Source: Candidatus Coprosoma sp.
GTDB lineage: Bacteria; Bacillota_I; Bacilli_A; RF39; UBA660
Assembly: GCA_963928595.1 (NCBI GenBank)
Contig: CAWVFK010000025.1
Location: 4,070-68,069, forward strand
Length of the DNA stretch: 64,000 bases
Reading direction: 5' to 3'
The notes under the pieces were generated by a model. That model did no database searches and had not been told where the DNA came from. It was given only the letters and a program-made list of their open reading frames with translations. Shown here piece after piece: positions 1 through 64,000 of this stretch. The translations under genes were made by a program, and so were the position numbers. Positions within the stretch are counted from its first letter, which is position 1; each line of letters starts with the position of its first letter.

Positions 1-839
1 AATTCTTTATTTCGAGATTGTAATCTCTCAACTTCAGCACGATATTTAGTATTTTCTTCTTTTAAATTAGAAAGTTCATTATTAATATTTTCTCTTTCGG
101 TAGAAGATTCATTATTAATTTTATCTAATTTTTCAATTTCTAATTGTAGTTTTCTAATTTTGTTATCTTTAGCATCAAGTTCACTTTGCATGCCTTCATA
201 TTTATTAACAAAACTAGAAACAGCATTGGTAATATCATCAAATGATTCATCGTTTACTTCAGAATCATTTTCTTCAGTAGTTTCTTCATCGGTAGGCTCT
301 TCTGGCCTTAGTAATTCTGGTTTTTCCTCTTTAGGAGTATTATCTAAGTCCAAGTCTTCCATGACAGATGATAAGTTATCTATTTCATCTAATAAGCTTT
401 CAGCTTCTTTTGGAGAAATTTTAACCATCTCATCAACAAAAGTTGGCTCATCAAAAGTTTCTTCTGGTTCTTCATCCATATCATCAATATATTTTCCGTA
501 AATATTTAATTCTGTAATCTTACTCATAATATCTTCGATACTAACAGCGTATTTATTCATTAAATTACGAATATTTTTGTCCTCTGAATAGCTTTTAAAG
601 AACTCTTTATCATCAGGAATTAAGATATTTGCTCTAAACATCTGTTTTTCTTCTCTACCTTGTTCGCCATCACTAAATGCGATGTTCATGTTTTCGATAA
701 CAGAATCAATAAAATCATTTTTTCTTTCTACTGCTTCATCAAATGGTAGTTTTTTTAATGATTTAAATATCTTTCTATTGTCCTCTCTAATATCACGCGC
801 TAATTTTTTGATTGCTAAAAATCTTTCTTTTTCTAACAT
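1..839 (-). CDS. hypothetical acidic coiled-coil protein (3' end runs off the window)
   Basis: Absent from the ORF track because no stop lies inside the window. I checked the frame codon by codon from ATG 839..837 (SD GAGGTGG at 844..850) down to nt 3 and found no stop. Starts MLEKERFLAIKKLARDIRED, has a D/E-rich middle and a heptad-like tail (KIRKLQLEIEKLDKINNE). No family recognised. Confidence 0.55.
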   Translation of the reverse strand, partial: MLEKERFLAIKKLARDIREDNRKIFKSLKKLPFDEAVERKNDFIDSVIENMNIAFSDGEQGREEKQMFRANILIPDDKEFFKSYSEDKNIRNLMNKYAVSIEDIMSKITELNIYGKYIDDMDEEPEETFDEPTFVDEMVKISPKEAESLLDEIDNLSSVMEDLDLDNTPKEEKPELLRPEEPTDEETTEENDSEVNDESFDDITNAVSSFVNKYEGMQSELDAKDNKIRKLQLEIEKLDKINNESSTERENINNELSNLKEENTKYRAEVERLQSRNKE

Positions 840-872
840 ATTTCCACCTCTTTATTCTTTTATAACCATAAT

Positions 873-1430
873 TTATGCTCTTGAATCATATTTGCCATCT
901 TTGGTTGAAACGATTATATGTTCATGTTCGCTTATAAATAAAGGAACTTTAACTGTTAATCCATTTTCCAAAGTGGCTTCTTTAGTAGCATTTGTAGCAG
1001 TATTTCCTTTTACAGCTGGTTCAGTAGCTGTTACTTCATACTCTATTTTTTCAGGTAAATTAATACCTAAAACTTCACCTTTATAGAATGTTACTTCAAC
1101 TTCTAAACCTTCTTTTAAGAATTTAGCATCGTCCCCTAAACTATCTTTGGCTAAATCCATTTGTTCATAAGTTTCCATATTCATAAAATTATACATATCG
1201 CCACTACTATAAAGATATTGCATTGGTTGTTTTTCGATAATAGCTTTTTCAAGCTTTATATTAGTATTAAATGTCTGTTCAATTGTTGCACCAGTTCGCA
1301 AATTTTTAAGTTTAATGCGGACAAAGGCAGGACCTTTTCCTGGCTTAACGTGTAAGAATTCTAAAATTAAATAGATATTCCCGTCAATTACAACTGTCAT
1401 TCCATTTTTAATATCATTAATATTTATCAT
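873..1430 (-). CDS. efp: elongation factor P
   Basis: 185 aa with full-length EF-P-like sequence (VKPGKGPAFVRIKLKNLRTGA, KGNTATNATKEATLENG). GGAGG SD upstream of the ATG. Confidence 0.95.
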   Translation of the reverse strand: MININDIKNGMTVVIDGNIYLILEFLHVKPGKGPAFVRIKLKNLRTGATIEQTFNTNIKLEKAIIEKQPMQYLYSSGDMYNFMNMETYEQMDLAKDSLGDDAKFLKEGLEVEVTFYKGEVLGINLPEKIEYEVTATEPAVKGNTATNATKEATLENGLTVKVPLFISEHEHIIVSTKDGKYDSRA

Positions 1431-1446
1431 ACTTTACCTCCATGAA

Positions 1447-1614
1447 TTATTTTTTCTCATTGTGCTCTGTATGCTTATTACATTTAGGGCAATATTTGTT
1501 TAACTTTAATCTTTCAGGTGTGTTCCTTTTATTTTTTTCTACACGATAGTTTTCATTTTTACACACACTACAAACTAAAGTGATGTTATCTCTCGCTTCG
1601 CCTTTTTTTGCCAT
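1447..1614 (-). CDS. rpmG: 50S ribosomal protein L33
   Basis: Not in the ORF track (55 aa). Hand translation gives [55 protein letters not shown]. This has the CxxC...CxxC zinc-ribbon L33 pattern and a GGAGGG SD 5 nt upstream. Confidence 0.9.
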
Positions 1615-1655
1615 AATATCCCTCCTTTTTGCATTTCTTACACCATTATATCAAA

Positions 1656-3815
1656 TTATGGATAAATTTCAAAGTATTTTTGAGAAACTCTTTGGGCTAA
1701 ACGCTTATTTATAGAAGATTGATGGCTTGTTTTGCCGTCCGGTCTTGAAATATTTGGTGACACGATAGTGAATGTTACCTTCGGATCATCATATGGAGCA
1801 TAAGCAACAAAAGTGGTACTGATTGTTTCTTTATCAATTTTTCCATCACCGTTAGTGTCGACAAAACTCTGACTGGTTCCAGTTTTACCGGCTGGTTTAT
1901 AAGCCATATTTATGTATCCGGCACCAGTTCCATATTGTAAGACGGCTTTAAATCCTTCGTGGACTCTATCCATGTATTTTTGCTCAGTCTTTACTTTATT
2001 TAGTTCTTTCTTATTTTGATCATATGATGATTCGTCACCATATAAACCTTTATATAGATAGGGTTGCATTCTAGTACCATTATTAGCAATCGTACTTATA
2101 TATTGTGATAATTGAATTGGAGTATAGTTATCATACTGCCCAATTGAAAAGTCGAGTAATAGTCCTGGAGTAGTACTTGTACCTTTTAGACCAGTTATTT
2201 CATTTGGAAGATCAATACCAGTTTTTACACCTAAACCGAATTCAGCAAAGGTATCTCGATATATATTAAACGCATTAGTATCAATAACTAATGGTTGATT
2301 ATATTTATAGGTTCCCTTACCTACTTTAATGGCAGTATAGTACTGATAAGTATTCGAAGATTGGGCTAAAGCCGTAATATCATTTAGTCTTCCTAATCTT
2401 TTCCATGAACATTTTTCTGGAGTAGCAGCAATTTTAACACATGTGTCATATCTGATTTCACCAATTTTTAAAGCACCAGTATTATAACCGACTATATGGC
2501 TAGCCCCTTTAACGACTGACCCCATAACTGCGGTAGATTGAGTTATACCAGATGTGAAATCAATGACACTATATGAACCATCATCATTTTGTTTTAATTT
2601 CTTGCCAGCCATAGCTAATATTTCACCGGTTTTAGGGTTAGTTATTATAACAAATGAACCATCATAATAATCGGTATTAGCTTCTTTCTTGGCATTTAAA
2701 ACTTCCTCTGTCAATATTTCTTCCAAGGCTTTTTGAAGTTCGATATCAATCGTCAAAACAATATCATTGCCTCTTTTACCTTCTTCAAGTAATTTGTATG
2801 AGCCATCACTCATAACTTGATATTTGTTCTTTTTACCTTTTAAAATATCTTCATATTGGTACTCGAGGTTACTAGTTCCTACACGGTCATCTAGACTATA
2901 ACCCTTCTCTAAATAATAATCTTTTAATTCGGCAGGAATTCCACTTTTACTACTTGAAACATTGCCCAAGATACTTCTAAAGACATCACCATATGGATAA
3001 GTTCTTTCCCAATCGAGTTTCGTGTTGACACCTTTAAGTTCACTAAGGTTTTCGGAAACTAAGGCATACTCTTCATCGGTGACATTTTCACCTTTAATTA
3101 CCTTTTCATCATATGAATATCCTGTATTCATAAGAGTATATATGTAAGCCGCTTTTTTATCTAAGTCATTATAAACACTTAAATCTTCAGCAGTTATTCT
3201 TTCAATTTCAAGTTCATATATATCATCACTTGTAAGTTTTCTTTCTTCTAGCTTTTTCCATTCATCGTCAGTGATTTTGGCTTTGGCAGCTTCTTCATTA
3301 TTTTCAATCCAAAAGGCTTTAAAGTCATAATCATTTAACTTTGATGAATCTACATCAATCATGTTTGCTAGTTTATAAGCGGTGGCGATTTCTTTTTTAG
3401 AAGTAATGCCTGAAGGCTTTTTATAGTATATGACTTTAGATGGTTTGTTATCAACAATTAGTTTGCCATTACGGTCATATATTCTTCCGCGGGGTGCGGA
3501 TTCGCCATAAGTGATCGTTTTAGTAAGATTTTCAAGTTCATGACTATATCTTTCTTTTCCAACTACTTGAACGACAAAAAGACTAATGACTAAAATGAGT
3601 AAAGCTAAAATGATAATAAAGTTTAAGATATTATATCTTTTTTCAATTTCTACTTTAATATCTTTATTTTCTTTATATGTATTAAAGTTATAGGTCTGTT
3701 TACTTTGACGTTTAGAGATTTTTAAGGATGATTTTCTTTTATCTCTAATGTCTTTAATTTTATTTAATAAGGAAAATGATTTATTATTTTTAAGTTTTTT
3801 CTTATTTTTTTTCAC
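1656..3815 (-). CDS. class B penicillin-binding protein (PBP2B/SpoVD-like transpeptidase)
   Basis: 719 aa with an N-terminal TM anchor, a PBP dimerisation region and a C-terminal transpeptidase domain. GTG start with a GAGGTGAT SD. Confidence 0.85.
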   Translation of the reverse strand: MKKNKKKLKNNKSFSLLNKIKDIRDKRKSSLKISKRQSKQTYNFNTYKENKDIKVEIEKRYNILNFIIILALLILVISLFVVQVVGKERYSHELENLTKTITYGESAPRGRIYDRNGKLIVDNKPSKVIYYKKPSGITSKKEIATAYKLANMIDVDSSKLNDYDFKAFWIENNEEAAKAKITDDEWKKLEERKLTSDDIYELEIERITAEDLSVYNDLDKKAAYIYTLMNTGYSYDEKVIKGENVTDEEYALVSENLSELKGVNTKLDWERTYPYGDVFRSILGNVSSSKSGIPAELKDYYLEKGYSLDDRVGTSNLEYQYEDILKGKKNKYQVMSDGSYKLLEEGKRGNDIVLTIDIELQKALEEILTEEVLNAKKEANTDYYDGSFVIITNPKTGEILAMAGKKLKQNDDGSYSVIDFTSGITQSTAVMGSVVKGASHIVGYNTGALKIGEIRYDTCVKIAATPEKCSWKRLGRLNDITALAQSSNTYQYYTAIKVGKGTYKYNQPLVIDTNAFNIYRDTFAEFGLGVKTGIDLPNEITGLKGTSTTPGLLLDFSIGQYDNYTPIQLSQYISTIANNGTRMQPYLYKGLYGDESSYDQNKKELNKVKTEQKYMDRVHEGFKAVLQYGTGAGYINMAYKPAGKTGTSQSFVDTNGDGKIDKETISTTFVAYAPYDDPKVTFTIVSPNISRPDGKTSHQSSINKRLAQRVSQKYFEIYP

Positions 3816-3866
3816 TTTTTATCACCTCGCTTTTAAAATTAACATACCCTATTATAGGGGGAATGT

Positions 3867-4130
3867 ATGCATAGATTACTAATTGAAAACTATATCAAGC
3901 AGATTAGCAAACAAGATATTAAGAAGTTTGCAGATAAAAACAATATTCAGCTTTCAGAAAAAGATCAAGATATATTATATCACTATTTAAAAAATAATTG
4001 GCAAGATTTATTATATGGAAATAGTAGAAGTGTTTTTAAAGAATTAGAAGAAAAACTGGGAACTGAAAAATTTAATGTGTTAAAATCTTTATATGACTTT
4101 TATTTTGAACAATATCATGATTTTTTATAA
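3867..4130 (+). CDS. small DUF2624/YqfT-like protein
   Basis: 87 aa and convergent with nfo, as yqfT is with yqfS(nfo) in B. subtilis. The resemblance to that family is weak. GGGGGAA SD. Confidence 0.45.
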   Translation: MHRLLIENYIKQISKQDIKKFADKNNIQLSEKDQDILYHYLKNNWQDLLYGNSRSVFKELEEKLGTEKFNVLKSLYDFYFEQYHDFL

Positions 4131-5035
4131 TAGTTTCTAATGTCTTCTAATAATTTTGAATTATATGTTTTATTTTTAATCATCTCTATCTCAAATTTAT
4201 ATGGTGGATAAGTACGATCTTTACCACCATCTATACTAATGTAAGGAGTTTCTAAAATTTTAGGAACTTCTTTTAAGTTTTCATTATATATTATTTTTAT
4301 GAGGTTTTCAAAGCCAATTTTACCTAAACCGATATTTTCATGGCGGTCTTTATGAGTGCCTTTTTCATTTTTACTATCGTTTATATGAATGCAGCCGATT
4401 TTGTTTAAACCAATTACTTCATCAAATTCTTTTAACAAATTATCAAAATCAGTAACATCGTATCCGGCATCGTTTAAATGACAAGTGTCTAGACAAACTA
4501 GTAATCTTTGATTATTTTTAACACCATCAATAATCGTTTTAATTTCTTCGAAAGTTTTACCAAGTTCAGTGCCTTTGCCAGCCATTGTTTCAAGACAAAT
4601 GATTGGACCAGCTTCTTCATCTAAAACAAGGTTTAACCCATTAATGATGTTATTTAAACCAACCTCTACACCTAGTCCGACATGACTACCAGGGTGCAGA
4701 ACAACTTTTTTGATACCTAAAGTTTGTGCACGCTTTAATTCTTGTTTTAAGAAATTTACAGCAAAGTTAAATTTATCATCATCTTTATTATTAGCTAAAT
4801 TTACAATATAAGGGGCATGAATTATAACTTCATTTATGTCAATATTATTTTCCTTCATCAATTGTTTCGCTTCATTTGTTTTTTCTTCATCTATTTTACC
4901 TCTAATGGTATTTTGCGGAGCTCCTGTATAAAACATAAAAGTATTTTCCCCATAACTTAATGCTTCTTTGACACTACCAAGCATACCTTCATCTTTTGTG
5001 AAAGATACGTGGCTTCCAATAATTAATTTCTCCAT
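4115..5035 (-). CDS. nfo: endonuclease IV (deoxyribonuclease IV)
   Basis: Xylose-isomerase-like TIM barrel with endonuclease IV motifs (HAPYIVNLA, VLHPGSH, CLDTCH, HINDSK). I moved the start to ATG 5035 (MEKLIIGSH) behind an AGGTGA SD. Confidence 0.9.
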   Translation of the reverse strand: MEKLIIGSHVSFTKDEGMLGSVKEALSYGENTFMFYTGAPQNTIRGKIDEEKTNEAKQLMKENNIDINEVIIHAPYIVNLANNKDDDKFNFAVNFLKQELKRAQTLGIKKVVLHPGSHVGLGVEVGLNNIINGLNLVLDEEAGPIICLETMAGKGTELGKTFEEIKTIIDGVKNNQRLLVCLDTCHLNDAGYDVTDFDNLLKEFDEVIGLNKIGCIHINDSKNEKGTHKDRHENIGLGKIGFENLIKIIYNENLKEVPKILETPYISIDGGKDRTYPPYKFEIEMIKNKTYNSKLLEDIRNYYKKS

Positions 5036-5072
5036 AAAAATCACCTAGAAATATAATACCACATTTCTAGGT

Positions 5073-5405
5073 TTATTCGCCCACTAAATCACCTAAAACT
5101 TTAAAACTCCCACCAATTATTTTTTGAATGACTTTTTCAGTGGTGTTTGAAATGGAAAGTCCAGCTTTAGATATTGCATTTTGATAACTTTTATTATTGA
5201 CATCAATGTAATCTTCTAAATCGATGTTTTTCCCTTCTTTGACATCCTTTTCAAACTTTTCGATTTGTTTATTGGTTAAGGCAACTTTTTTACTATTTCG
5301 GTATTCAAAATAACCTGTACTTTGGGAAAGATATAGAGCAAAAAAGGTAACAAAACTAACTAAGATAGAATACCTAAAAATCTTATTTAACTTTTTATGT
5401 TTCAT
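5073..5405 (-). CDS. YqxA-like small membrane protein (DUF3679-like)
   Basis: 110 aa with one N-terminal TM. Lies immediately downstream of spoIIP, as in the B. subtilis gpr-spoIIP-yqxA order. The assignment rests mainly on synteny. Confidence 0.4.
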   Translation of the reverse strand: MKHKKLNKIFRYSILVSFVTFFALYLSQSTGYFEYRNSKKVALTNKQIEKFEKDVKEGKNIDLEDYIDVNNKSYQNAISKAGLSISNTTEKVIQKIIGGSFKVLGDLVGE

Positions 5406-6348
5406 TTATATACTCTCCTATGATTGGTGCAAGCAGTTCGATAGTATTTAGTACTTCATCTATAGTGTTTTCTTGAGCACCTATTTCGATTAAAATTATA
5501 TTAGGATTTAAATCTTGATTATAAACACCATTTGAGTATTCGCCACCTTTGGTTAATATACCTCTAGTTAAGGTTGGATATTTGACTTTTATTTTATCAT
5601 TGATGGTTGTAGCAACATTTAAGTTAGATTTATAGGTATCATAATCTTCACCTATGACAAAAGAGATTTTTGCACATGATTTATTATTAATAATAACGGT
5701 TGATTTTTCTTTTGGTAAAGCATCACGGTGCAAATCGATGATTAATTTATAGTTTTTATACTTATTTAATGCATCTTCTAAAAATTTGCGACTTGCAACA
5801 TAACTCTTATTATATTTCATATTGTTTAAATTTAAGTAATCAGTAATATTGTCTTCCATCACATCGGCTTTAATATTTTGTTTAGCTAGTTTATCTTGAA
5901 GAAGATAGGAGGCCATCATAACGCCAGGTTTGATATTATAACCTTCTAAAGACTCTCCAGCATACGACTCACTTTGATGAGAGTTATAAATGTAGACTGT
6001 AGGTTTGACATTTAGTTTTTCAACTTCTTCGGTTTTAGGGTTACTGACATAAGCCATAGCAGCTTCATTAGATTTAAAATGAAAGGTGTTTTCTAATATG
6101 GATACAGGTTCATTGACATCTAAGATTTTAGAAAACAATTTAGAAAGTAAATCGTCGGCTTTCTTTTCATAAAGAAGATGGTAGTTAGAGTCGACCATCA
6201 ACGCTTTGATAAAAGCTTCGTTAGAATTTACAAGTTTGAGATTCATAATGATATTAAATGATAATTCATAACCCAAAAACATAATGAAGGCATAAACTAT
6301 TAATCTAAATTTAAATTTACGTTTTTTCTTAAGTTTGATCTTTTTCAT
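5395..6348 (-). CDS. spoIIP: stage II sporulation protein P
   Basis: SpoIIP-type amidase region (IYNSHQSESY, IDLHRDA, NQDLNPNIILIEIG) after an N-terminal TM, downstream of gpr. Start set at MKKIKLKKK (ATG 6348) behind GGGGAA. Confidence 0.8.
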   Translation of the reverse strand: MKKIKLKKKRKFKFRLIVYAFIMFLGYELSFNIIMNLKLVNSNEAFIKALMVDSNYHLLYEKKADDLLSKLFSKILDVNEPVSILENTFHFKSNEAAMAYVSNPKTEEVEKLNVKPTVYIYNSHQSESYAGESLEGYNIKPGVMMASYLLQDKLAKQNIKADVMEDNITDYLNLNNMKYNKSYVASRKFLEDALNKYKNYKLIIDLHRDALPKEKSTVIINNKSCAKISFVIGEDYDTYKSNLNVATTINDKIKVKYPTLTRGILTKGGEYSNGVYNQDLNPNIILIEIGAQENTIDEVLNTIELLAPIIGEYINET

Positions 6349-6414
6349 AGAATTCCCCATTTCGATATAATTATATGAAATAGATGAGGAATAAAATGTA
6401 GAAAAAAACAAAGC

Positions 6415-7431
6415 TTAATCACTTTGTTTGATTTCTTTATGAAGGGCACTATTTAGACCAGAGCTGATAACTTCGGCTAGTTTGGCAATGACAAAATCTT
6501 CTTCTTTTGGAGTGACCATTAAATTATAGCCAATGGGGTTTAGAATTTCATAAATTAATTCTTTGGTTTCAGTTTCTGATAAAGTGCCAACCATACCTAA
6601 TATTTTTTCTTTTTCTTCTTTATTTATTTTGAATTTTTGACTGAGTTTTAAATAATTAACGTTAGCAGTTAATTTAGAAGCAGGATTATTGATGTTAGCT
6701 GTTTGATAAGCAAAATGGTCATAGAGATATTTAATGGTGTCACTGACAATAGAAGCGGCATCGACAACGGTTGGAACACCGATAGCAATTGTTGGGATAC
6801 CTAAAATATCCTTGGAGATTTCTTTTCTTTTATTGCCTACTCCACTACCTGGATTAATTCCAGAATCAGTCATTTGGATTGTTTTATTAACTCTTTCGAC
6901 TGATGAGGCAGCTAGTGCATCAATAGTAATTACAAAACCTGGTTTTATTTCTTTAACAACACTTTTTAATAAATCACTTGTTTCTATACCGGTTTCACCC
7001 ATAACTCCTGGAGCAATAGCACAGACTCTTCTAAAGCCTTCATCTAACGATCCATATAAATAAATATAATTAGTAACTAAAGTTTCAGATACCACTAAAG
7101 GTCCAAGAGCATCTGGCGTTGATTTTTCATTACCTAACCCTAAAACTAAACACATATCGTCATCTTTAATATTTTGAATTTTTAAGAGTTTTCTTAATTC
7201 TTCCGAAAATATTTTTTCTACCTTTTTTTGATTTTTAGAATCAGTTACATCTTCAAATTCGATAGTTGTATAGTTACCGGGCTTTTTGTTTATCTCTTTT
7301 GCTTCTTCTTCGTTTAAAGTAATATTTGTTATTTTAATATCATCTATTTGTTTAGTAGGAGTAGATTTTACAAGCTCAACAGCTAAGTCTGTTCTTAAAA
7401 TACTATTTTTGAAATCGACTTCATGACTCAC
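6415..7431 (-). CDS. gpr: spore germination protease GPR
   Basis: 338 aa with the N-terminal RTDLAVE signature and full-length GPR-like sequence. GTG start with a GAGGTGAT SD. Confidence 0.9.
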   Translation of the reverse strand: MSHEVDFKNSILRTDLAVELVKSTPTKQIDDIKITNITLNEEEAKEINKKPGNYTTIEFEDVTDSKNQKKVEKIFSEELRKLLKIQNIKDDDMCLVLGLGNEKSTPDALGPLVVSETLVTNYIYLYGSLDEGFRRVCAIAPGVMGETGIETSDLLKSVVKEIKPGFVITIDALAASSVERVNKTIQMTDSGINPGSGVGNKRKEISKDILGIPTIAIGVPTVVDAASIVSDTIKYLYDHFAYQTANINNPASKLTANVNYLKLSQKFKINKEEKEKILGMVGTLSETETKELIYEILNPIGYNLMVTPKEEDFVIAKLAEVISSGLNSALHKEIKQSD

Positions 7432-7593
7432 GATATCACCTCACTTTTATTCTTAGCAAAGTTATAAAAATCATACAAAAAATAAAAAATAGTTATAAAT
7501 TTATTTATTCGTAAAAGAAAAATAACGAAAAAATGTTGCTTTTTCATAATAATTTTGTTAAAATGGTTATACATGTGGCTTGGAGGTGAAATT

Positions 7594-7857
7594 ATGGCCA
7601 ACTTAAAGAATGCGAAAAAAAGAATTTCTGTAAATATTAAAAAAGAAGCAAGAAACAACGAATATTCTGCTAGTGCAAAAACAGCTGTTAAAAATACTCT
7701 AAGAGCTATTGCTAAAAAAGACAAAGCACAAGCTGAAGCTAATTTAAAAACTGCCATTAAAAGAATCGACAAGGCAGCTGGAGCTGGAGTAATCGCTAAA
7801 AATACTAGTGCTCGTAAAAAATCAAGATTAACAAAGAAAGTAAATGCGATGGAGTAA
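7594..7857 (+). CDS. rpsT: 30S ribosomal protein S20
   Basis: MANLKNAKKRISVNIKKEARN is a typical S20 N-terminus. GGAGGTGA SD. TTGCTT-N17-TGtTAAAAT promoter about 30 nt upstream. The longer track ORF (from 7555) is an unsupported extension. Confidence 0.92.
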   Translation: MANLKNAKKRISVNIKKEARNNEYSASAKTAVKNTLRAIAKKDKAQAEANLKTAIKRIDKAAGAGVIAKNTSARKKSRLTKKVNAME

Positions 7858-7887
7858 TTTACTTTTTTATTTTATAGGGGTGATTAG

Positions 7888-8823
7888 ATGAAAAAATTTT
7901 GGAACTTTTTTACAACAATTTTATTTTGTATCCTATTTGTAGTTGCTTTTACTTATCGCGAAGATATTGTCAATTTTGTTATGAGTTCAGTAGTTCAAAA
8001 TAAACAAGTAACTTTACCAAATGAAGAAGTGAATTTTAACAATTTTGATTTTGATTTTGTAAAGGAAACAAATGATTTTCATGTTAATAACAAGCAAGAT
8101 ATTTTGAATGTCATATATACTGTTTTAAATCATGGGTTAACTGATCTTACCTTTTATTGTGATAAGAATTATAAAAATTGCACAGATGATTTGAGTGATA
8201 TTTCGAATGATCAAGTATTACTTTCAACAATAAACAATTTCGTGTCACCTTATAATAGTTATGAGAAGATTTATTTTAAAATTACTTCATATGGTGAGGT
8301 AAATATGGCAATCGATAAATTATATTCAGATGGAGAAAAAAACAGTATCGAGATTAAAATTAAAGAATTTGAAGATGCCAATATTGAAGATAGTATGAGT
8401 ATTCGGGATAAAATTAAAGCTTTCCATGATTACTTAATTAATAGTAGTGTATATGATAAAGCACGAGCTGAAGCGATTGAAAATGGTAAAGATTATAGTG
8501 GTAATAATTCTCATAAAGCAAATGGCCCTTTAATTGATGGACTTGCTTTATGTAGTGGTTATAGTGATGCGATGAAAATATATTTAGATAAATTAGGAGT
8601 TCCAAATTATAAAATCTCTAATTCTAATCACATTTGGAATTTAGTTTATTTAGACGGTCAGTGGTTACATTTGGATTTGACTTGGGATGATCCGGTGACT
8701 ACTGATGGTTCTAACATTTTATTACATAAGTTCTTCCTTATTTCAACCAATGAATTACACAAGTTAGATGCGACAGGACATAATTTTAATACTGAATATT
8801 ATCCAGAAGCACAAAACAGTTAA
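7888..8823 (+). CDS. transglutaminase-like cysteine peptidase domain protein, membrane anchored
   Basis: N-terminal TM plus a C-terminal Cys-His-Asp core (CSGYSDAMKIYL ... NHIWNLVYLDGQWLHLDLTWDD). Confidence 0.7.
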   Translation: MKKFWNFFTTILFCILFVVAFTYREDIVNFVMSSVVQNKQVTLPNEEVNFNNFDFDFVKETNDFHVNNKQDILNVIYTVLNHGLTDLTFYCDKNYKNCTDDLSDISNDQVLLSTINNFVSPYNSYEKIYFKITSYGEVNMAIDKLYSDGEKNSIEIKIKEFEDANIEDSMSIRDKIKAFHDYLINSSVYDKARAEAIENGKDYSGNNSHKANGPLIDGLALCSGYSDAMKIYLDKLGVPNYKISNSNHIWNLVYLDGQWLHLDLTWDDPVTTDGSNILLHKFFLISTNELHKLDATGHNFNTEYYPEAQNS

Positions 8824-8845
8824 GAAAAACTCTTAACTGTTTTTA
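8815..8845. terminator. bidirectional rho-independent terminator between convergent genes
   Basis: Stem AACAGTTAAG (8815..8824) / CTTAACTGTT (8832..8841), flanked by an A-run on one side and a T-run on the other. It covers both stop codons. Confidence 0.6.
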
Positions 8846-9715
8846 ATTGACAATCGTATATGGATTCTCTTCAGTACCACTACCACATAGTTTAGTATCC
8901 TTTGAAATATATATAACTGGGTGTATATCCAACATTCCATCACTCAAGGCACCAGCTGGTCCCGAACCATCGCCAACTAATAGTGCCTTTATATCGGGAT
9001 CAAAATAATCTGTTGTATTGATTGTCCAAAAGAATGACTTTAGAAGCCATGTTGTAGTTTTACAAGTTGATGCGTTTGCTTGAGCTTTTTTTGCTGTTCC
9101 ACACATTCCTATGTTACTATTTAGCCTTAAATATTCCGACACGCTTATTAATCCAATTTTACCATTCCATATAGTTTGATTTTCTTCATATATTTGATTT
9201 GTTAAATCATCGTTAACTAATTCTTTTATAATACCAGTCTTAAAATCGTGACTTATTATTTTATCATAATTTGTACTTATAGAATTTAAATATTCTGTAT
9301 TCAAATAAGTGTTTATTTCTACTGGTTCACCCCAAACTGTATTATCAGGCCAAGCTCTTTGTCCTATACTTTCATCTTTTATTATTTTAAGAGAACCATC
9401 TTCTTCTAATGATATAATTCTCCACATTTCATTGTTAAATGTTATATAGTTTTTAGGACTAGCGCCTTTATAAAAATATCTAGTTGGTTCATAGGTATCT
9501 TTATATAAACCATCTCCACTATTTACCACTTCTTTTAAAAGTAATTCTTTAGCGATTGTCCCAATACATTTTATATTTCCTTTGGCCTTTAATGATATGT
9601 TTGTTTGGAATGCCGCATATCCTACTCCTAATATTAATAGTAAACAGGCAGTTGCTATTGTTATGATTTGTTTACCCTTTCTTCTTTTCTCTCTTCTTGT
9701 GAACCTTCTTCTCAT
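8843..9715 (-). CDS. hypothetical secreted/membrane-anchored protein
   Basis: 290 aa with a basic N-terminus and one TM (IITIATACLLLILGVGYAAF), followed by an extracytoplasmic domain. Divergent from the XRE regulator. No family confidently recognised. Confidence 0.5.
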   Translation of the reverse strand: MRRRFTRREKRRKGKQIITIATACLLLILGVGYAAFQTNISLKAKGNIKCIGTIAKELLLKEVVNSGDGLYKDTYEPTRYFYKGASPKNYITFNNEMWRIISLEEDGSLKIIKDESIGQRAWPDNTVWGEPVEINTYLNTEYLNSISTNYDKIISHDFKTGIIKELVNDDLTNQIYEENQTIWNGKIGLISVSEYLRLNSNIGMCGTAKKAQANASTCKTTTWLLKSFFWTINTTDYFDPDIKALLVGDGSGPAGALSDGMLDIHPVIYISKDTKLCGSGTEENPYTIVN

Positions 9716-9727
9716 CTTACCATCCCT

Positions 9728-9797
9728 AACTTATTTTAAGTTATATAGCTTTATTATAACCTATTTTAAGTTATCGTTCAATACCTTAAAACAAGTT
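9728..9797. promoter_or_regulatory. three operator-like repeats in the divergent XRE / secreted-protein promoter region
   Basis: AACTTATTTTAAGTT (9728..9742, 6-bp palindromic arms), AACCTATTTTAAGTT (9758..9772, exactly 30 bp later) and ACCTTAAAACAAGTT (9783..9797). All three are followed by AT. Confidence 0.35.
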
Positions 9798-9824
9798 ATT
9801 GTAAAATCAAGTCGGAGGTTAGTT

Positions 9825-10061
9825 ATGAATAGACTTAGAGATTTAAGAGAAGACCACGACTTATTACAAAAAGATATTGCAAAAATTTTAGGAATGTCCC
9901 AAACTGGATATTCTCAATATGAAACAGAGACTAATGATATTCCCACAGCTATTTTAAAAAAACTTGCAAGTTATTATAATACAAGTATTGATTATATTTT
10001 ATGTATAACTAATGAGAAGAAACCTTATCCAAAAATAAAAGATAAAAGAAGTCTTGATTGA
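9825..10061 (+). CDS. XRE-family helix-turn-helix transcriptional regulator
   Basis: 78 aa, MNRLRDLREDHDLLQKDIAKILGMSQTGYSQYETETNDIP, a canonical Cro/C1 HTH. GGAGG SD at 9814..9818. Confidence 0.85.
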   Translation: MNRLRDLREDHDLLQKDIAKILGMSQTGYSQYETETNDIPTAILKKLASYYNTSIDYILCITNEKKPYPKIKDKRSLD

Positions 10062-10099
10062 TGTTAGTCCTGTTTTATTGACATTATGTTTGACTTCTT

Positions 10100-11335
10100 T
10101 TAATATTCTTCTAGTGGTAATGTAATTGTTACTTTTGTATACTCCCCTTCTTTTGATTCATAACTTAAGGTGCCATTATGAGCTTTGATAATTTGATCTG
10201 AAAGTGATACTCCCAGACCCGTACCTCTTTGTTTAGTAGTATAAAAAGGTTCTTTAATTTTGTTTAATAATTCTTTACTCATACCTTTACCATTATCTTT
10301 AATAGTAATAATGATGTAATTTTCCTTTATCCTGTCGTGAACAATAATTTTACCATTTTTATCTTTTGGAATAGCTTCAATACTATTTTTCAAAAGATTT
10401 ATAAACACTTGGGTTAATCTATTGTAATCAGCATTTATGTATATATCGTCATCAATTATTTTAGAGGTTAATTGAATATTATTCTTCTGACACAACATAT
10501 CTATATTTTTGATAACTTCTTCAATTAATAAATTAATATCGATAATGTCTTTGTTTATTTTTACTTTATTCATAGCTAAAAAATCTTCTAGTAATAATAA
10601 AGCTCGATTTATTTCATCTTTTAAAATTGGAATATATTTTTTGAAATGTTTAGGTTTTTCTGGATCGAACATATCTAAATAACCTTTACACACTGCAATG
10701 GGATTTTTTATTTCATGAGTTATTTGAAATAACGAGGTATGGATTTGCTCATTATGTTTTATTTCTTTGATGTTCATATGAAGTTTTAATACTTCTTCAG
10801 TTTTATTTAAGAAATAAATGATAATGTTAGCAACAACATACATATAAATTCCTTCGATAAGAACTTCACTGACATATACTGGGAAAGCATAATTTAAATA
10901 GCTTAATAAAACTAAAGTTATAACTATTTTAATTGTAGTAAAGGTTAAAATAAAGTCATGAATCTTAAATTCTTTAAATAGTTTTAAATAGAACAAGTAA
11001 TAAAGAAGATATTCTAAAATAATAATCGGAAGATAATTTTGGTAAAAACTATAATAATAAGCGATCATAATTACTGATGTTACAAGTATCGAAATTTTAG
11101 ACTTTTTAATATATGCAATGATTAAAGAAATATTAATAATCATAAATGGCATATTCATGTATAACGGTTTTGTATATTTAAAAAGTAAATATAATACCGA
11201 AAAGATAATAACGACAATTAGTAGGTCGTTTTCTTTGTTATTAAATGTTTTGGTATATGCGAGATAAAGTAAGTAGACTGTTAATGGTAATGCAACTAAA
11301 ATAATATCTAAAATCATCGTATCAAATATTTCCAT
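10100..11335 (-). CDS. orphan membrane sensor histidine kinase
   Basis: About 5-6 N-terminal TM helices, H-box HEIKNPIAV, N box NLLKNSIEA, and G boxes DNGKGM / GTGLGVSL. No response regulator is adjacent. Start placed at MEIFDT (ATG 11335, GGTGAT SD), because the longest-ORF ATG (11365) sits 4 nt from the 0A-like boxes and has no SD. Confidence 0.85.
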   Translation of the reverse strand: MEIFDTMILDIILVALPLTVYLLYLAYTKTFNNKENDLLIVVIIFSVLYLLFKYTKPLYMNMPFMIINISLIIAYIKKSKISILVTSVIMIAYYYSFYQNYLPIIILEYLLYYLFYLKLFKEFKIHDFILTFTTIKIVITLVLLSYLNYAFPVYVSEVLIEGIYMYVVANIIIYFLNKTEEVLKLHMNIKEIKHNEQIHTSLFQITHEIKNPIAVCKGYLDMFDPEKPKHFKKYIPILKDEINRALLLLEDFLAMNKVKINKDIIDINLLIEEVIKNIDMLCQKNNIQLTSKIIDDDIYINADYNRLTQVFINLLKNSIEAIPKDKNGKIIVHDRIKENYIIITIKDNGKGMSKELLNKIKEPFYTTKQRGTGLGVSLSDQIIKAHNGTLSYESKEGEYTKVTITLPLEEY

Positions 11336-11369
11336 TTTTATCACCGACATTATTTTACAAAACATAACT

Positions 11370-11386
11370 TGTCGAAGTTTGTCGAA
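11370..11386 (+). promoter_or_regulatory. two tandem Spo0A-box-like heptamers (TGTCGAA) spaced 10 bp
   Basis: TGTCGAA at 11370..11376 and again at 11380..11386. Both are exact matches to the B. subtilis 0A-box consensus and lie just upstream of the kinase start. Confidence 0.5.
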
Positions 11387-11433
11387 AAATAGAAAAATAT
11401 AATATTTTTTAGCAAAAAAGAAAGATTTTTTTG

Positions 11434-11862
11434 TTAATCTTTCTTTTTAAAGACAATTATTTTAGCTAGGACATAATTCATAACTATGACTACGACTTGA
11501 GTAACTAGTTTACAAATGGCATCATTAATATGCATAATACTGAAAAGAATAAACATTAATGACATATCAATTAATAATGATGCTACTCTAGAGCCAAAAA
11601 AGTTGATAATTTCTTTAACTTGTTTTTGTCCTTTTACTTTACTCTTAAAAACATATTTACGGTTAGTAAAATAAGCAAAGATAACAGCGCAGATCCACGA
11701 TAAGACATTGGCTATTTGAATATCTAAATCTGATTTACCAGATAAAAAAGTATTAGTGAATAAGAAATAAGTAACTAAAGTAATTAAGGTAGTTAAAACT
11801 CCAACGATTAAATAATTAATTATTTCTTCATATTTAAAATACAATTCTTTTATTTTTTTCAT
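11434..11862 (-). CDS. GtrA-family membrane protein
   Basis: 142 aa with 4 TM helices and the motif YFTNRKYVFKS, typical of the GtrA-like family. Confidence 0.75.
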   Translation of the reverse strand: MKKIKELYFKYEEIINYLIVGVLTTLITLVTYFLFTNTFLSGKSDLDIQIANVLSWICAVIFAYFTNRKYVFKSKVKGQKQVKEIINFFGSRVASLLIDMSLMFILFSIMHINDAICKLVTQVVVIVMNYVLAKIIVFKKKD

Positions 11863-11872
11863 ACTTTATCCT

Positions 11873-12250
11873 CTATGCGCACCTGTTTGTACTACAAGAA
11901 TTTACATAACTATATTTATATTGATTATTAGAACTATCAAAAGTTATTCTAACACATCCTGTCATAGGCTTATCATTTGTTGGGTCTATTACTTCTTTTT
12001 CACTATCTAGATATCCTTCTTGCTTTAAGAAGTCAATACTAACATCGCATGAAGCATCAGGTAAGCTTCGAACATTATCTGTTCCCCATCTTTCAGCGGC
12101 ATCAATAATAGTGTTTTTTTGTTCATTCAAAGTGTTTTCTCTAGAGTCACTGATTATTCCAACTATGGTTGGAACAGCAATGGTGGCCAAAATACCCAAT
12201 ATTACAATTACGGCTAGTAATTCAATAAGTGTAAAGCCGTTTTTTTTCAT
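11873..12250 (-). CDS. prepilin-type N-terminal cleavage/methylation domain protein (type IV pilin / pseudopilin)
   Basis: MKKNGFTLIELLAVIVILGILATIAVP is a class III signal (G|FTLIE). Cys pairs in the C-terminal globular part. Consensus TTGACA-N17-TATAAT promoter at about 12266..12294. No pilus assembly genes lie in the window. Confidence 0.85.
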   Translation of the reverse strand: MKKNGFTLIELLAVIVILGILATIAVPTIVGIISDSRENTLNEQKNTIIDAAERWGTDNVRSLPDASCDVSIDFLKQEGYLDSEKEVIDPTNDKPMTGCVRITFDSSNNQYKYSYVNSCSTNRCA

Positions 12251-12310
12251 ACTATCACCTAGATTAAATTATACGTTCTTTAAGGTTAGGTGTCAATAAT
12301 GAAGGGTTAC

Positions 12311-12348
12311 ATTCTCCAAAGATTCCCATATTTTGTCAATGTGTAAAT
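12311..12348 (+). repeat. copy A of a ~38-nt intergenic repeat
   Basis: ATTCTCCAAAGATTCCCATATTTTGTCAATGTGTAAAT. Related copies lie at 23631..23670 (minus), 58660..58697 and 58783..58821. Confidence 0.7.
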
Positions 12349-12417
12349 GATATATTTTATTTTAACTTTTGCTCCCTGTGATTTGTCTTTATGTTAAAAC
12401 TATGTTATGATGTATAT

Positions 12418-12532
12418 AGATGAAGAAAACTTCATAAAATATTAAAGGAACATTCAATAATCCGATGTTGAGTGTTGCCACATATAATTGTGTATCACCT
12501 AAATCATTGGATGAGTTAGGTGATTTTCTTTT
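12418..12532 (+). ncRNA. putative antisense (antitoxin-like) small RNA, copy 1
   Basis: TTGTCT-N17-TGtTATGAT promoter (12383..12411). Hairpin ATGAAG/CTTCAT (12420..12435). Hairpin AACATTCAA/TTGAGTGTT. Terminator ATCACCTAA/TTAGGTGAT plus a T-run (12494..12532). No ORF. The ends are predicted, not mapped. Confidence 0.55.
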
Positions 12533-12615
12533 ATATTATTAATATAAATAGTAGAAATACAAGTAGGAAGGTAAGAATGACTAAAGAAAGAATTAAAATA
12601 ATTTTTCTTATTCAT
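12531..12615 (-). pseudogene. type I toxin-like small hydrophobic ORF, apparently disrupted by a 1-nt insertion in an A-run
   Basis: ATG 12615 behind AGAGAGG gives MNKKNYFNSFFSH, which is not hydrophobic. The +1 frame reads (I)RKIILILSLVILTFLLVFLLFILII* and ends at 12531. Removing one A from AAGAAAAAT (12601..12609) restores MNKKIILILSLVILTFLLVFLLFILII. Confidence 0.45.
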
Positions 12616-12742
12616 TATATTGCCTCTCTTCTAAATAGAGGTTTTGTCTCACTAAACTTACTGAATATTTCTTAATACAATTATAAAAAATAATTATATA
12701 AAATAATATATTATACTTTGTAAAAAATGGATGTGATAATTT

Positions 12743-13849
12743 ATGAAAAGTGTGGGAATAATATGCGAATATAATCCATTTCACAATGGGCATTTATATC
12801 ATATAAAAAAGGTCAAAGAATTATATCCTGATTATGTGGTTATTGCTGTTATTAACGGCGATTTTACCCAAAGAGGCGATGTTAGTTTAATAGATAAGTG
12901 GAAAAAAACTGACGTGGCATTGAATTTTGTTGATCTAGTAGTTGAACTTCCATTTTGTTTTGGAACGCAAGCAGCGGACATTTTTACTAAAGGTAGTACT
13001 GATATTTTAAAGGCTTTAAAAGTCGATGCTTTTGTATTCGGAAGTGAAAGTGCGGATATAGATAAATTAAGAAAAATTGTGGAAATTCAGGGAAGTGTAG
13101 AATATAGCAATAAAATTAAACAATATTTGGATGAAGGGTTAAGCTACCCTGCTAGTTTAGCTAGAGCTTTAAAGGATTTGGGAATTATTTTAGAAAATAA
13201 TCCAAATGATTTACTGGGAATTGGTTATATTAGAAATTTAAAAGGTTTAGAAATTAAGGCAATTAAAAGAACTAACGATTACCACAGCTTAGATTTAAAA
13301 AAAATTTCTAGTGCGACGAGTATTAGGGAGGCTTTAAAAAAAGGGATCAACGTTAAAGATTTTGTACCTAAGGAAAGTTATGAGAGCTTAAATGATCTAC
13401 ACTTTTTGGATAATTATTTCGATTTACTTAAGTATAAAATTATTAGTACTGACGATTTAAGTATTTATCAAACCGTTGATGAAGGAATTGAAAATAAGAT
13501 TAAAAAAAATATTTTAAAAGCTCATGATATTGATGAGTTAATAAATTTGGTTAAATCAAAAAGATATACATATAATAAAATCAAAAGAATGCTTTTACAT
13601 ATCTTATGTGGGTTTACCAAAGAAGAAGCGAAAAGATGCAAAGAAACACAATATATTCGTGTTTTAGGTTTTAATGATAAAGGTAGAAGATATTTAAACA
13701 GCATAAAAAAAGAGTGTGAACTGCCAATTATTACAAAGTATGATAATAGCTATGAAATGATGAGAATTGAAAATAGAGTTAGTAATATTTATAATATTAA
13801 AAAAGATGACTTTTTAGAGGAATATAAGCATAAGCCTATAATCCGTTAG
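12743..13849 (+). CDS. tmcAL: tRNA(Met) cytidine acetate ligase (YlbM/UPF0348 nucleotidyltransferase)
   Basis: N-terminus GIICEYNPFHNGHLYHIKK (HxGH nucleotidyltransferase motif). Length and overall sequence are typical of the TmcAL/YlbM family. Confidence 0.85.
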   Translation: MKSVGIICEYNPFHNGHLYHIKKVKELYPDYVVIAVINGDFTQRGDVSLIDKWKKTDVALNFVDLVVELPFCFGTQAADIFTKGSTDILKALKVDAFVFGSESADIDKLRKIVEIQGSVEYSNKIKQYLDEGLSYPASLARALKDLGIILENNPNDLLGIGYIRNLKGLEIKAIKRTNDYHSLDLKKISSATSIREALKKGINVKDFVPKESYESLNDLHFLDNYFDLLKYKIISTDDLSIYQTVDEGIENKIKKNILKAHDIDELINLVKSKRYTYNKIKRMLLHILCGFTKEEAKRCKETQYIRVLGFNDKGRRYLNSIKKECELPIITKYDNSYEMMRIENRVSNIYNIKKDDFLEEYKHKPIIR

Positions 13850-13860
13850 TCATCTTTTTA

Positions 13861-15270
13861 TTATATTGTATCAATTTTTAAGAAGTTAGTTGTTTTAACT
13901 TGATGCATTCTTGGGAATCCACCAGTTACGATAACAATATCACCCTTTTGTAAATCCATAAACTTAGTAGTTTCAGCTTTACAATTATCTATAAGTTCTT
14001 CAAGTGTATTATAATATTTAACAATTACTGGGAAAACTCCATAATTAAGAGCTAAAGCTTTAGCTACTTTGTCATCTGGACAAGCAGCAACAATTGATGA
14101 TTTTGGTTTTAATGTACCAATTAATTTAGCACTATAACCACTAGTAGTTGCAGCAATGATTACTTTAACATCTAATAGGTTAGCACTTTCAACAACATTA
14201 TGAGCAATAGCACTTGGAATGTTGTTTTCTTTAGCGTATGATTTTTGGTTAGCATAATCATAATAACTTTCGGCTTCTTCACAAGTTTCAGCCATGTATT
14301 TAACAGCATCTGCTGGATGTTTACCAATAGTTGTTTCACCTGATAACATAACTGCATCTGTTCCATCTAATACAGCATTAGCAACGTCTGAGATTTCAGC
14401 ACGTGTTGGACGAGCGCTTGTGTACATTGAAGCAAGCATTTCAGTAGCAACAATAACAGTACGTCCTTTTTGACGACATTTTTCAATAATCTCTTTTTGT
14501 AAAATAGGTAGTGTATTCATAGGCATTTCAACACCTAGATCTCCACGAGCAACCATAATACCATCACTAGCTTCAATGATGTCATCTATATTTTGAATAG
14601 CTGTATGACTTTCAATTTTAGAAATTATTTGCATGTCTTCTCTACCTTGTTCTTTTAAGATTTCTCTAGCCGCTAAAACATCTTCTTTACAACTAACGAA
14701 TGATAATGCTAAGAAATCTCCATCGTGCTGACAAGCGTAGATTATATCTTCTCTATCTTGATCACTGATAAAGTCCATATTTAATTGAACTCCTGGAACA
14801 TTGATACTCTTTCTACTACCTAATACTCCACCGTCAATAATTTTACAGTTAATTCCATTTGGTAATTTTTCAATTACTTCTAATTTCATTAATCCATCTT
14901 CTAATAAAATTTCATTACCAACTTCAATACTATCTAATGCATCTTTGTAGTTAACAGTTATAGCTTCTTCAGTTCCTAAGATATCATCTTTAACTAATTT
15001 AATAGTTTTTCCTTCAACTAAGTTGATTTTATCATCAGTCATATTTCCAGTACGGAAATCTGGTCCTTTAGTATCGAATAAGACAGCTACGTAAGATCCT
15101 AATTCTTCGTTTGCTTTTTTAACTAAACTTAAAACGTTACTTTTCTCTTCTTCTGTAGCATGTGAAAAATTAATTCTGGCTACATTCATACCATTTAATA
15201 CCATTTGTTTAAAGGTTTCATATTTGGCACTGCTTGGACCAATTGAACAAATTATTTTAGTTTTTTTCAT
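13861..15270 (-). CDS. pyk: pyruvate kinase
   Basis: MKKTKIICSIGPSS ... NFSHA ... MVARGDLGVE motifs, 469 aa. Start set at ATG 15270 behind AAAGGAGTGG. The upstream extension in the track overlaps mutM. Confidence 0.95.
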   Translation of the reverse strand: MKKTKIICSIGPSSAKYETFKQMVLNGMNVARINFSHATEEEKSNVLSLVKKANEELGSYVAVLFDTKGPDFRTGNMTDDKINLVEGKTIKLVKDDILGTEEAITVNYKDALDSIEVGNEILLEDGLMKLEVIEKLPNGINCKIIDGGVLGSRKSINVPGVQLNMDFISDQDREDIIYACQHDGDFLALSFVSCKEDVLAAREILKEQGREDMQIISKIESHTAIQNIDDIIEASDGIMVARGDLGVEMPMNTLPILQKEIIEKCRQKGRTVIVATEMLASMYTSARPTRAEISDVANAVLDGTDAVMLSGETTIGKHPADAVKYMAETCEEAESYYDYANQKSYAKENNIPSAIAHNVVESANLLDVKVIIAATTSGYSAKLIGTLKPKSSIVAACPDDKVAKALALNYGVFPVIVKYYNTLEELIDNCKAETTKFMDLQKGDIVIVTGGFPRMHQVKTTNFLKIDTI

Positions 15271-16088
15271 GAATACCACTCCTTTTGACAATTTTCGCAA
15301 TAATAAGTTCCGCGTCCGCCAACGGTTATTTTGTTTATCTTTGAATGGCAAATGGGACACTCTTCTTTGGTGTGAACGAGTAAATGCTGTTGGAATCTAC
15401 CATGAACTCCTTCACTTGATTCGTAACTTTTTACAGTTGTTCCACCATATTCTATGGCTTTTTCTAGAACCTGTTTTGTAAAATCTATGATATTTTGGCA
15501 ATCTTCGGCCATTAAATCGGTTGCTAAAGTTTTAGGATTTATTTTAGAGAGAAATAATATTTCATCAGCATAAATATTTCCAATACCGACAATTATAGTT
15601 TGGTCTAAAAGTTCTGTTTTAATCGGTTTTTTGTGAAATTTACTTTTTAAGTATTCTGGGGTTAATTTTTTATCCCATGGTTCTAGGCCTAATTCTGATA
15701 GTGGTTTTTCATTAAATGCTTCATCTTTTGGTAGTAAATACATCTTACCAAACTTTCTTGTATCATGGTATCTTAAATCAGTACCACCGGAAAAATGAAA
15801 GATGACATGTTGATGCTTTTCTATAGGATCATCACTTTGTCTAATGAAATATTTACCTTCCATTCTTAGATGACTTAATAAATAATAATCATCTAATTCG
15901 AACATTAACCACTTACCTCTTCTTAGAATGTCGTTTATTTTTTGATTCCTGATTTTTCTTTCAAACTCTTTAACACTTGGATAGGCAATTATATTTTCCC
16001 AATAAACTGATGCGGAAACTATAATTTTGTCTTTAACCTCTTTTATCAAAGTGTTTTTGACAGTTTCAACTTCAGGTAATTCAGGCAT
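15267..16088 (-). CDS. mutM: formamidopyrimidine-DNA glycosylase
   Basis: MPELPEVETV N-terminus and a C-terminal zinc finger CPICHSKI...YYCENCQ. The stop overlaps the pyk start (ATGA). Confidence 0.93.
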   Translation of the reverse strand: MPELPEVETVKNTLIKEVKDKIIVSASVYWENIIAYPSVKEFERKIRNQKINDILRRGKWLMFELDDYYLLSHLRMEGKYFIRQSDDPIEKHQHVIFHFSGGTDLRYHDTRKFGKMYLLPKDEAFNEKPLSELGLEPWDKKLTPEYLKSKFHKKPIKTELLDQTIIVGIGNIYADEILFLSKINPKTLATDLMAEDCQNIIDFTKQVLEKAIEYGGTTVKSYESSEGVHGRFQQHLLVHTKEECPICHSKINKITVGGRGTYYCENCQKEWYS

Positions 16089-16096
16089 AGTACCAC

Positions 16097-16324
16097 CTAC
16101 TTCTCTTTGTATTTAGCCTCAATAATTATTTTACCCTTTTTAGTTTTTTCTTTTTTAGTAACGCCTTTGATATATGGTCTTATAGCTGTATATATCATAT
16201 ATATTAGCCAGCACACTAAGGCAAATAATAAGATGTAAACAAAGATGTGTGCTAAAAAAATTAAAATAATTATTCCTAAAATAAATAGTAAAACTTTTTT
16301 TACATTAATGTTCAAAAAAATCAC
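16097..16324 (-). CDS. small hypothetical membrane protein
   Basis: About 72-75 aa with two hydrophobic helices and a lysine-rich tail. The start is uncertain: AGGTGA followed by TTG at about 16315 looks better than the GTG at 16324. Confidence 0.4.
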   Translation of the reverse strand: MIFLNINVKKVLLFILGIIILIFLAHIFVYILLFALVCWLIYMIYTAIRPYIKGVTKKEKTKKGKIIIEAKYKEK

Positions 16325-16429
16325 CTAATCAATTATAACATGCTTTCTAAGTCATTTCAATTGAATTTAGGTGTTTTTTACGTGTTTTTTCATATTGACG
16401 AAGTCATGGAAATTTGGTAGAATGTAGTT

Positions 16430-16632
16430 AGTAAATCGATGACAAAGATTAGTAGTATAATTATTATTTTATAGAGAGTTAGTGGTTTGGTGGAAACTAA
16501 CAAATAACTTTATATGAATCTACTTTGGAGAGAAGTTTAAAACACTTCCGGGATGACCGTTATCATAATTAAGACAGCCGTATAGGATGGTACCGTATTG
16601 CATATACTCCTAACACCAGGCTGTCTTTTGCT
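16430..16632 (+). promoter_or_regulatory. T-box riboswitch leader, serine specifier (UCU)
   Basis: TTGACG-N17-TAGAAT promoter (16395..16423). GATGA/AGTA K-turn and S-turn elements. Lower stem CAAAG (16443..16447) / CTTTG (16523..16527). Specifier loop GAA-TCT-A with the codon at 16519..16521. T-box sequence GGATGGTACCGTA (16585..16597). Terminator AAGACAGCC / GGCTGTCTT plus Ts (16571..16630). Confidence 0.85.
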
Positions 16633-16649
16633 TTAAGGAGGGATGGATT

Positions 16650-17162
16650 ATGGATAAATGGTTAAAATATTTTACTAAAGAAGAAGTGGCTGGATTTAAA
16701 AATGCAAGGAACCTTTATGGTAAAGCTTATTTGATTTGTGAAAAGGTTTTCGATGGTAAAACACACTCGTCCGGAGTTCCATATATGGATCATTTAGTAG
16801 CTGTAGCAAATCAATTTACTGATGATAAAGCAAAGGTTATTGCCCTACTTCACGACATTATCAAAGAAACGGGTCTTACAGCAATTGATCTAAACAATAT
16901 TGGTTTCCCTAGTGATATTGTGAAAACAGTATTACTTATGACTAGAGAAAATGGTGAGTCATATGATGAATTTATTAATCGAATGATTAATAGTAAGAAT
17001 AATATGGCTGTACAAGTTAAGAAAGCCGATTTGGAGCAAAATATGGATTTAAGTAACTACGATAGTGTTACCGATGAATATTTAAATAGAATCGATGTTA
17101 AATATAAACCACAATATGAAAAGATTGTAGGTTATTTAGGCGACTTAGAAAAGGAGAATTAA
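16650..17162 (+). CDS. HD-domain protein related to the RelA/SpoT (p)ppGpp hydrolase domain (small alarmone hydrolase-like)
   Basis: 170 aa. GVPYMDHLVAVANQ ... IALLHDIIKETG ... VKKADLEQNM parallels the SpoT/Mesh1 HD-domain blocks. First gene after the T-box, 1 nt from serS. Confidence 0.65.
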   Translation: MDKWLKYFTKEEVAGFKNARNLYGKAYLICEKVFDGKTHSSGVPYMDHLVAVANQFTDDKAKVIALLHDIIKETGLTAIDLNNIGFPSDIVKTVLLMTRENGESYDEFINRMINSKNNMAVQVKKADLEQNMDLSNYDSVTDEYLNRIDVKYKPQYEKIVGYLGDLEKEN

Positions 17163-17163
17163 A

Positions 17164-18450
17164 ATGATAGACATAAAACTAATTAGAGAAAACAGAGAGT
17201 TAGTTAAAGAAAATATTAAAAAGAAATTTCAAGATAAAAAATTGCCTTTAGTTGATGAGGTATATGAATTAGATATTAAGTGCCGCGAAGCCAAAGGTAA
17301 AGGTGATGAACTAAGAAAAGAGAAAAATGAGAAAAGCGCTTTAATTGGCGCTTTAATGCGCGACGGCAAAAAGGACGAAGCTGAAAAAGTTAAAGCGGAA
17401 GTTAGTAAATATGGTGATGAGATTGCAAGATTAGAAAAAGAAGAAGAAGAACTGAGAAAAAAAATTCATGAAGATATGATGGTAATTCCAAATATTATGG
17501 ATCCATCTGTACCTATTGGTGAAGACGATTCTAAAAATGTAGAATTAGAAAAATTTGGAGAACCAGTTATTCCTGACTTTGAAATACCTCACCATGCAGA
17601 TATATGTGAAAGATTAAACGGTTTAGATAAAGAAAGTGCAGGAAGAACAAGTGGTAATGGATTTTATTATTTAATGGGCGATGTAGCTAGACTACATTCT
17701 GCAATGCTTAGTTATGCTAGAGATTTTATGATCGATAAAGGTTTTACTTACTGCATTCCTCCATTTATGATCAGAAGTGACGTGGTAAATGGTGTTATGA
17801 GTTTTGAAGAAATGGATGCGATGATGTATAAAATTGAAGGTGAAGATTTATATTTAATTGGTACATCTGAACATTCTATGATTGGTAAATTCCAAGGACA
17901 AATTATTAAAGAAGATGAACTTCCTATTACTTTGACTTCTTATTCTCCTTGTTTTAGAAAAGAAGTTGGAGCTCATGGAATTGAAGAACGCGGTTTATAT
18001 AGAGTTCATCAATTTGAAAAACAAGAGATGGTTGTTTTATGTAAACCTGAAGATGGTATGAAGTTCTATGATAAAATGTGGAAATACACTGTAGAATTTT
18101 TTAGAAATTTAAATATTCCTGTTAGAACTTTGGAGTGCTGCAGTGGTGATTTAGCTGATTTGAAGGTTAAGTCATGTGATGTTGAAGCATTTAGTCCTAG
18201 ACAAAATAAGTATTTTGAAGTTGGTTCTTGCTCAATATTAGGTGATGCACAAGCTAGAAGACTTGGCATTAGAATGAAAACTAAAAATGGTAATGAGTAT
18301 GTAACTACTTTAAATAATACAGTGCTTGCTACTCCACGTGGTTTAATTGCTTTCTTAGAAAACAATGTAAATGCAGATGGCAGTGTTAATATTCCAGAGG
18401 TATTAAGACCTTATATGGGGGGTATAGAAAAATTAGTTCCTAAAAAATAA
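17164..18450 (+). CDS. serS: seryl-tRNA synthetase
   Basis: 428 aa with an N-terminal coiled-coil arm and a class II core (FRKEVGAHG, YRVHQFEKQEMV, ATPRGLIAFLENN). Downstream of the Ser T-box. Confidence 0.95.
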   Translation: MIDIKLIRENRELVKENIKKKFQDKKLPLVDEVYELDIKCREAKGKGDELRKEKNEKSALIGALMRDGKKDEAEKVKAEVSKYGDEIARLEKEEEELRKKIHEDMMVIPNIMDPSVPIGEDDSKNVELEKFGEPVIPDFEIPHHADICERLNGLDKESAGRTSGNGFYYLMGDVARLHSAMLSYARDFMIDKGFTYCIPPFMIRSDVVNGVMSFEEMDAMMYKIEGEDLYLIGTSEHSMIGKFQGQIIKEDELPITLTSYSPCFRKEVGAHGIEERGLYRVHQFEKQEMVVLCKPEDGMKFYDKMWKYTVEFFRNLNIPVRTLECCSGDLADLKVKSCDVEAFSPRQNKYFEVGSCSILGDAQARRLGIRMKTKNGNEYVTTLNNTVLATPRGLIAFLENNVNADGSVNIPEVLRPYMGGIEKLVPKK

Positions 18451-18478
18451 ATCAAAAGTTAATGGCTTTTGATTTTTA
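18450..18478 (+). terminator. rho-independent terminator after serS
   Basis: AATCAAAAG (18450..18458) / CTTTTGATT (18466..18474) followed by TTT. Confidence 0.6.
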
Positions 18479-18522
18479 ATTTATTTTGTTATATAATAAT
18501 TTACAAATTAAAGGAGAAATAT

Positions 18523-18891
18523 ATGGAAAAAGAAATTATTTTAAATGATGTACAAAGAGAATTTTATAATAAAGTTATTAATACTCCAATAGAAGAACTT
18601 GATTTATCTCCAAAGGTTTTTATTGCACTTTTACAAACTAATTTTTTTACTATTTATGATTTTATGGATAAACCTAACGATTATTTACTTAATATCAGAG
18701 GTTTTAATTTTGAAGAAATAAAAGAAGTTGAGGATAGGCTTAAAGCAAAATACTATTTCTTTAAACTCGGCATGACTAGTGAAGAATTAAAGAGTGTAAT
18801 ATTTAATATGCCTTTAGATGAAGTTATGAGCGAACTTGATCAGGATAAACATGGGAAAGGTAAACAATATACATTAGGAAATCTAAAATAG
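18523..18891 (+). CDS. hypothetical protein, possibly with an RNAP alpha-CTD-like helix-hairpin-helix
   Basis: 122 aa from ATG 18523 (AAAGGAG SD). LDLSPKVFIALLQTNFFTIYDFMDKPNDYLLNIRGFNFEEIKEVEDRL loosely resembles alpha-CTD HhH repeats. The assignment is weak. Confidence 0.4.
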   Translation: MEKEIILNDVQREFYNKVINTPIEELDLSPKVFIALLQTNFFTIYDFMDKPNDYLLNIRGFNFEEIKEVEDRLKAKYYFFKLGMTSEELKSVIFNMPLDEVMSELDQDKHGKGKQYTLGNLK

Positions 18892-18967
18892 ATTTTCTTT
18901 TTTTTCACAATAAAAAGGAATTCCCCACTTTCATGATGTATGTTAATCTATGAAAGGAGGAATTCTA

Positions 18968-19042
18968 ATGTTTTATTTAATTGAACAAGTTAGATTTTTA
19001 ATTTATGTTATTTGGGAATATTTTGACTATAAATCAAGATAG
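18968..19042 (+). CDS. candidate 24-codon ORF (MFYLIEQVRFLIYVIWEYFDYKSR)
   Basis: AAAGGAGG SD 7-8 nt upstream. The SD can pair with CTTTCAT...ATGAAAG (about 18927..18957). The 3' end overlaps the convergent nuclease stop codon. No homology evidence. Confidence 0.25.
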   Translation: MFYLIEQVRFLIYVIWEYFDYKSR

Positions 19043-19762
19043 ATGACTATCCCCATTTGTATAATCTATTGTTATACCATCTTGAACATTATAGATGTAG
19101 ACGTTGAAGCAAACTTTACCACATTTATCTTCAACAGAGCTAGCTTCTATCTCTACTCCACTAGCGAGTAAATTATTGCCTTCATAAATTGGAGTTACAC
19201 GGTATAGGACATGATTATTTGTTCCTTTTACATAGGTGGCAACTTCATTTTCAAAGTCTAACATCGCTCCGGTGTTCATTTGTCTAGTGCAAGTTATTAG
19301 GTTTTTTTCATTGGCATTTTCACCAGTTAATTGATAACCGATTAGATGGCAGCGGTTATACAAATACTTACCACTTACAATATCATATTTGATAGTATGC
19401 CAACCAGTTGGTTTAATCATACCGATTGAACCTCTTTCTTCGTTTGGCATGGTTTCTTTTCCGACTTTTGCAAAGGCTCTTCCAGCCCTATTTAGACTAT
19501 CCAAATTACTATAAGTCTCGAAGGTCCCTTTAGCATAATCCTCATCGGTGAAGTTTGGTTTATTTTCATTTATAGTAATATAAGCTTTCCCACTATACTC
19601 TGGGATATCATCTAACCCATAGGTTGGTTCCGGTTCAATTAAAGGCTCGGTCATAAAACTTTTTATTTCATTTTGATATGCGACACATAGGAAAACAAGT
19701 ATGGTTATAATAGTTATAAAGATATTTCTATTTTTATTTTTTAGTTTACTTCTTTTGGCCAT
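19034..19762 (-). CDS. membrane-anchored/secreted DNA/RNA non-specific endonuclease (Endonuclease_NS_2-like)
   Basis: N-terminal TM, then a nuclease core YNRCHLIGYQLTGENANEKNLITCTRQMN. Start ATG 19762 (GAGG SD) overlaps the polA stop by 1 nt. Confidence 0.7.
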   Translation of the reverse strand: MAKRSKLKNKNRNIFITIITILVFLCVAYQNEIKSFMTEPLIEPEPTYGLDDIPEYSGKAYITINENKPNFTDEDYAKGTFETYSNLDSLNRAGRAFAKVGKETMPNEERGSIGMIKPTGWHTIKYDIVSGKYLYNRCHLIGYQLTGENANEKNLITCTRQMNTGAMLDFENEVATYVKGTNNHVLYRVTPIYEGNNLLASGVEIEASSVEDKCGKVCFNVYIYNVQDGITIDYTNGDSHLS

Positions 19763-22350
19763 TATTTCGCCTCGGCCCAATTTTTACCGTAGTGAATATC
19801 GATAGAAAGTGGAACAGTGAGTTCACAGACATTGTCCATGACATCAGTTACTATTTGTTTGACTTTTTCTAATTCATCTTCGGCAGTATCAAATATTAAT
19901 TCATCGTGAACTTGAATAATCATTTTACTTTTTAGATTATTTTCTTTGAAGGCTTTATAAACTTTGACCATTGCTAATTTTATGATATCAGCAGCAGTAC
20001 CTTGAATTGGAGTATTTAAAGCAATCCGTTCTCCACTTTGTCTAATAGTATAAACCGTATTTTTTAATTCTGGAATATTACGTTTACGACCAAACATTGT
20101 AGTAACATAGCCTTTTTCTTTGGCGTGAGCAATAGATGAGTCCATATATTCTTTAATACCTGGATATGTTTCAAGGTAAGTATCAATAAATTTCTTGGCT
20201 TCTACTGCTCTTATACCAATGTTTTCTCCTAAGCCAAAACTACTAATACCATAGATTATTCCAAAGTTGACAGCTTTGGCAACTCTTCGCATTTCACTTG
20301 TAACTAATTCCATTGGTACATGAAAGATATCACTGGCGGTTTTGGCATGAATATCTAGTTTATTATTAAAAGCTTCTTTTAGAGCTGGAACATCGGCCAT
20401 ATGAGCTAGAACTCGAAGTTCAATTTGTGAGTAATCGGCCCCAAAAATATAATCATAAGTTGGTACAAAGGCTTTTCTGATAGATCTTCCAAAATCATCT
20501 CTAACTGGAATGTTTTGTAAATTAGGTTCAATTGATGAAAGTCTTCCGGTTCTAGTTAAGTTTTGAGTATATATCGTATGAATTTTTTCATCATCACTAA
20601 TAGTATTGATTAAACCTTCAACATAAGTACCATAAATTTTAGATAGTTTGCGATATTCAATAATTTGATTTATTATTGGATGTTTATCTTTTAATTTATT
20701 TAAAACATCAATAGCTGTGGAATAACCACTAGCTGTTTTCTTTTTGTGTGGAAGATTTAGTTTTTCAAATAATACTTCACTTAATTGACTTGGTGATGAG
20801 ATATTAAATTCGCATCCGGCATTATTATAAATATCTTTGGTTAAGAGTTCTAGTTTGATTTTGATATCTTCTCCCATATCTCTTAAAACATCTTTATCGA
20901 CTTTAACACCCGTAAATTCCATATCAGCCAAGACGGTAGCTAGAGGAAGTTCTATTTCATTAAACAAATATTCAACATTTTCTTCTTTAATTTTGTTTTG
21001 GAAAAATTCTCTAGTATCGTAAATAAATTTAGCTCTATCGACACATGCTTTAGCAATTTCTTCTTCACTAGGCATTTTTAAGTGAATGAATTTTCCATAT
21101 ATTTTTTCATAGAATTCTAGTTTATAATCTATTTGATTAGCTAGATAAGCCATATCTTCTTTCATGTTGTAATCAAGTAAGGCACCAGCGATCATTGTAT
21201 CAAATGTAACGTTGTTTATTTCGACACCTTGCCATTTTAATGCAACAATCATTTTCTTTAAGTCATATGTGTATTTAATGTTTTCTTTTAAGAATTTTGG
21301 ATTTTGTTTTAATATTTCTGGTGGAATAAAATAAGCGATGTTTTCGTTATAGACACCCATACCTAATATTGGTGATTTATGATAGTTTTGACCAAATATT
21401 TCTAGATAAACAGCAACCTCGCCATCTACTTTAAGTTCATCTATATTTTTTATGATTTGAACTTCTACTTCTTTTTTAGGTTTTTCTTTTTTATTTGCTT
21501 TTTTTAAGAAAGAGTAGAATTCTAAATCTTCATATATTTTATTTAACTCTTCTCTATTTTCACCTTTATATTTAGTGTCTTCAATAGTAATTTCCATTGG
21601 AACATCTTTGACAATGGTGGCCAAATGATATGATTTATAAGCGTTATCTTTATCATTTCTTATTTTTTCACCTAATTTTCCTTTGATGTTATCGGCGCTT
21701 TCATATATTCCATCTAATGTTTTATATTCGTGAAGAAGTTTTAAAGCGGTTTTCTCACCAACGCCTTTAACACCTGGAATATTATCTGAAGAATCACCCA
21801 TTAAAGCTTTTAGATCAATGACATTTATCGGCTTAATGCCGTAAGCTTCCTCAAAGGTTTTTTCATTATATCTGATATAATCTTTTTGTTTTAAAAGTTT
21901 GATATCAACATCGTTTGAGATTAACTGTAATAAATCTTTATCGCTACTAACAATAGTTCCAATAAATTCTGGATCATCATCACAGAATTTAGCGAATGTT
22001 CCAATAATATCATCAGCTTCATAGTTATCTATTTCATAATATTTAATCCCCATTGCAGTGAGCAATTGTTTAGCAACTGGGAATTGTTTTTTGAGTTCAT
22101 CGGGAGTTTCTACTCTACCACCTTTATAATCTTCGTATTCTTTATGTCTAAAGGTTTTTCCTTTATCAAAGGCAACTATGACATATTCAGGATTTTCTTC
22201 ATTAATTATTTTGTGAATCATATTTACAAAACCAAATAAGGCATTGGTTGGAAAACCTTTACTATTATTCATAAAATTGCCATTATAAGCAGTAGCATAA
22301 TAGCTTCTAAACATAAGGTTGTTTCCATCTATCATTATTATTTTTTTCAT
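19762..22350 (-). CDS. polA: DNA polymerase I
   Basis: 862 aa with a 5'-3' exonuclease N-terminus, an HhH (GVKGVGEKTALKLL) and Pol A motifs (DYSQIELRVLAH, RRVAKAVNFGIIYG, QVHDEL). Confidence 0.97.
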   Translation of the reverse strand: MKKIIMIDGNNLMFRSYYATAYNGNFMNNSKGFPTNALFGFVNMIHKIINEENPEYVIVAFDKGKTFRHKEYEDYKGGRVETPDELKKQFPVAKQLLTAMGIKYYEIDNYEADDIIGTFAKFCDDDPEFIGTIVSSDKDLLQLISNDVDIKLLKQKDYIRYNEKTFEEAYGIKPINVIDLKALMGDSSDNIPGVKGVGEKTALKLLHEYKTLDGIYESADNIKGKLGEKIRNDKDNAYKSYHLATIVKDVPMEITIEDTKYKGENREELNKIYEDLEFYSFLKKANKKEKPKKEVEVQIIKNIDELKVDGEVAVYLEIFGQNYHKSPILGMGVYNENIAYFIPPEILKQNPKFLKENIKYTYDLKKMIVALKWQGVEINNVTFDTMIAGALLDYNMKEDMAYLANQIDYKLEFYEKIYGKFIHLKMPSEEEIAKACVDRAKFIYDTREFFQNKIKEENVEYLFNEIELPLATVLADMEFTGVKVDKDVLRDMGEDIKIKLELLTKDIYNNAGCEFNISSPSQLSEVLFEKLNLPHKKKTASGYSTAIDVLNKLKDKHPIINQIIEYRKLSKIYGTYVEGLINTISDDEKIHTIYTQNLTRTGRLSSIEPNLQNIPVRDDFGRSIRKAFVPTYDYIFGADYSQIELRVLAHMADVPALKEAFNNKLDIHAKTASDIFHVPMELVTSEMRRVAKAVNFGIIYGISSFGLGENIGIRAVEAKKFIDTYLETYPGIKEYMDSSIAHAKEKGYVTTMFGRKRNIPELKNTVYTIRQSGERIALNTPIQGTAADIIKLAMVKVYKAFKENNLKSKMIIQVHDELIFDTAEDELEKVKQIVTDVMDNVCELTVPLSIDIHYGKNWAEAK

Positions 22351-22379
22351 ACTTTATCACCTAATAATATTTTAGCATT

Positions 22380-22405
22380 AAAAAACACTTTGTAACAAGT
22401 GTTTT
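22380..22405 (-). terminator. rho-independent terminator after the Fic gene
   Basis: AACACTT (22384..22390) / AAGTGTT (22397..22403) with an A6 run on the plus strand, which is a U-run on the minus strand. A TTGTTA-N17-TGcTAAAAT promoter for polA appears interleaved with it. Confidence 0.55.
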
Positions 22406-22413
22406 AATATATA

Positions 22414-23556
22414 TTAACGTTTTTTAATATACTTTCCTAGTTTTAGATATTTTAAGTTTTTTGGATTTACATCAATATATTCAGGATTTAAAATTAAATT
22501 ACTATTGTGCCTAGTTCCTGTAATAAATTTCTTAGTATCACCAATATTTATCAGAACGCCTTTTTCAATTAATGGGTCAATTCTATCAGTAGTAATATCT
22601 AAGATTCTTCTTTTAGAATTATAATTATTATACATGGTCGCTAAATCTTTGATAGTTAAATTGCCATTTAAAGAGATAAAATATTCAATCATTTGTGATT
22701 CTTCTTTAGATATTTTATAAGGAGCATTTTGTCTAATATTACCAATTACATATTCTTTTTCTAATTCCTTTAAAACTTGGATCATCATATATTTTAAAAA
22801 CAAAGTAATATCACCGCGCTCTCTAGCAGCAATTATCTTATTTTCATAAGATTGTTTATCGAATGCAATAGCTCTATTTAAAATAATATATGGATAAGTC
22901 TTTTGATTTAGTAAATACCACATTGATAAAGTACGGCTAGTACGGCCATTCATATCAAAATAAGGATGAATAAAGACAAAATAGAAATGCATCACTTGTG
23001 ATTTAATAAAATTATCAATTTCTAAAGTTGGATTTTCACTATTAATATAATCAAATAGTTCATTCATATAATAATCTATTTTATTAGCTTGGGCACCTAA
23101 ATATGGAGCGATATCAAGCCTGCCACCTTTTAGAATATAAACAGGTTTAGTTCGATAATATTTTCCCATATATGTTCGGTCGTGTTCATTCAATAAATCC
23201 TTACTGATAATGGCATATAATTTTCTGACACTTTCTTTATCAATTTGTCTATGAGATAAAATATAACGATATCCTTTATACAAATTAATAATTTGTGGTT
23301 TTACTCTTTCAGATGATTTTTTATTTTTCATAACATCGCCAATTACTGATATGTCATCAGTAATACCTTCAATATTATTATTAGCTTGAATTTCCTCTGG
23401 CATCATCATATTTTTAGCAAACTTAAAATCACGCATATAAGATTTATCATCTAAAAAAGATAACAAATCTTCTTCGAATGTTTGTAAATAATCACGGTGA
23501 TAAAAAATTGTATTGCCATAACCTGTTTCTAATGAGGTTTTTACAGTTCTTTCCAT
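22414..23556 (-). CDS. Fic-family protein with a C-terminal winged-helix region
   Basis: 380 aa with Fic motif HPYFDMNGRTSR, which differs from HPFx(D/E)GNGRxxR (Y for F, M for the first G). N-terminal NNNIEGI resembles the Fic_N (S/T)xxxEG inhibitory motif. Perfect TTGACA-N17-TATAAT promoter at 23584..23612. Confidence 0.85.
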   Translation of the reverse strand: MERTVKTSLETGYGNTIFYHRDYLQTFEEDLLSFLDDKSYMRDFKFAKNMMMPEEIQANNNIEGITDDISVIGDVMKNKKSSERVKPQIINLYKGYRYILSHRQIDKESVRKLYAIISKDLLNEHDRTYMGKYYRTKPVYILKGGRLDIAPYLGAQANKIDYYMNELFDYINSENPTLEIDNFIKSQVMHFYFVFIHPYFDMNGRTSRTLSMWYLLNQKTYPYIILNRAIAFDKQSYENKIIAARERGDITLFLKYMMIQVLKELEKEYVIGNIRQNAPYKISKEESQMIEYFISLNGNLTIKDLATMYNNYNSKRRILDITTDRIDPLIEKGVLINIGDTKKFITGTRHNSNLILNPEYIDVNPKNLKYLKLGKYIKKR

Positions 23557-23630
23557 AAGTTCACCTTCTTTTTGGTAATCTGTATTATAGTATTGAAAGA
23601 TATTTTTGTCAAAAAGATATTAATATTGTG

Positions 23631-23670
23631 TATTTACACTTTTCGCAAATTTTAGGAATCTTTGGAGAAT
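23631..23670 (-). repeat. copy C of the ~38-nt intergenic repeat
   Basis: The reverse complement reads ATTCTCCAAAGATTCCTAAAATTTGCGAAAAGTGTAAAT. Lies between the polC terminator and the Fic promoter. Confidence 0.65.
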
Positions 23671-23683
23671 CTTACTATTAATT

Positions 23684-23719
23684 AAAAAAAGATGACTTTC
23701 TTTAATGAAAATCATCTTT
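23684..23719 (-). terminator. rho-independent (bidirectional-looking) terminator after polC
   Basis: AAAGATGA (23688..23695) / TCATCTTT (23712..23719), flanked by an A-run and a T-run. Immediately downstream of the polC stop (23722..23724). Confidence 0.65.
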
Positions 23720-23721
23720 TT

Positions 23722-26700
23722 TTAAAATAAAGTTAATTGACTAGATTCATCCATGCCATCTAGAATACCCATTGAACGCATTTTTTCGATTAAAGTAGCT
23801 GATATTTTGGCTCTTTTTTGTAAGTCTTCAATACTGATATATGGTCTTTTTTCTCTTTCTTCAACGATGTTTTTAGCAACTACTTCCCCTAGTCCATCGA
23901 TGGCTCTAAATGGTGGAATTAAGTTTCCATCATCATCGATTACAAAATCGTGATAATGACTTTTATATAAATCAACTGGTTTAAATTTAATATTACGCGC
24001 TAAAGCTTCTAGAGCTACTTTTAAACATTCAAGAACTGATGATTCTTTATTAGTGGCATCAAATCCTTTTTCGTTAATTTCAACGATTCTCGCTCTAACG
24101 GCATCATAACCTTTGATCATAGCCTCAATATCAAAATCATCATATTCTGCCGAGAACTGAGCAGCATAATAGACAGATGGTTGATGGACTTTATAGTACG
24201 CGAGTCTAAAAGCGTTGATTACATAAGCTACAGCATGAGCTTTGGGGAACATGTATTTGATTTTACGACATGATTCTATATACCAATCGGCTATACCAGC
24301 AGCTTTTAATTCCTTAACATATTCAGCCCATTGTTCCGGTTCTTTACTAGCTTTACCTTTACGAACAAATTCCATGATTTTAAAGGCTTTTAATCTATCC
24401 ATTCCTTCTTTGATTAAATAAGTCATAATATCGTCACGACAACCGATAACTTCGCTGAATGGAACGACACCTTGTTCAATCAAATCTCTAGCATTACCAT
24501 TCCATACATCGGTGCCATGTGATAATCCTGATATTTTAACTAGTTCTGAGAATGTTTTTGGTTTTGTCTCTTTAACCATTTGAAGGGTGAAAGGAGTTCC
24601 AAATTCAGGAATACCTAGAGTTCCAGTATCGTTCATGATTTGCTCTTTAGTTACACCTAAAGGTTTTGGTGATAGGAATATACCCATTGTTTCTTTATCG
24701 TCTAATGGAACTTTGGTAACATCATCACCAGTTATATTTTGGATTAATCTTAATTTGGTAGGTCCTGAGTGCCCTAAAATATCTAGTTTTAAGACATCTT
24801 GATCGATAGCATGATAATCAAAGTGGGTTGTTCGCCAAGCCGAATTAACATCATCGGCAGGATACTGAAATGGAGTAAAATCAAAGACATCCATATATCC
24901 TGGAATAACGACAATTCCTCCTGGGTGCTGACCAGTAGTTCTTTTAACACCAGTACAACCCCCAGCTAATCTTTCGACTTCGGCAGTACGCATAGATATT
25001 CCTTTATCTTCACAGTAACCTTTAACATATCCAAAAGCAGTTTTTGTTGCGACCGTACCAATTGTTCCTGCCCTATAAACATTATCGACACCAAATAATA
25101 CTTTGGTATATTCATGAGCAGCAGCTTGGTTTAAATCTGAAAAGTTTAAATCGATATCTGGTACTTTATCGGCATGGAAACCTAAGAAGGTGGCGAATGG
25201 CATATCTTCACCATCTTTTTTCATTTTAGTTCCACATTTTGGACAATTCATATCTGGTAAGTCAAAACCGCAGTCATAATCTTGAGATAATGGTCTACCA
25301 TCTATTTCAAATATACTGTGTTTGCATTTTGGACAAACATAATGAGCTGGTAAGCCATTCGTTTCAGTTATACCCATAAATGTGGCAACTAATGATGAAC
25401 CAACCGAACCACGAGAACCGACTAAATAACCGTCATCATTTGATTTTTTAACAAGTTTTTGGGCAATTAAGTAGATAACGTCAAAATGTGCTCCAATTAT
25501 ACCGGTCAATTTATCTTCAGCTTGTTTATTTAATTCTTCTTCATTTAAATCTGGATTTGTTTCTTTGATATCTTCTTTGACAAAGTTTTTAACACCATCA
25601 TAATAACTACGCATTACTTTATTTAGTTCAGAATATATATATTTATTATATTCTTCGTCTTTTAAGCCTTGTTTTTCAGCGTGTTTTTTAATAATGTTCA
25701 TAGGTTCTTCACCATATAATTCTTGAGCTAATCTCTCTTCAATATTATAAGGTAATGGTTTGCCATAAACACTTTCGGCTTTATCATAAACCATATCAGT
25801 AGTTGTTTCCGTACAATTTGGAATTTTAGGAGCGAATGGAATGCCACCAGTATCAATAATAACTTCGATGATGTCAATCATATCAGCTATTTTATTCGGA
25901 TTATCAATAACAATTTCCTCGGCTAGTTCTTTAGGCAAGAATGAGAAATCTTCTAACATTTCTTCGGTTGTACGTAGGTGCTGAGACGGGATTTGTTTGA
26001 TATCTTTTTTAGCTAATGGATGTCTTCCACCACCAGGGACTTTTTGATTAACAATAATTTCCCTATAAATTCTATCTTCTGGTTCTATTTGATGAACATC
26101 ACCAGTAGCAACAATTATTTTTCCGGCTTCTTTAGTAACTCTGATGATTTTTTTGATGTGTTCTAGAAGTTCGGCTTTGTTAGCAAAATCACCCATTTGT
26201 AATAAGTGATCATAGACAGCAGGAGGTTGGACTTCGACGTAATCATAGAAATTAATTAAGTTTACTAATTCTTCATCATTTTTACTTCTAGCTAGTCTAA
26301 ATATTTCACTTTCGTAGCAGCCACTACCAATTAATAAGCCTTCCCTGTGTTTTTCAATTTCACTTCTTAAGATTCTTGGGGTTTTATATAAGTATTTAGT
26401 GTTAGCTAAAGAAATTATTTTGAATAAGTTTTTTAAACCTTTTTTGTTTTTAGCTAAAATGTTGACATGATAACTGGTACCATATTTATGAATTTCATCT
26501 TTTGACACTAGTTTATCTAAATCTTTGATTGTTTCGAAATTTCTAGATACTAGTTTTTTTAACATTTTATGGAAGACTAAAGCGGTTCCTTCAGCATCGT
26601 AATCTCCCCTGTGGTGAGCCGATTCATCCCAAGGAACATCATATCTTTTAACTAAGGCAGATAAGCTATGTCTAGCATAACCGGTATCTAAAGCTCTAGA

Positions 26701-28254
26701 TAATTCTAGAGTATCGATTACGGTGTTTGTAAATTCACTTAGATTATATTTACTATGAGCCATAACGATGAATGATACATCGAATTTAGCATTGTGGGCA
26801 ACCATAGGAAGGTCCCCTACCCACTCCATAAATCTTTTAACAGCGTTTTCTTCGGTGTCTTTATCCTGCAACATTTCATCGGTTATATTAGTAAGTTCAG
26901 TAATTTTGGCAGGTAATTTTCGTCCTGGATTAATTAATTCATCAAATCTATCAACTATTTCTCCATTGTCTATTTTAACAGCACCTATTTCGATAATTGA
27001 GTCAGCACCACCGGCATTAAATCCTGTTGTTTCTAGGTCAAAGACAACATAAGTTGTTTCTAATAATTTTTGATCGGTTGGTCTTAATACGATATTTACG
27101 GTGTCATCAATTAAGGTTAATTCTGTACCATATAAAGCTTTGAATTTATCTTTGTCCTCTTTACCTTTGTTGTACTTAGTAACTAAATTAAAGACATGTG
27201 GGAAAGCTTGACAGCCATTATGGTCAGTAATAGCAATGGCTTTATGTCCCCAGTTCATGGCTGTCCCTACTAGTTTTACTTCGTCCGCAACACCATCCAT
27301 TTGACTCATTTTAGTATGAGTATGGAGTTCAACTCTTTTTCTTGGGGCTTCGTCTTTTCTCTTTTTATCCTCTTTCATAGATACATTGATATCTCTAGCG
27401 TTTAAAACTATTTCACCTGAGTATTTGTCGTTTTTGGTGTAACCTCTGATGATATAATATTTTCCTTCTTTTAGAGATTTTTTATATTTATCAAATTCGT
27501 CATCTTCTCTACAGAATATTTTACAGTACATACTATCGGTATCATCAGTTATTTTTAGAGTGATGATTTTAAAATTGCTTTTAGATGATTCAAAAATATC
27601 AATACCAAAGATTTTTGCATCGACAGTGACATTATCCATTTCAAAAGTAACTAGGTTTATAGGTGTTGGTTCCTCAGTAATTTCTCTTCCCATGATAAAT
27701 GGACTTTCCTTTTTTTCGGTTACTTTAGGAATTACTTTAGTTTTCTCTTTTTCGATTTCTTCTCTTAATTCTTGAGCTTTAGTTTCATCAATTCTAGTGA
27801 TAACTTTGATATTAAAACCGGTGTTTTGTAAATCTTTTTCTAAAGGTGATTTGATACTGTTAAATTTCATTTCTTCGGCTTTATTAGTAAGATCAATTAA
27901 TAAGTTGTCATCATCTAGTTTTAAAGGAAGACTAACAAACATTTTTAAAAGCGGAGCTTCTTTACTGTAATTTTCTAAAAAATGACGATAATAATCAGTT
28001 AATGTTTCAAGATCAAAACTAGTTGTGGTGATTTGTGATTTAACAGATTTGACATTAAAAAAACGAGTTTTCAATTTTTGTGAAAAATCTAAATAGGTTT
28101 GCAGTGGTAGTGGGTTTGTTAAAGACAAGCAAAAAACATATTTGTCTTTAGCTTTGTTACAAACAATTTTATTTAATTTACCACCTTCAAAATGGTTTTT
28201 TTCGGCTGAATCTATCTTAATTTGATCTAATAATAACTGTAATTTATCATTCAT
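23722..28254 (-). CDS. polC: DNA polymerase III alpha subunit, PolC type
   Basis: 1510 aa with a PHP domain, an inserted DEDD 3'-5' exonuclease (VVFDLETTG ... AHNAKFD) and a zinc finger CPKCKH...CPKCG. Confidence 0.97.
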   Translation of the reverse strand: MNDKLQLLLDQIKIDSAEKNHFEGGKLNKIVCNKAKDKYVFCLSLTNPLPLQTYLDFSQKLKTRFFNVKSVKSQITTTSFDLETLTDYYRHFLENYSKEAPLLKMFVSLPLKLDDDNLLIDLTNKAEEMKFNSIKSPLEKDLQNTGFNIKVITRIDETKAQELREEIEKEKTKVIPKVTEKKESPFIMGREITEEPTPINLVTFEMDNVTVDAKIFGIDIFESSKSNFKIITLKITDDTDSMYCKIFCREDDEFDKYKKSLKEGKYYIIRGYTKNDKYSGEIVLNARDINVSMKEDKKRKDEAPRKRVELHTHTKMSQMDGVADEVKLVGTAMNWGHKAIAITDHNGCQAFPHVFNLVTKYNKGKEDKDKFKALYGTELTLIDDTVNIVLRPTDQKLLETTYVVFDLETTGFNAGGADSIIEIGAVKIDNGEIVDRFDELINPGRKLPAKITELTNITDEMLQDKDTEENAVKRFMEWVGDLPMVAHNAKFDVSFIVMAHSKYNLSEFTNTVIDTLELSRALDTGYARHSLSALVKRYDVPWDESAHHRGDYDAEGTALVFHKMLKKLVSRNFETIKDLDKLVSKDEIHKYGTSYHVNILAKNKKGLKNLFKIISLANTKYLYKTPRILRSEIEKHREGLLIGSGCYESEIFRLARSKNDEELVNLINFYDYVEVQPPAVYDHLLQMGDFANKAELLEHIKKIIRVTKEAGKIIVATGDVHQIEPEDRIYREIIVNQKVPGGGRHPLAKKDIKQIPSQHLRTTEEMLEDFSFLPKELAEEIVIDNPNKIADMIDIIEVIIDTGGIPFAPKIPNCTETTTDMVYDKAESVYGKPLPYNIEERLAQELYGEEPMNIIKKHAEKQGLKDEEYNKYIYSELNKVMRSYYDGVKNFVKEDIKETNPDLNEEELNKQAEDKLTGIIGAHFDVIYLIAQKLVKKSNDDGYLVGSRGSVGSSLVATFMGITETNGLPAHYVCPKCKHSIFEIDGRPLSQDYDCGFDLPDMNCPKCGTKMKKDGEDMPFATFLGFHADKVPDIDLNFSDLNQAAAHEYTKVLFGVDNVYRAGTIGTVATKTAFGYVKGYCEDKGISMRTAEVERLAGGCTGVKRTTGQHPGGIVVIPGYMDVFDFTPFQYPADDVNSAWRTTHFDYHAIDQDVLKLDILGHSGPTKLRLIQNITGDDVTKVPLDDKETMGIFLSPKPLGVTKEQIMNDTGTLGIPEFGTPFTLQMVKETKPKTFSELVKISGLSHGTDVWNGNARDLIEQGVVPFSEVIGCRDDIMTYLIKEGMDRLKAFKIMEFVRKGKASKEPEQWAEYVKELKAAGIADWYIESCRKIKYMFPKAHAVAYVINAFRLAYYKVHQPSVYYAAQFSAEYDDFDIEAMIKGYDAVRARIVEINEKGFDATNKESSVLECLKVALEALARNIKFKPVDLYKSHYHDFVIDDDGNLIPPFRAIDGLGEVVAKNIVEEREKRPYISIEDLQKRAKISATLIEKMRSMGILDGMDESSQLTLF

Positions 28255-28474
28255 TTTTAATCACCTTTTTTATTATAACACATAGAATTATCTTTTTATC
28301 ATTAAAAGCGTATAAAAGTTTGCTTTACATTTGCTTTAAATGTATTTTTTACGTTTTTAATATTTTTGTTTTTAAATGCTGTTGGTAATATTTTTGCGAG
28401 ATGTAGTAATAAAAATGAAAGATAATTATTTGAAGATTTTTAGAAAATGTAAAATAAAGGTAAAGAAAAAAGGC

Positions 28475-30649
28475 CTATTTTAAGACCTTCGTTTTCGGTT
28501 TTGATAATTCTTTGTAGTTTAGATTGAAGTAAACTATTCTATGAGGTATCGATACTTCTTTAATTAGGACATATACCCTTTCACCTAATCTTAATTTATT
28601 ATTGTGACCGATTGCTTTAGCGTGGGCAAGATCAGATGGCGTGACATGACCAATGACATTATTGTCTAGTCTAATTTCGGTATCATATGGTGTCATATTA
28701 ATAATTCGGCCGGCATAAATTTTGCCACTATCTGATTCATATTCTCTTTGCATGTATTCAGCCATTTTTAAATCTAATGTTTCTTTTTCGGCCTGATCAG
28801 CTTCTCTTTCCATAAATGAATCGTGTTCACATATTTCTGGAAGTGTTTGATAATAATTCAAAAGAGTTGGAATGTCATATTGTTGATATGGATTAGTTAA
28901 GCGATGAACCATTAAGTCAGGGTGTCTTCTAATTGGTGAAGTAAAATGAGTATAATAGGTTAATCCTAAACCATAATGTCCTTCGCATTCTGGAGCATAT
29001 TTAGCTTTACTCATACTTGTTAAAATCAAATGAGAGATAATTGGATAATTTTCATGACCTTTGAAATAATCTAAGAAGAAACTGAGGTCGTTAGAATTAT
29101 AATGACCATTTTTTATTTTATTAATCAAGATATCAATTGTTTCTTTAGAGCATATTTTTTCTTTTTTTAGTGTTTTTAAAGCTTCTATAAGGTGATCATC
29201 ATTTGGATTACCATGAACACGATATACCTGAGGAGTGTCTAACCACTTATGATATTCAGCGACACTAGTGTTGGCGGCAATCATAAAGTTTTCTATTAAT
29301 CTTTCAGCAGTATTTTGATGACGAGCTTCAAATTTTAATGCTTCACCAGTTGGTGAGGTAATAACTTTTACTTCATCAGAGGCAAAGTCTAACTTTCCTT
29401 CCTTTTTACGATTTCGTGTTAGAATTTCTGACAATTCTTCCATGATTTTTAAGGTTGGAACAAACTCTTCATAACCGCTTGGAATAATATTCTTTTCTAA
29501 TATTTGATTAACATCGTCATAATTCATTTTCTTTCTCGAATGAATAACACTATCATATATTTGGTAATCTAAGATTTCACCTGATTGAGAAATAAGCATA
29601 TCGACGGTTTTAGTTAAGCGATCGACTCCTTCATTTAGTGAACAAATACCATTAGATATTTGATGAGGGAACATTGGAATTACAGAATCAGCTAAATAAG
29701 CCGAAGTTCCTCTTTTTCTAGCTTCGATATCAAGAGGGCTATCCTCTTCAATATAATGACTGACATCGGCAATATGGACACTTAAAATATAATGTCCATC
29801 TAAGGTTTTCATAATACTTATAGCATCATCCATATCCTTGGTGTCTTTACCATCAATGGTGAAGATTTGTCTATCTCTTAAATCAACCCTACCTTCTAAG
29901 TCTTCTTTCATAACTCTATCTGGAATAGTTTTTAACTGCTCGATAACTGCTTCTGGAAATTCTTTGAAGAAACCGTGTTCTGCAGCTATTGTAGCTATTT
30001 CAATATCTGGATCATCTTTATGTCCAACAACTTTTTCAATGTGCCCTTCAAAAACCGATTTGTTTTCAATAACAGCAATGCGCTCTTTATCAACAGTAAC
30101 AAGTACTCTATTACCAGTGACTAACTGTCTTAATTCTTCTTTTGGACATATAACTGTGACATTGCCATGAATAGTATATGGAATGAATTCGCCGTCACCA
30201 ACATATTCAAAGATTGTTTTGCCATTAGCTCTTTTAACTATCTTTTCGACTTCAGCATCGGCATAATTGGTTTTTCCATGATGAATATTTCTTAAAACAA
30301 CTATATCGCCTTCTAAGGCTCCGTTTAAGTGTTCCTCGTTTATTAAATATTTAGTTTTACGACCTTTATATTCAACAAAAACAAAGCCACTACCCATACG
30401 GTTAATATGAATCTCACCTTGAACTTTACCTAATTGTTTTGCATCAAATTTTTTATAATAACCATCATCATCGAGATAAATTTCGCCTTTTTCTTCTAGC
30501 TCATTTAAGGCATTAATAAAAGAAGCTTGCATGGTTTCTCCTTTGACGTGCATAGCCTTTCGGAGTTCATCCACAGTAAGCTTCTTTAAATCTACATTAT
30601 TCATAATTTCTGTTTTGATATCTTCAATGTTTTGTATTTCTTTTGTCAT
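28475..30649 (-). CDS. rnr: ribonuclease R
   Basis: 724 aa with cold-shock-like OB folds, an RNB catalytic domain (FTIDGKDTKDMDDAIS, HFTSPIRRHPDLMVHR) and a C-terminal S1 domain. Confidence 0.93.
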   Translation of the reverse strand: MTKEIQNIEDIKTEIMNNVDLKKLTVDELRKAMHVKGETMQASFINALNELEEKGEIYLDDDGYYKKFDAKQLGKVQGEIHINRMGSGFVFVEYKGRKTKYLINEEHLNGALEGDIVVLRNIHHGKTNYADAEVEKIVKRANGKTIFEYVGDGEFIPYTIHGNVTVICPKEELRQLVTGNRVLVTVDKERIAVIENKSVFEGHIEKVVGHKDDPDIEIATIAAEHGFFKEFPEAVIEQLKTIPDRVMKEDLEGRVDLRDRQIFTIDGKDTKDMDDAISIMKTLDGHYILSVHIADVSHYIEEDSPLDIEARKRGTSAYLADSVIPMFPHQISNGICSLNEGVDRLTKTVDMLISQSGEILDYQIYDSVIHSRKKMNYDDVNQILEKNIIPSGYEEFVPTLKIMEELSEILTRNRKKEGKLDFASDEVKVITSPTGEALKFEARHQNTAERLIENFMIAANTSVAEYHKWLDTPQVYRVHGNPNDDHLIEALKTLKKEKICSKETIDILINKIKNGHYNSNDLSFFLDYFKGHENYPIISHLILTSMSKAKYAPECEGHYGLGLTYYTHFTSPIRRHPDLMVHRLTNPYQQYDIPTLLNYYQTLPEICEHDSFMEREADQAEKETLDLKMAEYMQREYESDSGKIYAGRIINMTPYDTEIRLDNNVIGHVTPSDLAHAKAIGHNNKLRLGERVYVLIKEVSIPHRIVYFNLNYKELSKPKTKVLK

Positions 30650-30717
30650 TATTTCCCCACCCTACATTTTCATTATAACGAGTTTTTAAACATTTAACAA
30701 TAGTTTATATTGAATTT

Positions 30718-31431
30718 CTAAAAATTGTTAAAAATGAAGATGTAACGGTCTTTTCCAGTTAAATCTTTTTCGGTAATGATTTTAGCGTGCGGTAAGTAGT
30801 TTTGAGCGAGTTTAGTAATGGCTGCACTTTGAGTCATACCAATTTCAAAGGCGATAAGACTTTTCTCTTTTAAGAATGGTTTGACATTTTCTAAAATATT
30901 TCGGTAAAAATATAAACCATCTTCTTCAGCATATAATGCGAGATGAGGCTCATTATCTTTGACTAAGTCATCAATAACTTCATCTTTGGCAATATATGGT
31001 GGATTACTAATAATGATATCGAATTTTCCTTGAACATTTTTTAAAATATCGCTTTGTTTAAAGTCTATTTGAACGTTATTGCGTTTTGAATTAATTTTAG
31101 CTATTTCTAAAGCTTCTTCGGAAATGTCGGTGGCCAAAACATGACAAGAAAGATGTTTTGCTAAAGTAATGGCAATAGCACCACTACCAGTACCTATATC
31201 TAATATGTCCAATGGTTCGGTTAGTTCTTTGGCATAATTTATGGTTTTTTCGACTAATGTTTCAGTTTCAAATCTTGGAATTAAAACATTTTCGTTTACT
31301 AAAAGATTAACATCATAGAAATCGACATTACCAACAATATATTGAACAGGCTTGCCTTTTTTTAACTCTTTTAAGCCGGCTTCTAATTTATCTTTAGGAA
31401 GATATCTTTTTAAATATTCTATATCGGTCAT
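30718..31431 (-). CDS. prmC: release factor glutamine N5-methyltransferase
   Basis: SAM-binding DIGTGSGAIAI and catalytic NPPY. Directly abuts the prfA stop. 237 aa, shorter at the N-terminus than the usual length of about 280 aa. Confidence 0.85.
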   Translation of the reverse strand: MTDIEYLKRYLPKDKLEAGLKELKKGKPVQYIVGNVDFYDVNLLVNENVLIPRFETETLVEKTINYAKELTEPLDILDIGTGSGAIAITLAKHLSCHVLATDISEEALEIAKINSKRNNVQIDFKQSDILKNVQGKFDIIISNPPYIAKDEVIDDLVKDNEPHLALYAEEDGLYFYRNILENVKPFLKEKSLIAFEIGMTQSAAITKLAQNYLPHAKIITEKDLTGKDRYIFIFNNF

Positions 31432-32487
31432 TTAAGCTTCTTTTAATTTTCTGTTTTGGTCTTCGGTAATTAGAGCTTCAATAATATCGTCCAAGTTGCC
31501 TTCCATAACTCTATCTAAGTTCTTAGTGGTATAGCCAATACGGTGATCAGTAACTCTATTTTGTGGATAGTTATATGTTCTGATTTTTTCTGATCTATCA
31601 CCAGTACCAATTTTACTTCTTCTTTCTGAACCTAATTTTTCTTCTTGTTCTCTTAGTTTTGCTTCATAAAGACGGGTTCTTAGCATCTGCATAGCTTTTT
31701 CTTTATTTTGAATTTGGCTTCTTTCATTTTGACAAGTAACAACAGTATTAGTTGGCAAATGAGTAATTCTAACGGCACTATCTGTGGTGTTGACGCATTG
31801 TCCACCAGCTCCAGTACTTCTATAAACATCGATTCTTAAGTCACCAGGATTGATTTCAACATCGACTTCTTCGGCTTCTGGCATAACTAGGACAGTCGCC
31901 GTTGAAGTATGGACTCTACCTTGGGTCTCGGTTACTGGAACTCTTTGAACTCTATGAGCACCTGATTCATATTTCAATTTTGAATAAACATTATCACCTT
32001 TAACCATGAATTCAACTAATGGATAGCCGCCAGCATCAGAATGTTCTTCAGATAATACTTCGATTTTCCAGCCTTGTTTTTCAGCATATTTGGTATACAT
32101 TCTATATAAGTCACCCGCAAAGATATTAGCTTCATCGCCACCAGCAGCTCCTCTGATTTCAACGATAACGTTTTTACCATCGTTTGGATCTTTTGGAAGT
32201 AAAAGAACTTCAATCTCACTTTCTAGCGTTTCTTTTTCTTTATTTAATCTGTTTATTTCCTCTTTGGCGAATTCTCCTAATTCGGAATCTTTAGTCATCT
32301 CTTTAGCTTCTTCTAAATCAGATTCTATTTTTTTATATTTTTGATATGCATCGTAGGCATCTTTTAGAGAAGCTTGTTCTTTAGATAATTCTAAAGTCTT
32401 TTTAATATCACTTAGAACTTCCGGTTTACTGAGTTCACTAGAGAGCTCATTATATTTTTCTTCAATCGCGATTAATCTTTCTATCAT
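31432..32487 (-). CDS. prfA: peptide chain release factor 1
   Basis: 351 aa with a PxT-type region and a GGQ motif ([23 protein letters not shown]). TTGCTT-N17-TATAAT promoter upstream. Confidence 0.97.
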
Positions 32488-32682
32488 TTCTCATCACCTT
32501 TTTCGCAATAAAATTATACTATATTTTATGGCTTTAAGCAAATGTGTATATCTGTTTCAATTATTTAACAACTTGGAATTTTCTTGTTGAAAACAATATA
32601 ACTATTTGTTATACTTATGTGTAAGGAATATTTAATAGTTGGGCGCGGCCTCTACTCTTTTACAAGAATGGAGGTGGTGTTT

Positions 32683-32760
32683 ATGACTAAAAGAGATAAC
32701 TATTTCTTTTTCATAATTCTACTTCTATTTATTTTAGTATTCACTTTACTATATAAATAG
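32683..32760 (+). CDS. type I toxin-like small hydrophobic peptide, copy 2 (MTKRDNYFFFIILLLFILVFTLLYK)
   Basis: Not in the ORF track (25 codons). TTGAAA-N17-TGtTATACT promoter (32587..32615), about 60-nt leader, GGAGGTGG SD (32670..32677). The N-terminus MTKR is shared with copy 3. Confidence 0.6.
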   Translation: MTKRDNYFFFIILLLFILVFTLLYK

Positions 32761-32872
32761 AAACCGACGCCTAACTCATCAACAGTGAATTAGGCGTCCA
32801 AACACTTTTTGGTCACGTTCAACATTTGCGTATTGAATGTTCCTTTTTTATATTATGAAGTTTCCTTCGTCT
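32755..32872 (-). ncRNA. putative antisense (antitoxin-like) small RNA, copy 2
   Basis: TTGCCG-N17-TAAAAT promoter (32879..32907, minus strand). Same block order as copies 1 and 3 (GTATATAGACGAAGGAAACTTCAT ... AAAGGAACATTCAA ...). Terminator GACGCCTAA/TTAGGCGTC (32766..32798), with a T-tract that overlaps the toxin stop. Confidence 0.55.
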
Positions 32873-32952
32873 ATATACATTTTATCATAAATTTAACTTT
32901 ACGGCAAATACAAATATTTAATGTATGTTTGCTTTTTTTTAATTGAATGTTT

Positions 32953-32978
32953 TAAAAAATGAACTTAATCAAGTTCAT
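32953..32978 (-). terminator. rho-independent terminator overlapping the rpoE stop
   Basis: ATGAACTT (32959..32966) / AAGTTCAT (32971..32978), with an A-run at 32954..32959 on the plus strand that gives a U-run on the minus strand. Confidence 0.55.
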
Positions 32979-33423
32979 CTTCGTCTAAAATAGTTAAATC
33001 ATCATCGTCAACGTCATCGACATCATCTAAATCAGGATCGTCGATTTCTGAATCGTCATCCATATCATGAATATCATCTGGTGCCATATCGTCTAGTTCA
33101 TCATCTAATTCATCTTCAGTTTCGGTTAAATCTTCTTCATCTTCAGTATCTTCTTCATTTAAAGTTACTTTAACTGAGTGACGATCTCTTAAATCCCATG
33201 TGGCATCGTCTAGTAAAATAAACGTTTTATCAGTGGTTAAGGTTGTATAAAAGTCTCCTATTTTATTCGCATAATCTTCATCTGATAGGCCTAATAAATC
33301 ACAAATTTTCTTAAAAATAGTTGGTGTGTTTAAGCTCTTTTTTTCTTCTTTTAAAATCATAGCAGCTAAATCTGTATATGAATATTGTTCCAATTCCTCT
33401 TTAGACATTTTTGATAGTTTCAT
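32965..33423 (-). CDS. rpoE: DNA-directed RNA polymerase delta subunit
   Basis: N-terminal HARE-HTH-like domain (YTDLAAMILKEEKKSLNTPTIFKKICDLLGLSD ... WDLRDRH) followed by a long D/E tail. Confidence 0.88.
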   Translation of the reverse strand: MKLSKMSKEELEQYSYTDLAAMILKEEKKSLNTPTIFKKICDLLGLSDEDYANKIGDFYTTLTTDKTFILLDDATWDLRDRHSVKVTLNEEDTEDEEDLTETEDELDDELDDMAPDDIHDMDDDSEIDDPDLDDVDDVDDDDLTILDEDELD

Positions 33424-33479
33424 AATATACCTCCTAAATCATTTTAGAATTAATCTTAGAACATTGTATCATATTCTAT

Positions 33480-33842
33480 CTATGTGTCAAGGGAAAATTT
33501 CAAATTATATGTAAAGGTGTCAACTACTATCCCATTCGACTTTATTTTATAAGTAATTTTTAATTCATTATTTTTTTGAATTAATTCACTTGTAATAGTT
33601 TCTAATTCTATTATTCCATAATTAGTTATGTATGTTCCATCTAATTTTATACCTTTTTTTAGATTTAATTTTAATTTATATTCGGCATTTCTTTCAATGG
33701 TTATTATATTATCGAATATTACTTTGGTCTGGACATTTCCATCATTATAGATAATTTGATTATCTTTTTTTATGCCTTTACCTTTGAAAATATGATTTTC
33801 TTCGCTATTTTTTAATGTTGCTTCTATTTTAACTTTACTCAT
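33480..33842 (-). CDS. DUF1934 (YwiB-like) beta-barrel protein
   Basis: 120 aa. The alternating beta-strand pattern and the position next to rpoE are consistent with the DUF1934 family. No motif is decisive. Confidence 0.5.
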   Translation of the reverse strand: MSKVKIEATLKNSEENHIFKGKGIKKDNQIIYNDGNVQTKVIFDNIITIERNAEYKLKLNLKKGIKLDGTYITNYGIIELETITSELIQKNNELKITYKIKSNGIVVDTFTYNLKFSLDT

Positions 33843-33942
33843 GTTTATTTACCTCGCACAAAGATTATAACATATATATGCTTTTTTTACTTATATTTTT
33901 GAAATTTTTTCCAATAATAATTTTAGAAAGCGGCGTGATTTT

Positions 33943-35925
33943 ATGGAAAGAAAAAAGATAAAAAAAAGCAAGAAGTCAAAAAAATGGTTATTTATTATTA
34001 TTGGAGTTATTCTCTTTTTTATTATTCTTTACTTCGGTATATATTTATATGCACGTATGCAGCCAAAATTACCAATAACTGGGGCGAACGGATATCATTT
34101 ATACGATATTAATGGTGATGTATATACTGCAAGTTCGGATAAAACGGTTAGTTTAGATGAGATTTCTGATGATTTAATTAATGCGACAATTTCGGTTGAA
34201 GATAAAAATTTTTACAAACATCAAGGATTTGACTTTTTAAGAATTATTAAAGCTATGATGGTCAATTTAACTTCTGGGGAAACTTTACAAGGCGCTTCAA
34301 CAATTACTCAGCAATATTCTAAAAATTTATTTTTAGATTTTGACAAAACTTGGGACAGAAAGATTAAGGAGGCATGGATTACAATTAGATTAGAAGCTCA
34401 TTACAGCAAAGATGAGATTTTGGAAGGTTATTTAAATACGATTAATTATGGCGGGATATTTGGGATTGAAAATGCTTCTAAATATTATTTTAACAAGAGT
34501 GCGAAAGATTTGAATTTAGCTGAGGCAAGCATGCTGGCGGGGATACCAAAAAATCCTAGTAAATATTCGCCTTTAGTTGATGAAGAAAGTGCGAAATCAA
34601 GGCAAAAGATTATTTTAAATTCAATGGTAAAAAATGGATATATAACACAAAACCAAGCAGATGCGGCTTATAAAACTAAACTTAATTATGAAAAGAGTGA
34701 AGATAGTGATAATTTGAAAATGATGATGTATTATCAAGATGCGGTGATGGAAGAGTTAAATTCAATTAAGACCATTCCCTCTTCCTTTTTAGAAACAGGT
34801 GGACTTAAAATTTATACTAATTTAGATATTGAGGCTCAAAAGGCTTTAGAAGACAGTGCGAATAAAAACATTACTAATCCCGATATTCAATTGGCGGGTG
34901 TGGTGATGGATCCACAAACCGGTAAAGTTTTAGCCCTTTCAGGCGGAAGAGATTATAACAAGAGTCAATATAACCGAGCAACCATGGCTAAAAGACAAGT
35001 TGGTTCAACAATTAAACCATTCTTATATTATTCGGCTTTAGAAAATGGTTTTACACCATCGACAACGTTTACTAGTGAAAAGACAACATTTAGTTTTTCA
35101 AATAATAAAACTTATACGCCGAAAAATTACAATGATGAATATGCGAATGGGCCGATAAGTTTAGCGGCAGCAATCAGTTATTCTGATAATATTTATGCGG
35201 TTAAAACACATCTATTTTTAGGTGATGATGCTTTGCCTGATATCTTAAAGAGAGTTGGTATTAATGAAGAGTTGAATACCTTGCCTTCTTTAGCGTTAGG
35301 AGCAGAAGAGATAAATATGATGGATATGATGGCAGCTTATAGTGCTTTAGCTAATGAAGGATATAAAATTGAGCCATATTTTATTAGTAAGGTTACCGAC
35401 ATGGAAGGAAATGTTTTATACGAATATAAACCTAATCCAGAAAATGTTTTAAATAAAAATACGGTATATATTTTAAATGAACTTTTAACGACTACTTATG
35501 CGAAAGAATTTAAAGATTATAATACACCAACATGTCTTAGTATTGAGCCCAAAATGACACACAAATATGCCTTAAAATCAGGAACAACAAATACCGATAA
35601 TTTGATTTTTGGTTATAATAAAGAGCTATTAGTTGGAATGTGGACAGGATATGACGATAACAAAGATGTTTCTAGTCAAGATAGTTCGAATTTAAAAAAT
35701 GCTTGGGTTGATATTATGGAAACATATTTAGAAGGTAAAACTGATGAGGAAACATGGTATGAAACACCAAGTAATGTTGTTGGGGTGGCGATTGATCCGA
35801 TTAGTGGTAAAGCGGCTACTGATAGTTCGAAAGCTAAAATTTTGTATTATATAAAAGGAACTGAACCAACTGAAAATAAAAGTTCCTTGGATGAAGCTAT
35901 TCCAACGGTAAAAGTAGAAGAATAA
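33943..35925 (+). CDS. class A penicillin-binding protein (glycosyltransferase + transpeptidase)
   Basis: TM anchor, GT51 motifs (ISVEDKNFYKHQGFD, GASTITQQYSKN, RKIKEAW) and a transpeptidase SxxK (GSTIKPF). Confidence 0.9.
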   Translation: MERKKIKKSKKSKKWLFIIIGVILFFIILYFGIYLYARMQPKLPITGANGYHLYDINGDVYTASSDKTVSLDEISDDLINATISVEDKNFYKHQGFDFLRIIKAMMVNLTSGETLQGASTITQQYSKNLFLDFDKTWDRKIKEAWITIRLEAHYSKDEILEGYLNTINYGGIFGIENASKYYFNKSAKDLNLAEASMLAGIPKNPSKYSPLVDEESAKSRQKIILNSMVKNGYITQNQADAAYKTKLNYEKSEDSDNLKMMMYYQDAVMEELNSIKTIPSSFLETGGLKIYTNLDIEAQKALEDSANKNITNPDIQLAGVVMDPQTGKVLALSGGRDYNKSQYNRATMAKRQVGSTIKPFLYYSALENGFTPSTTFTSEKTTFSFSNNKTYTPKNYNDEYANGPISLAAAISYSDNIYAVKTHLFLGDDALPDILKRVGINEELNTLPSLALGAEEINMMDMMAAYSALANEGYKIEPYFISKVTDMEGNVLYEYKPNPENVLNKNTVYILNELLTTTYAKEFKDYNTPTCLSIEPKMTHKYALKSGTTNTDNLIFGYNKELLVGMWTGYDDNKDVSSQDSSNLKNAWVDIMETYLEGKTDEETWYETPSNVVGVAIDPISGKAATDSSKAKILYYIKGTEPTENKSSLDEAIPTVKVEE

Positions 35926-35935
35926 AAAAACATTC

Positions 35936-37189
35936 CTATTTTTGGGAATGTTTTTCACTTTGTAATTTTTTTAAACTATTATTATAAAATATCAAAATAT
36001 ATTTGGTTATTTCATTTTGATTAGCAAATGTTACTCCATTATCTTTTAAATTTTCAAACATAGCCTCATTGCCTTTATTAGCTTTAATGTTGTTTTCAGT
36101 AACAAATGTTTCAAATAGAGGATCAATTAACAATTGATTTGTTTTATTAATATTGCCACTTTGATAACTAGCAATAACAAAAGCGTGTGGTTCTAATAAC
36201 TGTTCGAAGAAATAAACATTTAAAACTTGGGCAGTAATGTCTTTTTCATCCAAGTAATCTTTAATCATTGCAGCTATCTCTTCATCCAAACTATAGTGAT
36301 TTGGTATAGATGGTAATTCATTTTTAATCTTTTGAACTAATTTAATAATAGTCTTTGGTGACGATTTTTTCTGCGCTCCATAGATATAATCATTTTCTAA
36401 TTCAATTATAGAATCACATATTTTATAATAATAAAAGTTAATAATTGATGAATAATCTTGTTCCTCACCAATCGCTTTTTGCATAGCTTTTCGATATGTA
36501 TCATTCTCACTACTTGAAATATATATCGGTGGCAAGCCAACATCTATAAATAATTTGTTTATAAAGGCTCTAATGGTACGACCATTACCATCAAAAAATG
36601 GATGAATTTTAATTAAATGACATTTTAACATAATACATTTATCAATATATTCAAATAGATGACCCGGATTATGTTTAATTTCTTCGCCTAAAGCAATAAT
36701 ATTTTGGACATCACCATCTAATTCTTTGATTTCTTGCCAAATGCTTCGCCAATCTGATAAATTGATACCAGTGTTTGGTAAATATACATTATCGTTTCGA
36801 AAATGCCCACTATTTTCAGGGAATGGAGCTTTAGAAAATAGTTTTTTGTGTAAATCAAGTAAGGTATAAATATCAAAGTGTTCATTTATTTCATCTGATA
36901 ATAAATATTCATACATTTCTTTTAAGCCGTCTTTTTCATATTTTAGATGAGCATCTTCTAGTATTGACTCACAAGCTATGTAATGTCTTAAAAAATCTTC
37001 AGCAGTTTGATTTAAATGACGTCTATTTTCATCTAATTGATAGTAAAACATCAATAATCTTTTAGGAACTACTAATCCATTTTTACCATCCTGATATAAT
37101 TGTCTAGTCCTTCTTCTTTCAATATAATCAAAAAATAATCCTTTTAAAATTTCTACTAATTCATCTTGATTGGTTATAATTCCACCCAT
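35936..37189 (-). CDS. Fic-family protein with a ~170-aa C-terminal extension
   Basis: Canonical motif HPFFDGNGRTIRAF. Start set at MGGIITNQ (ATG 37189) behind AGGTGA. Confidence 0.85.
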   Translation of the reverse strand: MGGIITNQDELVEILKGLFFDYIERRRTRQLYQDGKNGLVVPKRLLMFYYQLDENRRHLNQTAEDFLRHYIACESILEDAHLKYEKDGLKEMYEYLLSDEINEHFDIYTLLDLHKKLFSKAPFPENSGHFRNDNVYLPNTGINLSDWRSIWQEIKELDGDVQNIIALGEEIKHNPGHLFEYIDKCIMLKCHLIKIHPFFDGNGRTIRAFINKLFIDVGLPPIYISSSENDTYRKAMQKAIGEEQDYSSIINFYYYKICDSIIELENDYIYGAQKKSSPKTIIKLVQKIKNELPSIPNHYSLDEEIAAMIKDYLDEKDITAQVLNVYFFEQLLEPHAFVIASYQSGNINKTNQLLIDPLFETFVTENNIKANKGNEAMFENLKDNGVTFANQNEITKYILIFYNNSLKKLQSEKHSQK

Positions 37190-37260
37190 TTTCATCACCT
37201 TGCGAGGTGTATTTTAACAGAATAATATATTTTCGTCAAGAAAAAAAGCTACATGTGTAG

Positions 37261-38049
37261 CTATACCCCCATTGTCATTGTTTCAGGTAATGTTGAACCG
37301 CCGTCTATGACTATACCTTGGGCAGTAATATAACTAGATTCATCTGAGGCAAGGAAAGCCGCTAGATTTCCTAATTCTTCGATGGTTCCTAATCTTTTCA
37401 TTGGAATCCCTTTAGCAATCCCTTCGACAACACTATCTGGATTTTCGGCATTTGATTCTTTAGCCATACCACTAACCATAGGAGTCATGATATATCCAGG
37501 CATGATAGCATTGACTCTAACATTTTTATCAACTAATTCTGCAGCTAAACCTTTAGTAAAGCCAATTAAAGCAGCTTTAGTAGTCGCATAGGCTACTTCT
37601 CCACTATCGGCAACCATTGGACCGGTTACACTTGATAAGTTAACAATCGAACCTTTTTCCATATATGGAAGGGTGGCCTTAGTAACATTCCAAGTTCCTT
37701 TAATATTAATATCAAAATGAAAATTTCTTAATTCATCTTCCATATCCATAAATGGTTTTAAACGGCATACCCCAGCATTATTTACTAATACGTCGATGTT
37801 ACCCCATTTACTGTGGATATCTTGAATAGCTAATTTAACTCTTTCTACATCTCTAATATCCACTTTATAACCTAAAACATCATAGTCTTGTGACTTTAAT
37901 TCGTTTATAGTATCAGTTAATTTTTCATCATAATCTAAAATGGCAACCTTAGCTCCTTCTTTTAAGAAGACCTTAGTAATACCTAACCCATTCCCCATGG
38001 CTCCGCCAGTAATTATGGCAACTTTATTTTGTAATTTCAAATTATTCAT
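37261..38049 (-). CDS. SDR-family oxidoreductase
   Basis: TGGAMGNGLG Rossmann motif, NNAG, and a catalytic S...YxxxK (YATTKAA). Its start overlaps the pduL stop. Confidence 0.85.
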   Translation of the reverse strand: MNNLKLQNKVAIITGGAMGNGLGITKVFLKEGAKVAILDYDEKLTDTINELKSQDYDVLGYKVDIRDVERVKLAIQDIHSKWGNIDVLVNNAGVCRLKPFMDMEDELRNFHFDINIKGTWNVTKATLPYMEKGSIVNLSSVTGPMVADSGEVAYATTKAALIGFTKGLAAELVDKNVRVNAIMPGYIMTPMVSGMAKESNAENPDSVVEGIAKGIPMKRLGTIEELGNLAAFLASDESSYITAQGIVIDGGSTLPETMTMGV

Positions 38050-38620
38050 CCCTTTCTAATTCAATGATTTCTAGTTCATCGCCTGTTTTGATACCAAAGG
38101 CATTACCTTCATCGGTATCAATGTGCATTTCTAATAATGATGGTTCGATAATTTTTAAATGAACATTGTTTAAAATTCCACCTTTTTCACCATTGACTTT
38201 TACTTTAACTTTTTTAACACCTTCTAGGCCATATTTTTTTACTTCTTCTGGACTGATATGAATGTGACGGTTAGCTAATATGCAGCCCTTGTCTAAATTT
38301 AATTCACCTTTAGGTCCAACAATAGTGATTGGACTTGAACCTTCTAAATCACCAGAAGTTCTAATCGGTGGATTTACTTTTAGAGTGAAAGAGTCTGTTT
38401 TAGAAATTTCTACTTGAGTATAATTTCTAATCGGTCCAAGAACCCTTACATGAGATATTTGTCGATCACCATTTTTAATGGTTACAAACTTATCAGAAGC
38501 AAATTGTCCTGGTTGACGTAAGTCTCTGACTTTATTCATTGGTTCATCACCAAATAAAGTATAATAATCGTCTTTGTTTAAATGTACGTGGCGATTAGAA
38601 ACGCCTAATATTACTTTCAT
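38042..38620 (-). CDS. pduL: phosphate propanoyltransferase / PduL-type phosphotransacylase
   Basis: Two PduL repeats (GVSNRHVHL, ANRHIHISPEE), 192 aa. Confidence 0.85.
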   Translation of the reverse strand: MKVILGVSNRHVHLNKDDYYTLFGDEPMNKVRDLRQPGQFASDKFVTIKNGDRQISHVRVLGPIRNYTQVEISKTDSFTLKVNPPIRTSGDLEGSSPITIVGPKGELNLDKGCILANRHIHISPEEVKKYGLEGVKKVKVKVNGEKGGILNNVHLKIIEPSLLEMHIDTDEGNAFGIKTGDELEIIELERDE

Positions 38621-38713
38621 ATATTCCTCCTTTTGTAGTTTTTATCCTACTTCTCTTTAAGTATAACATATTTTTGGTGTAGGCGAATATATTATTATGG
38701 AAAGGATGATTAA

Positions 38714-39073
38714 ATGAACAATAATTTTGTAAACCAAAACGGTTTTCCTGGAACGCCTATTTATAGTGGTAGTGGGAATGTTCCAAATCAACAAACACAA
38801 ATGAATTTTAATGTTCCAGCGGAACAATCTTATATTGAAAATATTTTAAGATTAAATCGTGGTAAAAAGGTTGAGATATATGCTTCTTATCCTGATTCAG
38901 ATGAATGGCGAAACAAGATATTTTCGGGTATAATTGAACAATCTGGACGTGATCATATTATTTTAAGTGATCCTAGTACTGGCAATTGGTATTTAATTTT
39001 GATTATTTATGTCAATTATATAAAATTTGATGAACGCATTATTTCTGATCCAGAATTCTATCCAAACAATTGA
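38714..39073 (+). CDS. gerQ: spore coat protein GerQ
   Basis: Q/N/P-rich N-terminus, then SYIENILRLNRGKKVEIY ... GIIEQSGRDHIILSDPSTGNWYL, characteristic of GerQ/YwdL. Confidence 0.75.
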   Translation: MNNNFVNQNGFPGTPIYSGSGNVPNQQTQMNFNVPAEQSYIENILRLNRGKKVEIYASYPDSDEWRNKIFSGIIEQSGRDHIILSDPSTGNWYLILIIYVNYIKFDERIISDPEFYPNN

Positions 39074-39115
39074 AATAGAAAATAATATTTGTTATAATGT
39101 TTTTAAGGTGATGAT

Positions 39116-39661
39116 ATGGGCGTATTTATTGTAGTGACATCGGTTTTGTTGGCTATTAGTTTACTTATTATTTGGGTAGCAAATAGCTATAATCAATTTC
39201 AAGTTTTAGTTATTAGAATTAACGAGGCAGAAGCCAATATCGATGCAGTATTAAGAAAAAGATTTGATTTACTTAATAAGTCAATTGATATTATCAAAGA
39301 AAATACAAAAACAGAAGACGATGTTTTAGGTCAAATTGTAAAAATTCGTTCAAGAAAGTTAAGTAATTTTGATTTAGACCGAAAATTATATGATGGAATA
39401 AAAGAGTTCGAAAAATATAAGGAAAAATATCCAAAGTTAAAAAACGTTGAATCCTTTATGAAGATCGATATTGGTTTAAATGAATCAGAAGCCGAAATTG
39501 TAGCTTTTAGAAAATATTATAACGATATTATTACTGATTATAACAAATTAGTTAAGTCTTTTCCAACTAATATAATTGCTTTATTTTTTAAATTTAAAAG
39601 TAAATTATATTTTGATGGTAAAGATATGAATGATGAAATTGTTGATGATTTTAAACTATAA
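39116..39661 (+). CDS. lemA: LemA-family protein
   Basis: N-terminal TM followed by YNQFQVLVIRINEAEANIDAVLRKRFDLL and a C-terminal FPTNIIALFFKFK motif. Confidence 0.8.
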   Translation: MGVFIVVTSVLLAISLLIIWVANSYNQFQVLVIRINEAEANIDAVLRKRFDLLNKSIDIIKENTKTEDDVLGQIVKIRSRKLSNFDLDRKLYDGIKEFEKYKEKYPKLKNVESFMKIDIGLNESEAEIVAFRKYYNDIITDYNKLVKSFPTNIIALFFKFKSKLYFDGKDMNDEIVDDFKL

Positions 39662-39667
39662 AAGTTC

Positions 39668-40102
39668 CTATTTGGAACTTTTCTTTTTTTTCTTTCTTTT
39701 ATAATGTTTGACAATGATAAATAATACAATAAATATGGCTATGGCTGCACATGCATAGATAATATATGTTTCATCTTGTTTGGTTGTTTTCTTTTCTTTC
39801 TCGTTTTTTTCTTCAGTTTTGATGACGTACTCACCATTTTTGGTATATAAATAATTTTCTCTAGCATATCTTGCGACATAGTCTTTATCTTGTAACTTAG
39901 TTATTTCAGTTTTTAAATCACTGGCATCACTTTTTAGAGTACTAAGTTTTTCTGTAAGTTCTTTCTCTTCTGATTTTAATTTATATAAATCCATGCCAGT
40001 GGTAACTAAGGTAAAAGCACAATAAACGATGATAAAAATAGCAATTGGTCCAAAGACTATTAGACGTCTTTTAGCTTTTTTAGAGACTTTTTTCTTAGCC
40101 AT
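39668..40102 (-). CDS. divIC: septum formation initiator (DivIC/FtsB family)
   Basis: Basic N-terminus, TM, then a coiled coil (LKSEEKELTEKLSTLKSDASDLKTEITKLQD) and YVARYARENY. Follows yabP-yabQ as in B. subtilis. Start at MAKKK behind AGGTGA. Confidence 0.7.
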   Translation of the reverse strand: MAKKKVSKKAKRRLIVFGPIAIFIIVYCAFTLVTTGMDLYKLKSEEKELTEKLSTLKSDASDLKTEITKLQDKDYVARYARENYLYTKNGEYVIKTEEKNEKEKKTTKQDETYIIYACAAIAIFIVLFIIVKHYKRKKKKKSSK

Positions 40103-40185
40103 TTTTATCACCTACTTTCTAGTAAAAGTATAGCATTTTTCACATTCTTTTACAATGAAGCTTTCATTGTTAGACAAATTATTGA

Positions 40186-40208
40186 CAAAAAAAGTACTAT
40201 TCAGTACT
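40186..40208 (-). terminator. rho-independent terminator after yabQ
   Basis: AGTACT (40193..40198) / AGTACT (40203..40208), with an A6 run on the plus strand that gives a U-run on the minus strand. It covers the yabQ TAG stop. Confidence 0.55.
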
Positions 40209-40497
40209 AAGAATTATGTTTCCTCTTTCTTTTGACTTTTTGATGAATGAGGTTTTCTATATAGAAACCTAAAACGATCATGATTAATTCATATGGGTGA
40301 AATGTTGCATTATTAATATTTAAAAGAATAATAAAGTATAGAAGAACACTTGAAAATACAACGAGAGCGGTACCAATAAATTTAATTACCTTTTTACTAC
40401 TATAAATTATCTTATGATTTATAGTTAAAAATAAAGAAAAAAATACACCAAAGGCAAAGGAAAATATTAATGAATTTATTTGAATATCTAATGGCAT
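40207..40497 (-). CDS. yabQ: spore cortex biosynthesis protein YabQ
   Basis: 96 aa with 3 TM helices. Translationally coupled to yabP (start and stop overlap). Position is as in B. subtilis. Confidence 0.65.
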   Translation of the reverse strand: MPLDIQINSLIFSFAFGVFFSLFLTINHKIIYSSKKVIKFIGTALVVFSSVLLYFIILLNINNATFHPYELIMIVLGFYIENLIHQKVKRKRKHNS

Positions 40498-40787
40498 TAT
40501 TTAAATAATTTATTAAATAGGCCGCCCTCTTTTTCTTTGCCTCCGTCTTCAGTATAAGCTATACTATCAACTTTACCTTTAATAGATACATTACCTTGAT
40601 ATGTATCTAGTTTAATTATTTCTAATTCTTCACCTTTCAAGGTTAAATTACCCATGCTGGTTTCCATAAAGAATTCATTTTCATCAAAGCTTTCAATCTT
40701 TTTAACACCAGTTATAATAATGTTTTTTCTTTCATTAATCGTAATACTATGATTTAGTGAAGTTATAACACTATCTATTTTATCCAT
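40497..40787 (-). CDS. yabP: sporulation protein YabP
   Basis: 96 aa. ITINERKNIIITGVKKIESFDENEF ... LTLKGEELEI ... VSIKGKVDSI matches the YabP/YqfC beta-repeat pattern. Confidence 0.8.
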   Translation of the reverse strand: MDKIDSVITSLNHSITINERKNIIITGVKKIESFDENEFFMETSMGNLTLKGEELEIIKLDTYQGNVSIKGKVDSIAYTEDGGKEKEGGLFNKLFK

Positions 40788-40828
40788 ATTTGTCCACCCT
40801 TTCTAAAAGAGTATATGTTTATAAAATG

Positions 40829-40850
40829 AAAAAAAGACGAATTATTCGCC
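40829..40850 (-). terminator. rho-independent terminator overlapping the spoVG stop
   Basis: On the minus strand, GGCGAA-TAA-TTCGTC (one G-U pair) is followed by T7 (plus-strand A-run at 40829..40835). Confidence 0.5.
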
Positions 40851-41111
40851 TTTTTCTTCTTTAACTTTTTTATATTCCTCAAGGATAGTGTCTTCAAACA
40901 TTTTACGGCACTCTGGAGTAATTGGATGTGCGACGTCATGATAAGTACCATCACTATTCTTACGACTTGGCATTGCGACAAACAAGCCGTTATCACCCTC
41001 GATAATTCTAATTCCGTGAATTGCGAAGCAGTCATCTACTACTACTGATACGATACCACGCATACGGTTTTCACTGTCGACTGTACGAACGTTGACTGAT
41101 GTGATTTTCAA
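40842..41111 (-). CDS. spoVG: septation protein SpoVG
   Basis: MKITSVNVRTV ... FAIHGIRIIEGDNGLFVAMPSRK ... HDVAHPIT is a strong SpoVG signature. TTG start behind GGAGAGG. Confidence 0.93.
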   Translation of the reverse strand: MKITSVNVRTVDSENRMRGIVSVVVDDCFAIHGIRIIEGDNGLFVAMPSRKNSDGTYHDVAHPITPECRKMFEDTILEEYKKVKEEKGE

Positions 41112-41187
41112 GCTAACCTCTCCCTTCTAGCATGATTCCATTTTCAGTATACAATATTTTAAGGCAAAAATCAAGTATGATATATGT

Positions 41188-41430
41188 TTATTCATATATT
41201 TTAATAGTTTTTGTGATGACATCGGCATAAGAAAAAGATTTGATACTTTTATTCTCGATAAGTTCAATTAAAAATACACAATTATACATTTTGATTATTT
41301 TAGCTTCATATGTTTCAAATTTGTTTCGTCCAAGATTGTATTTAATTTTGACTATTTTTCCAAGATGGGGTTTTAAGGCATTTTTAATACTTTCGGTATT
41401 ATAGAGATCTTTAGCGGGGATAACCAACAT
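41188..41430 (-). CDS. veg: Veg protein
   Basis: IKNALKPHLGKIVKIKYNLGRNKFETYEAKI ... SFSYADVITKTIKI matches Veg. The start is uncertain: ATG 41430 (overlaps the yabG end by 20 nt) is preferred over 41475. Confidence 0.78.
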   Translation of the reverse strand: MLVIPAKDLYNTESIKNALKPHLGKIVKIKYNLGRNKFETYEAKIIKMYNCVFLIELIENKSIKSFSYADVITKTIKIYE

Positions 41431-42193
41431 ACATGGTTCCTTTCGTAATAATGCCCCCCATTCCTTCTTTGCCATATTTAGTTTTATCTAAAATATCTTT
41501 GATATCAATATCTTTATTAATGTCTGATAAGCTCATTTTGGCTGCGACAATGGCGGGATCTAGTGCGTGAATATTGATGCGTTTTGGACTTGATGCGAAG
41601 TTAGCTCCGGCTCTGATTAATTCTTCATAGTATGATGAACAACCACCAGATATGATTATTAATTTTTCATGACTATTTTCGTATTCTCTTGCCTGTTTAA
41701 TGGATTCGGCAAAATATTTACTATTTTTATAAGCCTCTATATTATTGGTGTCACCTTTTCTTTTGTAGTAAGCATCATGGCCGGTTATAACTACGATATT
41801 GGGTTTATATTTGTTTAGCCATTCTTTCATATGAAGAGGCATGTTTTTTTCTTCTTCAATTATCCCCATAGCCCAAATATTAGTTTCTTTATAATAATCT
41901 AGACAGCGTCTTAGAAAATCTTTATCACTGTCAATGTGGAGAATCTTACCGGGAAGATAAAAAAAATCATTTCTATTTAATTCTTCAACGTTATGAATTC
42001 TTTCTAAAAATGTTTTTTCTCCTTCAATATCACCACCTTCATGTCTTTTTAAATCATCAAGTGTACTATCGACTAGCAGTCTAACGTTAATACCTTTTAA
42101 TTCACACATGTTGCCTTCTATTTTTAGAATTTTAAATACAATGTCATTATTATGTGAATTGCGGGTTACTAAATCACCTATTTTAAAATCCAT
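41411..42193 (-). CDS. yabG: sporulation-specific protease YabG
   Basis: About 260 aa. MDFKIGDLVTR ... ILHIDSD ... VVITGHDAY ... GGCSSYYE ... NIHALDPA is typical of peptidase U57/YabG. Start at ATG 42193 behind GGGTGA. Confidence 0.85.
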   Translation of the reverse strand: MDFKIGDLVTRNSHNNDIVFKILKIEGNMCELKGINVRLLVDSTLDDLKRHEGGDIEGEKTFLERIHNVEELNRNDFFYLPGKILHIDSDKDFLRRCLDYYKETNIWAMGIIEEEKNMPLHMKEWLNKYKPNIVVITGHDAYYKRKGDTNNIEAYKNSKYFAESIKQAREYENSHEKLIIISGGCSSYYEELIRAGANFASSPKRINIHALDPAIVAAKMSLSDINKDIDIKDILDKTKYGKEGMGGIITKGTMYVGYPR

Positions 42194-42247
42194 ATTATCA
42201 CCCAAGTAAGTATATGCGAGCAATTTTGTTTTATAACAAAAAAAGAC

Positions 42248-42709
42248 TTAAAGCGTCTTGGTTTTTGGTGAGTTAAATATCACTTCTTCACTATAATATT
42301 CATCGGTTCTAGAAGATTCTTGCCAGGCGTAAGCATCGATTATTTTATCAAACTCTTCTAATCTATTAGTAGGAATAGTAATAAGGGGTTTATCAGTACC
42401 TAAATAGGCAAATGAATCTTCTAAAATTTGTTTACTATAACCTCTTTTTTGATAATCTTCATTTACAAGTAAGGTACAGATTTTCTTTTCATCAGTGTTT
42501 TTTAAAGTAGATAAGCTTACGATTTCTAAGCCATCTAAATAAAAAATTATATCACCTTCACCTTTAAAGATTCTCGGTAAGTTGACGGTGTAAAACCACT
42601 TTAAATATTCTGGATACTGGTCATGATTGTATGCTGTTTGCATATATATGGCCGCAACTGCTTTAGAAAAATTTTTATCTGTCATTTTACTTAAAATATA
42701 TCTTTCCAT
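42248..42709 (-). CDS. GNAT-like acetyltransferase (tentative)
   Basis: 153 aa. LVNEDYQKRGYSKQILE resembles the acetyl-CoA binding Q/RxxGxG/A segment. The rest is not diagnostic. Confidence 0.5.
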   Translation of the reverse strand: MERYILSKMTDKNFSKAVAAIYMQTAYNHDQYPEYLKWFYTVNLPRIFKGEGDIIFYLDGLEIVSLSTLKNTDEKKICTLLVNEDYQKRGYSKQILEDSFAYLGTDKPLITIPTNRLEEFDKIIDAYAWQESSRTDEYYSEEVIFNSPKTKTL

Positions 42710-42762
42710 TATTACTCCTCCATTTAGTTTTTTATTGTATCATAAAAAGTTCCACTTGGGAA

Positions 42763-45267
42763 CTATTTATTTAATATAGCATCTATTGGTTTAATTCTAT
42801 TTACTCTACTAATTGAAATAAATGTTATTACCAAAGCTATTATAATTGTAAAGATAAACATGCCTAATGGGACTAGTGGACTTTTTATTATTCCGTTTAA
42901 GGTATAATACATGTTTCCAAACATACTTTTATTTAATAAATTGCAGGCATATATCCAACCTATAACTGATAATATCCATGATATGAAACCGATTATTAAT
43001 GATTCATAGGTAAATATTTTTAAGGTATCTTTATTTCTAGCTCCTAGGGCTCTTAATATTCCTATTTCTTTTTTGGCATATGATATTGATGTTCCTATGA
43101 AGTTTGAAAATAGTAAAATAGCAAATAATACAAAGATTAAACTTACTACTAATATGTATTTATATAGTGCTTTGTATGTGCCAATGACCATAGATATATC
43201 TGATTCATGAGGTATACTATAGGTATAATATGTTCCATTTTTAAAATCTCTTATTTGATTAAATTTATATGTGTTAAAAATTTCTTTTAGATTTTTAATG
43301 TTATCATCATAAATATATACTTCTTCTAATGTTTTTGTCTTTGGTGTATATTCTTCTACATATTCGTTACTGACATATGAATTATCTTCTATAGTTACTC
43401 CTATAGTATTTATAACAATATTATCGGTTTTACCGGTTTCTTGATTATATTTTTTTAGCTTTATTTTTAATGCTTTAAAACTATTACTGTTTAAATAATT
43501 TTGGGTATATGTTTCTACAATTTCGTTATATGATAGTGTGCTATTTTCTTTTGAATATTCTTCTAAACCTTGATTATAATTTGGATCTAGTTTTTTTAAA
43601 TCGTTTATGGATAATATTACTTCATTTTTGTTTAATTTGTTTACCTCTTTTAATCCTTCTTTGGTAATTATAGTTTTATTTTCGGTTAAACTATTTAAAT
43701 TATATGTGGATATTTCTTCGGGATTAATATTTTCATTATCTACTATATTAGTAATGGACATTTTAGTTAATATTTCTCTTTTATCGTTATTTAATTTTGC
43801 TACATTTGTAAAGCCTTTTACATAAACGGTATCTGATAAGCCTACATAATTATATTGTATGTAATTTCTTAGGTCATAATTATTAATCGGATTTCCATTT
43901 TTATATTCTTCAAACTGACTATTATCGTCATCTACTACTCCTGATATAGTAACTTTATTATCACCTAATTTTAATTCATGTTTTGAATTTACAAGCTCTT
44001 CAATACTTTTTGGTTTATATAAATTATTTTCACTATCAATAACACCATATTTAATTATGTATTCGGCAAAATATTTATGAATGACTAATTCTTGATTTGT
44101 CTCTGGAAGTTTACCTATTAATTTACCAACTACTTTATCATCTGTTATTTCAACGAATCTGATAATAGCTGGTTCATTCATATAATAATCTGGTTTTTCT
44201 ATTTCTGACGTACCTAATTCAAATGTTAAAATTGAGTTATTATCATATAACATATAGGCTTTGTTTAAAGTACTTTGGGTATCTTTTTCTATTTGTTTTA
44301 TATCTTCTTCTTTTAATTCATATGTTCTTTGATCATATAATCCATAATATTCTGTTTTATTTACGGTATAGACATATTGGTTATTTTCCTTCATAGTATT
44401 GGTCATTAAATCTACTTTATCAAATATTAAACAGTTTACGGTAAAGCCCATAAATATTAAAGCCATAGCGGTTAGTATACAAGTCATTAAAAGTTTTAAT
44501 GGTTTTATGGTAAGGGATTTTAAGGCTAATTTAATACTGTAGGAAAATGGTAGTTTTGCTTTTTTTAAATTTAACTTTTCTTCTTTTTCTTCTATTTCTG
44601 GGTTTGTATCTTTTATAATATTTCCGTCTTTTAGTTCGATTATTCTATCGGCATATTTATTTGCGGATTCTATATCATGTGAGACAACTATTACTAGTTT
44701 TTCTTTAGATATTTCTTTTAATAAATCAAATATTTGTTTTCCGTTTGTTTGATCTAAATTACCTGTGGGTTCATCAGCTAGAATTATTTTTGGATTTTTG
44801 ATTAAAGCTCTAGCAATGGCGACTCTTTGTTTTTGGCCTCCTGATAATTCGTTGGGCTTTCTTTGCTCTAAATCTTTTAATCCTAAACGATTTAATAAAT
44901 TTTTTACTTCATCTTTTTGGGGTTTTTGATTTTGAAGTCTTAAAGCTAGTTCTATATTTTCATAGACACTATACTCTTCTAAAATATTAAATTCTTGAAA
45001 AATAAAACCTATATACGCATTTCTATATGAATCATACTGTTTATTTTTAAATTTACTTATGTTTTGATTATTTATTAATAATTCGCCACTGGTTACATTA
45101 TCTAAGCCACCTAATATATTTAACATGGTAGATTTTCCACTGCCTGACTTTCCTACTATAAAGACTAAACCAGCATTTCCTATTTTCAAATTTATATTAT
45201 TTAAGGCTTTTGTCTCTACTCCTTTTTTTGTTTTATAAGTTTTACTGACATTTTTAAACTCTATCAT
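42763..45267 (-). CDS. fused ABC transporter ATP-binding protein / FtsX-type permease (MacB-like)
   Basis: Walker A GKSGSGKST, signature LSGGQKQR and Walker B ILADEP. These are followed by a TM, a ~420-aa extracytoplasmic region and a C-terminal three-helix FtsX domain. Confidence 0.85.
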   Translation of the reverse strand: MIEFKNVSKTYKTKKGVETKALNNINLKIGNAGLVFIVGKSGSGKSTMLNILGGLDNVTSGELLINNQNISKFKNKQYDSYRNAYIGFIFQEFNILEEYSVYENIELALRLQNQKPQKDEVKNLLNRLGLKDLEQRKPNELSGGQKQRVAIARALIKNPKIILADEPTGNLDQTNGKQIFDLLKEISKEKLVIVVSHDIESANKYADRIIELKDGNIIKDTNPEIEEKEEKLNLKKAKLPFSYSIKLALKSLTIKPLKLLMTCILTAMALIFMGFTVNCLIFDKVDLMTNTMKENNQYVYTVNKTEYYGLYDQRTYELKEEDIKQIEKDTQSTLNKAYMLYDNNSILTFELGTSEIEKPDYYMNEPAIIRFVEITDDKVVGKLIGKLPETNQELVIHKYFAEYIIKYGVIDSENNLYKPKSIEELVNSKHELKLGDNKVTISGVVDDDNSQFEEYKNGNPINNYDLRNYIQYNYVGLSDTVYVKGFTNVAKLNNDKREILTKMSITNIVDNENINPEEISTYNLNSLTENKTIITKEGLKEVNKLNKNEVILSINDLKKLDPNYNQGLEEYSKENSTLSYNEIVETYTQNYLNSNSFKALKIKLKKYNQETGKTDNIVINTIGVTIEDNSYVSNEYVEEYTPKTKTLEEVYIYDDNIKNLKEIFNTYKFNQIRDFKNGTYYTYSIPHESDISMVIGTYKALYKYILVVSLIFVLFAILLFSNFIGTSISYAKKEIGILRALGARNKDTLKIFTYESLIIGFISWILSVIGWIYACNLLNKSMFGNMYYTLNGIIKSPLVPLGMFIFTIIIALVITFISISRVNRIKPIDAILNK

Positions 45268-45321
45268 TTTAACCCCTACTTTCTAGTTTAATTTTATCAC
45301 ATTTTATTTACAAAATATATT

Positions 45322-45346
45322 AAAACTCTGAAATTAATCAGAGTTT
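45322..45346. repeat. 25-nt hairpin repeat, copy 1 (AAAACTCTGAAATTAATCAGAGTTT)
   Basis: 9-bp stem AAACTCTGA/TCAGAGTTT with a 6-nt loop. Identical to 45463..45487. Sits about 55 nt upstream of the ABC gene start. Confidence 0.7.
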
Positions 45347-45462
45347 GTTTTAATAATTACAGTTTTCCTTTATAAAAGTACACTTTAATAATTTGATTTA
45401 TACATATAAGATCAACATTTCTTATATTATCTAAAATGCCTAGTATTAATTTTTTGTTTTGA

Positions 45463-45487
45463 AAAACTCTGAAATTAATCAGAGTTT
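45463..45487. repeat. 25-nt hairpin repeat, copy 2, likely the ftsX terminator
   Basis: Perfect copy of 45322..45346. Starts 6 nt downstream of the ftsX stop. On the minus strand the stem is followed by TTTTCAAAACAAAAAA. Confidence 0.7.
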
Positions 45488-45492
45488 ACAAA

Positions 45493-46392
45493 TTAAATTT
45501 TTAAATACTTTCTAACTGCTCGCCATGAGCCAAACATACCAACTAAGATACCAATTCCTAAAAGAATTAAAGATGTGGTATAGACAAATGGAACTGGCTC
45601 AATCAATTTAATAAATTGTGAGAATAAATGTCCATCAAAATGTCTATACAAGGCATTATATCCATAAATAGTAGCTAAAATTGGAATTACAGATCCTAAA
45701 GCCCCTAGAAGTAAACCTTCGATGATAAATGGAATTCTAATATTTAAGTTTGAAGCACCAATTAAACGCATAATACCAATTTCTCTTTGGCGAGAATTAA
45801 TAGTAATTTTAATGGTATTAGAGATTAAGAAGGCTGTAACTAAGATTAGGGCAATAACGGCTCCAATACAGATTTTATGCACAAAGTCAAAGGTAGAGAT
45901 TAATTGTTCAACCATACCTTCACCATATTTAACTAAAGTTATGCCATCAATATCTTCTATTTCTTTAGCTACATTATCAATTTTTTCAATGTCTTTGACT
46001 TTAACTTGGAAAGTATTTTGAATTGGGTTTTCTTCATCGGTCCAGTTTTTCATAATACTATCAAAGACTTCTGATGAATCTCGCATTTCAGTGGTGATGT
46101 CTTGTTTTGAGCGGAATTCATAAGAATCAACATTATTAATTACGCTAATTTTATCTTTAATTTCATCGATTTGTTCATCGTTATATTCATTATCGATGAA
46201 GGCGACAATCGTAACGTCTCTTTCAACTAGTTTGGTAAAGTTATCAACATTATTAGATAAAACCATAGAAACAGCAACAACAATTAGGGTTATAGTTATA
46301 CAAGAGATAGAGGCAAATGATAATGAAAAGTTTCTAAAGACACCTTTAAAGGCATCACGAAAGTTTCTTCCAATAATTCTAAATGTTTTCAT
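45493..46392 (-). CDS. ftsX: cell division permease FtsX
   Basis: TM, a ~100-aa extracellular loop, and a C-terminal FtsX domain (REIGIMRLIGASN). Start at MKTFRIIGRN behind GAAAGGAA. Confidence 0.88.
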   Translation of the reverse strand: MKTFRIIGRNFRDAFKGVFRNFSLSFASISCITITLIVVAVSMVLSNNVDNFTKLVERDVTIVAFIDNEYNDEQIDEIKDKISVINNVDSYEFRSKQDITTEMRDSSEVFDSIMKNWTDEENPIQNTFQVKVKDIEKIDNVAKEIEDIDGITLVKYGEGMVEQLISTFDFVHKICIGAVIALILVTAFLISNTIKITINSRQREIGIMRLIGASNLNIRIPFIIEGLLLGALGSVIPILATIYGYNALYRHFDGHLFSQFIKLIEPVPFVYTTSLILLGIGILVGMFGSWRAVRKYLKI

Positions 46393-47083
46393 TGCTATAA
46401 GTTCCTTTCTCATAATCTTTTAGGACTCTGCCTGAATCTAATAAAATAACTCTTTTGTTCATTCTTTTTACAATGTTTATATCATGAGTAACCATGATAA
46501 TGGTTGTACCTAATTTATTGATTTCTTCTAATACTTCCATAATTTCCATACCAGTAGAAGGGTCTAAGTTACCCGTTGGTTCGTCACATATTAATAATTT
46601 TGGGCCATTGACAATAGCCCTAGCAATGGCCACACGTTGCTGTTCTCCACCAGATAGTTGTGATGGATAATTTTTAATTTTATTTTTAAGTCCAACTAGT
46701 TCTAAAACTTTGAGAACTTTAGCATGAATTTCATCTTTTGGTAGGCCAAATATTTCGAGAGCAAAAGCAACATTTTCATAAACTGTTGATTTAGGTAACA
46801 ATTTATAGTCTTGGAAAACGACACCTATTTTTCTTCTAATTTTATAAACTTTGCCATTTCTTAGTTTTCCAACATCTATTCCACCGACAATTATTTGTCC
46901 TGATGTTGGTTTTTCTTCACGATAAAGCATTTTTATTAAAGTGCTTTTACCACAACCAGTAGAACCGATTATAAAGACAAAATCACCCTTTTTAATGGTT
47001 AAATTTAAATCTTGAATAGCGGTAACACCAGTTTTATAGGTTTTTTTCACATTTGTCATTCTTATTAAATCCACTACAATCAC
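46379..47083 (-). CDS. ftsE: cell division ATP-binding protein FtsE
   Basis: Walker A GSTGCGKST, signature LSGGEQQR and Walker B LICDEPTGNLD. Precedes ftsX. The exact start (M1 or M9) is uncertain. Confidence 0.92.
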   Translation of the reverse strand: MIVVDLIRMTNVKKTYKTGVTAIQDLNLTIKKGDFVFIIGSTGCGKSTLIKMLYREEKPTSGQIIVGGIDVGKLRNGKVYKIRRKIGVVFQDYKLLPKSTVYENVAFALEIFGLPKDEIHAKVLKVLELVGLKNKIKNYPSQLSGGEQQRVAIARAIVNGPKLLICDEPTGNLDPSTGMEIMEVLEEINKLGTTIIMVTHDINIVKRMNKRVILLDSGRVLKDYEKGTYSNENI

Positions 47084-47096
47084 TTCTTTCTATTAA

Positions 47097-47984
47097 TTAA
47101 GCTTTATGTCCTTGTATTTCATAAGTATCTATAACAATAACGAAGGCTTCTGGGTCCAGTTTTTTTATAGCTTCAGTAGCCACAAAGTATTCTCTAGTTG
47201 GGATGGCACATAATAAAACTTTTTTTCTTTTATTTGTATAACCACCTTGGGCATCTATTTCAGTAACACCATGATTTAATGTTTCCATGATAAAGTTCTT
47301 AACGGCATTTTCTTCAGTTGTAATTATTTCTAATGTTTTGTATTCAGAAATGCCTAATATTACTCTATCACTAATTATTCCTGAAGAATATAAGGTTATT
47401 ATTGAATATATAAATGATTGCCAACCAAAGAAGATTCCACCAGCGGCCATAATTAAACCTTCAGAATATATATTAGCTTTACTATATGGCATTTTTCCAT
47501 ATTGAGATAATATTTGTTTTAAGACATCAGTACCACCAGTTGTAAAGTTATTTTTAAAAACTAATCCAGTACCAATACCACTTATAAGGGCACCACATAA
47601 AGCAATAACTATAGTTTCCGTATTACCTAGATTAATGTATTTTGGGAAAAATTCAGTAAGTTTAATTAAAACTGGGTATAAAATAGATCCTAAAACTGTC
47701 GATTTGGTTTTTTCTTTTCCTAAAAAAACATAGCTAGCAATTAATAAAAGAACATTCCCAATTAAAATTACTAGTGATGGATCGATGTTAAAAAATTTTT
47801 CGGTAATGATTGAAAGACCACTTAAACCAAAAATTAAATTACAAGGTTTTAGAAAAACATTAAAGGCAAAGGCTGATAAAAAAACACCGATGAAAAACAT
47901 AACATAACGTTTTACTTTTTTACTGCTTGTAATCTCTTTTAAAAGATTATTATTATCTATTTGCTTTTTTTTAGCAAATATCAT
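47097..47984 (-). CDS. YitT-family membrane protein (DUF2179 C-terminal domain)
   Basis: 295 aa with about 5 TM helices and a C-terminal soluble domain (TTEENAVKNFIMETLNHGVTEIDAQGGY). The start overlaps the prfB stop. Confidence 0.8.
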   Translation of the reverse strand: MIFAKKKQIDNNNLLKEITSSKKVKRYVMFFIGVFLSAFAFNVFLKPCNLIFGLSGLSIITEKFFNIDPSLVILIGNVLLLIASYVFLGKEKTKSTVLGSILYPVLIKLTEFFPKYINLGNTETIVIALCGALISGIGTGLVFKNNFTTGGTDVLKQILSQYGKMPYSKANIYSEGLIMAAGGIFFGWQSFIYSIITLYSSGIISDRVILGISEYKTLEIITTEENAVKNFIMETLNHGVTEIDAQGGYTNKRKKVLLCAIPTREYFVATEAIKKLDPEAFVIVIDTYEIQGHKA

Positions 47985-49079
47985 CCGGCATTCCTCCTTA
48001 AATTAGCATTGATAAATTTATCTAAATCACCATCCATTACTTTATTTACATTAGTTTCTTCACAATTTGTTCGATGATCTTTAACTAATGAATATGGATG
48101 CATAACATAACTTCTAATTTGAGAGCCAAAATTAATATCTCTTTGTTCACCCTTTAACTGCTGTAATTCTTTTTTCTTGTTTTCTTCTTCTATTTCATAT
48201 AGCTTACTTTTTAAAATCTGCATGGCTTTGGCTTTATTTTGAACTTGGCTTCTTTCGTTTTGACAAGTTACAACAATACCGGTAGGCAAATGGGTTATTC
48301 TAACGGCACTATCAGTGGTGTTTACGCTTTGACCGCCGGCTCCACTACTGTGAAAAACATCGATCTTTAAATCTTTTTCGTTGATATCTACTTTAACTGT
48401 ATCATCGATGACTGGAGTAACACTAACCGAAGCAAATGAGGTATGTCTTCGAGCTCCTGAATCAAATGGAGAAATTCGAACTAAACGATGAATTCCTTTT
48501 TCATTTTTTAAATATCCATAAGCATATAATCCTTTAACAATAATAGTGATGCTCTTTATACCGGTTTCTAGACCTGGTTGTTCATCGACAACTTCTAGTT
48601 TGTAATTTTTCTTTTCAGCATATCTTGTATACATTCTATAAAGCATATTAGCCCAATCGCAAGCTTCAGTGCCACCGGCACCAGAATGTATTTCTAAGAC
48701 AGCATCATTTTTATCATACTCACCACTTAGAAGGACCATAGTTTCAACTTCATCGATTTTAGGTTTAAGAGTTTTACTTTCTTCTTCAATCCAGGCTATA
48801 CTTTCTTCATCATTAAGTTCTAATGCTTTAGCCATTTCTAAATAATCTGCCACTTCATCTAATAGGTTTTTAACATCGTTTAGAACTTTTTTTTCACTAT
48901 TTAATAAAGCAATAACTTCTTCGCTGTGTCTTGTGTCATCCCAGAAATTTGGAGCTGACATTTCATTTTCTAGTTCTTTTATCTTTGATTGTTTACTTTC
49001 GGGGTCAAAGTGACCTCCATAGATCTTGCAGTTTATCTAAATATTTTTCATATAAATTTATAGCTTCTTTTAGTTCCAT
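47981..49079 (-). CDS. prfB: peptide chain release factor 2, requires a programmed +1 frameshift
   Basis: Frame 0 is ATG 49079, encoding MELKEAINLYEKYLDKLQDLWRSL, then TGA at 49007..49005. The +1 frame continues DPESKQSKIKELENEMSAPNFWDD into the 326-aa track ORF with SPF and GGQ ([24 protein letters not shown]). Confidence 0.93.
49004..49019 (-). promoter_or_regulatory. prfB +1 frameshift site (GGAGG ... CUU UGA C)
   Basis: The minus strand reads TGGAGGTCACTTTGAC. An internal SD-like GGAGG (49018..49014) lies 3 nt before the CTT (49010..49008) TGA (49007..49005) C. Confidence 0.9.
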
Positions 49080-49160
49080 AGATGTACCTCCCTATCATTA
49101 ATTCATTATATCAGATTATTAGCTTTTTTACTAGATGATTTGGATGGAAAAAAAATACAA

Positions 49161-49442
49161 TTATTTGCATGTTTTTTTTAAGATAAAATATTTACAATCG
49201 TATGCGCCATTACTTTTAATATATTCTTCGGCTTTTTTAATATCGTTTATAGGTTTAAATTTTGGATTGCTTTTTTCACAAAAACCTTTTAAACGAAGTT
49301 TACCATATGACCAATCACCTAAAATATAGTCATAATCATTAAAGTATTCAGTGTATCTTTCTTTTACGGCATCATAATCAAAGCCATTTTTATAATCTTT
49401 AATTAGTTCGTAATTATTATTTTCTATTTCATATGTTTTCAT
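49161..49442 (-). CDS. YutD-like protein (DUF1027)
   Basis: 93 aa. YDYILGDWSYGKLRLKGF is the conserved core of the YutD family. Confidence 0.6.
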   Translation of the reverse strand: MKTYEIENNNYELIKDYKNGFDYDAVKERYTEYFNDYDYILGDWSYGKLRLKGFCEKSNPKFKPINDIKKAEEYIKSNGAYDCKYFILKKTCK

Positions 49443-49472
49443 TTATATCACCTATGTTTATTATAACATAAT

Positions 49473-50234
49473 TTAGCTATTTGGCAGAGTTAAAGATGGA
49501 GTCGCGGTGTTTAGATTGCCATAGTAGCTTGGAACGGTTCCGGTTACTAATTTCATAGCTATGGGTACTTGATTTTCAATTTTTATTTGTTCATCATAAT
49601 ATGGAAGCATAACTTGTTCGGTAATTTCAATATTAACATAGACTTTAATTAAAGCATTATTGATTCCATAATTGGTAACTTCAGTTGATATATTTGTAAT
49701 AACATCACCGGTTAGTGATATTTTTATAGGAATTTGCATCCCAAAATTAGAAAAGATTGGGTTATCAAAAATAAACCCACTATTTAGATAAAAGATCACA
49801 CCATTTTTCAAGGCTTCTTCATCATAGTTTTCTAGTAAATCTGCTTGATATTCAACTTTTTGAATATCACCATTTTCTATATATTTTAAGTTTTTTTGAA
49901 TGCTTTTCGTTACATTAGTTAGATATTGATTTATTAAAGCTGTATTAAAGTCAATGGAGGTTATTTCACCTTCAGAGTTGTTTGAAACTATAAAAAGATT
50001 ATCAATTTCAACTTTTTTAGTTATATATTTATCGATAGCATCATTAATAATGATACTAGAAAACTTTTTGGCTTCTAAGGAACCATATCTAAAAATTGTC
50101 GGCATGATTCTCCCTTTTATATATCCAAAGATGAAATATATTCCGACTAAAATAGCCACTATAAAAATGGTGATTAAATTAATTGGCTTTATTTTAGACA
50201 ATTTAAATTTTCTTTTTAAGTGAATTCTATTCAT
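49473..50234 (-). CDS. yunB: sporulation protein YunB
   Basis: 253 aa with an N-terminal TM. Overall pattern (AKKFSSIIINDAIDKYI ... VTNYGINNALIKVYVNIEI ... IPIAMK) is consistent with YunB. No good SD at the ATG. Confidence 0.6.
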   Translation of the reverse strand: MNRIHLKRKFKLSKIKPINLITIFIVAILVGIYFIFGYIKGRIMPTIFRYGSLEAKKFSSIIINDAIDKYITKKVEIDNLFIVSNNSEGEITSIDFNTALINQYLTNVTKSIQKNLKYIENGDIQKVEYQADLLENYDEEALKNGVIFYLNSGFIFDNPIFSNFGMQIPIKISLTGDVITNISTEVTNYGINNALIKVYVNIEITEQVMLPYYDEQIKIENQVPIAMKLVTGTVPSYYGNLNTATPSLTLPNS

Positions 50235-50288
50235 ATTTAAATATATTCAAAATAAATAATTAATAATTACAAAAGCTAGAGATTAACT

Positions 50289-51611
50289 CTAGCTTTTTCG
50301 ATATTTAAATTTATAAGTTACTTCTAATTTGTAATTTTTGTTAGTGGCGAATTCTGGAATAGTCATTTTTACTTTCTTTTCAAAATCAGAATGATTTAGT
50401 GGCTGTTTTAATACTTTTAAAGATAAAATTTCGTATTCAACTCTAAATCTAGTCATAAGCTTTCTTTCTTCAACTCGGTATTCTTGGTTGCTTTCATTAA
50501 CATGACTTTCAGCAGACCAGGATGTTGGATTTCCTAGATTTTCGGTATCTCTATCTTTATAGGGCATTTGACTAGGTTGATTAGAAGAATATGAACTGTA
50601 TTTACGTTTTGTGCCATTGTACCAACGCCACTTTTTATCCCGATAACGATATAAGGTGGTGGTATCTTCATCAGTTCTATCATATTTTGTAGTATCGACA
50701 TCGTCTCTAGCACTATATTTTCCACTATTATAGTAAATTTTATCTCCTTTATCATTTTGATAATAAAATTTATAGCCTACAGTGTTTTCAATAGTACGAT
50801 AATCTTTTTCTTCTGGATAATTCAAAGACCATTCAGTCCATTCAGTATATATTTCACTATTATCATCTCTATTGGCATATCCGGAAGGTTGTTCTGATGA
50901 GAATTCTGAATAATCACCTTGAATATCATACCATTTCCAACTACGATCGCGATAACGATAATAATATGTAGTTTGATTTTCAATGTTAATAATATTTCCT
51001 TCTGATGGAACTTCTGGAAGTTTCTCCTCATCTAGTGGCAATCTAATACCGTATTCTGAGGTTTCATCTTGTAACTCTGAGTCATCGAAATAATCAGTCC
51101 ATTCAGTAGTACTCACTTCTCTATCATAATAATTATAATAAGGAACAACATCAATAATAGCTTTGCCAGTTGGATAAGCTGTTTGTTCAGCACTCCATCC
51201 ACTATATTTAGTATTTACGGAACATTTTCCACAATTTCTAGCATCTATAGTATAAACATAATCATTTTTATATTTAGTTATTTTAACAGTACCTGAACAA
51301 AGAATGTTATCAGTATTAGCACTTCTTAAATATTCATTATTATATAAATCATCTAGTCTAACACTAGTACTTTCCCCTTCGAGGGTTGGTATACTACCTT
51401 GATCTTGGGCATATTTTAAACTAGCGCTTTTTAAAGTATCATAGATTTTTAAACAATTATTATTTTGAATTACAGCAACAATAATAAAAATTATGATTAT
51501 AATTGGTAAAATCGTTCCAAATACAAAGAAAAAACGTAGTAATGGTTTTTTATTTTCAAAACTTTGATCGATTGTATTGCCCTCTTCATCAACGTATGTT
51601 TTTCTTCTCAT
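50289..51611 (-). CDS. hypothetical membrane-anchored protein with Trp/Tyr/Arg-rich repeats
   Basis: 440 aa with a TM at about residues 27-48, then a Cys-containing domain and repeats YYYRYRDRSWKWYD and LYRYRDKKWRWYNG. No family recognised. Confidence 0.6.
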   Translation of the reverse strand: MRRKTYVDEEGNTIDQSFENKKPLLRFFFVFGTILPIIIIIFIIVAVIQNNNCLKIYDTLKSASLKYAQDQGSIPTLEGESTSVRLDDLYNNEYLRSANTDNILCSGTVKITKYKNDYVYTIDARNCGKCSVNTKYSGWSAEQTAYPTGKAIIDVVPYYNYYDREVSTTEWTDYFDDSELQDETSEYGIRLPLDEEKLPEVPSEGNIINIENQTTYYYRYRDRSWKWYDIQGDYSEFSSEQPSGYANRDDNSEIYTEWTEWSLNYPEEKDYRTIENTVGYKFYYQNDKGDKIYYNSGKYSARDDVDTTKYDRTDEDTTTLYRYRDKKWRWYNGTKRKYSSYSSNQPSQMPYKDRDTENLGNPTSWSAESHVNESNQEYRVEERKLMTRFRVEYEILSLKVLKQPLNHSDFEKKVKMTIPEFATNKNYKLEVTYKFKYRKS

Positions 51612-51673
51612 GAAATCACCCCTTTATATTATCATTTTAGCACATCTATTTTTTTTTTCAAAGATATTAATAA

Positions 51674-51698
51674 GAAAAAAAGTCTAATTATAGACTTT
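51674..51698 (-). terminator. rho-independent terminator after the lipoprotein gene
   Basis: AAGTCTA (51680..51686) / TAGACTT (51691..51697), with a plus-strand A6 run that gives a U-run on the minus strand. Confidence 0.55.
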
Positions 51699-51713
51699 TC
51701 AGTTTATCTTATA

Positions 51714-52892
51714 TTATTTATTTTTGTCGTTTGGCAATGAATTAAATATATCAGTAGTGACTTGATTAGTAGGATTTGCTGGTTTTTGAGTTTCAGAATT
51801 AACAGTTACTGTAGGTCCAGTGTTAATATCAAGATTTTCCACAGTATTTTGATTTTTCTGTAATGGTTTTGGAGTGCTAGGTTGTGGATTTGGTATTACT
51901 GGTTTTATTGGTGTTGTCTCTTGAACTGGAGCAACTGGAGTTGCTGGTTTTGGTGTCGGAACGACTGATGTTTCTTCTGGAGTTGAAATAAATGGAGTAG
52001 TAGTTGAATTCTCATTATTTAAATTTAAAATTGTGTTTGTTGGATTTATTGTTTCAGTTGTTGGAATTGTAGATGTTACTACAGTTTCATTATTTAAAGT
52101 TGGTTCATTTTTTTGTACGCTTAATGAATCTTTATTAGATTTTGTTTTTTTGTGATGTTTAACAATTAAAACAATAATGATCACAATAATTAGAATGGCA
52201 ATTCCAGCTATTAAATAAATGTTAGTCATATTGTAAAGTTCAAAAGAAAATTCAATATCACTAGAAAAATTGCTGACTGATGTTGGTTGCCATACTAAAG
52301 TTTTTCCTTCGTTTTCTGTATTAGTAGCATTACTGCTTATAGCTTTATACGGTAAATTAATTGTGAAATTTATATCCATACTATTTAAAAGCATTGATAA
52401 ATCTGCATCATCTGCAGCTAATAATGAGTCATCAGAATATGTTGAGCTTAAATCATCTTCAATTTCACTTGTCATATCTTCTGATTCTTCTTCACCAATT
52501 TTAACTGTATAAGTATTTTTGAAAAGGCCTTTTTTTACGGTAAAGATATCAGATAGTTTTTCGCCATTGAAAATGTCATTTAAATTAAACATGGTGTCTT
52601 TTTCAGTACTAACATCATCAATATTATTTATTTTTGTAGAAATGGTATATCCTGTCATGGTATCATCATAATATTCTTCGACATTAAATCCATTATCTTT
52701 AAGTTTTTGGATTTCACTATTATCCATATTAGTTTCATTAGAACTTCTCATCATTTCGTTTGCAAATGCAACTATAAGCTCTAAATTCATACTCTTGTCA
52801 CTATTGATATCCATATTCATGTTAAATTTCATACATCCAGACATCATAAAAGCAACTAACATAAGACATAAAACTTTAAAACTTTTTTTCAT
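51714..52892 (-). CDS. lipoprotein with a C-terminal TM and a Pro/Thr-rich tail
   Basis: Lipobox LVAFMMSGC after MKKSFKVLCLM (start ATG 52892, GGGGAGAG SD). A second TM (IYLIAGIAILIIVIIIVLIV) is followed by a low-complexity T/P/N-rich tail. Confidence 0.6.
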   Translation of the reverse strand: MKKSFKVLCLMLVAFMMSGCMKFNMNMDINSDKSMNLELIVAFANEMMRSSNETNMDNSEIQKLKDNGFNVEEYYDDTMTGYTISTKINNIDDVSTEKDTMFNLNDIFNGEKLSDIFTVKKGLFKNTYTVKIGEEESEDMTSEIEDDLSSTYSDDSLLAADDADLSMLLNSMDINFTINLPYKAISSNATNTENEGKTLVWQPTSVSNFSSDIEFSFELYNMTNIYLIAGIAILIIVIIIVLIVKHHKKTKSNKDSLSVQKNEPTLNNETVVTSTIPTTETINPTNTILNLNNENSTTTPFISTPEETSVVPTPKPATPVAPVQETTPIKPVIPNPQPSTPKPLQKNQNTVENLDINTGPTVTVNSETQKPANPTNQVTTDIFNSLPNDKNK

Positions 52893-52967
52893 TCTCTCCC
52901 CTACTTTCTTTTTTAGCATATCAGAGGAATTTTACTTTGTCAATAAATGTCGAAAAAAGAAAATAGA

Positions 52968-53570
52968 TTAATCTATTTTCTCAAATATACTAGCAGGAGC
53001 TCCACAAATTGGACACACGAAATCATCTGGCAAAGTATCACCTTCATAAATATATCCACAGATTGGGCAGCGATAGCCTTTTTTAGGTTTTTCATATGTT
53101 GGAGCTTTTGGTGGTGTTACGCCATTTTTTACTTTATGGTAATAATCGTATGTCATGACTTCTTCATCTGATAAGTTTTGTGTATTCATAACTTTAGCAA
53201 TAAATATGGTATGTGTATCTAAATCTACTTCTTTTTTCACTTCACATTCAATTAAAGATGCCATATGATCTTTTAAATATTTAATACCATTACTATCAAC
53301 TTCAGTATTAAAGTTTTCATATTTATCAGTATCTTTACTACTTGTAAAACCAAAGGTTTGAATGACTTTCATATCGGTATTTTGAGTAAGTACTGTAGCG
53401 TTAAATTTTTGGTGTTTTTTTAACATCTGATTAGTGTAATTTTCTTTATTAATGGCAACTATTACTCTATCATTAGTGACTTGGGTTAAAGTATTTACAA
53501 CACAACCACTATTTTTTGTATTAATAATATAGACACCATAGGTTAATTTTCTTAATCCTTCTTTATTCAT
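52968..53570 (-). CDS. flavin reductase-like domain fused to rubredoxin
   Basis: N-terminal FMN-binding split-barrel-like region plus a C-terminal rubredoxin CPICGYIYEGD...FVCPICGAP. Confidence 0.8.
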   Translation of the reverse strand: MNKEGLRKLTYGVYIINTKNSGCVVNTLTQVTNDRVIVAINKENYTNQMLKKHQKFNATVLTQNTDMKVIQTFGFTSSKDTDKYENFNTEVDSNGIKYLKDHMASLIECEVKKEVDLDTHTIFIAKVMNTQNLSDEEVMTYDYYHKVKNGVTPPKAPTYEKPKKGYRCPICGYIYEGDTLPDDFVCPICGAPASIFEKID

Positions 53571-53578
53571 ATTTCTCC

Positions 53579-54130
53579 TTATATATATATATGTTTCTTT
53601 CGTGGAATTTCAATTTTATGAGTACGTTCATGCATATACTTGTCAATTAAAATCACTTTATTTTCTCTTAAGCTTTGTGGGACATCAATGATTCTTTGAT
53701 TCCTAGAACCTCTAAAATCGAGGTTTAAGCTAAATTCTTTGATATCAAATTTGCCATCAACTAAAACATCAACATATTTTAAAAGTTCCATCATATCTTT
53801 ACTTTTAAGAGTTTCTTCATAAGTAAAACCAGTATAGCACCAGACATTTAAGCCAATCTCTTTGGCATGTTTAGCTATTTCGGCACAAGCTTTAGCTTGA
53901 AACATCGGATCACCACCTGATAAAGTAATGCCTTGTTGACCTAAAAGAGTATCTAACTCTTGATTTACTTCATCAGTACTGACAGAAAAGCCGCCTTTAA
54001 AATCATGGGTAGTTGGATTGTGACATCCTTCACAATTATGGCTACACCCCTGAGTCCAAACGACGGTTCTAATTCCTGGGCCATCGACTATACTATCTGG
54101 TTGTAAGTCGCTGGCTAAACGTATTTTCAT
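53579..54130 (-). CDS. nrdG: anaerobic ribonucleoside-triphosphate reductase activating protein (radical SAM)
   Basis: GCSHNCEGCHN cluster motif and GITLSGGDP. The start ATG overlaps the stop of the upstream glycyl-radical ORF (TAATG). Confidence 0.92.
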   Translation of the reverse strand: MKIRLASDLQPDSIVDGPGIRTVVWTQGCSHNCEGCHNPTTHDFKGGFSVSTDEVNQELDTLLGQQGITLSGGDPMFQAKACAEIAKHAKEIGLNVWCYTGFTYEETLKSKDMMELLKYVDVLVDGKFDIKEFSLNLDFRGSRNQRIIDVPQSLRENKVILIDKYMHERTHKIEIPRKKHIYI

Positions 54131-54297
54131 TATTTAGCTTCTTTCATAAGTCCAGCAGTACTGTGTTTTACACGGTCATGTTCTTCAGCTCTTTTAGCAT
54201 TGTTAAATCTATCTGTAGTACCTACTAAATAACCGGTAATTCTTCTAATTCTTTCGAATTTTACTCCTTCTCCTACTTTTTTTTCGTCTGCTTTCAT
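54130..54297 (-). CDS. stand-alone NrdD C-terminal glycyl-radical segment (55 aa)
   Basis: Not in the ORF track. AGGAGG SD, 8-nt spacer, ATG 54297. Encodes MKADEKKVGEGVKFERIRRITGYLVGTTDRFNNAKRAEEHDRVKHSTAGLMKEAK, which carries the class III RNR radical motif R-I-x-G-Y-L. It is in frame with nrdD, separated only by TAG (54312..54310) and four codons. Confidence 0.75.
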   Translation of the reverse strand: MKADEKKVGEGVKFERIRRITGYLVGTTDRFNNAKRAEEHDRVKHSTAGLMKEAK

Positions 54298-54309
54298 TTT
54301 ATTTTCCTC

Positions 54310-56610
54310 CTATCTTCCTCCGCAAGAGTTTAGACTTGCGTTTTTTATTCTTTCCATTGGAACGCCTTCGCCTTCCTTACGTCCACATCCTGGACAGAAA
54401 TCACCAATTACACCTGTATATCCACAAACTGGGTCGCGGTCTACTGGGTGATTGATAGCACCATAACCGATACCATTATCATGCATAACTCTGATAATCT
54501 TTTCAAAGGCATCAACATTCATAGCAGTATCGCCATCTAATTCAACATAACTAATATGTCCTCCATTAGTTAGAGCATGGTATGGAGCTTCTAATTGAAT
54601 CTTTTTAACAGCTGAGATATTGTAATAAACTGGTACATGGAATGAATTTGTATAGTAATCTCTATCAGTTACACCTTTTATTTTTCCATAAACAGCTTTA
54701 TCAATGTTAGTAAATCTTCCTGATAAACCTTCAGCTGGAGTGGCAATTAATGAGAAATTTAATTTATATTCTTCAGCATATTTATCGATTCTTTCTCTCA
54801 TAAAGCCAATGATTTTTAATCCTAAATCTTGAGCTTCTTCGCTTTCACCATGATGCTTACCAATTAAGGCTTTTAAACATTCAGCTAAGCCAATGAAACC
54901 AATAGTTAAAGTTCCATGTTTTAATACTTTTCTTAATCTATCAGTTGGTTTTAGTTTTTCACTATCTATCCAAATCCCCTGACCTAATAAGAATGGAAAA
55001 TTATAAATTCTTTTAGAACATTGTATTTCGAATCTTTCAAGTAATTGGTCTTTTACTAAATCCATTAATTCTCCTAGTTCTTTAAAGAAACCATCTAAAT
55101 CAGTTTCCCCACTAACGATTCCATGTTTAATACCTAATCTTGGTAAGTTAATAGAAGTGAATGATAGATTTCCTCTACCTGGAGTAATAGATTTGTTTGG
55201 ATCAACTGAGTTACCTAGGACTCTTGTTCGGCAGCCCATATAACCAACTTCTGTTTCAAAATTATTTGGATCATAATACTCTAAATTAAATGGGGCATCA
55301 ATGAATGAGAAGTTTGGAAATAACCTTTTTGCAGAAACTTCACAAGCTAATCTGAATAAATCATAGTTTGGATCTCCTGGATTATAATTAATTCCTTCTT
55401 TTACTTTGAAAATTGAAATTGGAAAAATTGGAGTTTCGTGATTTCCCAAACCAGCATCGGTAGCAAGTAAATAATTTCTCATTGCCATTCTACCTTCTGG
55501 TGAAGTATCTGTTCCAAAGTTAATTGATGAGAATGGTACTTGAGCACCAGCTCTTGAATGCATAGTATTTAAATTATGAATAAATGCTTCCATAGCTTGA
55601 TATGTTTGTCTATCTGTTTTTTCATAAGCTTTGTCATAAGCTTTTTTAAATAATCTTTTTAGTTGTTCTGAATCTTTAGTAAATGGATCAAACATGTTTA
55701 AATCAATATCAATTGTTTTAATTTTATCTATTTCTTTAGCTACTCTATCCATATTTATGAAATATTCAAAATCAGTTAAATCTAAATAATCATAAATTGC
55801 TTGTTTTAATTGCTTTTTGAACGTACATAAAACACCTGGAGCCATATAGTAATCAAAAGCTGGAATAGCTTGCCCACCGTGTTGATCATTTTGGTTGGCT
55901 TGGATAGCAATGGCAGCTAAAGCTGTATAACTGATAATATCTTTTGGTTCTCTTAGATAACCATGACCAGTTGAAAAACCATTTTTGAACAATTTGCGCA
56001 AATCTATTTGGCAACAAGTTGTTGTACCCATTGGTAAGAAATCCATATCGTGAATATGAATATCACCATTGTCATGTGCTTCAGCAAATTTGGGCTTCAT
56101 TAAATAGGCTTTGGCAAATTCTTTAGAAACAGTTGAACCATATTGAAGCATTGTTCCCATGGCGGTATCACCATCAACATTAGCATTTTCTCTTTTGGCA
56201 TTTTCTTCATAAGAAGATTTTAAGCCTAAACTTTCTAAAGCTTTTAAGAATTTATGTTGTTTCTTTTCACCAAAGAAGACTTGTCTTGAAACATTTCTTC
56301 TTTCACGGTAATCAGCAAATGCTTTATAAACATCTGGATAACCTTGTTTTTGAAGTTCAGCTTCGATTAAATCTTGAATAGCCTCGATTTTGATTTTTTC
56401 TTCATTTTGATATTCTTTTTCAATACGTTTGATAACGGCATTGTAAACTTTATTTACGTCTTTTTCTGAATAACTTTTTTCTTCACCTTTTTCTAAACTG
56501 TCAAAAGCTTTTTTGATGGCAATGGCAATTTTAGTACCATTCCATTCTACCTTCTTACCACTACGTTTGATGACTGTTAAGTAGTCTAATTTTTCTTCTT
56601 CAATTGTCAT
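54310..56610 (-). CDS. nrdD: anaerobic ribonucleoside-triphosphate reductase, large part, lacking the glycyl-radical motif
   Basis: 766 aa with an ATP-cone N-terminus, the class III RNR core and a CPGCG zinc ribbon near the end. It terminates at TAG before any RxxGY motif. TTGACT-N17-TATAAT promoter at 56637..56665. Confidence 0.93.
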   Translation of the reverse strand: MTIEEEKLDYLTVIKRSGKKVEWNGTKIAIAIKKAFDSLEKGEEKSYSEKDVNKVYNAVIKRIEKEYQNEEKIKIEAIQDLIEAELQKQGYPDVYKAFADYRERRNVSRQVFFGEKKQHKFLKALESLGLKSSYEENAKRENANVDGDTAMGTMLQYGSTVSKEFAKAYLMKPKFAEAHDNGDIHIHDMDFLPMGTTTCCQIDLRKLFKNGFSTGHGYLREPKDIISYTALAAIAIQANQNDQHGGQAIPAFDYYMAPGVLCTFKKQLKQAIYDYLDLTDFEYFINMDRVAKEIDKIKTIDIDLNMFDPFTKDSEQLKRLFKKAYDKAYEKTDRQTYQAMEAFIHNLNTMHSRAGAQVPFSSINFGTDTSPEGRMAMRNYLLATDAGLGNHETPIFPISIFKVKEGINYNPGDPNYDLFRLACEVSAKRLFPNFSFIDAPFNLEYYDPNNFETEVGYMGCRTRVLGNSVDPNKSITPGRGNLSFTSINLPRLGIKHGIVSGETDLDGFFKELGELMDLVKDQLLERFEIQCSKRIYNFPFLLGQGIWIDSEKLKPTDRLRKVLKHGTLTIGFIGLAECLKALIGKHHGESEEAQDLGLKIIGFMRERIDKYAEEYKLNFSLIATPAEGLSGRFTNIDKAVYGKIKGVTDRDYYTNSFHVPVYYNISAVKKIQLEAPYHALTNGGHISYVELDGDTAMNVDAFEKIIRVMHDNGIGYGAINHPVDRDPVCGYTGVIGDFCPGCGRKEGEGVPMERIKNASLNSCGGR

Positions 56611-57056
56611 AAGTACCTCCCATATTTTCTAAACTGATTATATACCGCGTTATGATGAGAGTCAATAGTAAATGTTCGTTTTTTTTGAACTTTTTTTCAT
56701 GGTGTTTTACGAGCCTTTATTTTTCAATGATTTTTGCAAAAAAATAAATTTTTGTAAAATTTTACATTTTTGATTTTTTATGTTTTTTAATTTTTTCTAA
56801 CTTTATTTTGTGTGTTTTAATACACGTTTTCCCCTTATTTTTCTTTACTTTATTGTCTTTTTCTTTTGCTTTTTGACATTTTTATTTTTTGTCAAAAATA
56901 CGTTTTTTGATTTTTTTGTATTTTGTAATTTTCTATTTTTTTGATTTTTTTCTTTTTAGAAAATATACAAATGTTTTTAAATATGAAAGGTAAAATGTTC
57001 GCTTTTTAGGTATATAAAATACAAACAAAACATATACTTGTTTAAGGGTGATGTAG

Positions 57057-58274
57057 ATGAAGAAAGTGGCTACTTTAGCAATGACTATTTTACTACTTTG
57101 CGGTTGTGAAAAAGGAAAAAGCGTAGAAAGTTACATAAGTTCGAATGAAGAGTTGGTATCAATTAATTATCCGGTAACTAATATCAATGTTTTGGATGAT
57201 GTGATTAGTAGTTATGTGAATCAAACATATTATAATTTTAAAAATATGGATTCTTCCGTTATACCCGAGCTTAATATTTCCTATACGTATAAGGAGGTCA
57301 ATGACGACATTATAAACGTCAGTTTAAAGACAGAAATAGTAACTGATAAAACTATTAATAAAATAAAGACATTTACTTACAATAAAACTAATAATAAATT
57401 TTTAATGATGGAAGATTTGGTCGATGATTTAACTGGTTTAGATTATGAAATAAAAAAAGAACTCTTAGAAAAATATCAAGATGCGGATATGGATTATCTC
57501 AGCAATGTCAGTTATGACTATTTTACGATTGACGATGAAAATCTGACCCTTTATTTTAATCCAGCAGAAATCAAAAGTAAACACGATGAGTTAATATATA
57601 TCGATGTTCCTTTGGATAGTTTAAAGATGCTGGTGGATATAAATATAAATGAAGGTAAAGACACTTATTTATCTATTAAAAAGAAGAATGTATCAATTGA
57701 TGATAAGGTGGTCGCTTTAACTTTTGATGATGGACCTAGTAAATATACAAATAAAATTTTAGATGTGCTAAAGAAATATAATGCTTGCGGTACTTTCTTT
57801 TTAATTGGCAATAAAGTGGAATTTTATAGTGATACACTTAGGCGAATGCTGGAGGAAGGAAGTGAGATAGGAAATCATTCTTACGATCATAAATTACTAA
57901 CAAGGTTATCCAAAGAAGAATTTCAAGAAGAACTAAATAAAACACAGGAAGCAATTAAAAAGGTTACTGGTTTTACTCCAACGCTATTTAGACCAACTTA
58001 TGGTGGATATACAAATACTTTAAAGAGTTATACTGATTTAAAATTTGTTTTATGGGATGTTGATTCTAGAGATTGGCAAGTTAAAACTAAAGATAAAATC
58101 TTGAAAAATGTTTTACCTAATGTAAAAAGTGGCAGCATTATTTTAATGCATGACAATCATGATTATTCACTTAATGCTTTGGAAGATATGATTGAAAGTT
58201 TAAAAAAACAAGGATATAAATTTGTAACAGTAACAGAACTTTTAGAACTTAAAACTTTAAGGGAAAGTGAATGA
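57057..58274 (+). CDS. polysaccharide deacetylase lipoprotein (PdaC-like)
   Basis: Lipobox LLLCGCE, an N-terminal accessory domain and a C-terminal NodB domain (LTFDDGPS, GNHSYDH, LFRPTYG, ILMHD). Confidence 0.85.
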   Translation: MKKVATLAMTILLLCGCEKGKSVESYISSNEELVSINYPVTNINVLDDVISSYVNQTYYNFKNMDSSVIPELNISYTYKEVNDDIINVSLKTEIVTDKTINKIKTFTYNKTNNKFLMMEDLVDDLTGLDYEIKKELLEKYQDADMDYLSNVSYDYFTIDDENLTLYFNPAEIKSKHDELIYIDVPLDSLKMLVDININEGKDTYLSIKKKNVSIDDKVVALTFDDGPSKYTNKILDVLKKYNACGTFFLIGNKVEFYSDTLRRMLEEGSEIGNHSYDHKLLTRLSKEEFQEELNKTQEAIKKVTGFTPTLFRPTYGGYTNTLKSYTDLKFVLWDVDSRDWQVKTKDKILKNVLPNVKSGSIILMHDNHDYSLNALEDMIESLKKQGYKFVTVTELLELKTLRESE

Positions 58275-58654
58275 CAAATTACGATTTAGAAGAGTCAGAA
58301 CTTATAAAACTACAAATACTTTTATCTTTTGTCTTACTTTTTACCACGATTATATCAATTACTCTATCTTATGACTTTTTACTAAAACTTGAAAAAAAGC
58401 CACCAATATATAGTGAGAAAGAAAGTCTTGATATTTTAATTTTTAACAGAACTATTATGTTTATCGTTGCAGCGCTTTTTATTTATATTAATATTCGCGA
58501 TAAAAATGTCAAAGAAAAATACAACTCTGAAGATGAGTTTGCCGATTTACAAATAGATGCGAGCTTATTTAATTTTATTGCAGCTGCGATTGTCCTTTAT
58601 GTAGGGGTAAAATCTGGAAGTAATATTACATCAGAGGAAAACCCTACAATTTAG
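58271..58654 (+). CDS. hypothetical membrane protein
   Basis: 127 aa with 3 predicted TM helices. Translationally coupled to the deacetylase gene (ATGA overlap). Confidence 0.5.
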   Translation: MTNYDLEESELIKLQILLSFVLLFTTIISITLSYDFLLKLEKKPPIYSEKESLDILIFNRTIMFIVAALFIYINIRDKNVKEKYNSEDEFADLQIDASLFNFIAAAIVLYVGVKSGSNITSEENPTI

Positions 58655-58659
58655 GTATT

Positions 58660-58697
58660 ATTCTTCAAAGATTTCTATATTTTGACAATATGTAAAG
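58660..58697 (+). repeat. copy D of the ~38-nt intergenic repeat
   Basis: ATTCTTCAAAGATTTCTATATTTTGACAATATGTAAAG. Confidence 0.65.
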
Positions 58698-58782
58698 CTA
58701 AAGCTTTTTGTTTATATTAGTGGCTTTTTACTTTATCTTAATAAGATTATTTTATAGTTTATTTTGTTTATTTAATTACCAC

Positions 58783-58821
58783 ATTCTCCAAAGACTCCCA
58801 TATTTTGCGAAAAATGTAAAG
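58783..58821 (+). repeat. copy B of the ~38-nt intergenic repeat
   Basis: ATTCTCCAAAGACTCCCATATTTTGCGAAAAATGTAAAG. Lies next to the rny terminator hairpin GAAGC/GCTTC. Confidence 0.7.
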
Positions 58822-58834
58822 AAAAAAGAAGCCG

Positions 58835-60388
58835 TTATTTAGCTTCTTCGGTTACTCTAGTTTCTCTTACAACAACAACTTTAATTGTACCTGGATATTG
58901 TAAGCTTTCTTCAATTTTGTTTTTAATTTCTCGAGCTACTTTATGACTTTCTAAGTCATCGATTTCTTCTGGTTTAACGATAATCCTAAGTTCTCTACCA
59001 GCTTGTACAGCATAAGCTTTTTCAACACCCTCAACTTCATTACCAATTTGTTCTAGTTCGGTTAATCTCTTAATGTAATTTTCTAATGAATCATTACGAG
59101 CTCCTGGACGAGATGCTGAAATAGTATCAGCAATGGCAACAATACTACTAATAATACTAGTTGGCTCGGTATCACCATGGTGTGATTCAATAGCATTAAT
59201 AACAATTTCGTTTTCACCATATTTTCGAACTAGGTTAGCACCTAATTCGACATGGCTACCTTCAACTTCATGGTCGATGGCTTTACCAATGTCATGTAAT
59301 AATCCAGCTCTTTTAGCGAGAGTTATATTTTCTCCTAATTCACCAGCTAAAAGTCCAGCTAAATTAGCTACTTCTAGTGAGTGTTTTAAAGCATTTTGTC
59401 CATAACTTGTTCTGAACTGTAATTTACCAATTGTTTCTACAAGTTCAGGTTCCATTTTAGTTATACCTAATTCAAACAAGGCATTATTACCGATTTCAAT
59501 CAACTCTGCTTTCATTTCTTTAACCGTTTTGTCATAAACTTCTTCAATACGACTAGGATGAATTCTACCATCTTTAATTAATGTTTCTAGAGTAAGTCTA
59601 GCGATTTCTCTTCGGTAAGGATCAAAACTTGATAGAACTAAGGCTTCTGGGGTATCATCAATGATTAGATCGACACCAGTAACCGCTTCAATAGTTCTAA
59701 TATTTCTACCTTCTCTTCCGATAATACGGCCTTTCATTTCATCATTTGGCAAAGTTACAACTGTAACTGTTTGCTCGCCAGCAATGTCAGCAGCATATCT
59801 TTGCATAGTACTAACTAACATTTCTTTAGAACTTTTATCAGCTTGTAATTTAGCTTCGGCTTCACGGTCTTTGATATATGAAGTTATTTCTAAATTCATC
59901 ATTTCTTCGACTTTTTTCATAATTAGTTCTCTAGCTTGTTTTTTAGTATAGCCGGCTATTTTTTCAAGTTGTTTTAATTGTTCTTCTTTTGTTTCTTCTA
60001 ACTCCAATTGCTTTTCTTGAATCTCTTTTTGCTTAAGTATCAAATTGTTTTCTTTGTCTTCTAACATTTGTTCTCTATTTTGAAGAGTTTGGTCACGACG
60101 ATCCATACTCTCTTCACGTGCTAAAAGACGTTCTTCGGAGTCTTTAATTTCTTGTTTCTTTTCTTTTGTTTCTTTATCTAATTCAACTTTTAATCTATGA
60201 TTTTCTTCTTTAGCTTCTAAAATGCTATCGCGTTTTAATTTATCGGCTTCCTTTTTTGCATTATCAATTAAACTTTGTACTTTTTTGGAAGCGTTCATTA
60301 ATTTAATAGAATTTAAAATTATCATAAAGATAATACCAACAAAAAGACCAATTAAGATCAGCAATATGGAGAAAACAATATTGTTCAT
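58835..60388 (-). CDS. rny: ribonuclease Y
   Basis: N-terminal TM, a long coiled coil, a KH domain ([12 protein letters not shown]) and an HD domain (LLHDIGKA). TTGACT-N17-TACAAT promoter upstream. Confidence 0.96.
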
Positions 60389-60518
60389 ATTTTACCTCCA
60401 TACGGGAACTCTCTCCCTAATTCTATTGTAAAGGTAATATAGTGAGAAGTCAAGAAAAAATATTTTGACGATTTGGGCATTCCTTGAAAAAAAGTTAATT
60501 TTGTGTTATGATGTATAT

Positions 60519-60637
60519 AGATGAGAGAAATCTCATAAAATAAGAAAGGGAACATTCAGTTTTGTCTTGCCTGAATGTCTACCCAATTACATTTGTATAG
60601 ACATTTAATTCGTCATGAATTAAGTGTCATTTTTTTA
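60519..60637 (+). ncRNA. putative antisense (antitoxin-like) small RNA, copy 3
   Basis: TTGAAA-N17-TGtTATGAT promoter (60484..60512). Hairpins ATGAGA/TCTCAT (60521..60536) and ACATTCAG/CTGAATGT (60552..60578). Terminator GACATTTAATTC/GAATTAAGTGTC plus T7 (60600..60636). No ORF. Confidence 0.55.
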
Positions 60638-60719
60638 TGGCGATTACCAATAAGGTAAGGAGCAATAAAATGATAGTAACATACCTTAGAACCCTTAGTA
60701 CAAAAGTTCTTTTAGTCAT
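60627..60719 (-). CDS. type I toxin-like small hydrophobic peptide, copy 3 (MTKRTFVLRVLRYVTIILLLLTLLVIAIKK)
   Basis: Not in the ORF track (30 codons). TTGTAT-N17-TATAAT promoter (60785..60813), about 65-nt leader, GAGAGGAGG SD. The stop TGA (60629..60627) lies under the terminator of the convergent RNA. Confidence 0.6.
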   Translation of the reverse strand: MTKRTFVLRVLRYVTIILLLLTLLVIAIKK

Positions 60720-60865
60720 TATTATCAAACCTCCTCTCTATAAGAGATTCGGTAGACACTCAACAACTGATATTCCCTATATAAATTATACTATATAACT
60801 ATTCGTTATACAAGCGGATTTTAACAATTTGTTTTTTTCACAAATTAAAAAGGACATTTATGTCC

Positions 60866-61336
60866 TTAACTTATAGCTACAATTTTAACTTGATATTCAC
60901 CGTTTGGACTAGCAACAGTAGCGACATCCCCAACTTTAGCACCCATGATTGCTTTAGCAATTGGTGATTCATTAGAGATTTTGTTAGCAAATGGATCTGC
61001 TTCTTTAACACCAACGATAGTATAAGTATCAGTGTCGTCGTCGCCAACATATTCTAATTCAACAGTGTTACCAACTGAAACTTTATCGGTTTTAACGTTT
61101 TTAATAACGATTGCTTTTTCAATTTGTTTTTCAAGGATTGCTATACGATTTTCAGTTTCTGATTGTTCATTTCTAGCAGCATCGTATTCGGCATTCTCAC
61201 TTAGATCGCCTAAGGCTCTAGCTTCTTTTAAAGCTTCAATAACTGCCGGTCTTTTTTCCATTTTAAGATATTCTAATTCTTTTTTCATATCTTCTAAACC
61301 TTGTTCAGTTACGTAAACTTCATCTGTATTTGTCAT
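60866..61336 (-). CDS. greA: transcription elongation factor GreA
   Basis: 156 aa with an N-terminal coiled coil (RALGDLSENAEYDAARNEQ) and a C-terminal FKBP-like domain. Confidence 0.95.
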   Translation of the reverse strand: MTNTDEVYVTEQGLEDMKKELEYLKMEKRPAVIEALKEARALGDLSENAEYDAARNEQSETENRIAILEKQIEKAIVIKNVKTDKVSVGNTVELEYVGDDDTDTYTIVGVKEADPFANKISNESPIAKAIMGAKVGDVATVASPNGEYQVKIVAIS

Positions 61337-61396
61337 TGTTTTTCACCTCAGTTTTCTATTTACTCCATAAAATATTACTACATATTTTATGCTTTG

Positions 61397-62578
61397 TCAA
61401 CATATTTTCATCATGTCATTTACACTTACTTTTTTAGGTACTTTTAGGTAAACTATTTGTTTAGGATGACGGACAATATCGATAGGATTTTTATCTTCGT
61501 CATATATGTCTTCGATGGTAAATTCAAAGTCCTTATCAGGTCCAAATATTTCCACTTTATCACCTTTTTTAAAGTAATTTCTTTGCTGTAATTTAGCTAA
61601 ATTTGTTTTTTCATCATACTCTAGTACTAGGCCCAAAAAGTCTTGATTAGTTATTTCTTGTCTACCATTATAGTACTGAACATCTTTTCCAAAATTGCCA
61701 TCGAAAAATTGAGTAATTGAATCGCGGTTAGCTACCCTTCTTAATGTTCCCTCATACTTTAAATTATATTCATATTTTTTGGGATTGTGACAATAATCAT
61801 CAATTAACGTTCTATATACTTTGACAACTGTGGCAATATAGTATATTGAACGCATACGTCCTTCAATTTTTAAACTGTCTACATACATGTTTATAAGTTC
61901 CGGAATATGTTTAGCCATAGATAAGTCTTTAGTACAAAAAGTAAATGGTTTTTCTCCTTGTAGGTGTTGATTTTCATCATATAAATCAAAATCCCAACGG
62001 CAGATTTGACTACATCCGCCTCTATTTGAATCTCTGTTTGTTAAAAAGTTGGATAAAACACATCTTCCACTATAAGAGGCACACATGGCACCATGGATGA
62101 AAACTTCTAATTCAATATTGATACTTTTTTTGATATCAATAATATCTTCTTTAGTACATTCTCTAGCTAAAACAATTCGCGTTACACCTTCATTTTTCCA
62201 GAATTCTATGGCTTCTTTGTTTAAAGTAGAAGCTTGGGTTGATAAGTGAATTTCTAGATTTGTTTGTTTTGCTAATTCAATGACGGCTGGGTCACTGACA
62301 ATAATAGCATCGACACCTATTTTATCTAGATTAATTAAATAGTCTTTTACTTTTTCTAATTCTTTATTGTGCATAGCAATATTGACGGTAACATAAACTT
62401 TTTTGTTTAATTTATGGGCATAATCGACGCCTTCTTTAATTTCATCTAATTTGAAATTATCAGCATTAGCTCTAAGATTAAAAGCGCCGCCAATATAAAC
62501 CGCATCTGCGCCGTATAATAAAGCTATTTTTAATCTTTCTAAATCGCCGGCTGGGGCTAATAACTCTGGTTTTTTCAT
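61397..62578 (-). CDS. peptidase U32 family protein (YrrO/TrhP2-like)
   Basis: 393 aa. LLAPAG ... GADAVYIGG ... HGAMC ... CRW motifs of the U32 family. The order yrrN-like, yrrO-like, greA mirrors B. subtilis. Confidence 0.85.
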   Translation of the reverse strand: MKKPELLAPAGDLERLKIALLYGADAVYIGGAFNLRANADNFKLDEIKEGVDYAHKLNKKVYVTVNIAMHNKELEKVKDYLINLDKIGVDAIIVSDPAVIELAKQTNLEIHLSTQASTLNKEAIEFWKNEGVTRIVLARECTKEDIIDIKKSINIELEVFIHGAMCASYSGRCVLSNFLTNRDSNRGGCSQICRWDFDLYDENQHLQGEKPFTFCTKDLSMAKHIPELINMYVDSLKIEGRMRSIYYIATVVKVYRTLIDDYCHNPKKYEYNLKYEGTLRRVANRDSITQFFDGNFGKDVQYYNGRQEITNQDFLGLVLEYDEKTNLAKLQQRNYFKKGDKVEIFGPDKDFEFTIEDIYDEDKNPIDIVRHPKQIVYLKVPKKVSVNDMMKIC

Positions 62579-62579
62579 A

Positions 62580-63383
62580 TTACTTCACCTTATATATTGT
62601 TTCTCTATAAAGAAATCCTGTTTCCTTCGGAAAATTATTGTCTTTATGATTTCGATAATCTTTTAAAACATTTTGAAAATCATTTTCATCGATAAGATTA
62701 CTATTAAAGACTAAATAATCAATATTACCAAAATCGGTATCTATTGCATTTAAAATATAATCAGAATAAACTGTGGTCCCTAAATTAGTGTCGCTAATTG
62801 GATATATTTTGCCCTCTTTTCTAATAGTATTTTGATTTTTACTTTTTAAATTAAAGGTATCTAAATAGTTTTTAACAAGATGTCTTCTAGAAGTAAACAT
62901 AGGAATATAACCAAAAACATTTACAAATAATTTGGCCTCTGTGTTGTTTTTAATTTCATCGATTTCTCTTTTAGTTAGTTCTGATGAAAGATAAGTATAT
63001 TCGATGCCTTTTTGATACCAATAATTAACTGTTCCATAATTAGTGGAAAGGTGTTCTTGATTCCAAACTAAAGGGGTTTGTAAATTAAGTTTATTTTTTA
63101 TGTTTACTATGGCAATATCGTAAAAAACAATACCATTTACTTTTAATTTATCTACCTCTTTTAAAGTTTGTTCTAATAATGATAGCTCATTATTATGAAT
63201 ATTTTTATTGATAATCACAAAAACTTCTTTATCAAATTTTGTTATTGTTTCAATTTCTTTTAAAGAAAAAGTATTAACATAATTTATACTTAAATCTTTT
63301 AAAGGTACAAGATAGGCGTCAATATAGTCTATTATATTTTGGGCCTCATCTAAATTATTTATTATTGCGGCAATTTTACTCAT
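62580..63383 (-). CDS. peptidase U32 family protein (YrrN/TrhP1-like, shorter paralog)
   Basis: 267 aa, immediately upstream of and coupled to the larger U32 gene. The sequence is more divergent, so the assignment is partly by synteny. Confidence 0.6.
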   Translation of the reverse strand: MSKIAAIINNLDEAQNIIDYIDAYLVPLKDLSINYVNTFSLKEIETITKFDKEVFVIINKNIHNNELSLLEQTLKEVDKLKVNGIVFYDIAIVNIKNKLNLQTPLVWNQEHLSTNYGTVNYWYQKGIEYTYLSSELTKREIDEIKNNTEAKLFVNVFGYIPMFTSRRHLVKNYLDTFNLKSKNQNTIRKEGKIYPISDTNLGTTVYSDYILNAIDTDFGNIDYLVFNSNLIDENDFQNVLKDYRNHKDNNFPKETGFLYRETIYKVK

Positions 63384-63476
63384 ATTACGCCTCCAATCAA
63401 TAAAAGATTATATCAAAAAAAGAGATTTTTTTCCACTTAGGTTTGAACAAATAAAAAAAGTCATAAAATATGACTT

Positions 63477-63995
63477 TTAGGCATCTAGTATTTTAACATC
63501 TTTTTTAATCTTATCATAGAAATTAGCCATACTGACAAAGATATAGGGAATTAACCATAGATATAAAATTCCAATGGTAAACAAACCTAAGAAAATCCAA
63601 CCAAAGAAACTTAGACATAATAATAAATAATCTGTTTTGTGCCCGTCCATCATATCCATACTGTTTCTGAAAATATCACCAAGTGGCATATCTTCATTAT
63701 CATATAAAATGAAATAGCTTTGAGATAAACATAACATTAATATAATCCAGAATACAGCAATAGCAGCGCTTAATATTATACCAATAACAATCATAAATGA
63801 AGACAATGCAATATTTAAATCAGTTTGATAAGAAATAAAGACAATTAAAGAATTAACTGCTGTATATTCTAGTAAGGCACAAATGGTATTAATGGCCAAA
63901 AATACAATTGTTATTGCTGCACATCTAAAAAAGGTATCTGTTCTTTGAAACAATTCATTAAATGATGTTTTTTTATTACGAGCTATTTTGATCAT
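63477..63995 (-). CDS. DUF975-family membrane protein (start at or beyond the window edge)
   Basis: C-terminal half SYFILYDNEDMPLGDIFRNSMDMMDGHKTDYLLLCLSFFGWIFLG...LWLIPY is typical of DUF975. Only 5 nt lie upstream of the ATG, so the true start cannot be judged. Confidence 0.6.
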   Translation of the reverse strand: MIKIARNKKTSFNELFQRTDTFFRCAAITIVFLAINTICALLEYTAVNSLIVFISYQTDLNIALSSFMIVIGIILSAAIAVFWIILMLCLSQSYFILYDNEDMPLGDIFRNSMDMMDGHKTDYLLLCLSFFGWIFLGLFTIGILYLWLIPYIFVSMANFYDKIKKDVKILDA

Positions 63996-64000
63996 TATTT

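What the first reader, a model, noticed from the sequence alone, without database searches (positions are those of the whole stretch)
60484..60813. Convergent 30-codon hydrophobic ORF and structured ~120-nt RNA between rny and greA: type I toxin-antitoxin architecture, one of three paralogous copies
The minus strand carries a TTGTAT-N17-TATAAT promoter (60785..60813), a ~65-nt leader and a GAGAGGAGG SD partly preceded by a complementary TCTCT. The ORF that follows (60719..60627) encodes MTKRTFVLRVLRYVTIILLLLTLLVIAIKK: a basic N-terminus, one TM-length hydrophobic helix and a Lys tail. The plus strand converges on it. It has a TTGAAA-N17-TGtTATGAT extended -10 promoter (60484..60512) followed by about 120 nt without an ORF. 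That stretch contains hairpin ATGAGA/TCTCAT, hairpin ACATTCAG/CTGAATGT and a terminator plus T7 whose T-tract lies over the ORF stop codon. Read on the ORF strand, the middle hairpin is followed by TCCCTTTCTTATTTT, so it would terminate the ORF mRNA. The two transcripts would therefore be complementary across their 3' regions, the layout known for txpA/RatA and bsrG/SR4 in B. subtilis. The same block order recurs at about 12383..12700 and 32587..32907. Stem 1 shows compensatory changes between copies (ATGAAG/CTTCAT versus ATGAGA/TCTCAT). The peptide does not match Fst, TxpA, BsrG or the other named families I know. All three copies sit between core genes rather than in prophage-like DNA.
Basis: partly seen in the sequence, partly recalled or inferred. 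Interest (0 to 1): 0.8.

Follow-up and report, generated by a model that had tools for sequence, protein, structure and literature searches.

The report
New gut-bacterial type I toxin-antitoxin family
Between rny and greA sits a small membrane-peptide gene facing a structured ~124-nt antisense RNA, one of a large, unannotated family of toxin-antitoxin-like cassettes found in at least 74 uncultured gut Bacilli genomes, none yet tested experimentally.

Summary
A covariance model finds exactly three copies in the window (98-114 bits).

The cassette belongs to a large family. A 26-nt motif from the RNA hit at least 113 stretches in at least 74 species-level MAGs of uncultured gut Bacilli (RF39-like; the window matches 'Firmicutes bacterium CAG:822').
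- The RNA has three helices with strong covariation (97.7% paired).
- 83 of 104 unique cassettes carry a convergent 22-34 aa hydrophobic ORF with an SD sequence masked by an anti-SD hairpin.
- The ORFs show coding-type codon periodicity.

New here: the toxin 5'UTR copies the RNA's middle hairpin and pairs with the mRNA's own 3'UTR. This closes the ~245-nt mRNA in 81 of 83 cases.

About 20% of cassettes keep the RNA but have a decayed ORF, window copy 2 (frameshift) included.

No Rfam, Pfam or NCBIfam family matches, the peptides are absent from a 15-billion-protein collection, and no phage or plasmid carries the cassette.

Verdict: a new type I toxin-antitoxin-like family with an unusual RNA layout. 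Toxicity and transcription are untested.

The parts
60484..60512 (+). Copy 1: antisense-RNA promoter, TTGAAA-N17-TGtTATGAT (extended -10)
   Evidence: In the family, TTG is present in 99-103 of 104 cassettes, the TG extension in about 90 of 104, and the -10 T/A positions are invariant.
60513..60636 (+). Copy 1: 124-nt antisense RNA. Parts: leader 60513-60520; SL1 60521-60536 (GAAA loop); A-rich linker 60537-60547; SL2 60548-60584; SL3 terminator 60600-60628; T7 60630-60636
   Evidence: Fold z = -4.5. Covariance model 100 bits. Covariation in all three helices.
60627..60719 (-). Copy 1: 30-codon ORF MTKRTFVLRVLRYVTIILLLLTLLVIAIKK (putative toxin)
   Evidence: Subfamily 'a' relatives occur in other MAGs. 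Differences between relatives follow codon positions.
60730..60749 (-). Copy 1: SD GAGAGGAGG (60730-60738) paired with anti-SD AAUCUCU (60742-60749)
   Evidence: Across the family the SD has P(unpaired) 0.16.
60751..60778 (-). Copy 1: 5'UTR arm AGGGAAUAUCAGUUGUUGAGUGUCUACC. It copies both arms of the RNA's SL2 and pairs with the mRNA's own 3'UTR (60547-60584 on the minus strand)
60785..60813 (-). Copy 1: toxin promoter TTGTAT-N17-TATAAT
   Evidence: Read. It is conserved between alleles. Family toxin promoters have TATAAT in 39 of 83 cassettes and a TG extension in 7 of 83.
60537..60781 (-). Copy 1: predicted toxin mRNA (~245 nt), ending after SL2' and the U-tract UUCCCUUUCUUAUUUU
   Evidence: Fold z = -6.35 with 5'-3' closure. 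The ends are inferred, not mapped.
12383..12532 (+). Copy 2: RNA promoter (12383-12411) and intact 121-nt RNA (12412-12532)
   Evidence: Covariance model 114 bits.
12531..12615 (-). Copy 2: frameshifted toxin pseudogene. The orthologue L107 encodes MNKKDFLILSLVILIFLLVFLLFIVLI. The SD and 5'UTR arm also carry changes
32587..32760 (+). Copy 3: toxin promoter TTGAAA-N17-TATACT (32587-32615), 5'UTR arm (32623-32650), SD hairpin, and ORF 32683-32760 encoding MTKRDNYFFFIILLLFILVFTLLYK
32758..32907 (-). Copy 3: antisense RNA (32878 down to 32758) and its promoter TTGCCG-N17-TGaTAAAAT (32879-32907)
   Evidence: Covariance model 97.8 bits.

Best explanation
Each cassette is a chromosomal type I toxin-antitoxin-like module from a family not described before.

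The parts. A weak sigma-70-type promoter makes a ~245-nt mRNA for a 22-34 aa single-helix membrane peptide. A stronger extended -10 promoter on the other strand makes a ~105-130-nt RNA. This RNA is perfectly complementary to the last ~95 nt of the mRNA, almost all of it 3'UTR.

Silencing in cis. The mRNA is silenced in two ways.
- A local anti-SD hairpin masks the ribosome binding site.
- The 5'UTR is a loop-less copy of the antisense RNA's SL2. It pairs with both arms of the mRNA's 3'UTR and closes the molecule 5' to 3'.

Inferred mechanism.
- The closing helix hides both ends of the mRNA, which would give stability. It may also help form the helix in front of the terminator U-tract.
- The antisense RNA starts pairing at the complementary SL3 and SL2 hairpins and displaces the weaker, G-U-rich 5'UTR.
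- The resulting long perfect duplex is cut by RNase III, and the freed ends are degraded. The peptide is therefore made only when the RNA runs out.

Shown versus inferred. Sequence, structure, conservation and covariation are shown. Transcript ends, toxicity, the order of pairing and the nucleases are inferred.
For: Real and strand-specific RNA:
- 3 window hits at 98-114 bits against 27 bits or less on the reverse strand.
- 116 hits in other loci.
- 97.7% of cells paired, with 360 double-change cells against 71.7 in shuffles and 26-42% paired when partners are slid.
- G-U pairs make SL2 more stable on the RNA strand in 69 of 83 cassettes.
- The promoter is conserved.

Coding ORF:
- 83 of 104 unique cassettes have a hydrophobic ORF plus SD at a fixed place.
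- Differences at codon positions 1/2/3 are 748/229/1041 in subfamily b.
- A second allele at the same greA-rny site has a different hydrophobic ORF with compensated hairpins.

Cis-silencing:
- SD P(unpaired) is 0.16.
- The cognate 5'UTR-3'UTR duplex is -33.8 kcal/mol, against -19.9 for non-cognate pairs and -13.8 for shuffled sequences. The cognate partner ranks first in 28 of 83 and within the top 5 in most.
- The cis pairing is stronger than 5'UTR-RNA pairing in 82 of 83.
- The MFE closes 5'-3' in 81 of 83.

These are the hallmarks that T1TAdb uses to recognise type I toxin mRNAs (PMC8594479).

TA-like asymmetry:
- 21 of 104 RNAs lack an intact ORF.
- 110 of 111 toxin-like ORFs that could be evaluated face an RNA.

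Tandem arrays of two or three cassettes occur.
Against: - There is no expression data. Both transcripts and their ends are predictions.
- No toxicity or rescue data exist, and all hosts are uncultured.
- Loci were collected through the RNA motif, so 'RNA without toxin' is easier to see than the reverse.
- The predicted closing helix does not change SD accessibility (0.16 against 0.17), so its role is not established.
- How translation would ever be switched on is unknown.
- On the toxin strand SL2' is weakened by C-A mismatches, so the toxin terminator is uncertain.
- The near-invariant 5' leader and SL1 of the RNA have no explanation in this model.
Confidence: 0.75

Rival explanations
1. A harmless small membrane protein whose level is tuned by a cis-antisense RNA. 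The layout is the same but nothing is toxic and there is no addiction logic.
For: Nothing here measures toxicity. The peptides match no toxin family. The cassettes sit stably at syntenic core-genome sites and are absent from phages and plasmids.
Against: - The gene carries double cis-silencing and faces a stronger antisense promoter.
- There are many divergent paralogues and tandem arrays per small genome.
- The ORF often decays while the RNA is kept.
- The peptide varies widely, keeping only its hydrophobicity and charged ends.
All four fit toxins better than a dedicated housekeeping subunit.
Confidence: 0.12
2. The RNA is the main functional unit. Its invariant 5' leader and GNRA hairpin bind a protein or act in trans, and the ORF is an accessory or a passenger.
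For: The 5' domain is far more conserved than the antisense part and has no complementarity to the toxin mRNA. Orphan RNAs persist with intact promoter and structure.
Against: - The search pattern fixed 20 of these positions, so part of the invariance is by construction.
- SL2 and SL3 co-vary with the cognate toxin UTRs, which ties the RNA to its own mRNA.
- The A-rich linker is explained as the complement of the toxin U-tract.
Confidence: 0.08
3. A non-coding repeat or miniature mobile element whose inverted repeats and promoter-like ends only mimic genes.
For: The cassette is multi-copy and intergenic, with an inverted repeat (5'UTR arm and SL2) flanking a short core. Alleles have been exchanged at one site.
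Against: - Copies within one genome are highly divergent yet keep the ORF, the SD, the codon periodicity and compensated helices.
- Nothing is conserved beyond the two -35 boxes, and no target duplications are seen.
- Cassettes occupy the same sites across species.
Confidence: 0.03

Closest known systems
par (Fst/RNA I-RNA II) of Enterococcus faecalis pAD1 and the Fst/Ldr family
   Same: Both have convergent promoters and an antisense overlap that lies outside the ORF. Both have complementary terminator hairpins as the likely first contact. Both mask the SD with a 5' stem-loop and sequester the extreme 5' end of the toxin mRNA in an intramolecular helix (the features are listed in PMC7472228).
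   Different: - There is no DRa/DRb-type complementarity to the translation start.
- The overlap is about 95 nt, not just the terminator.
- The 5'-end helix is about 26 bp and uses the antisense target itself.
- The peptides lack the PXXXG motif and the long charged C-tail, and do not hit the Fst model.
- The RNA is about 120 nt, not about 40 nt.
txpA/RatA, bsrG/SR4, bsrE/SR5 and yonT/SR6 of Bacillus subtilis
   Same: Gram-positive, convergent, 3'-overlapping antisense RNA of 100-200 nt. The antisense RNA is expected to act by promoting decay of the duplex (my own knowledge of these systems; the layout is summarised in PMC8594479).
   Different: - Those overlaps include the ORF, whereas here the median overlap with the ORF is 2 nt.
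- Those loci lie in prophage-like DNA, whereas these lie between core genes.
- There is no sequence or covariance-model match; BsrG scores 11.9 bits against a threshold of 55.
- These peptides have a basic N-terminus before the helix, not a charged C-tail after it.
hok/Sok (plasmid R1) and aapA1/IsoA1 (Helicobacter pylori)
   Same: The full-length toxin mRNA is closed by a long-distance 5'-3' interaction, together with SD masking (principle summarised in PMC8594479).
   Different: - In those systems the antisense RNA binds the 5' part, and 3' trimming activates the mRNA.
- Here the antisense RNA targets the very 3' segment that the 5'UTR pairs with.
- Here the closing helix does not gate the SD in predictions.
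- There is no homology; HokA scores E = 0.12 in 2 of 72 peptides.
SprA1/SprA1AS of Staphylococcus aureus
   Same: A 3'-overlapping antisense RNA whose overlap excludes the ORF.
   Different: SprA1AS acts through a non-overlapping 5' domain on the translation start. The equivalent pairing was tested here and is absent.

Membership tests
Type I toxin-antitoxin systems (generic) | Small (20-60 aa) hydrophobic protein encoded on a short mRNA | tested here: met
   ORFs of 22-34 aa with one TM-length helix occur in 83 of 104 cassettes. Codon periodicity supports coding.
Type I toxin-antitoxin systems (generic) | Antisense RNA of 60-200 nt with extended complementarity to the toxin mRNA | tested here: met
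   A ~105-130-nt structured RNA has its own promoter and terminator and is complementary to about 95 nt of the 3'UTR. It is predicted, not detected as a transcript.
Type I toxin-antitoxin systems (generic) | Cis elements that block premature translation (anti-SD hairpin, 5'-3' long-distance pairing) | tested here: met
   SD P(unpaired) is 0.16. The mRNA closes 5'-3' in 81 of 83 cassettes. The two ends co-evolve.
Type I toxin-antitoxin systems (generic) | The peptide is toxic when expressed and the RNA neutralises it | not testable with these tools
   Only indirect evidence exists: the ORF decays while the RNA is kept, and toxin-like ORFs almost never lack the RNA.
Fst/RNAII (par) | Fst-type peptide (PXXXG motif, charged C-terminal tail; Pfam Fst_toxin) | tested here: not met
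   None of the 72 peptides hits the Pfam model at E <= 1. The PXXXG motif is absent from all 72 (a single proline occurs in each of three) and the C-terminus is 0-4 residues.
Fst/RNAII (par) | Direct repeats (DRa/DRb) that make the RNA 5' end complementary to the toxin translation start | tested here: not met
   Duplex energy is -9.0 against -8.5 shuffled and -11.1 against -11.7.
Fst/RNAII (par) | Single bidirectional terminator shared by both RNAs | tested here: not met
   SL3 is followed by a T-run only on the RNA strand. On the toxin strand the U-tract follows SL2'.
TxpA/RatA, BsrG/SR4 and relatives | Match to the RNA or peptide models of the family | tested here: not met
   Rfam at the gathering threshold finds nothing in the window or in 15 other loci. 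BsrG scores 11.9 bits against 55. There are no NCBIfam or Pfam hits.
TxpA/RatA, BsrG/SR4 and relatives | Antisense overlap covers the 3' part of the ORF | tested here: not met
   The median overlap with the ORF is 2 nt, range -28 to +25. It is 10 nt in copy 1.
Hok/Sok, AapA/IsoA | Antisense RNA pairs with the 5' region of the toxin mRNA | tested here: not met
   The RNA is encoded opposite the 3'UTR. Its pairing with the 5'UTR is weaker than the cis pairing in 82 of 83 cassettes.

The most novel reading that the evidence does not exclude
The toxin 5'UTR is kept as a molecular mimic of the antitoxin, so the mRNA's own 5' end and the antitoxin compete for one 3'UTR site. This would make a three-state RNA switch: closed and stable, antitoxin-bound and degraded, or open. 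The long-range helix next to the U-tract may also act as the terminator stem. Every antitoxin in the genome, across all toxin subfamilies, carries the same invariant 5' leader and GNRA hairpin. That shared element could be a common handle for one host factor, putting ten or more toxin loci in a ~1.5-Mb genome under one control, for example for dormancy or abortive infection in uncultured RF39 bacteria.
Probability: 0.3. Interest if true: 0.8.

Novelty: new variant of a known kind. Interest (0 to 1): 0.62.

Why it matters
- This is a large family, present in at least 74 species-level genomes of an uncultured, genome-reduced gut lineage, and invisible to annotation. None of the ten representative peptides checked appears among 15 billion predicted proteins, and no Rfam, Pfam or NCBIfam model matches.
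- The session produced a calibrated covariance model (R1) and clear sequence rules, so the family can be annotated in metagenomes straight away.
- The layout, in which the mRNA 5' end and the antitoxin share one target, is a testable new way of wiring such a module.
- Many copies in a ~1.5-Mb genome raise the question of what these organisms use them for.

Tried and rejected
- Par-like or SprA1AS-like trans pairing of the RNA 5' domain with the translation start or the rest of the mRNA: no signal above shuffles.
- A 5-codon mini-ORF inside SL1 (AUG-ARR-GAA-AYY-UCA-UAA): the stop is lost in natural variants.
- A conserved ORF on the RNA strand: none.
- The closing helix as a gate for the SD: accessibility is unchanged when the 3'UTR is blocked.
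- Phage or plasmid carriage: 0 hits in IMG/VR, INPHARED and PLSDB.
- More, weaker copies in the window: none.
- Membership of known RNA or peptide families: none.
- The supplement of Fozo et al. 2010 is not held.
- No paper combines RF39 with toxin-antitoxin.
- An alignment-based pair count for the 5'-3' helix was prepared but not run, because segment boundaries were uneven. The cognate versus non-cognate energy test stands in for it.

Full report
**Check of the observation**

- The plus-strand promoter TTGAAA-N17-TATGAT with a TG extension lies at 60484-60512.
- The three hairpins lie at 60521-60536, 60552-60578 and 60600-60628, followed by T7 at 60630-60636.
- The minus-strand promoter TTGTAT-N17-TATAAT lies at 60785-60813.
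- The SD GAGAGGAGG is faced by AAUCUCU.
- The 30-codon ORF lies at 60719..60627.

The region from 60513 to 60638 folds with z = -4.5.

The same block order recurs at about 12383-12712 and about 32587-32907. The core motif occurs 3 times against 0.09 expected. A covariance model built later finds exactly these three copies (114, 100 and 98 bits). Elsewhere in the window nothing scores above 17.5 bits, and the reverse strands of the three copies score 27 bits or less.

- The copy 2 ORF carries a +1 A insertion relative to its orthologue and is a pseudogene.
- The T-tract covers the two terminal Lys codons, and the stop codon lies in the terminator stem.
- The leader is about 58 nt.

**Host and family**

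GreA of the window is found identically in 282 blocks of public assemblies.

In six such contigs the greA-rny spacer has two alleles.
- One allele is that of the window.
- The other encodes a different hydrophobic peptide (MTKKDFLISALIIIILLLIILLFQ), with re-paired SL2, SL3 and anti-SD/SD hairpins.
- Both promoters and the first ~45 nt of the RNA are identical between the alleles.

- They come from at least 74 assemblies (my count), all uncultured gut Bacilli. Their labels include Firmicutes bacterium CAG:822, Mycoplasma sp. CAG:611, Clostridium sp. CAG:1193, Ca. Ventrenecus, Ca. Faecisoma, 'Tenericutes' and Erysipelotrichales.
- A few are labelled otherwise, probably through binning errors.
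- L009 and L107, both from the CAG:822 scaffold HF990868.1, are syntenic with copies 1 and 2 of the window.
- GTDB uses CAG-822 as a family name within Bacilli, order RF39 (PMC11142082).
- One MAG has at least 9 copies. Tandem arrays of two or three cassettes occur.

**The RNA**

76 sequences align into one architecture:
- an 8-nt leader;
- SL1, a 6-bp stem with a GAAA or AAAA loop;
- an A-rich linker;
- a variable SL2;
- a spacer;
- SL3 followed by a U-run.

RNAalifold finds compensatory changes in 15 of 19 pairs.

On the 116-sequence model alignment:
- 97.7% of cells are paired;
- there are 360 double-change cells against 71.7 in shuffles (0 of 500 shuffles reach the observed value);
- slid controls pair only 26-42%;
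- the alignment is fitted to the model, which favours the structure somewhat.

The structure is strand-specific. SL2 has many G-U pairs, which would be C-A mismatches on the other strand, and it is more stable on the RNA strand in 69 of 83 cassettes.

The promoter is TTG-N17-TGnTAnnAT in about 90% of copies. The toxin promoter is weaker and lacks the TG extension.

No Rfam family matches.

**The ORF**

- 83 of 104 unique cassettes have a convergent 22-34 aa ORF with a strong SD at a fixed position.
- At least six peptide subfamilies share only a short basic N-terminus, one hydrophobic helix and a 0-4-residue tail.
- Differences between relatives follow codon positions. They are 748/229/1041 at positions 1/2/3 in subfamily b.
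- No Pfam or NCBIfam toxin model is hit.
- Ten representative peptides are absent from a 15-billion-protein collection.
- The gene callers left the greA-rny spacer empty.

**The toxin mRNA**

The predicted 245-nt mRNA of copy 1 folds with z = -6.35. A ~26-bp helix forms between its first 30 nt and its 3'UTR, alongside the anti-SD hairpin.

The 5'UTR is a loop-less copy of both arms of the RNA's SL2, so it is complementary to the mRNA's own 3'UTR. This holds across the family.
- Cognate 5'UTR-3'UTR duplexes average -33.8 kcal/mol, against -19.9 for non-cognate pairs and -13.8 for shuffled sequences.
- The cis pairing beats 5'UTR-RNA pairing in 82 of 83 cassettes.
- The MFE closes 5'-3' in 81 of 83 cassettes.
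- The SD is masked (P(unpaired) 0.16) whether or not the 3'UTR is available. The closing helix therefore probably serves stability, termination or access of the RNA, rather than control of the ribosome site.
- The A-rich linker of the RNA is the complement of the U-tract that follows SL2' on the toxin strand. That U-tract is the only terminator-like signal for the mRNA.

**Evolutionary behaviour**

- 21 of 104 cassettes keep an intact RNA but have a frameshifted, truncated or deleted ORF.
- Of 114 toxin-like ORFs in all held DNA, 107 face the RNA core, 3 lie at locus edges, and 3 of the other 4 face variant RNAs.
- Loci were collected through the RNA, so this asymmetry is suggestive only.
- The sites of copy 2 (ylbM/pyk) and copy 3 (prfA) hold a cassette in several species, with toxin decay in some.
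- No copy is on a phage or plasmid.

**Comparison with known systems**

- The generic hallmarks of type I systems as listed by T1TAdb are all present (PMC8594479).
- Against par/Fst (PMC7472228), the convergent promoters, the 5' stem-loop and the 5'-end helix are shared. The DRa/DRb pairing, the shared bidirectional terminator and the Fst peptide features are absent.
- Against txpA/RatA and bsrG/SR4, the 3' overlap is shared. Here it excludes the ORF (median 2 nt) and no model matches.
- Against hok and aapA1, the 5'-3' closure is shared, but there the antisense RNA binds the other end of the mRNA.

**Open points**

- The near-invariant leader and SL1 remain unexplained (notebook).
- Transcription, toxicity and the nucleases involved are untested.
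- No paper in the library links RF39 with toxin-antitoxin systems.

Noticed in passing
window 12531-12615 (-): The toxin ORF of copy 2 has a +1 A insertion in an A-run relative to the CAG:822 orthologue (L107), and changes in its SD and 5'UTR arm. Its antisense RNA and promoter are intact. The same site in L097 has a deletion of the SD and the first half of the ORF, and in L033 the toxin half is gone.
   Followed up: yes
window 60389-60865; L001-L006: Strains with identical GreA carry one of two very different cassettes at the greA-rny site. The exchange points fall inside the conserved promoter and 5' parts, which suggests replacement by recombination between paralogues.
   Followed up: partly
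window 16430-16614 (+): T-box leader (Rfam RF00230, 93.6 bits against a threshold of 93). This is the only Rfam family found in the window.
   Followed up: no
window 60420-60453 (-) and 60484-60512 (+): A TTGACT-N17-TACAAT promoter-like site for rny lies about 30 nt from the divergent antisense-RNA promoter. RNase Y would thus be transcribed back to back with an RNA it might degrade. This arrangement is seen only in this species, so it is probably coincidence.
   Followed up: no
window 11873-12250 (-): An ORF starting MKKNGFTLIELLAVIVILGILATIAVP looks like a prepilin-type N-terminal signal (a competence or type IV pilin-like protein). It lies next to copy 2 in a genome-reduced lineage. This rests on my reading of the sequence only.
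   Followed up: no
L021:1388-2211 (-), L057:5285-6135 (+): Three cassettes sit in tandem at a period of about 350 bp. Those in L021 encode different toxin subfamilies. The third cassette in L057 has a weak RNA score (59.7 bits) and no recognisable ORF.
   Followed up: partly
L061:3537-3730, L117 (reverse strand, stop at 802), L013:2752-3020: Variant partners occur. In L061 the RNA keeps the leader but SL1 is replaced. In L117 the leader is diverged (GAATATGT). L013 has a toxin-like ORF without SD whose downstream partner keeps only an SL3 remnant.
   Followed up: partly
L036, L041, L052, L100, L106, L115, L117: Some contigs carrying the cassette belong to MAGs labelled Muribaculaceae, Oribacterium, Clostridia or Clostridium. 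Given the AT-rich Bacilli-like sequence, these are more likely binning or labelling errors than horizontal transfer.
   Followed up: no
family-wide: The SL2 sequence class and the toxin subfamily are correlated but not locked. For example, ACATTCA arms go with both the 'KKDFL' and the 'TKRE/D' peptides. This hints at exchange of the ORF within a conserved RNA scaffold.
   Followed up: partly
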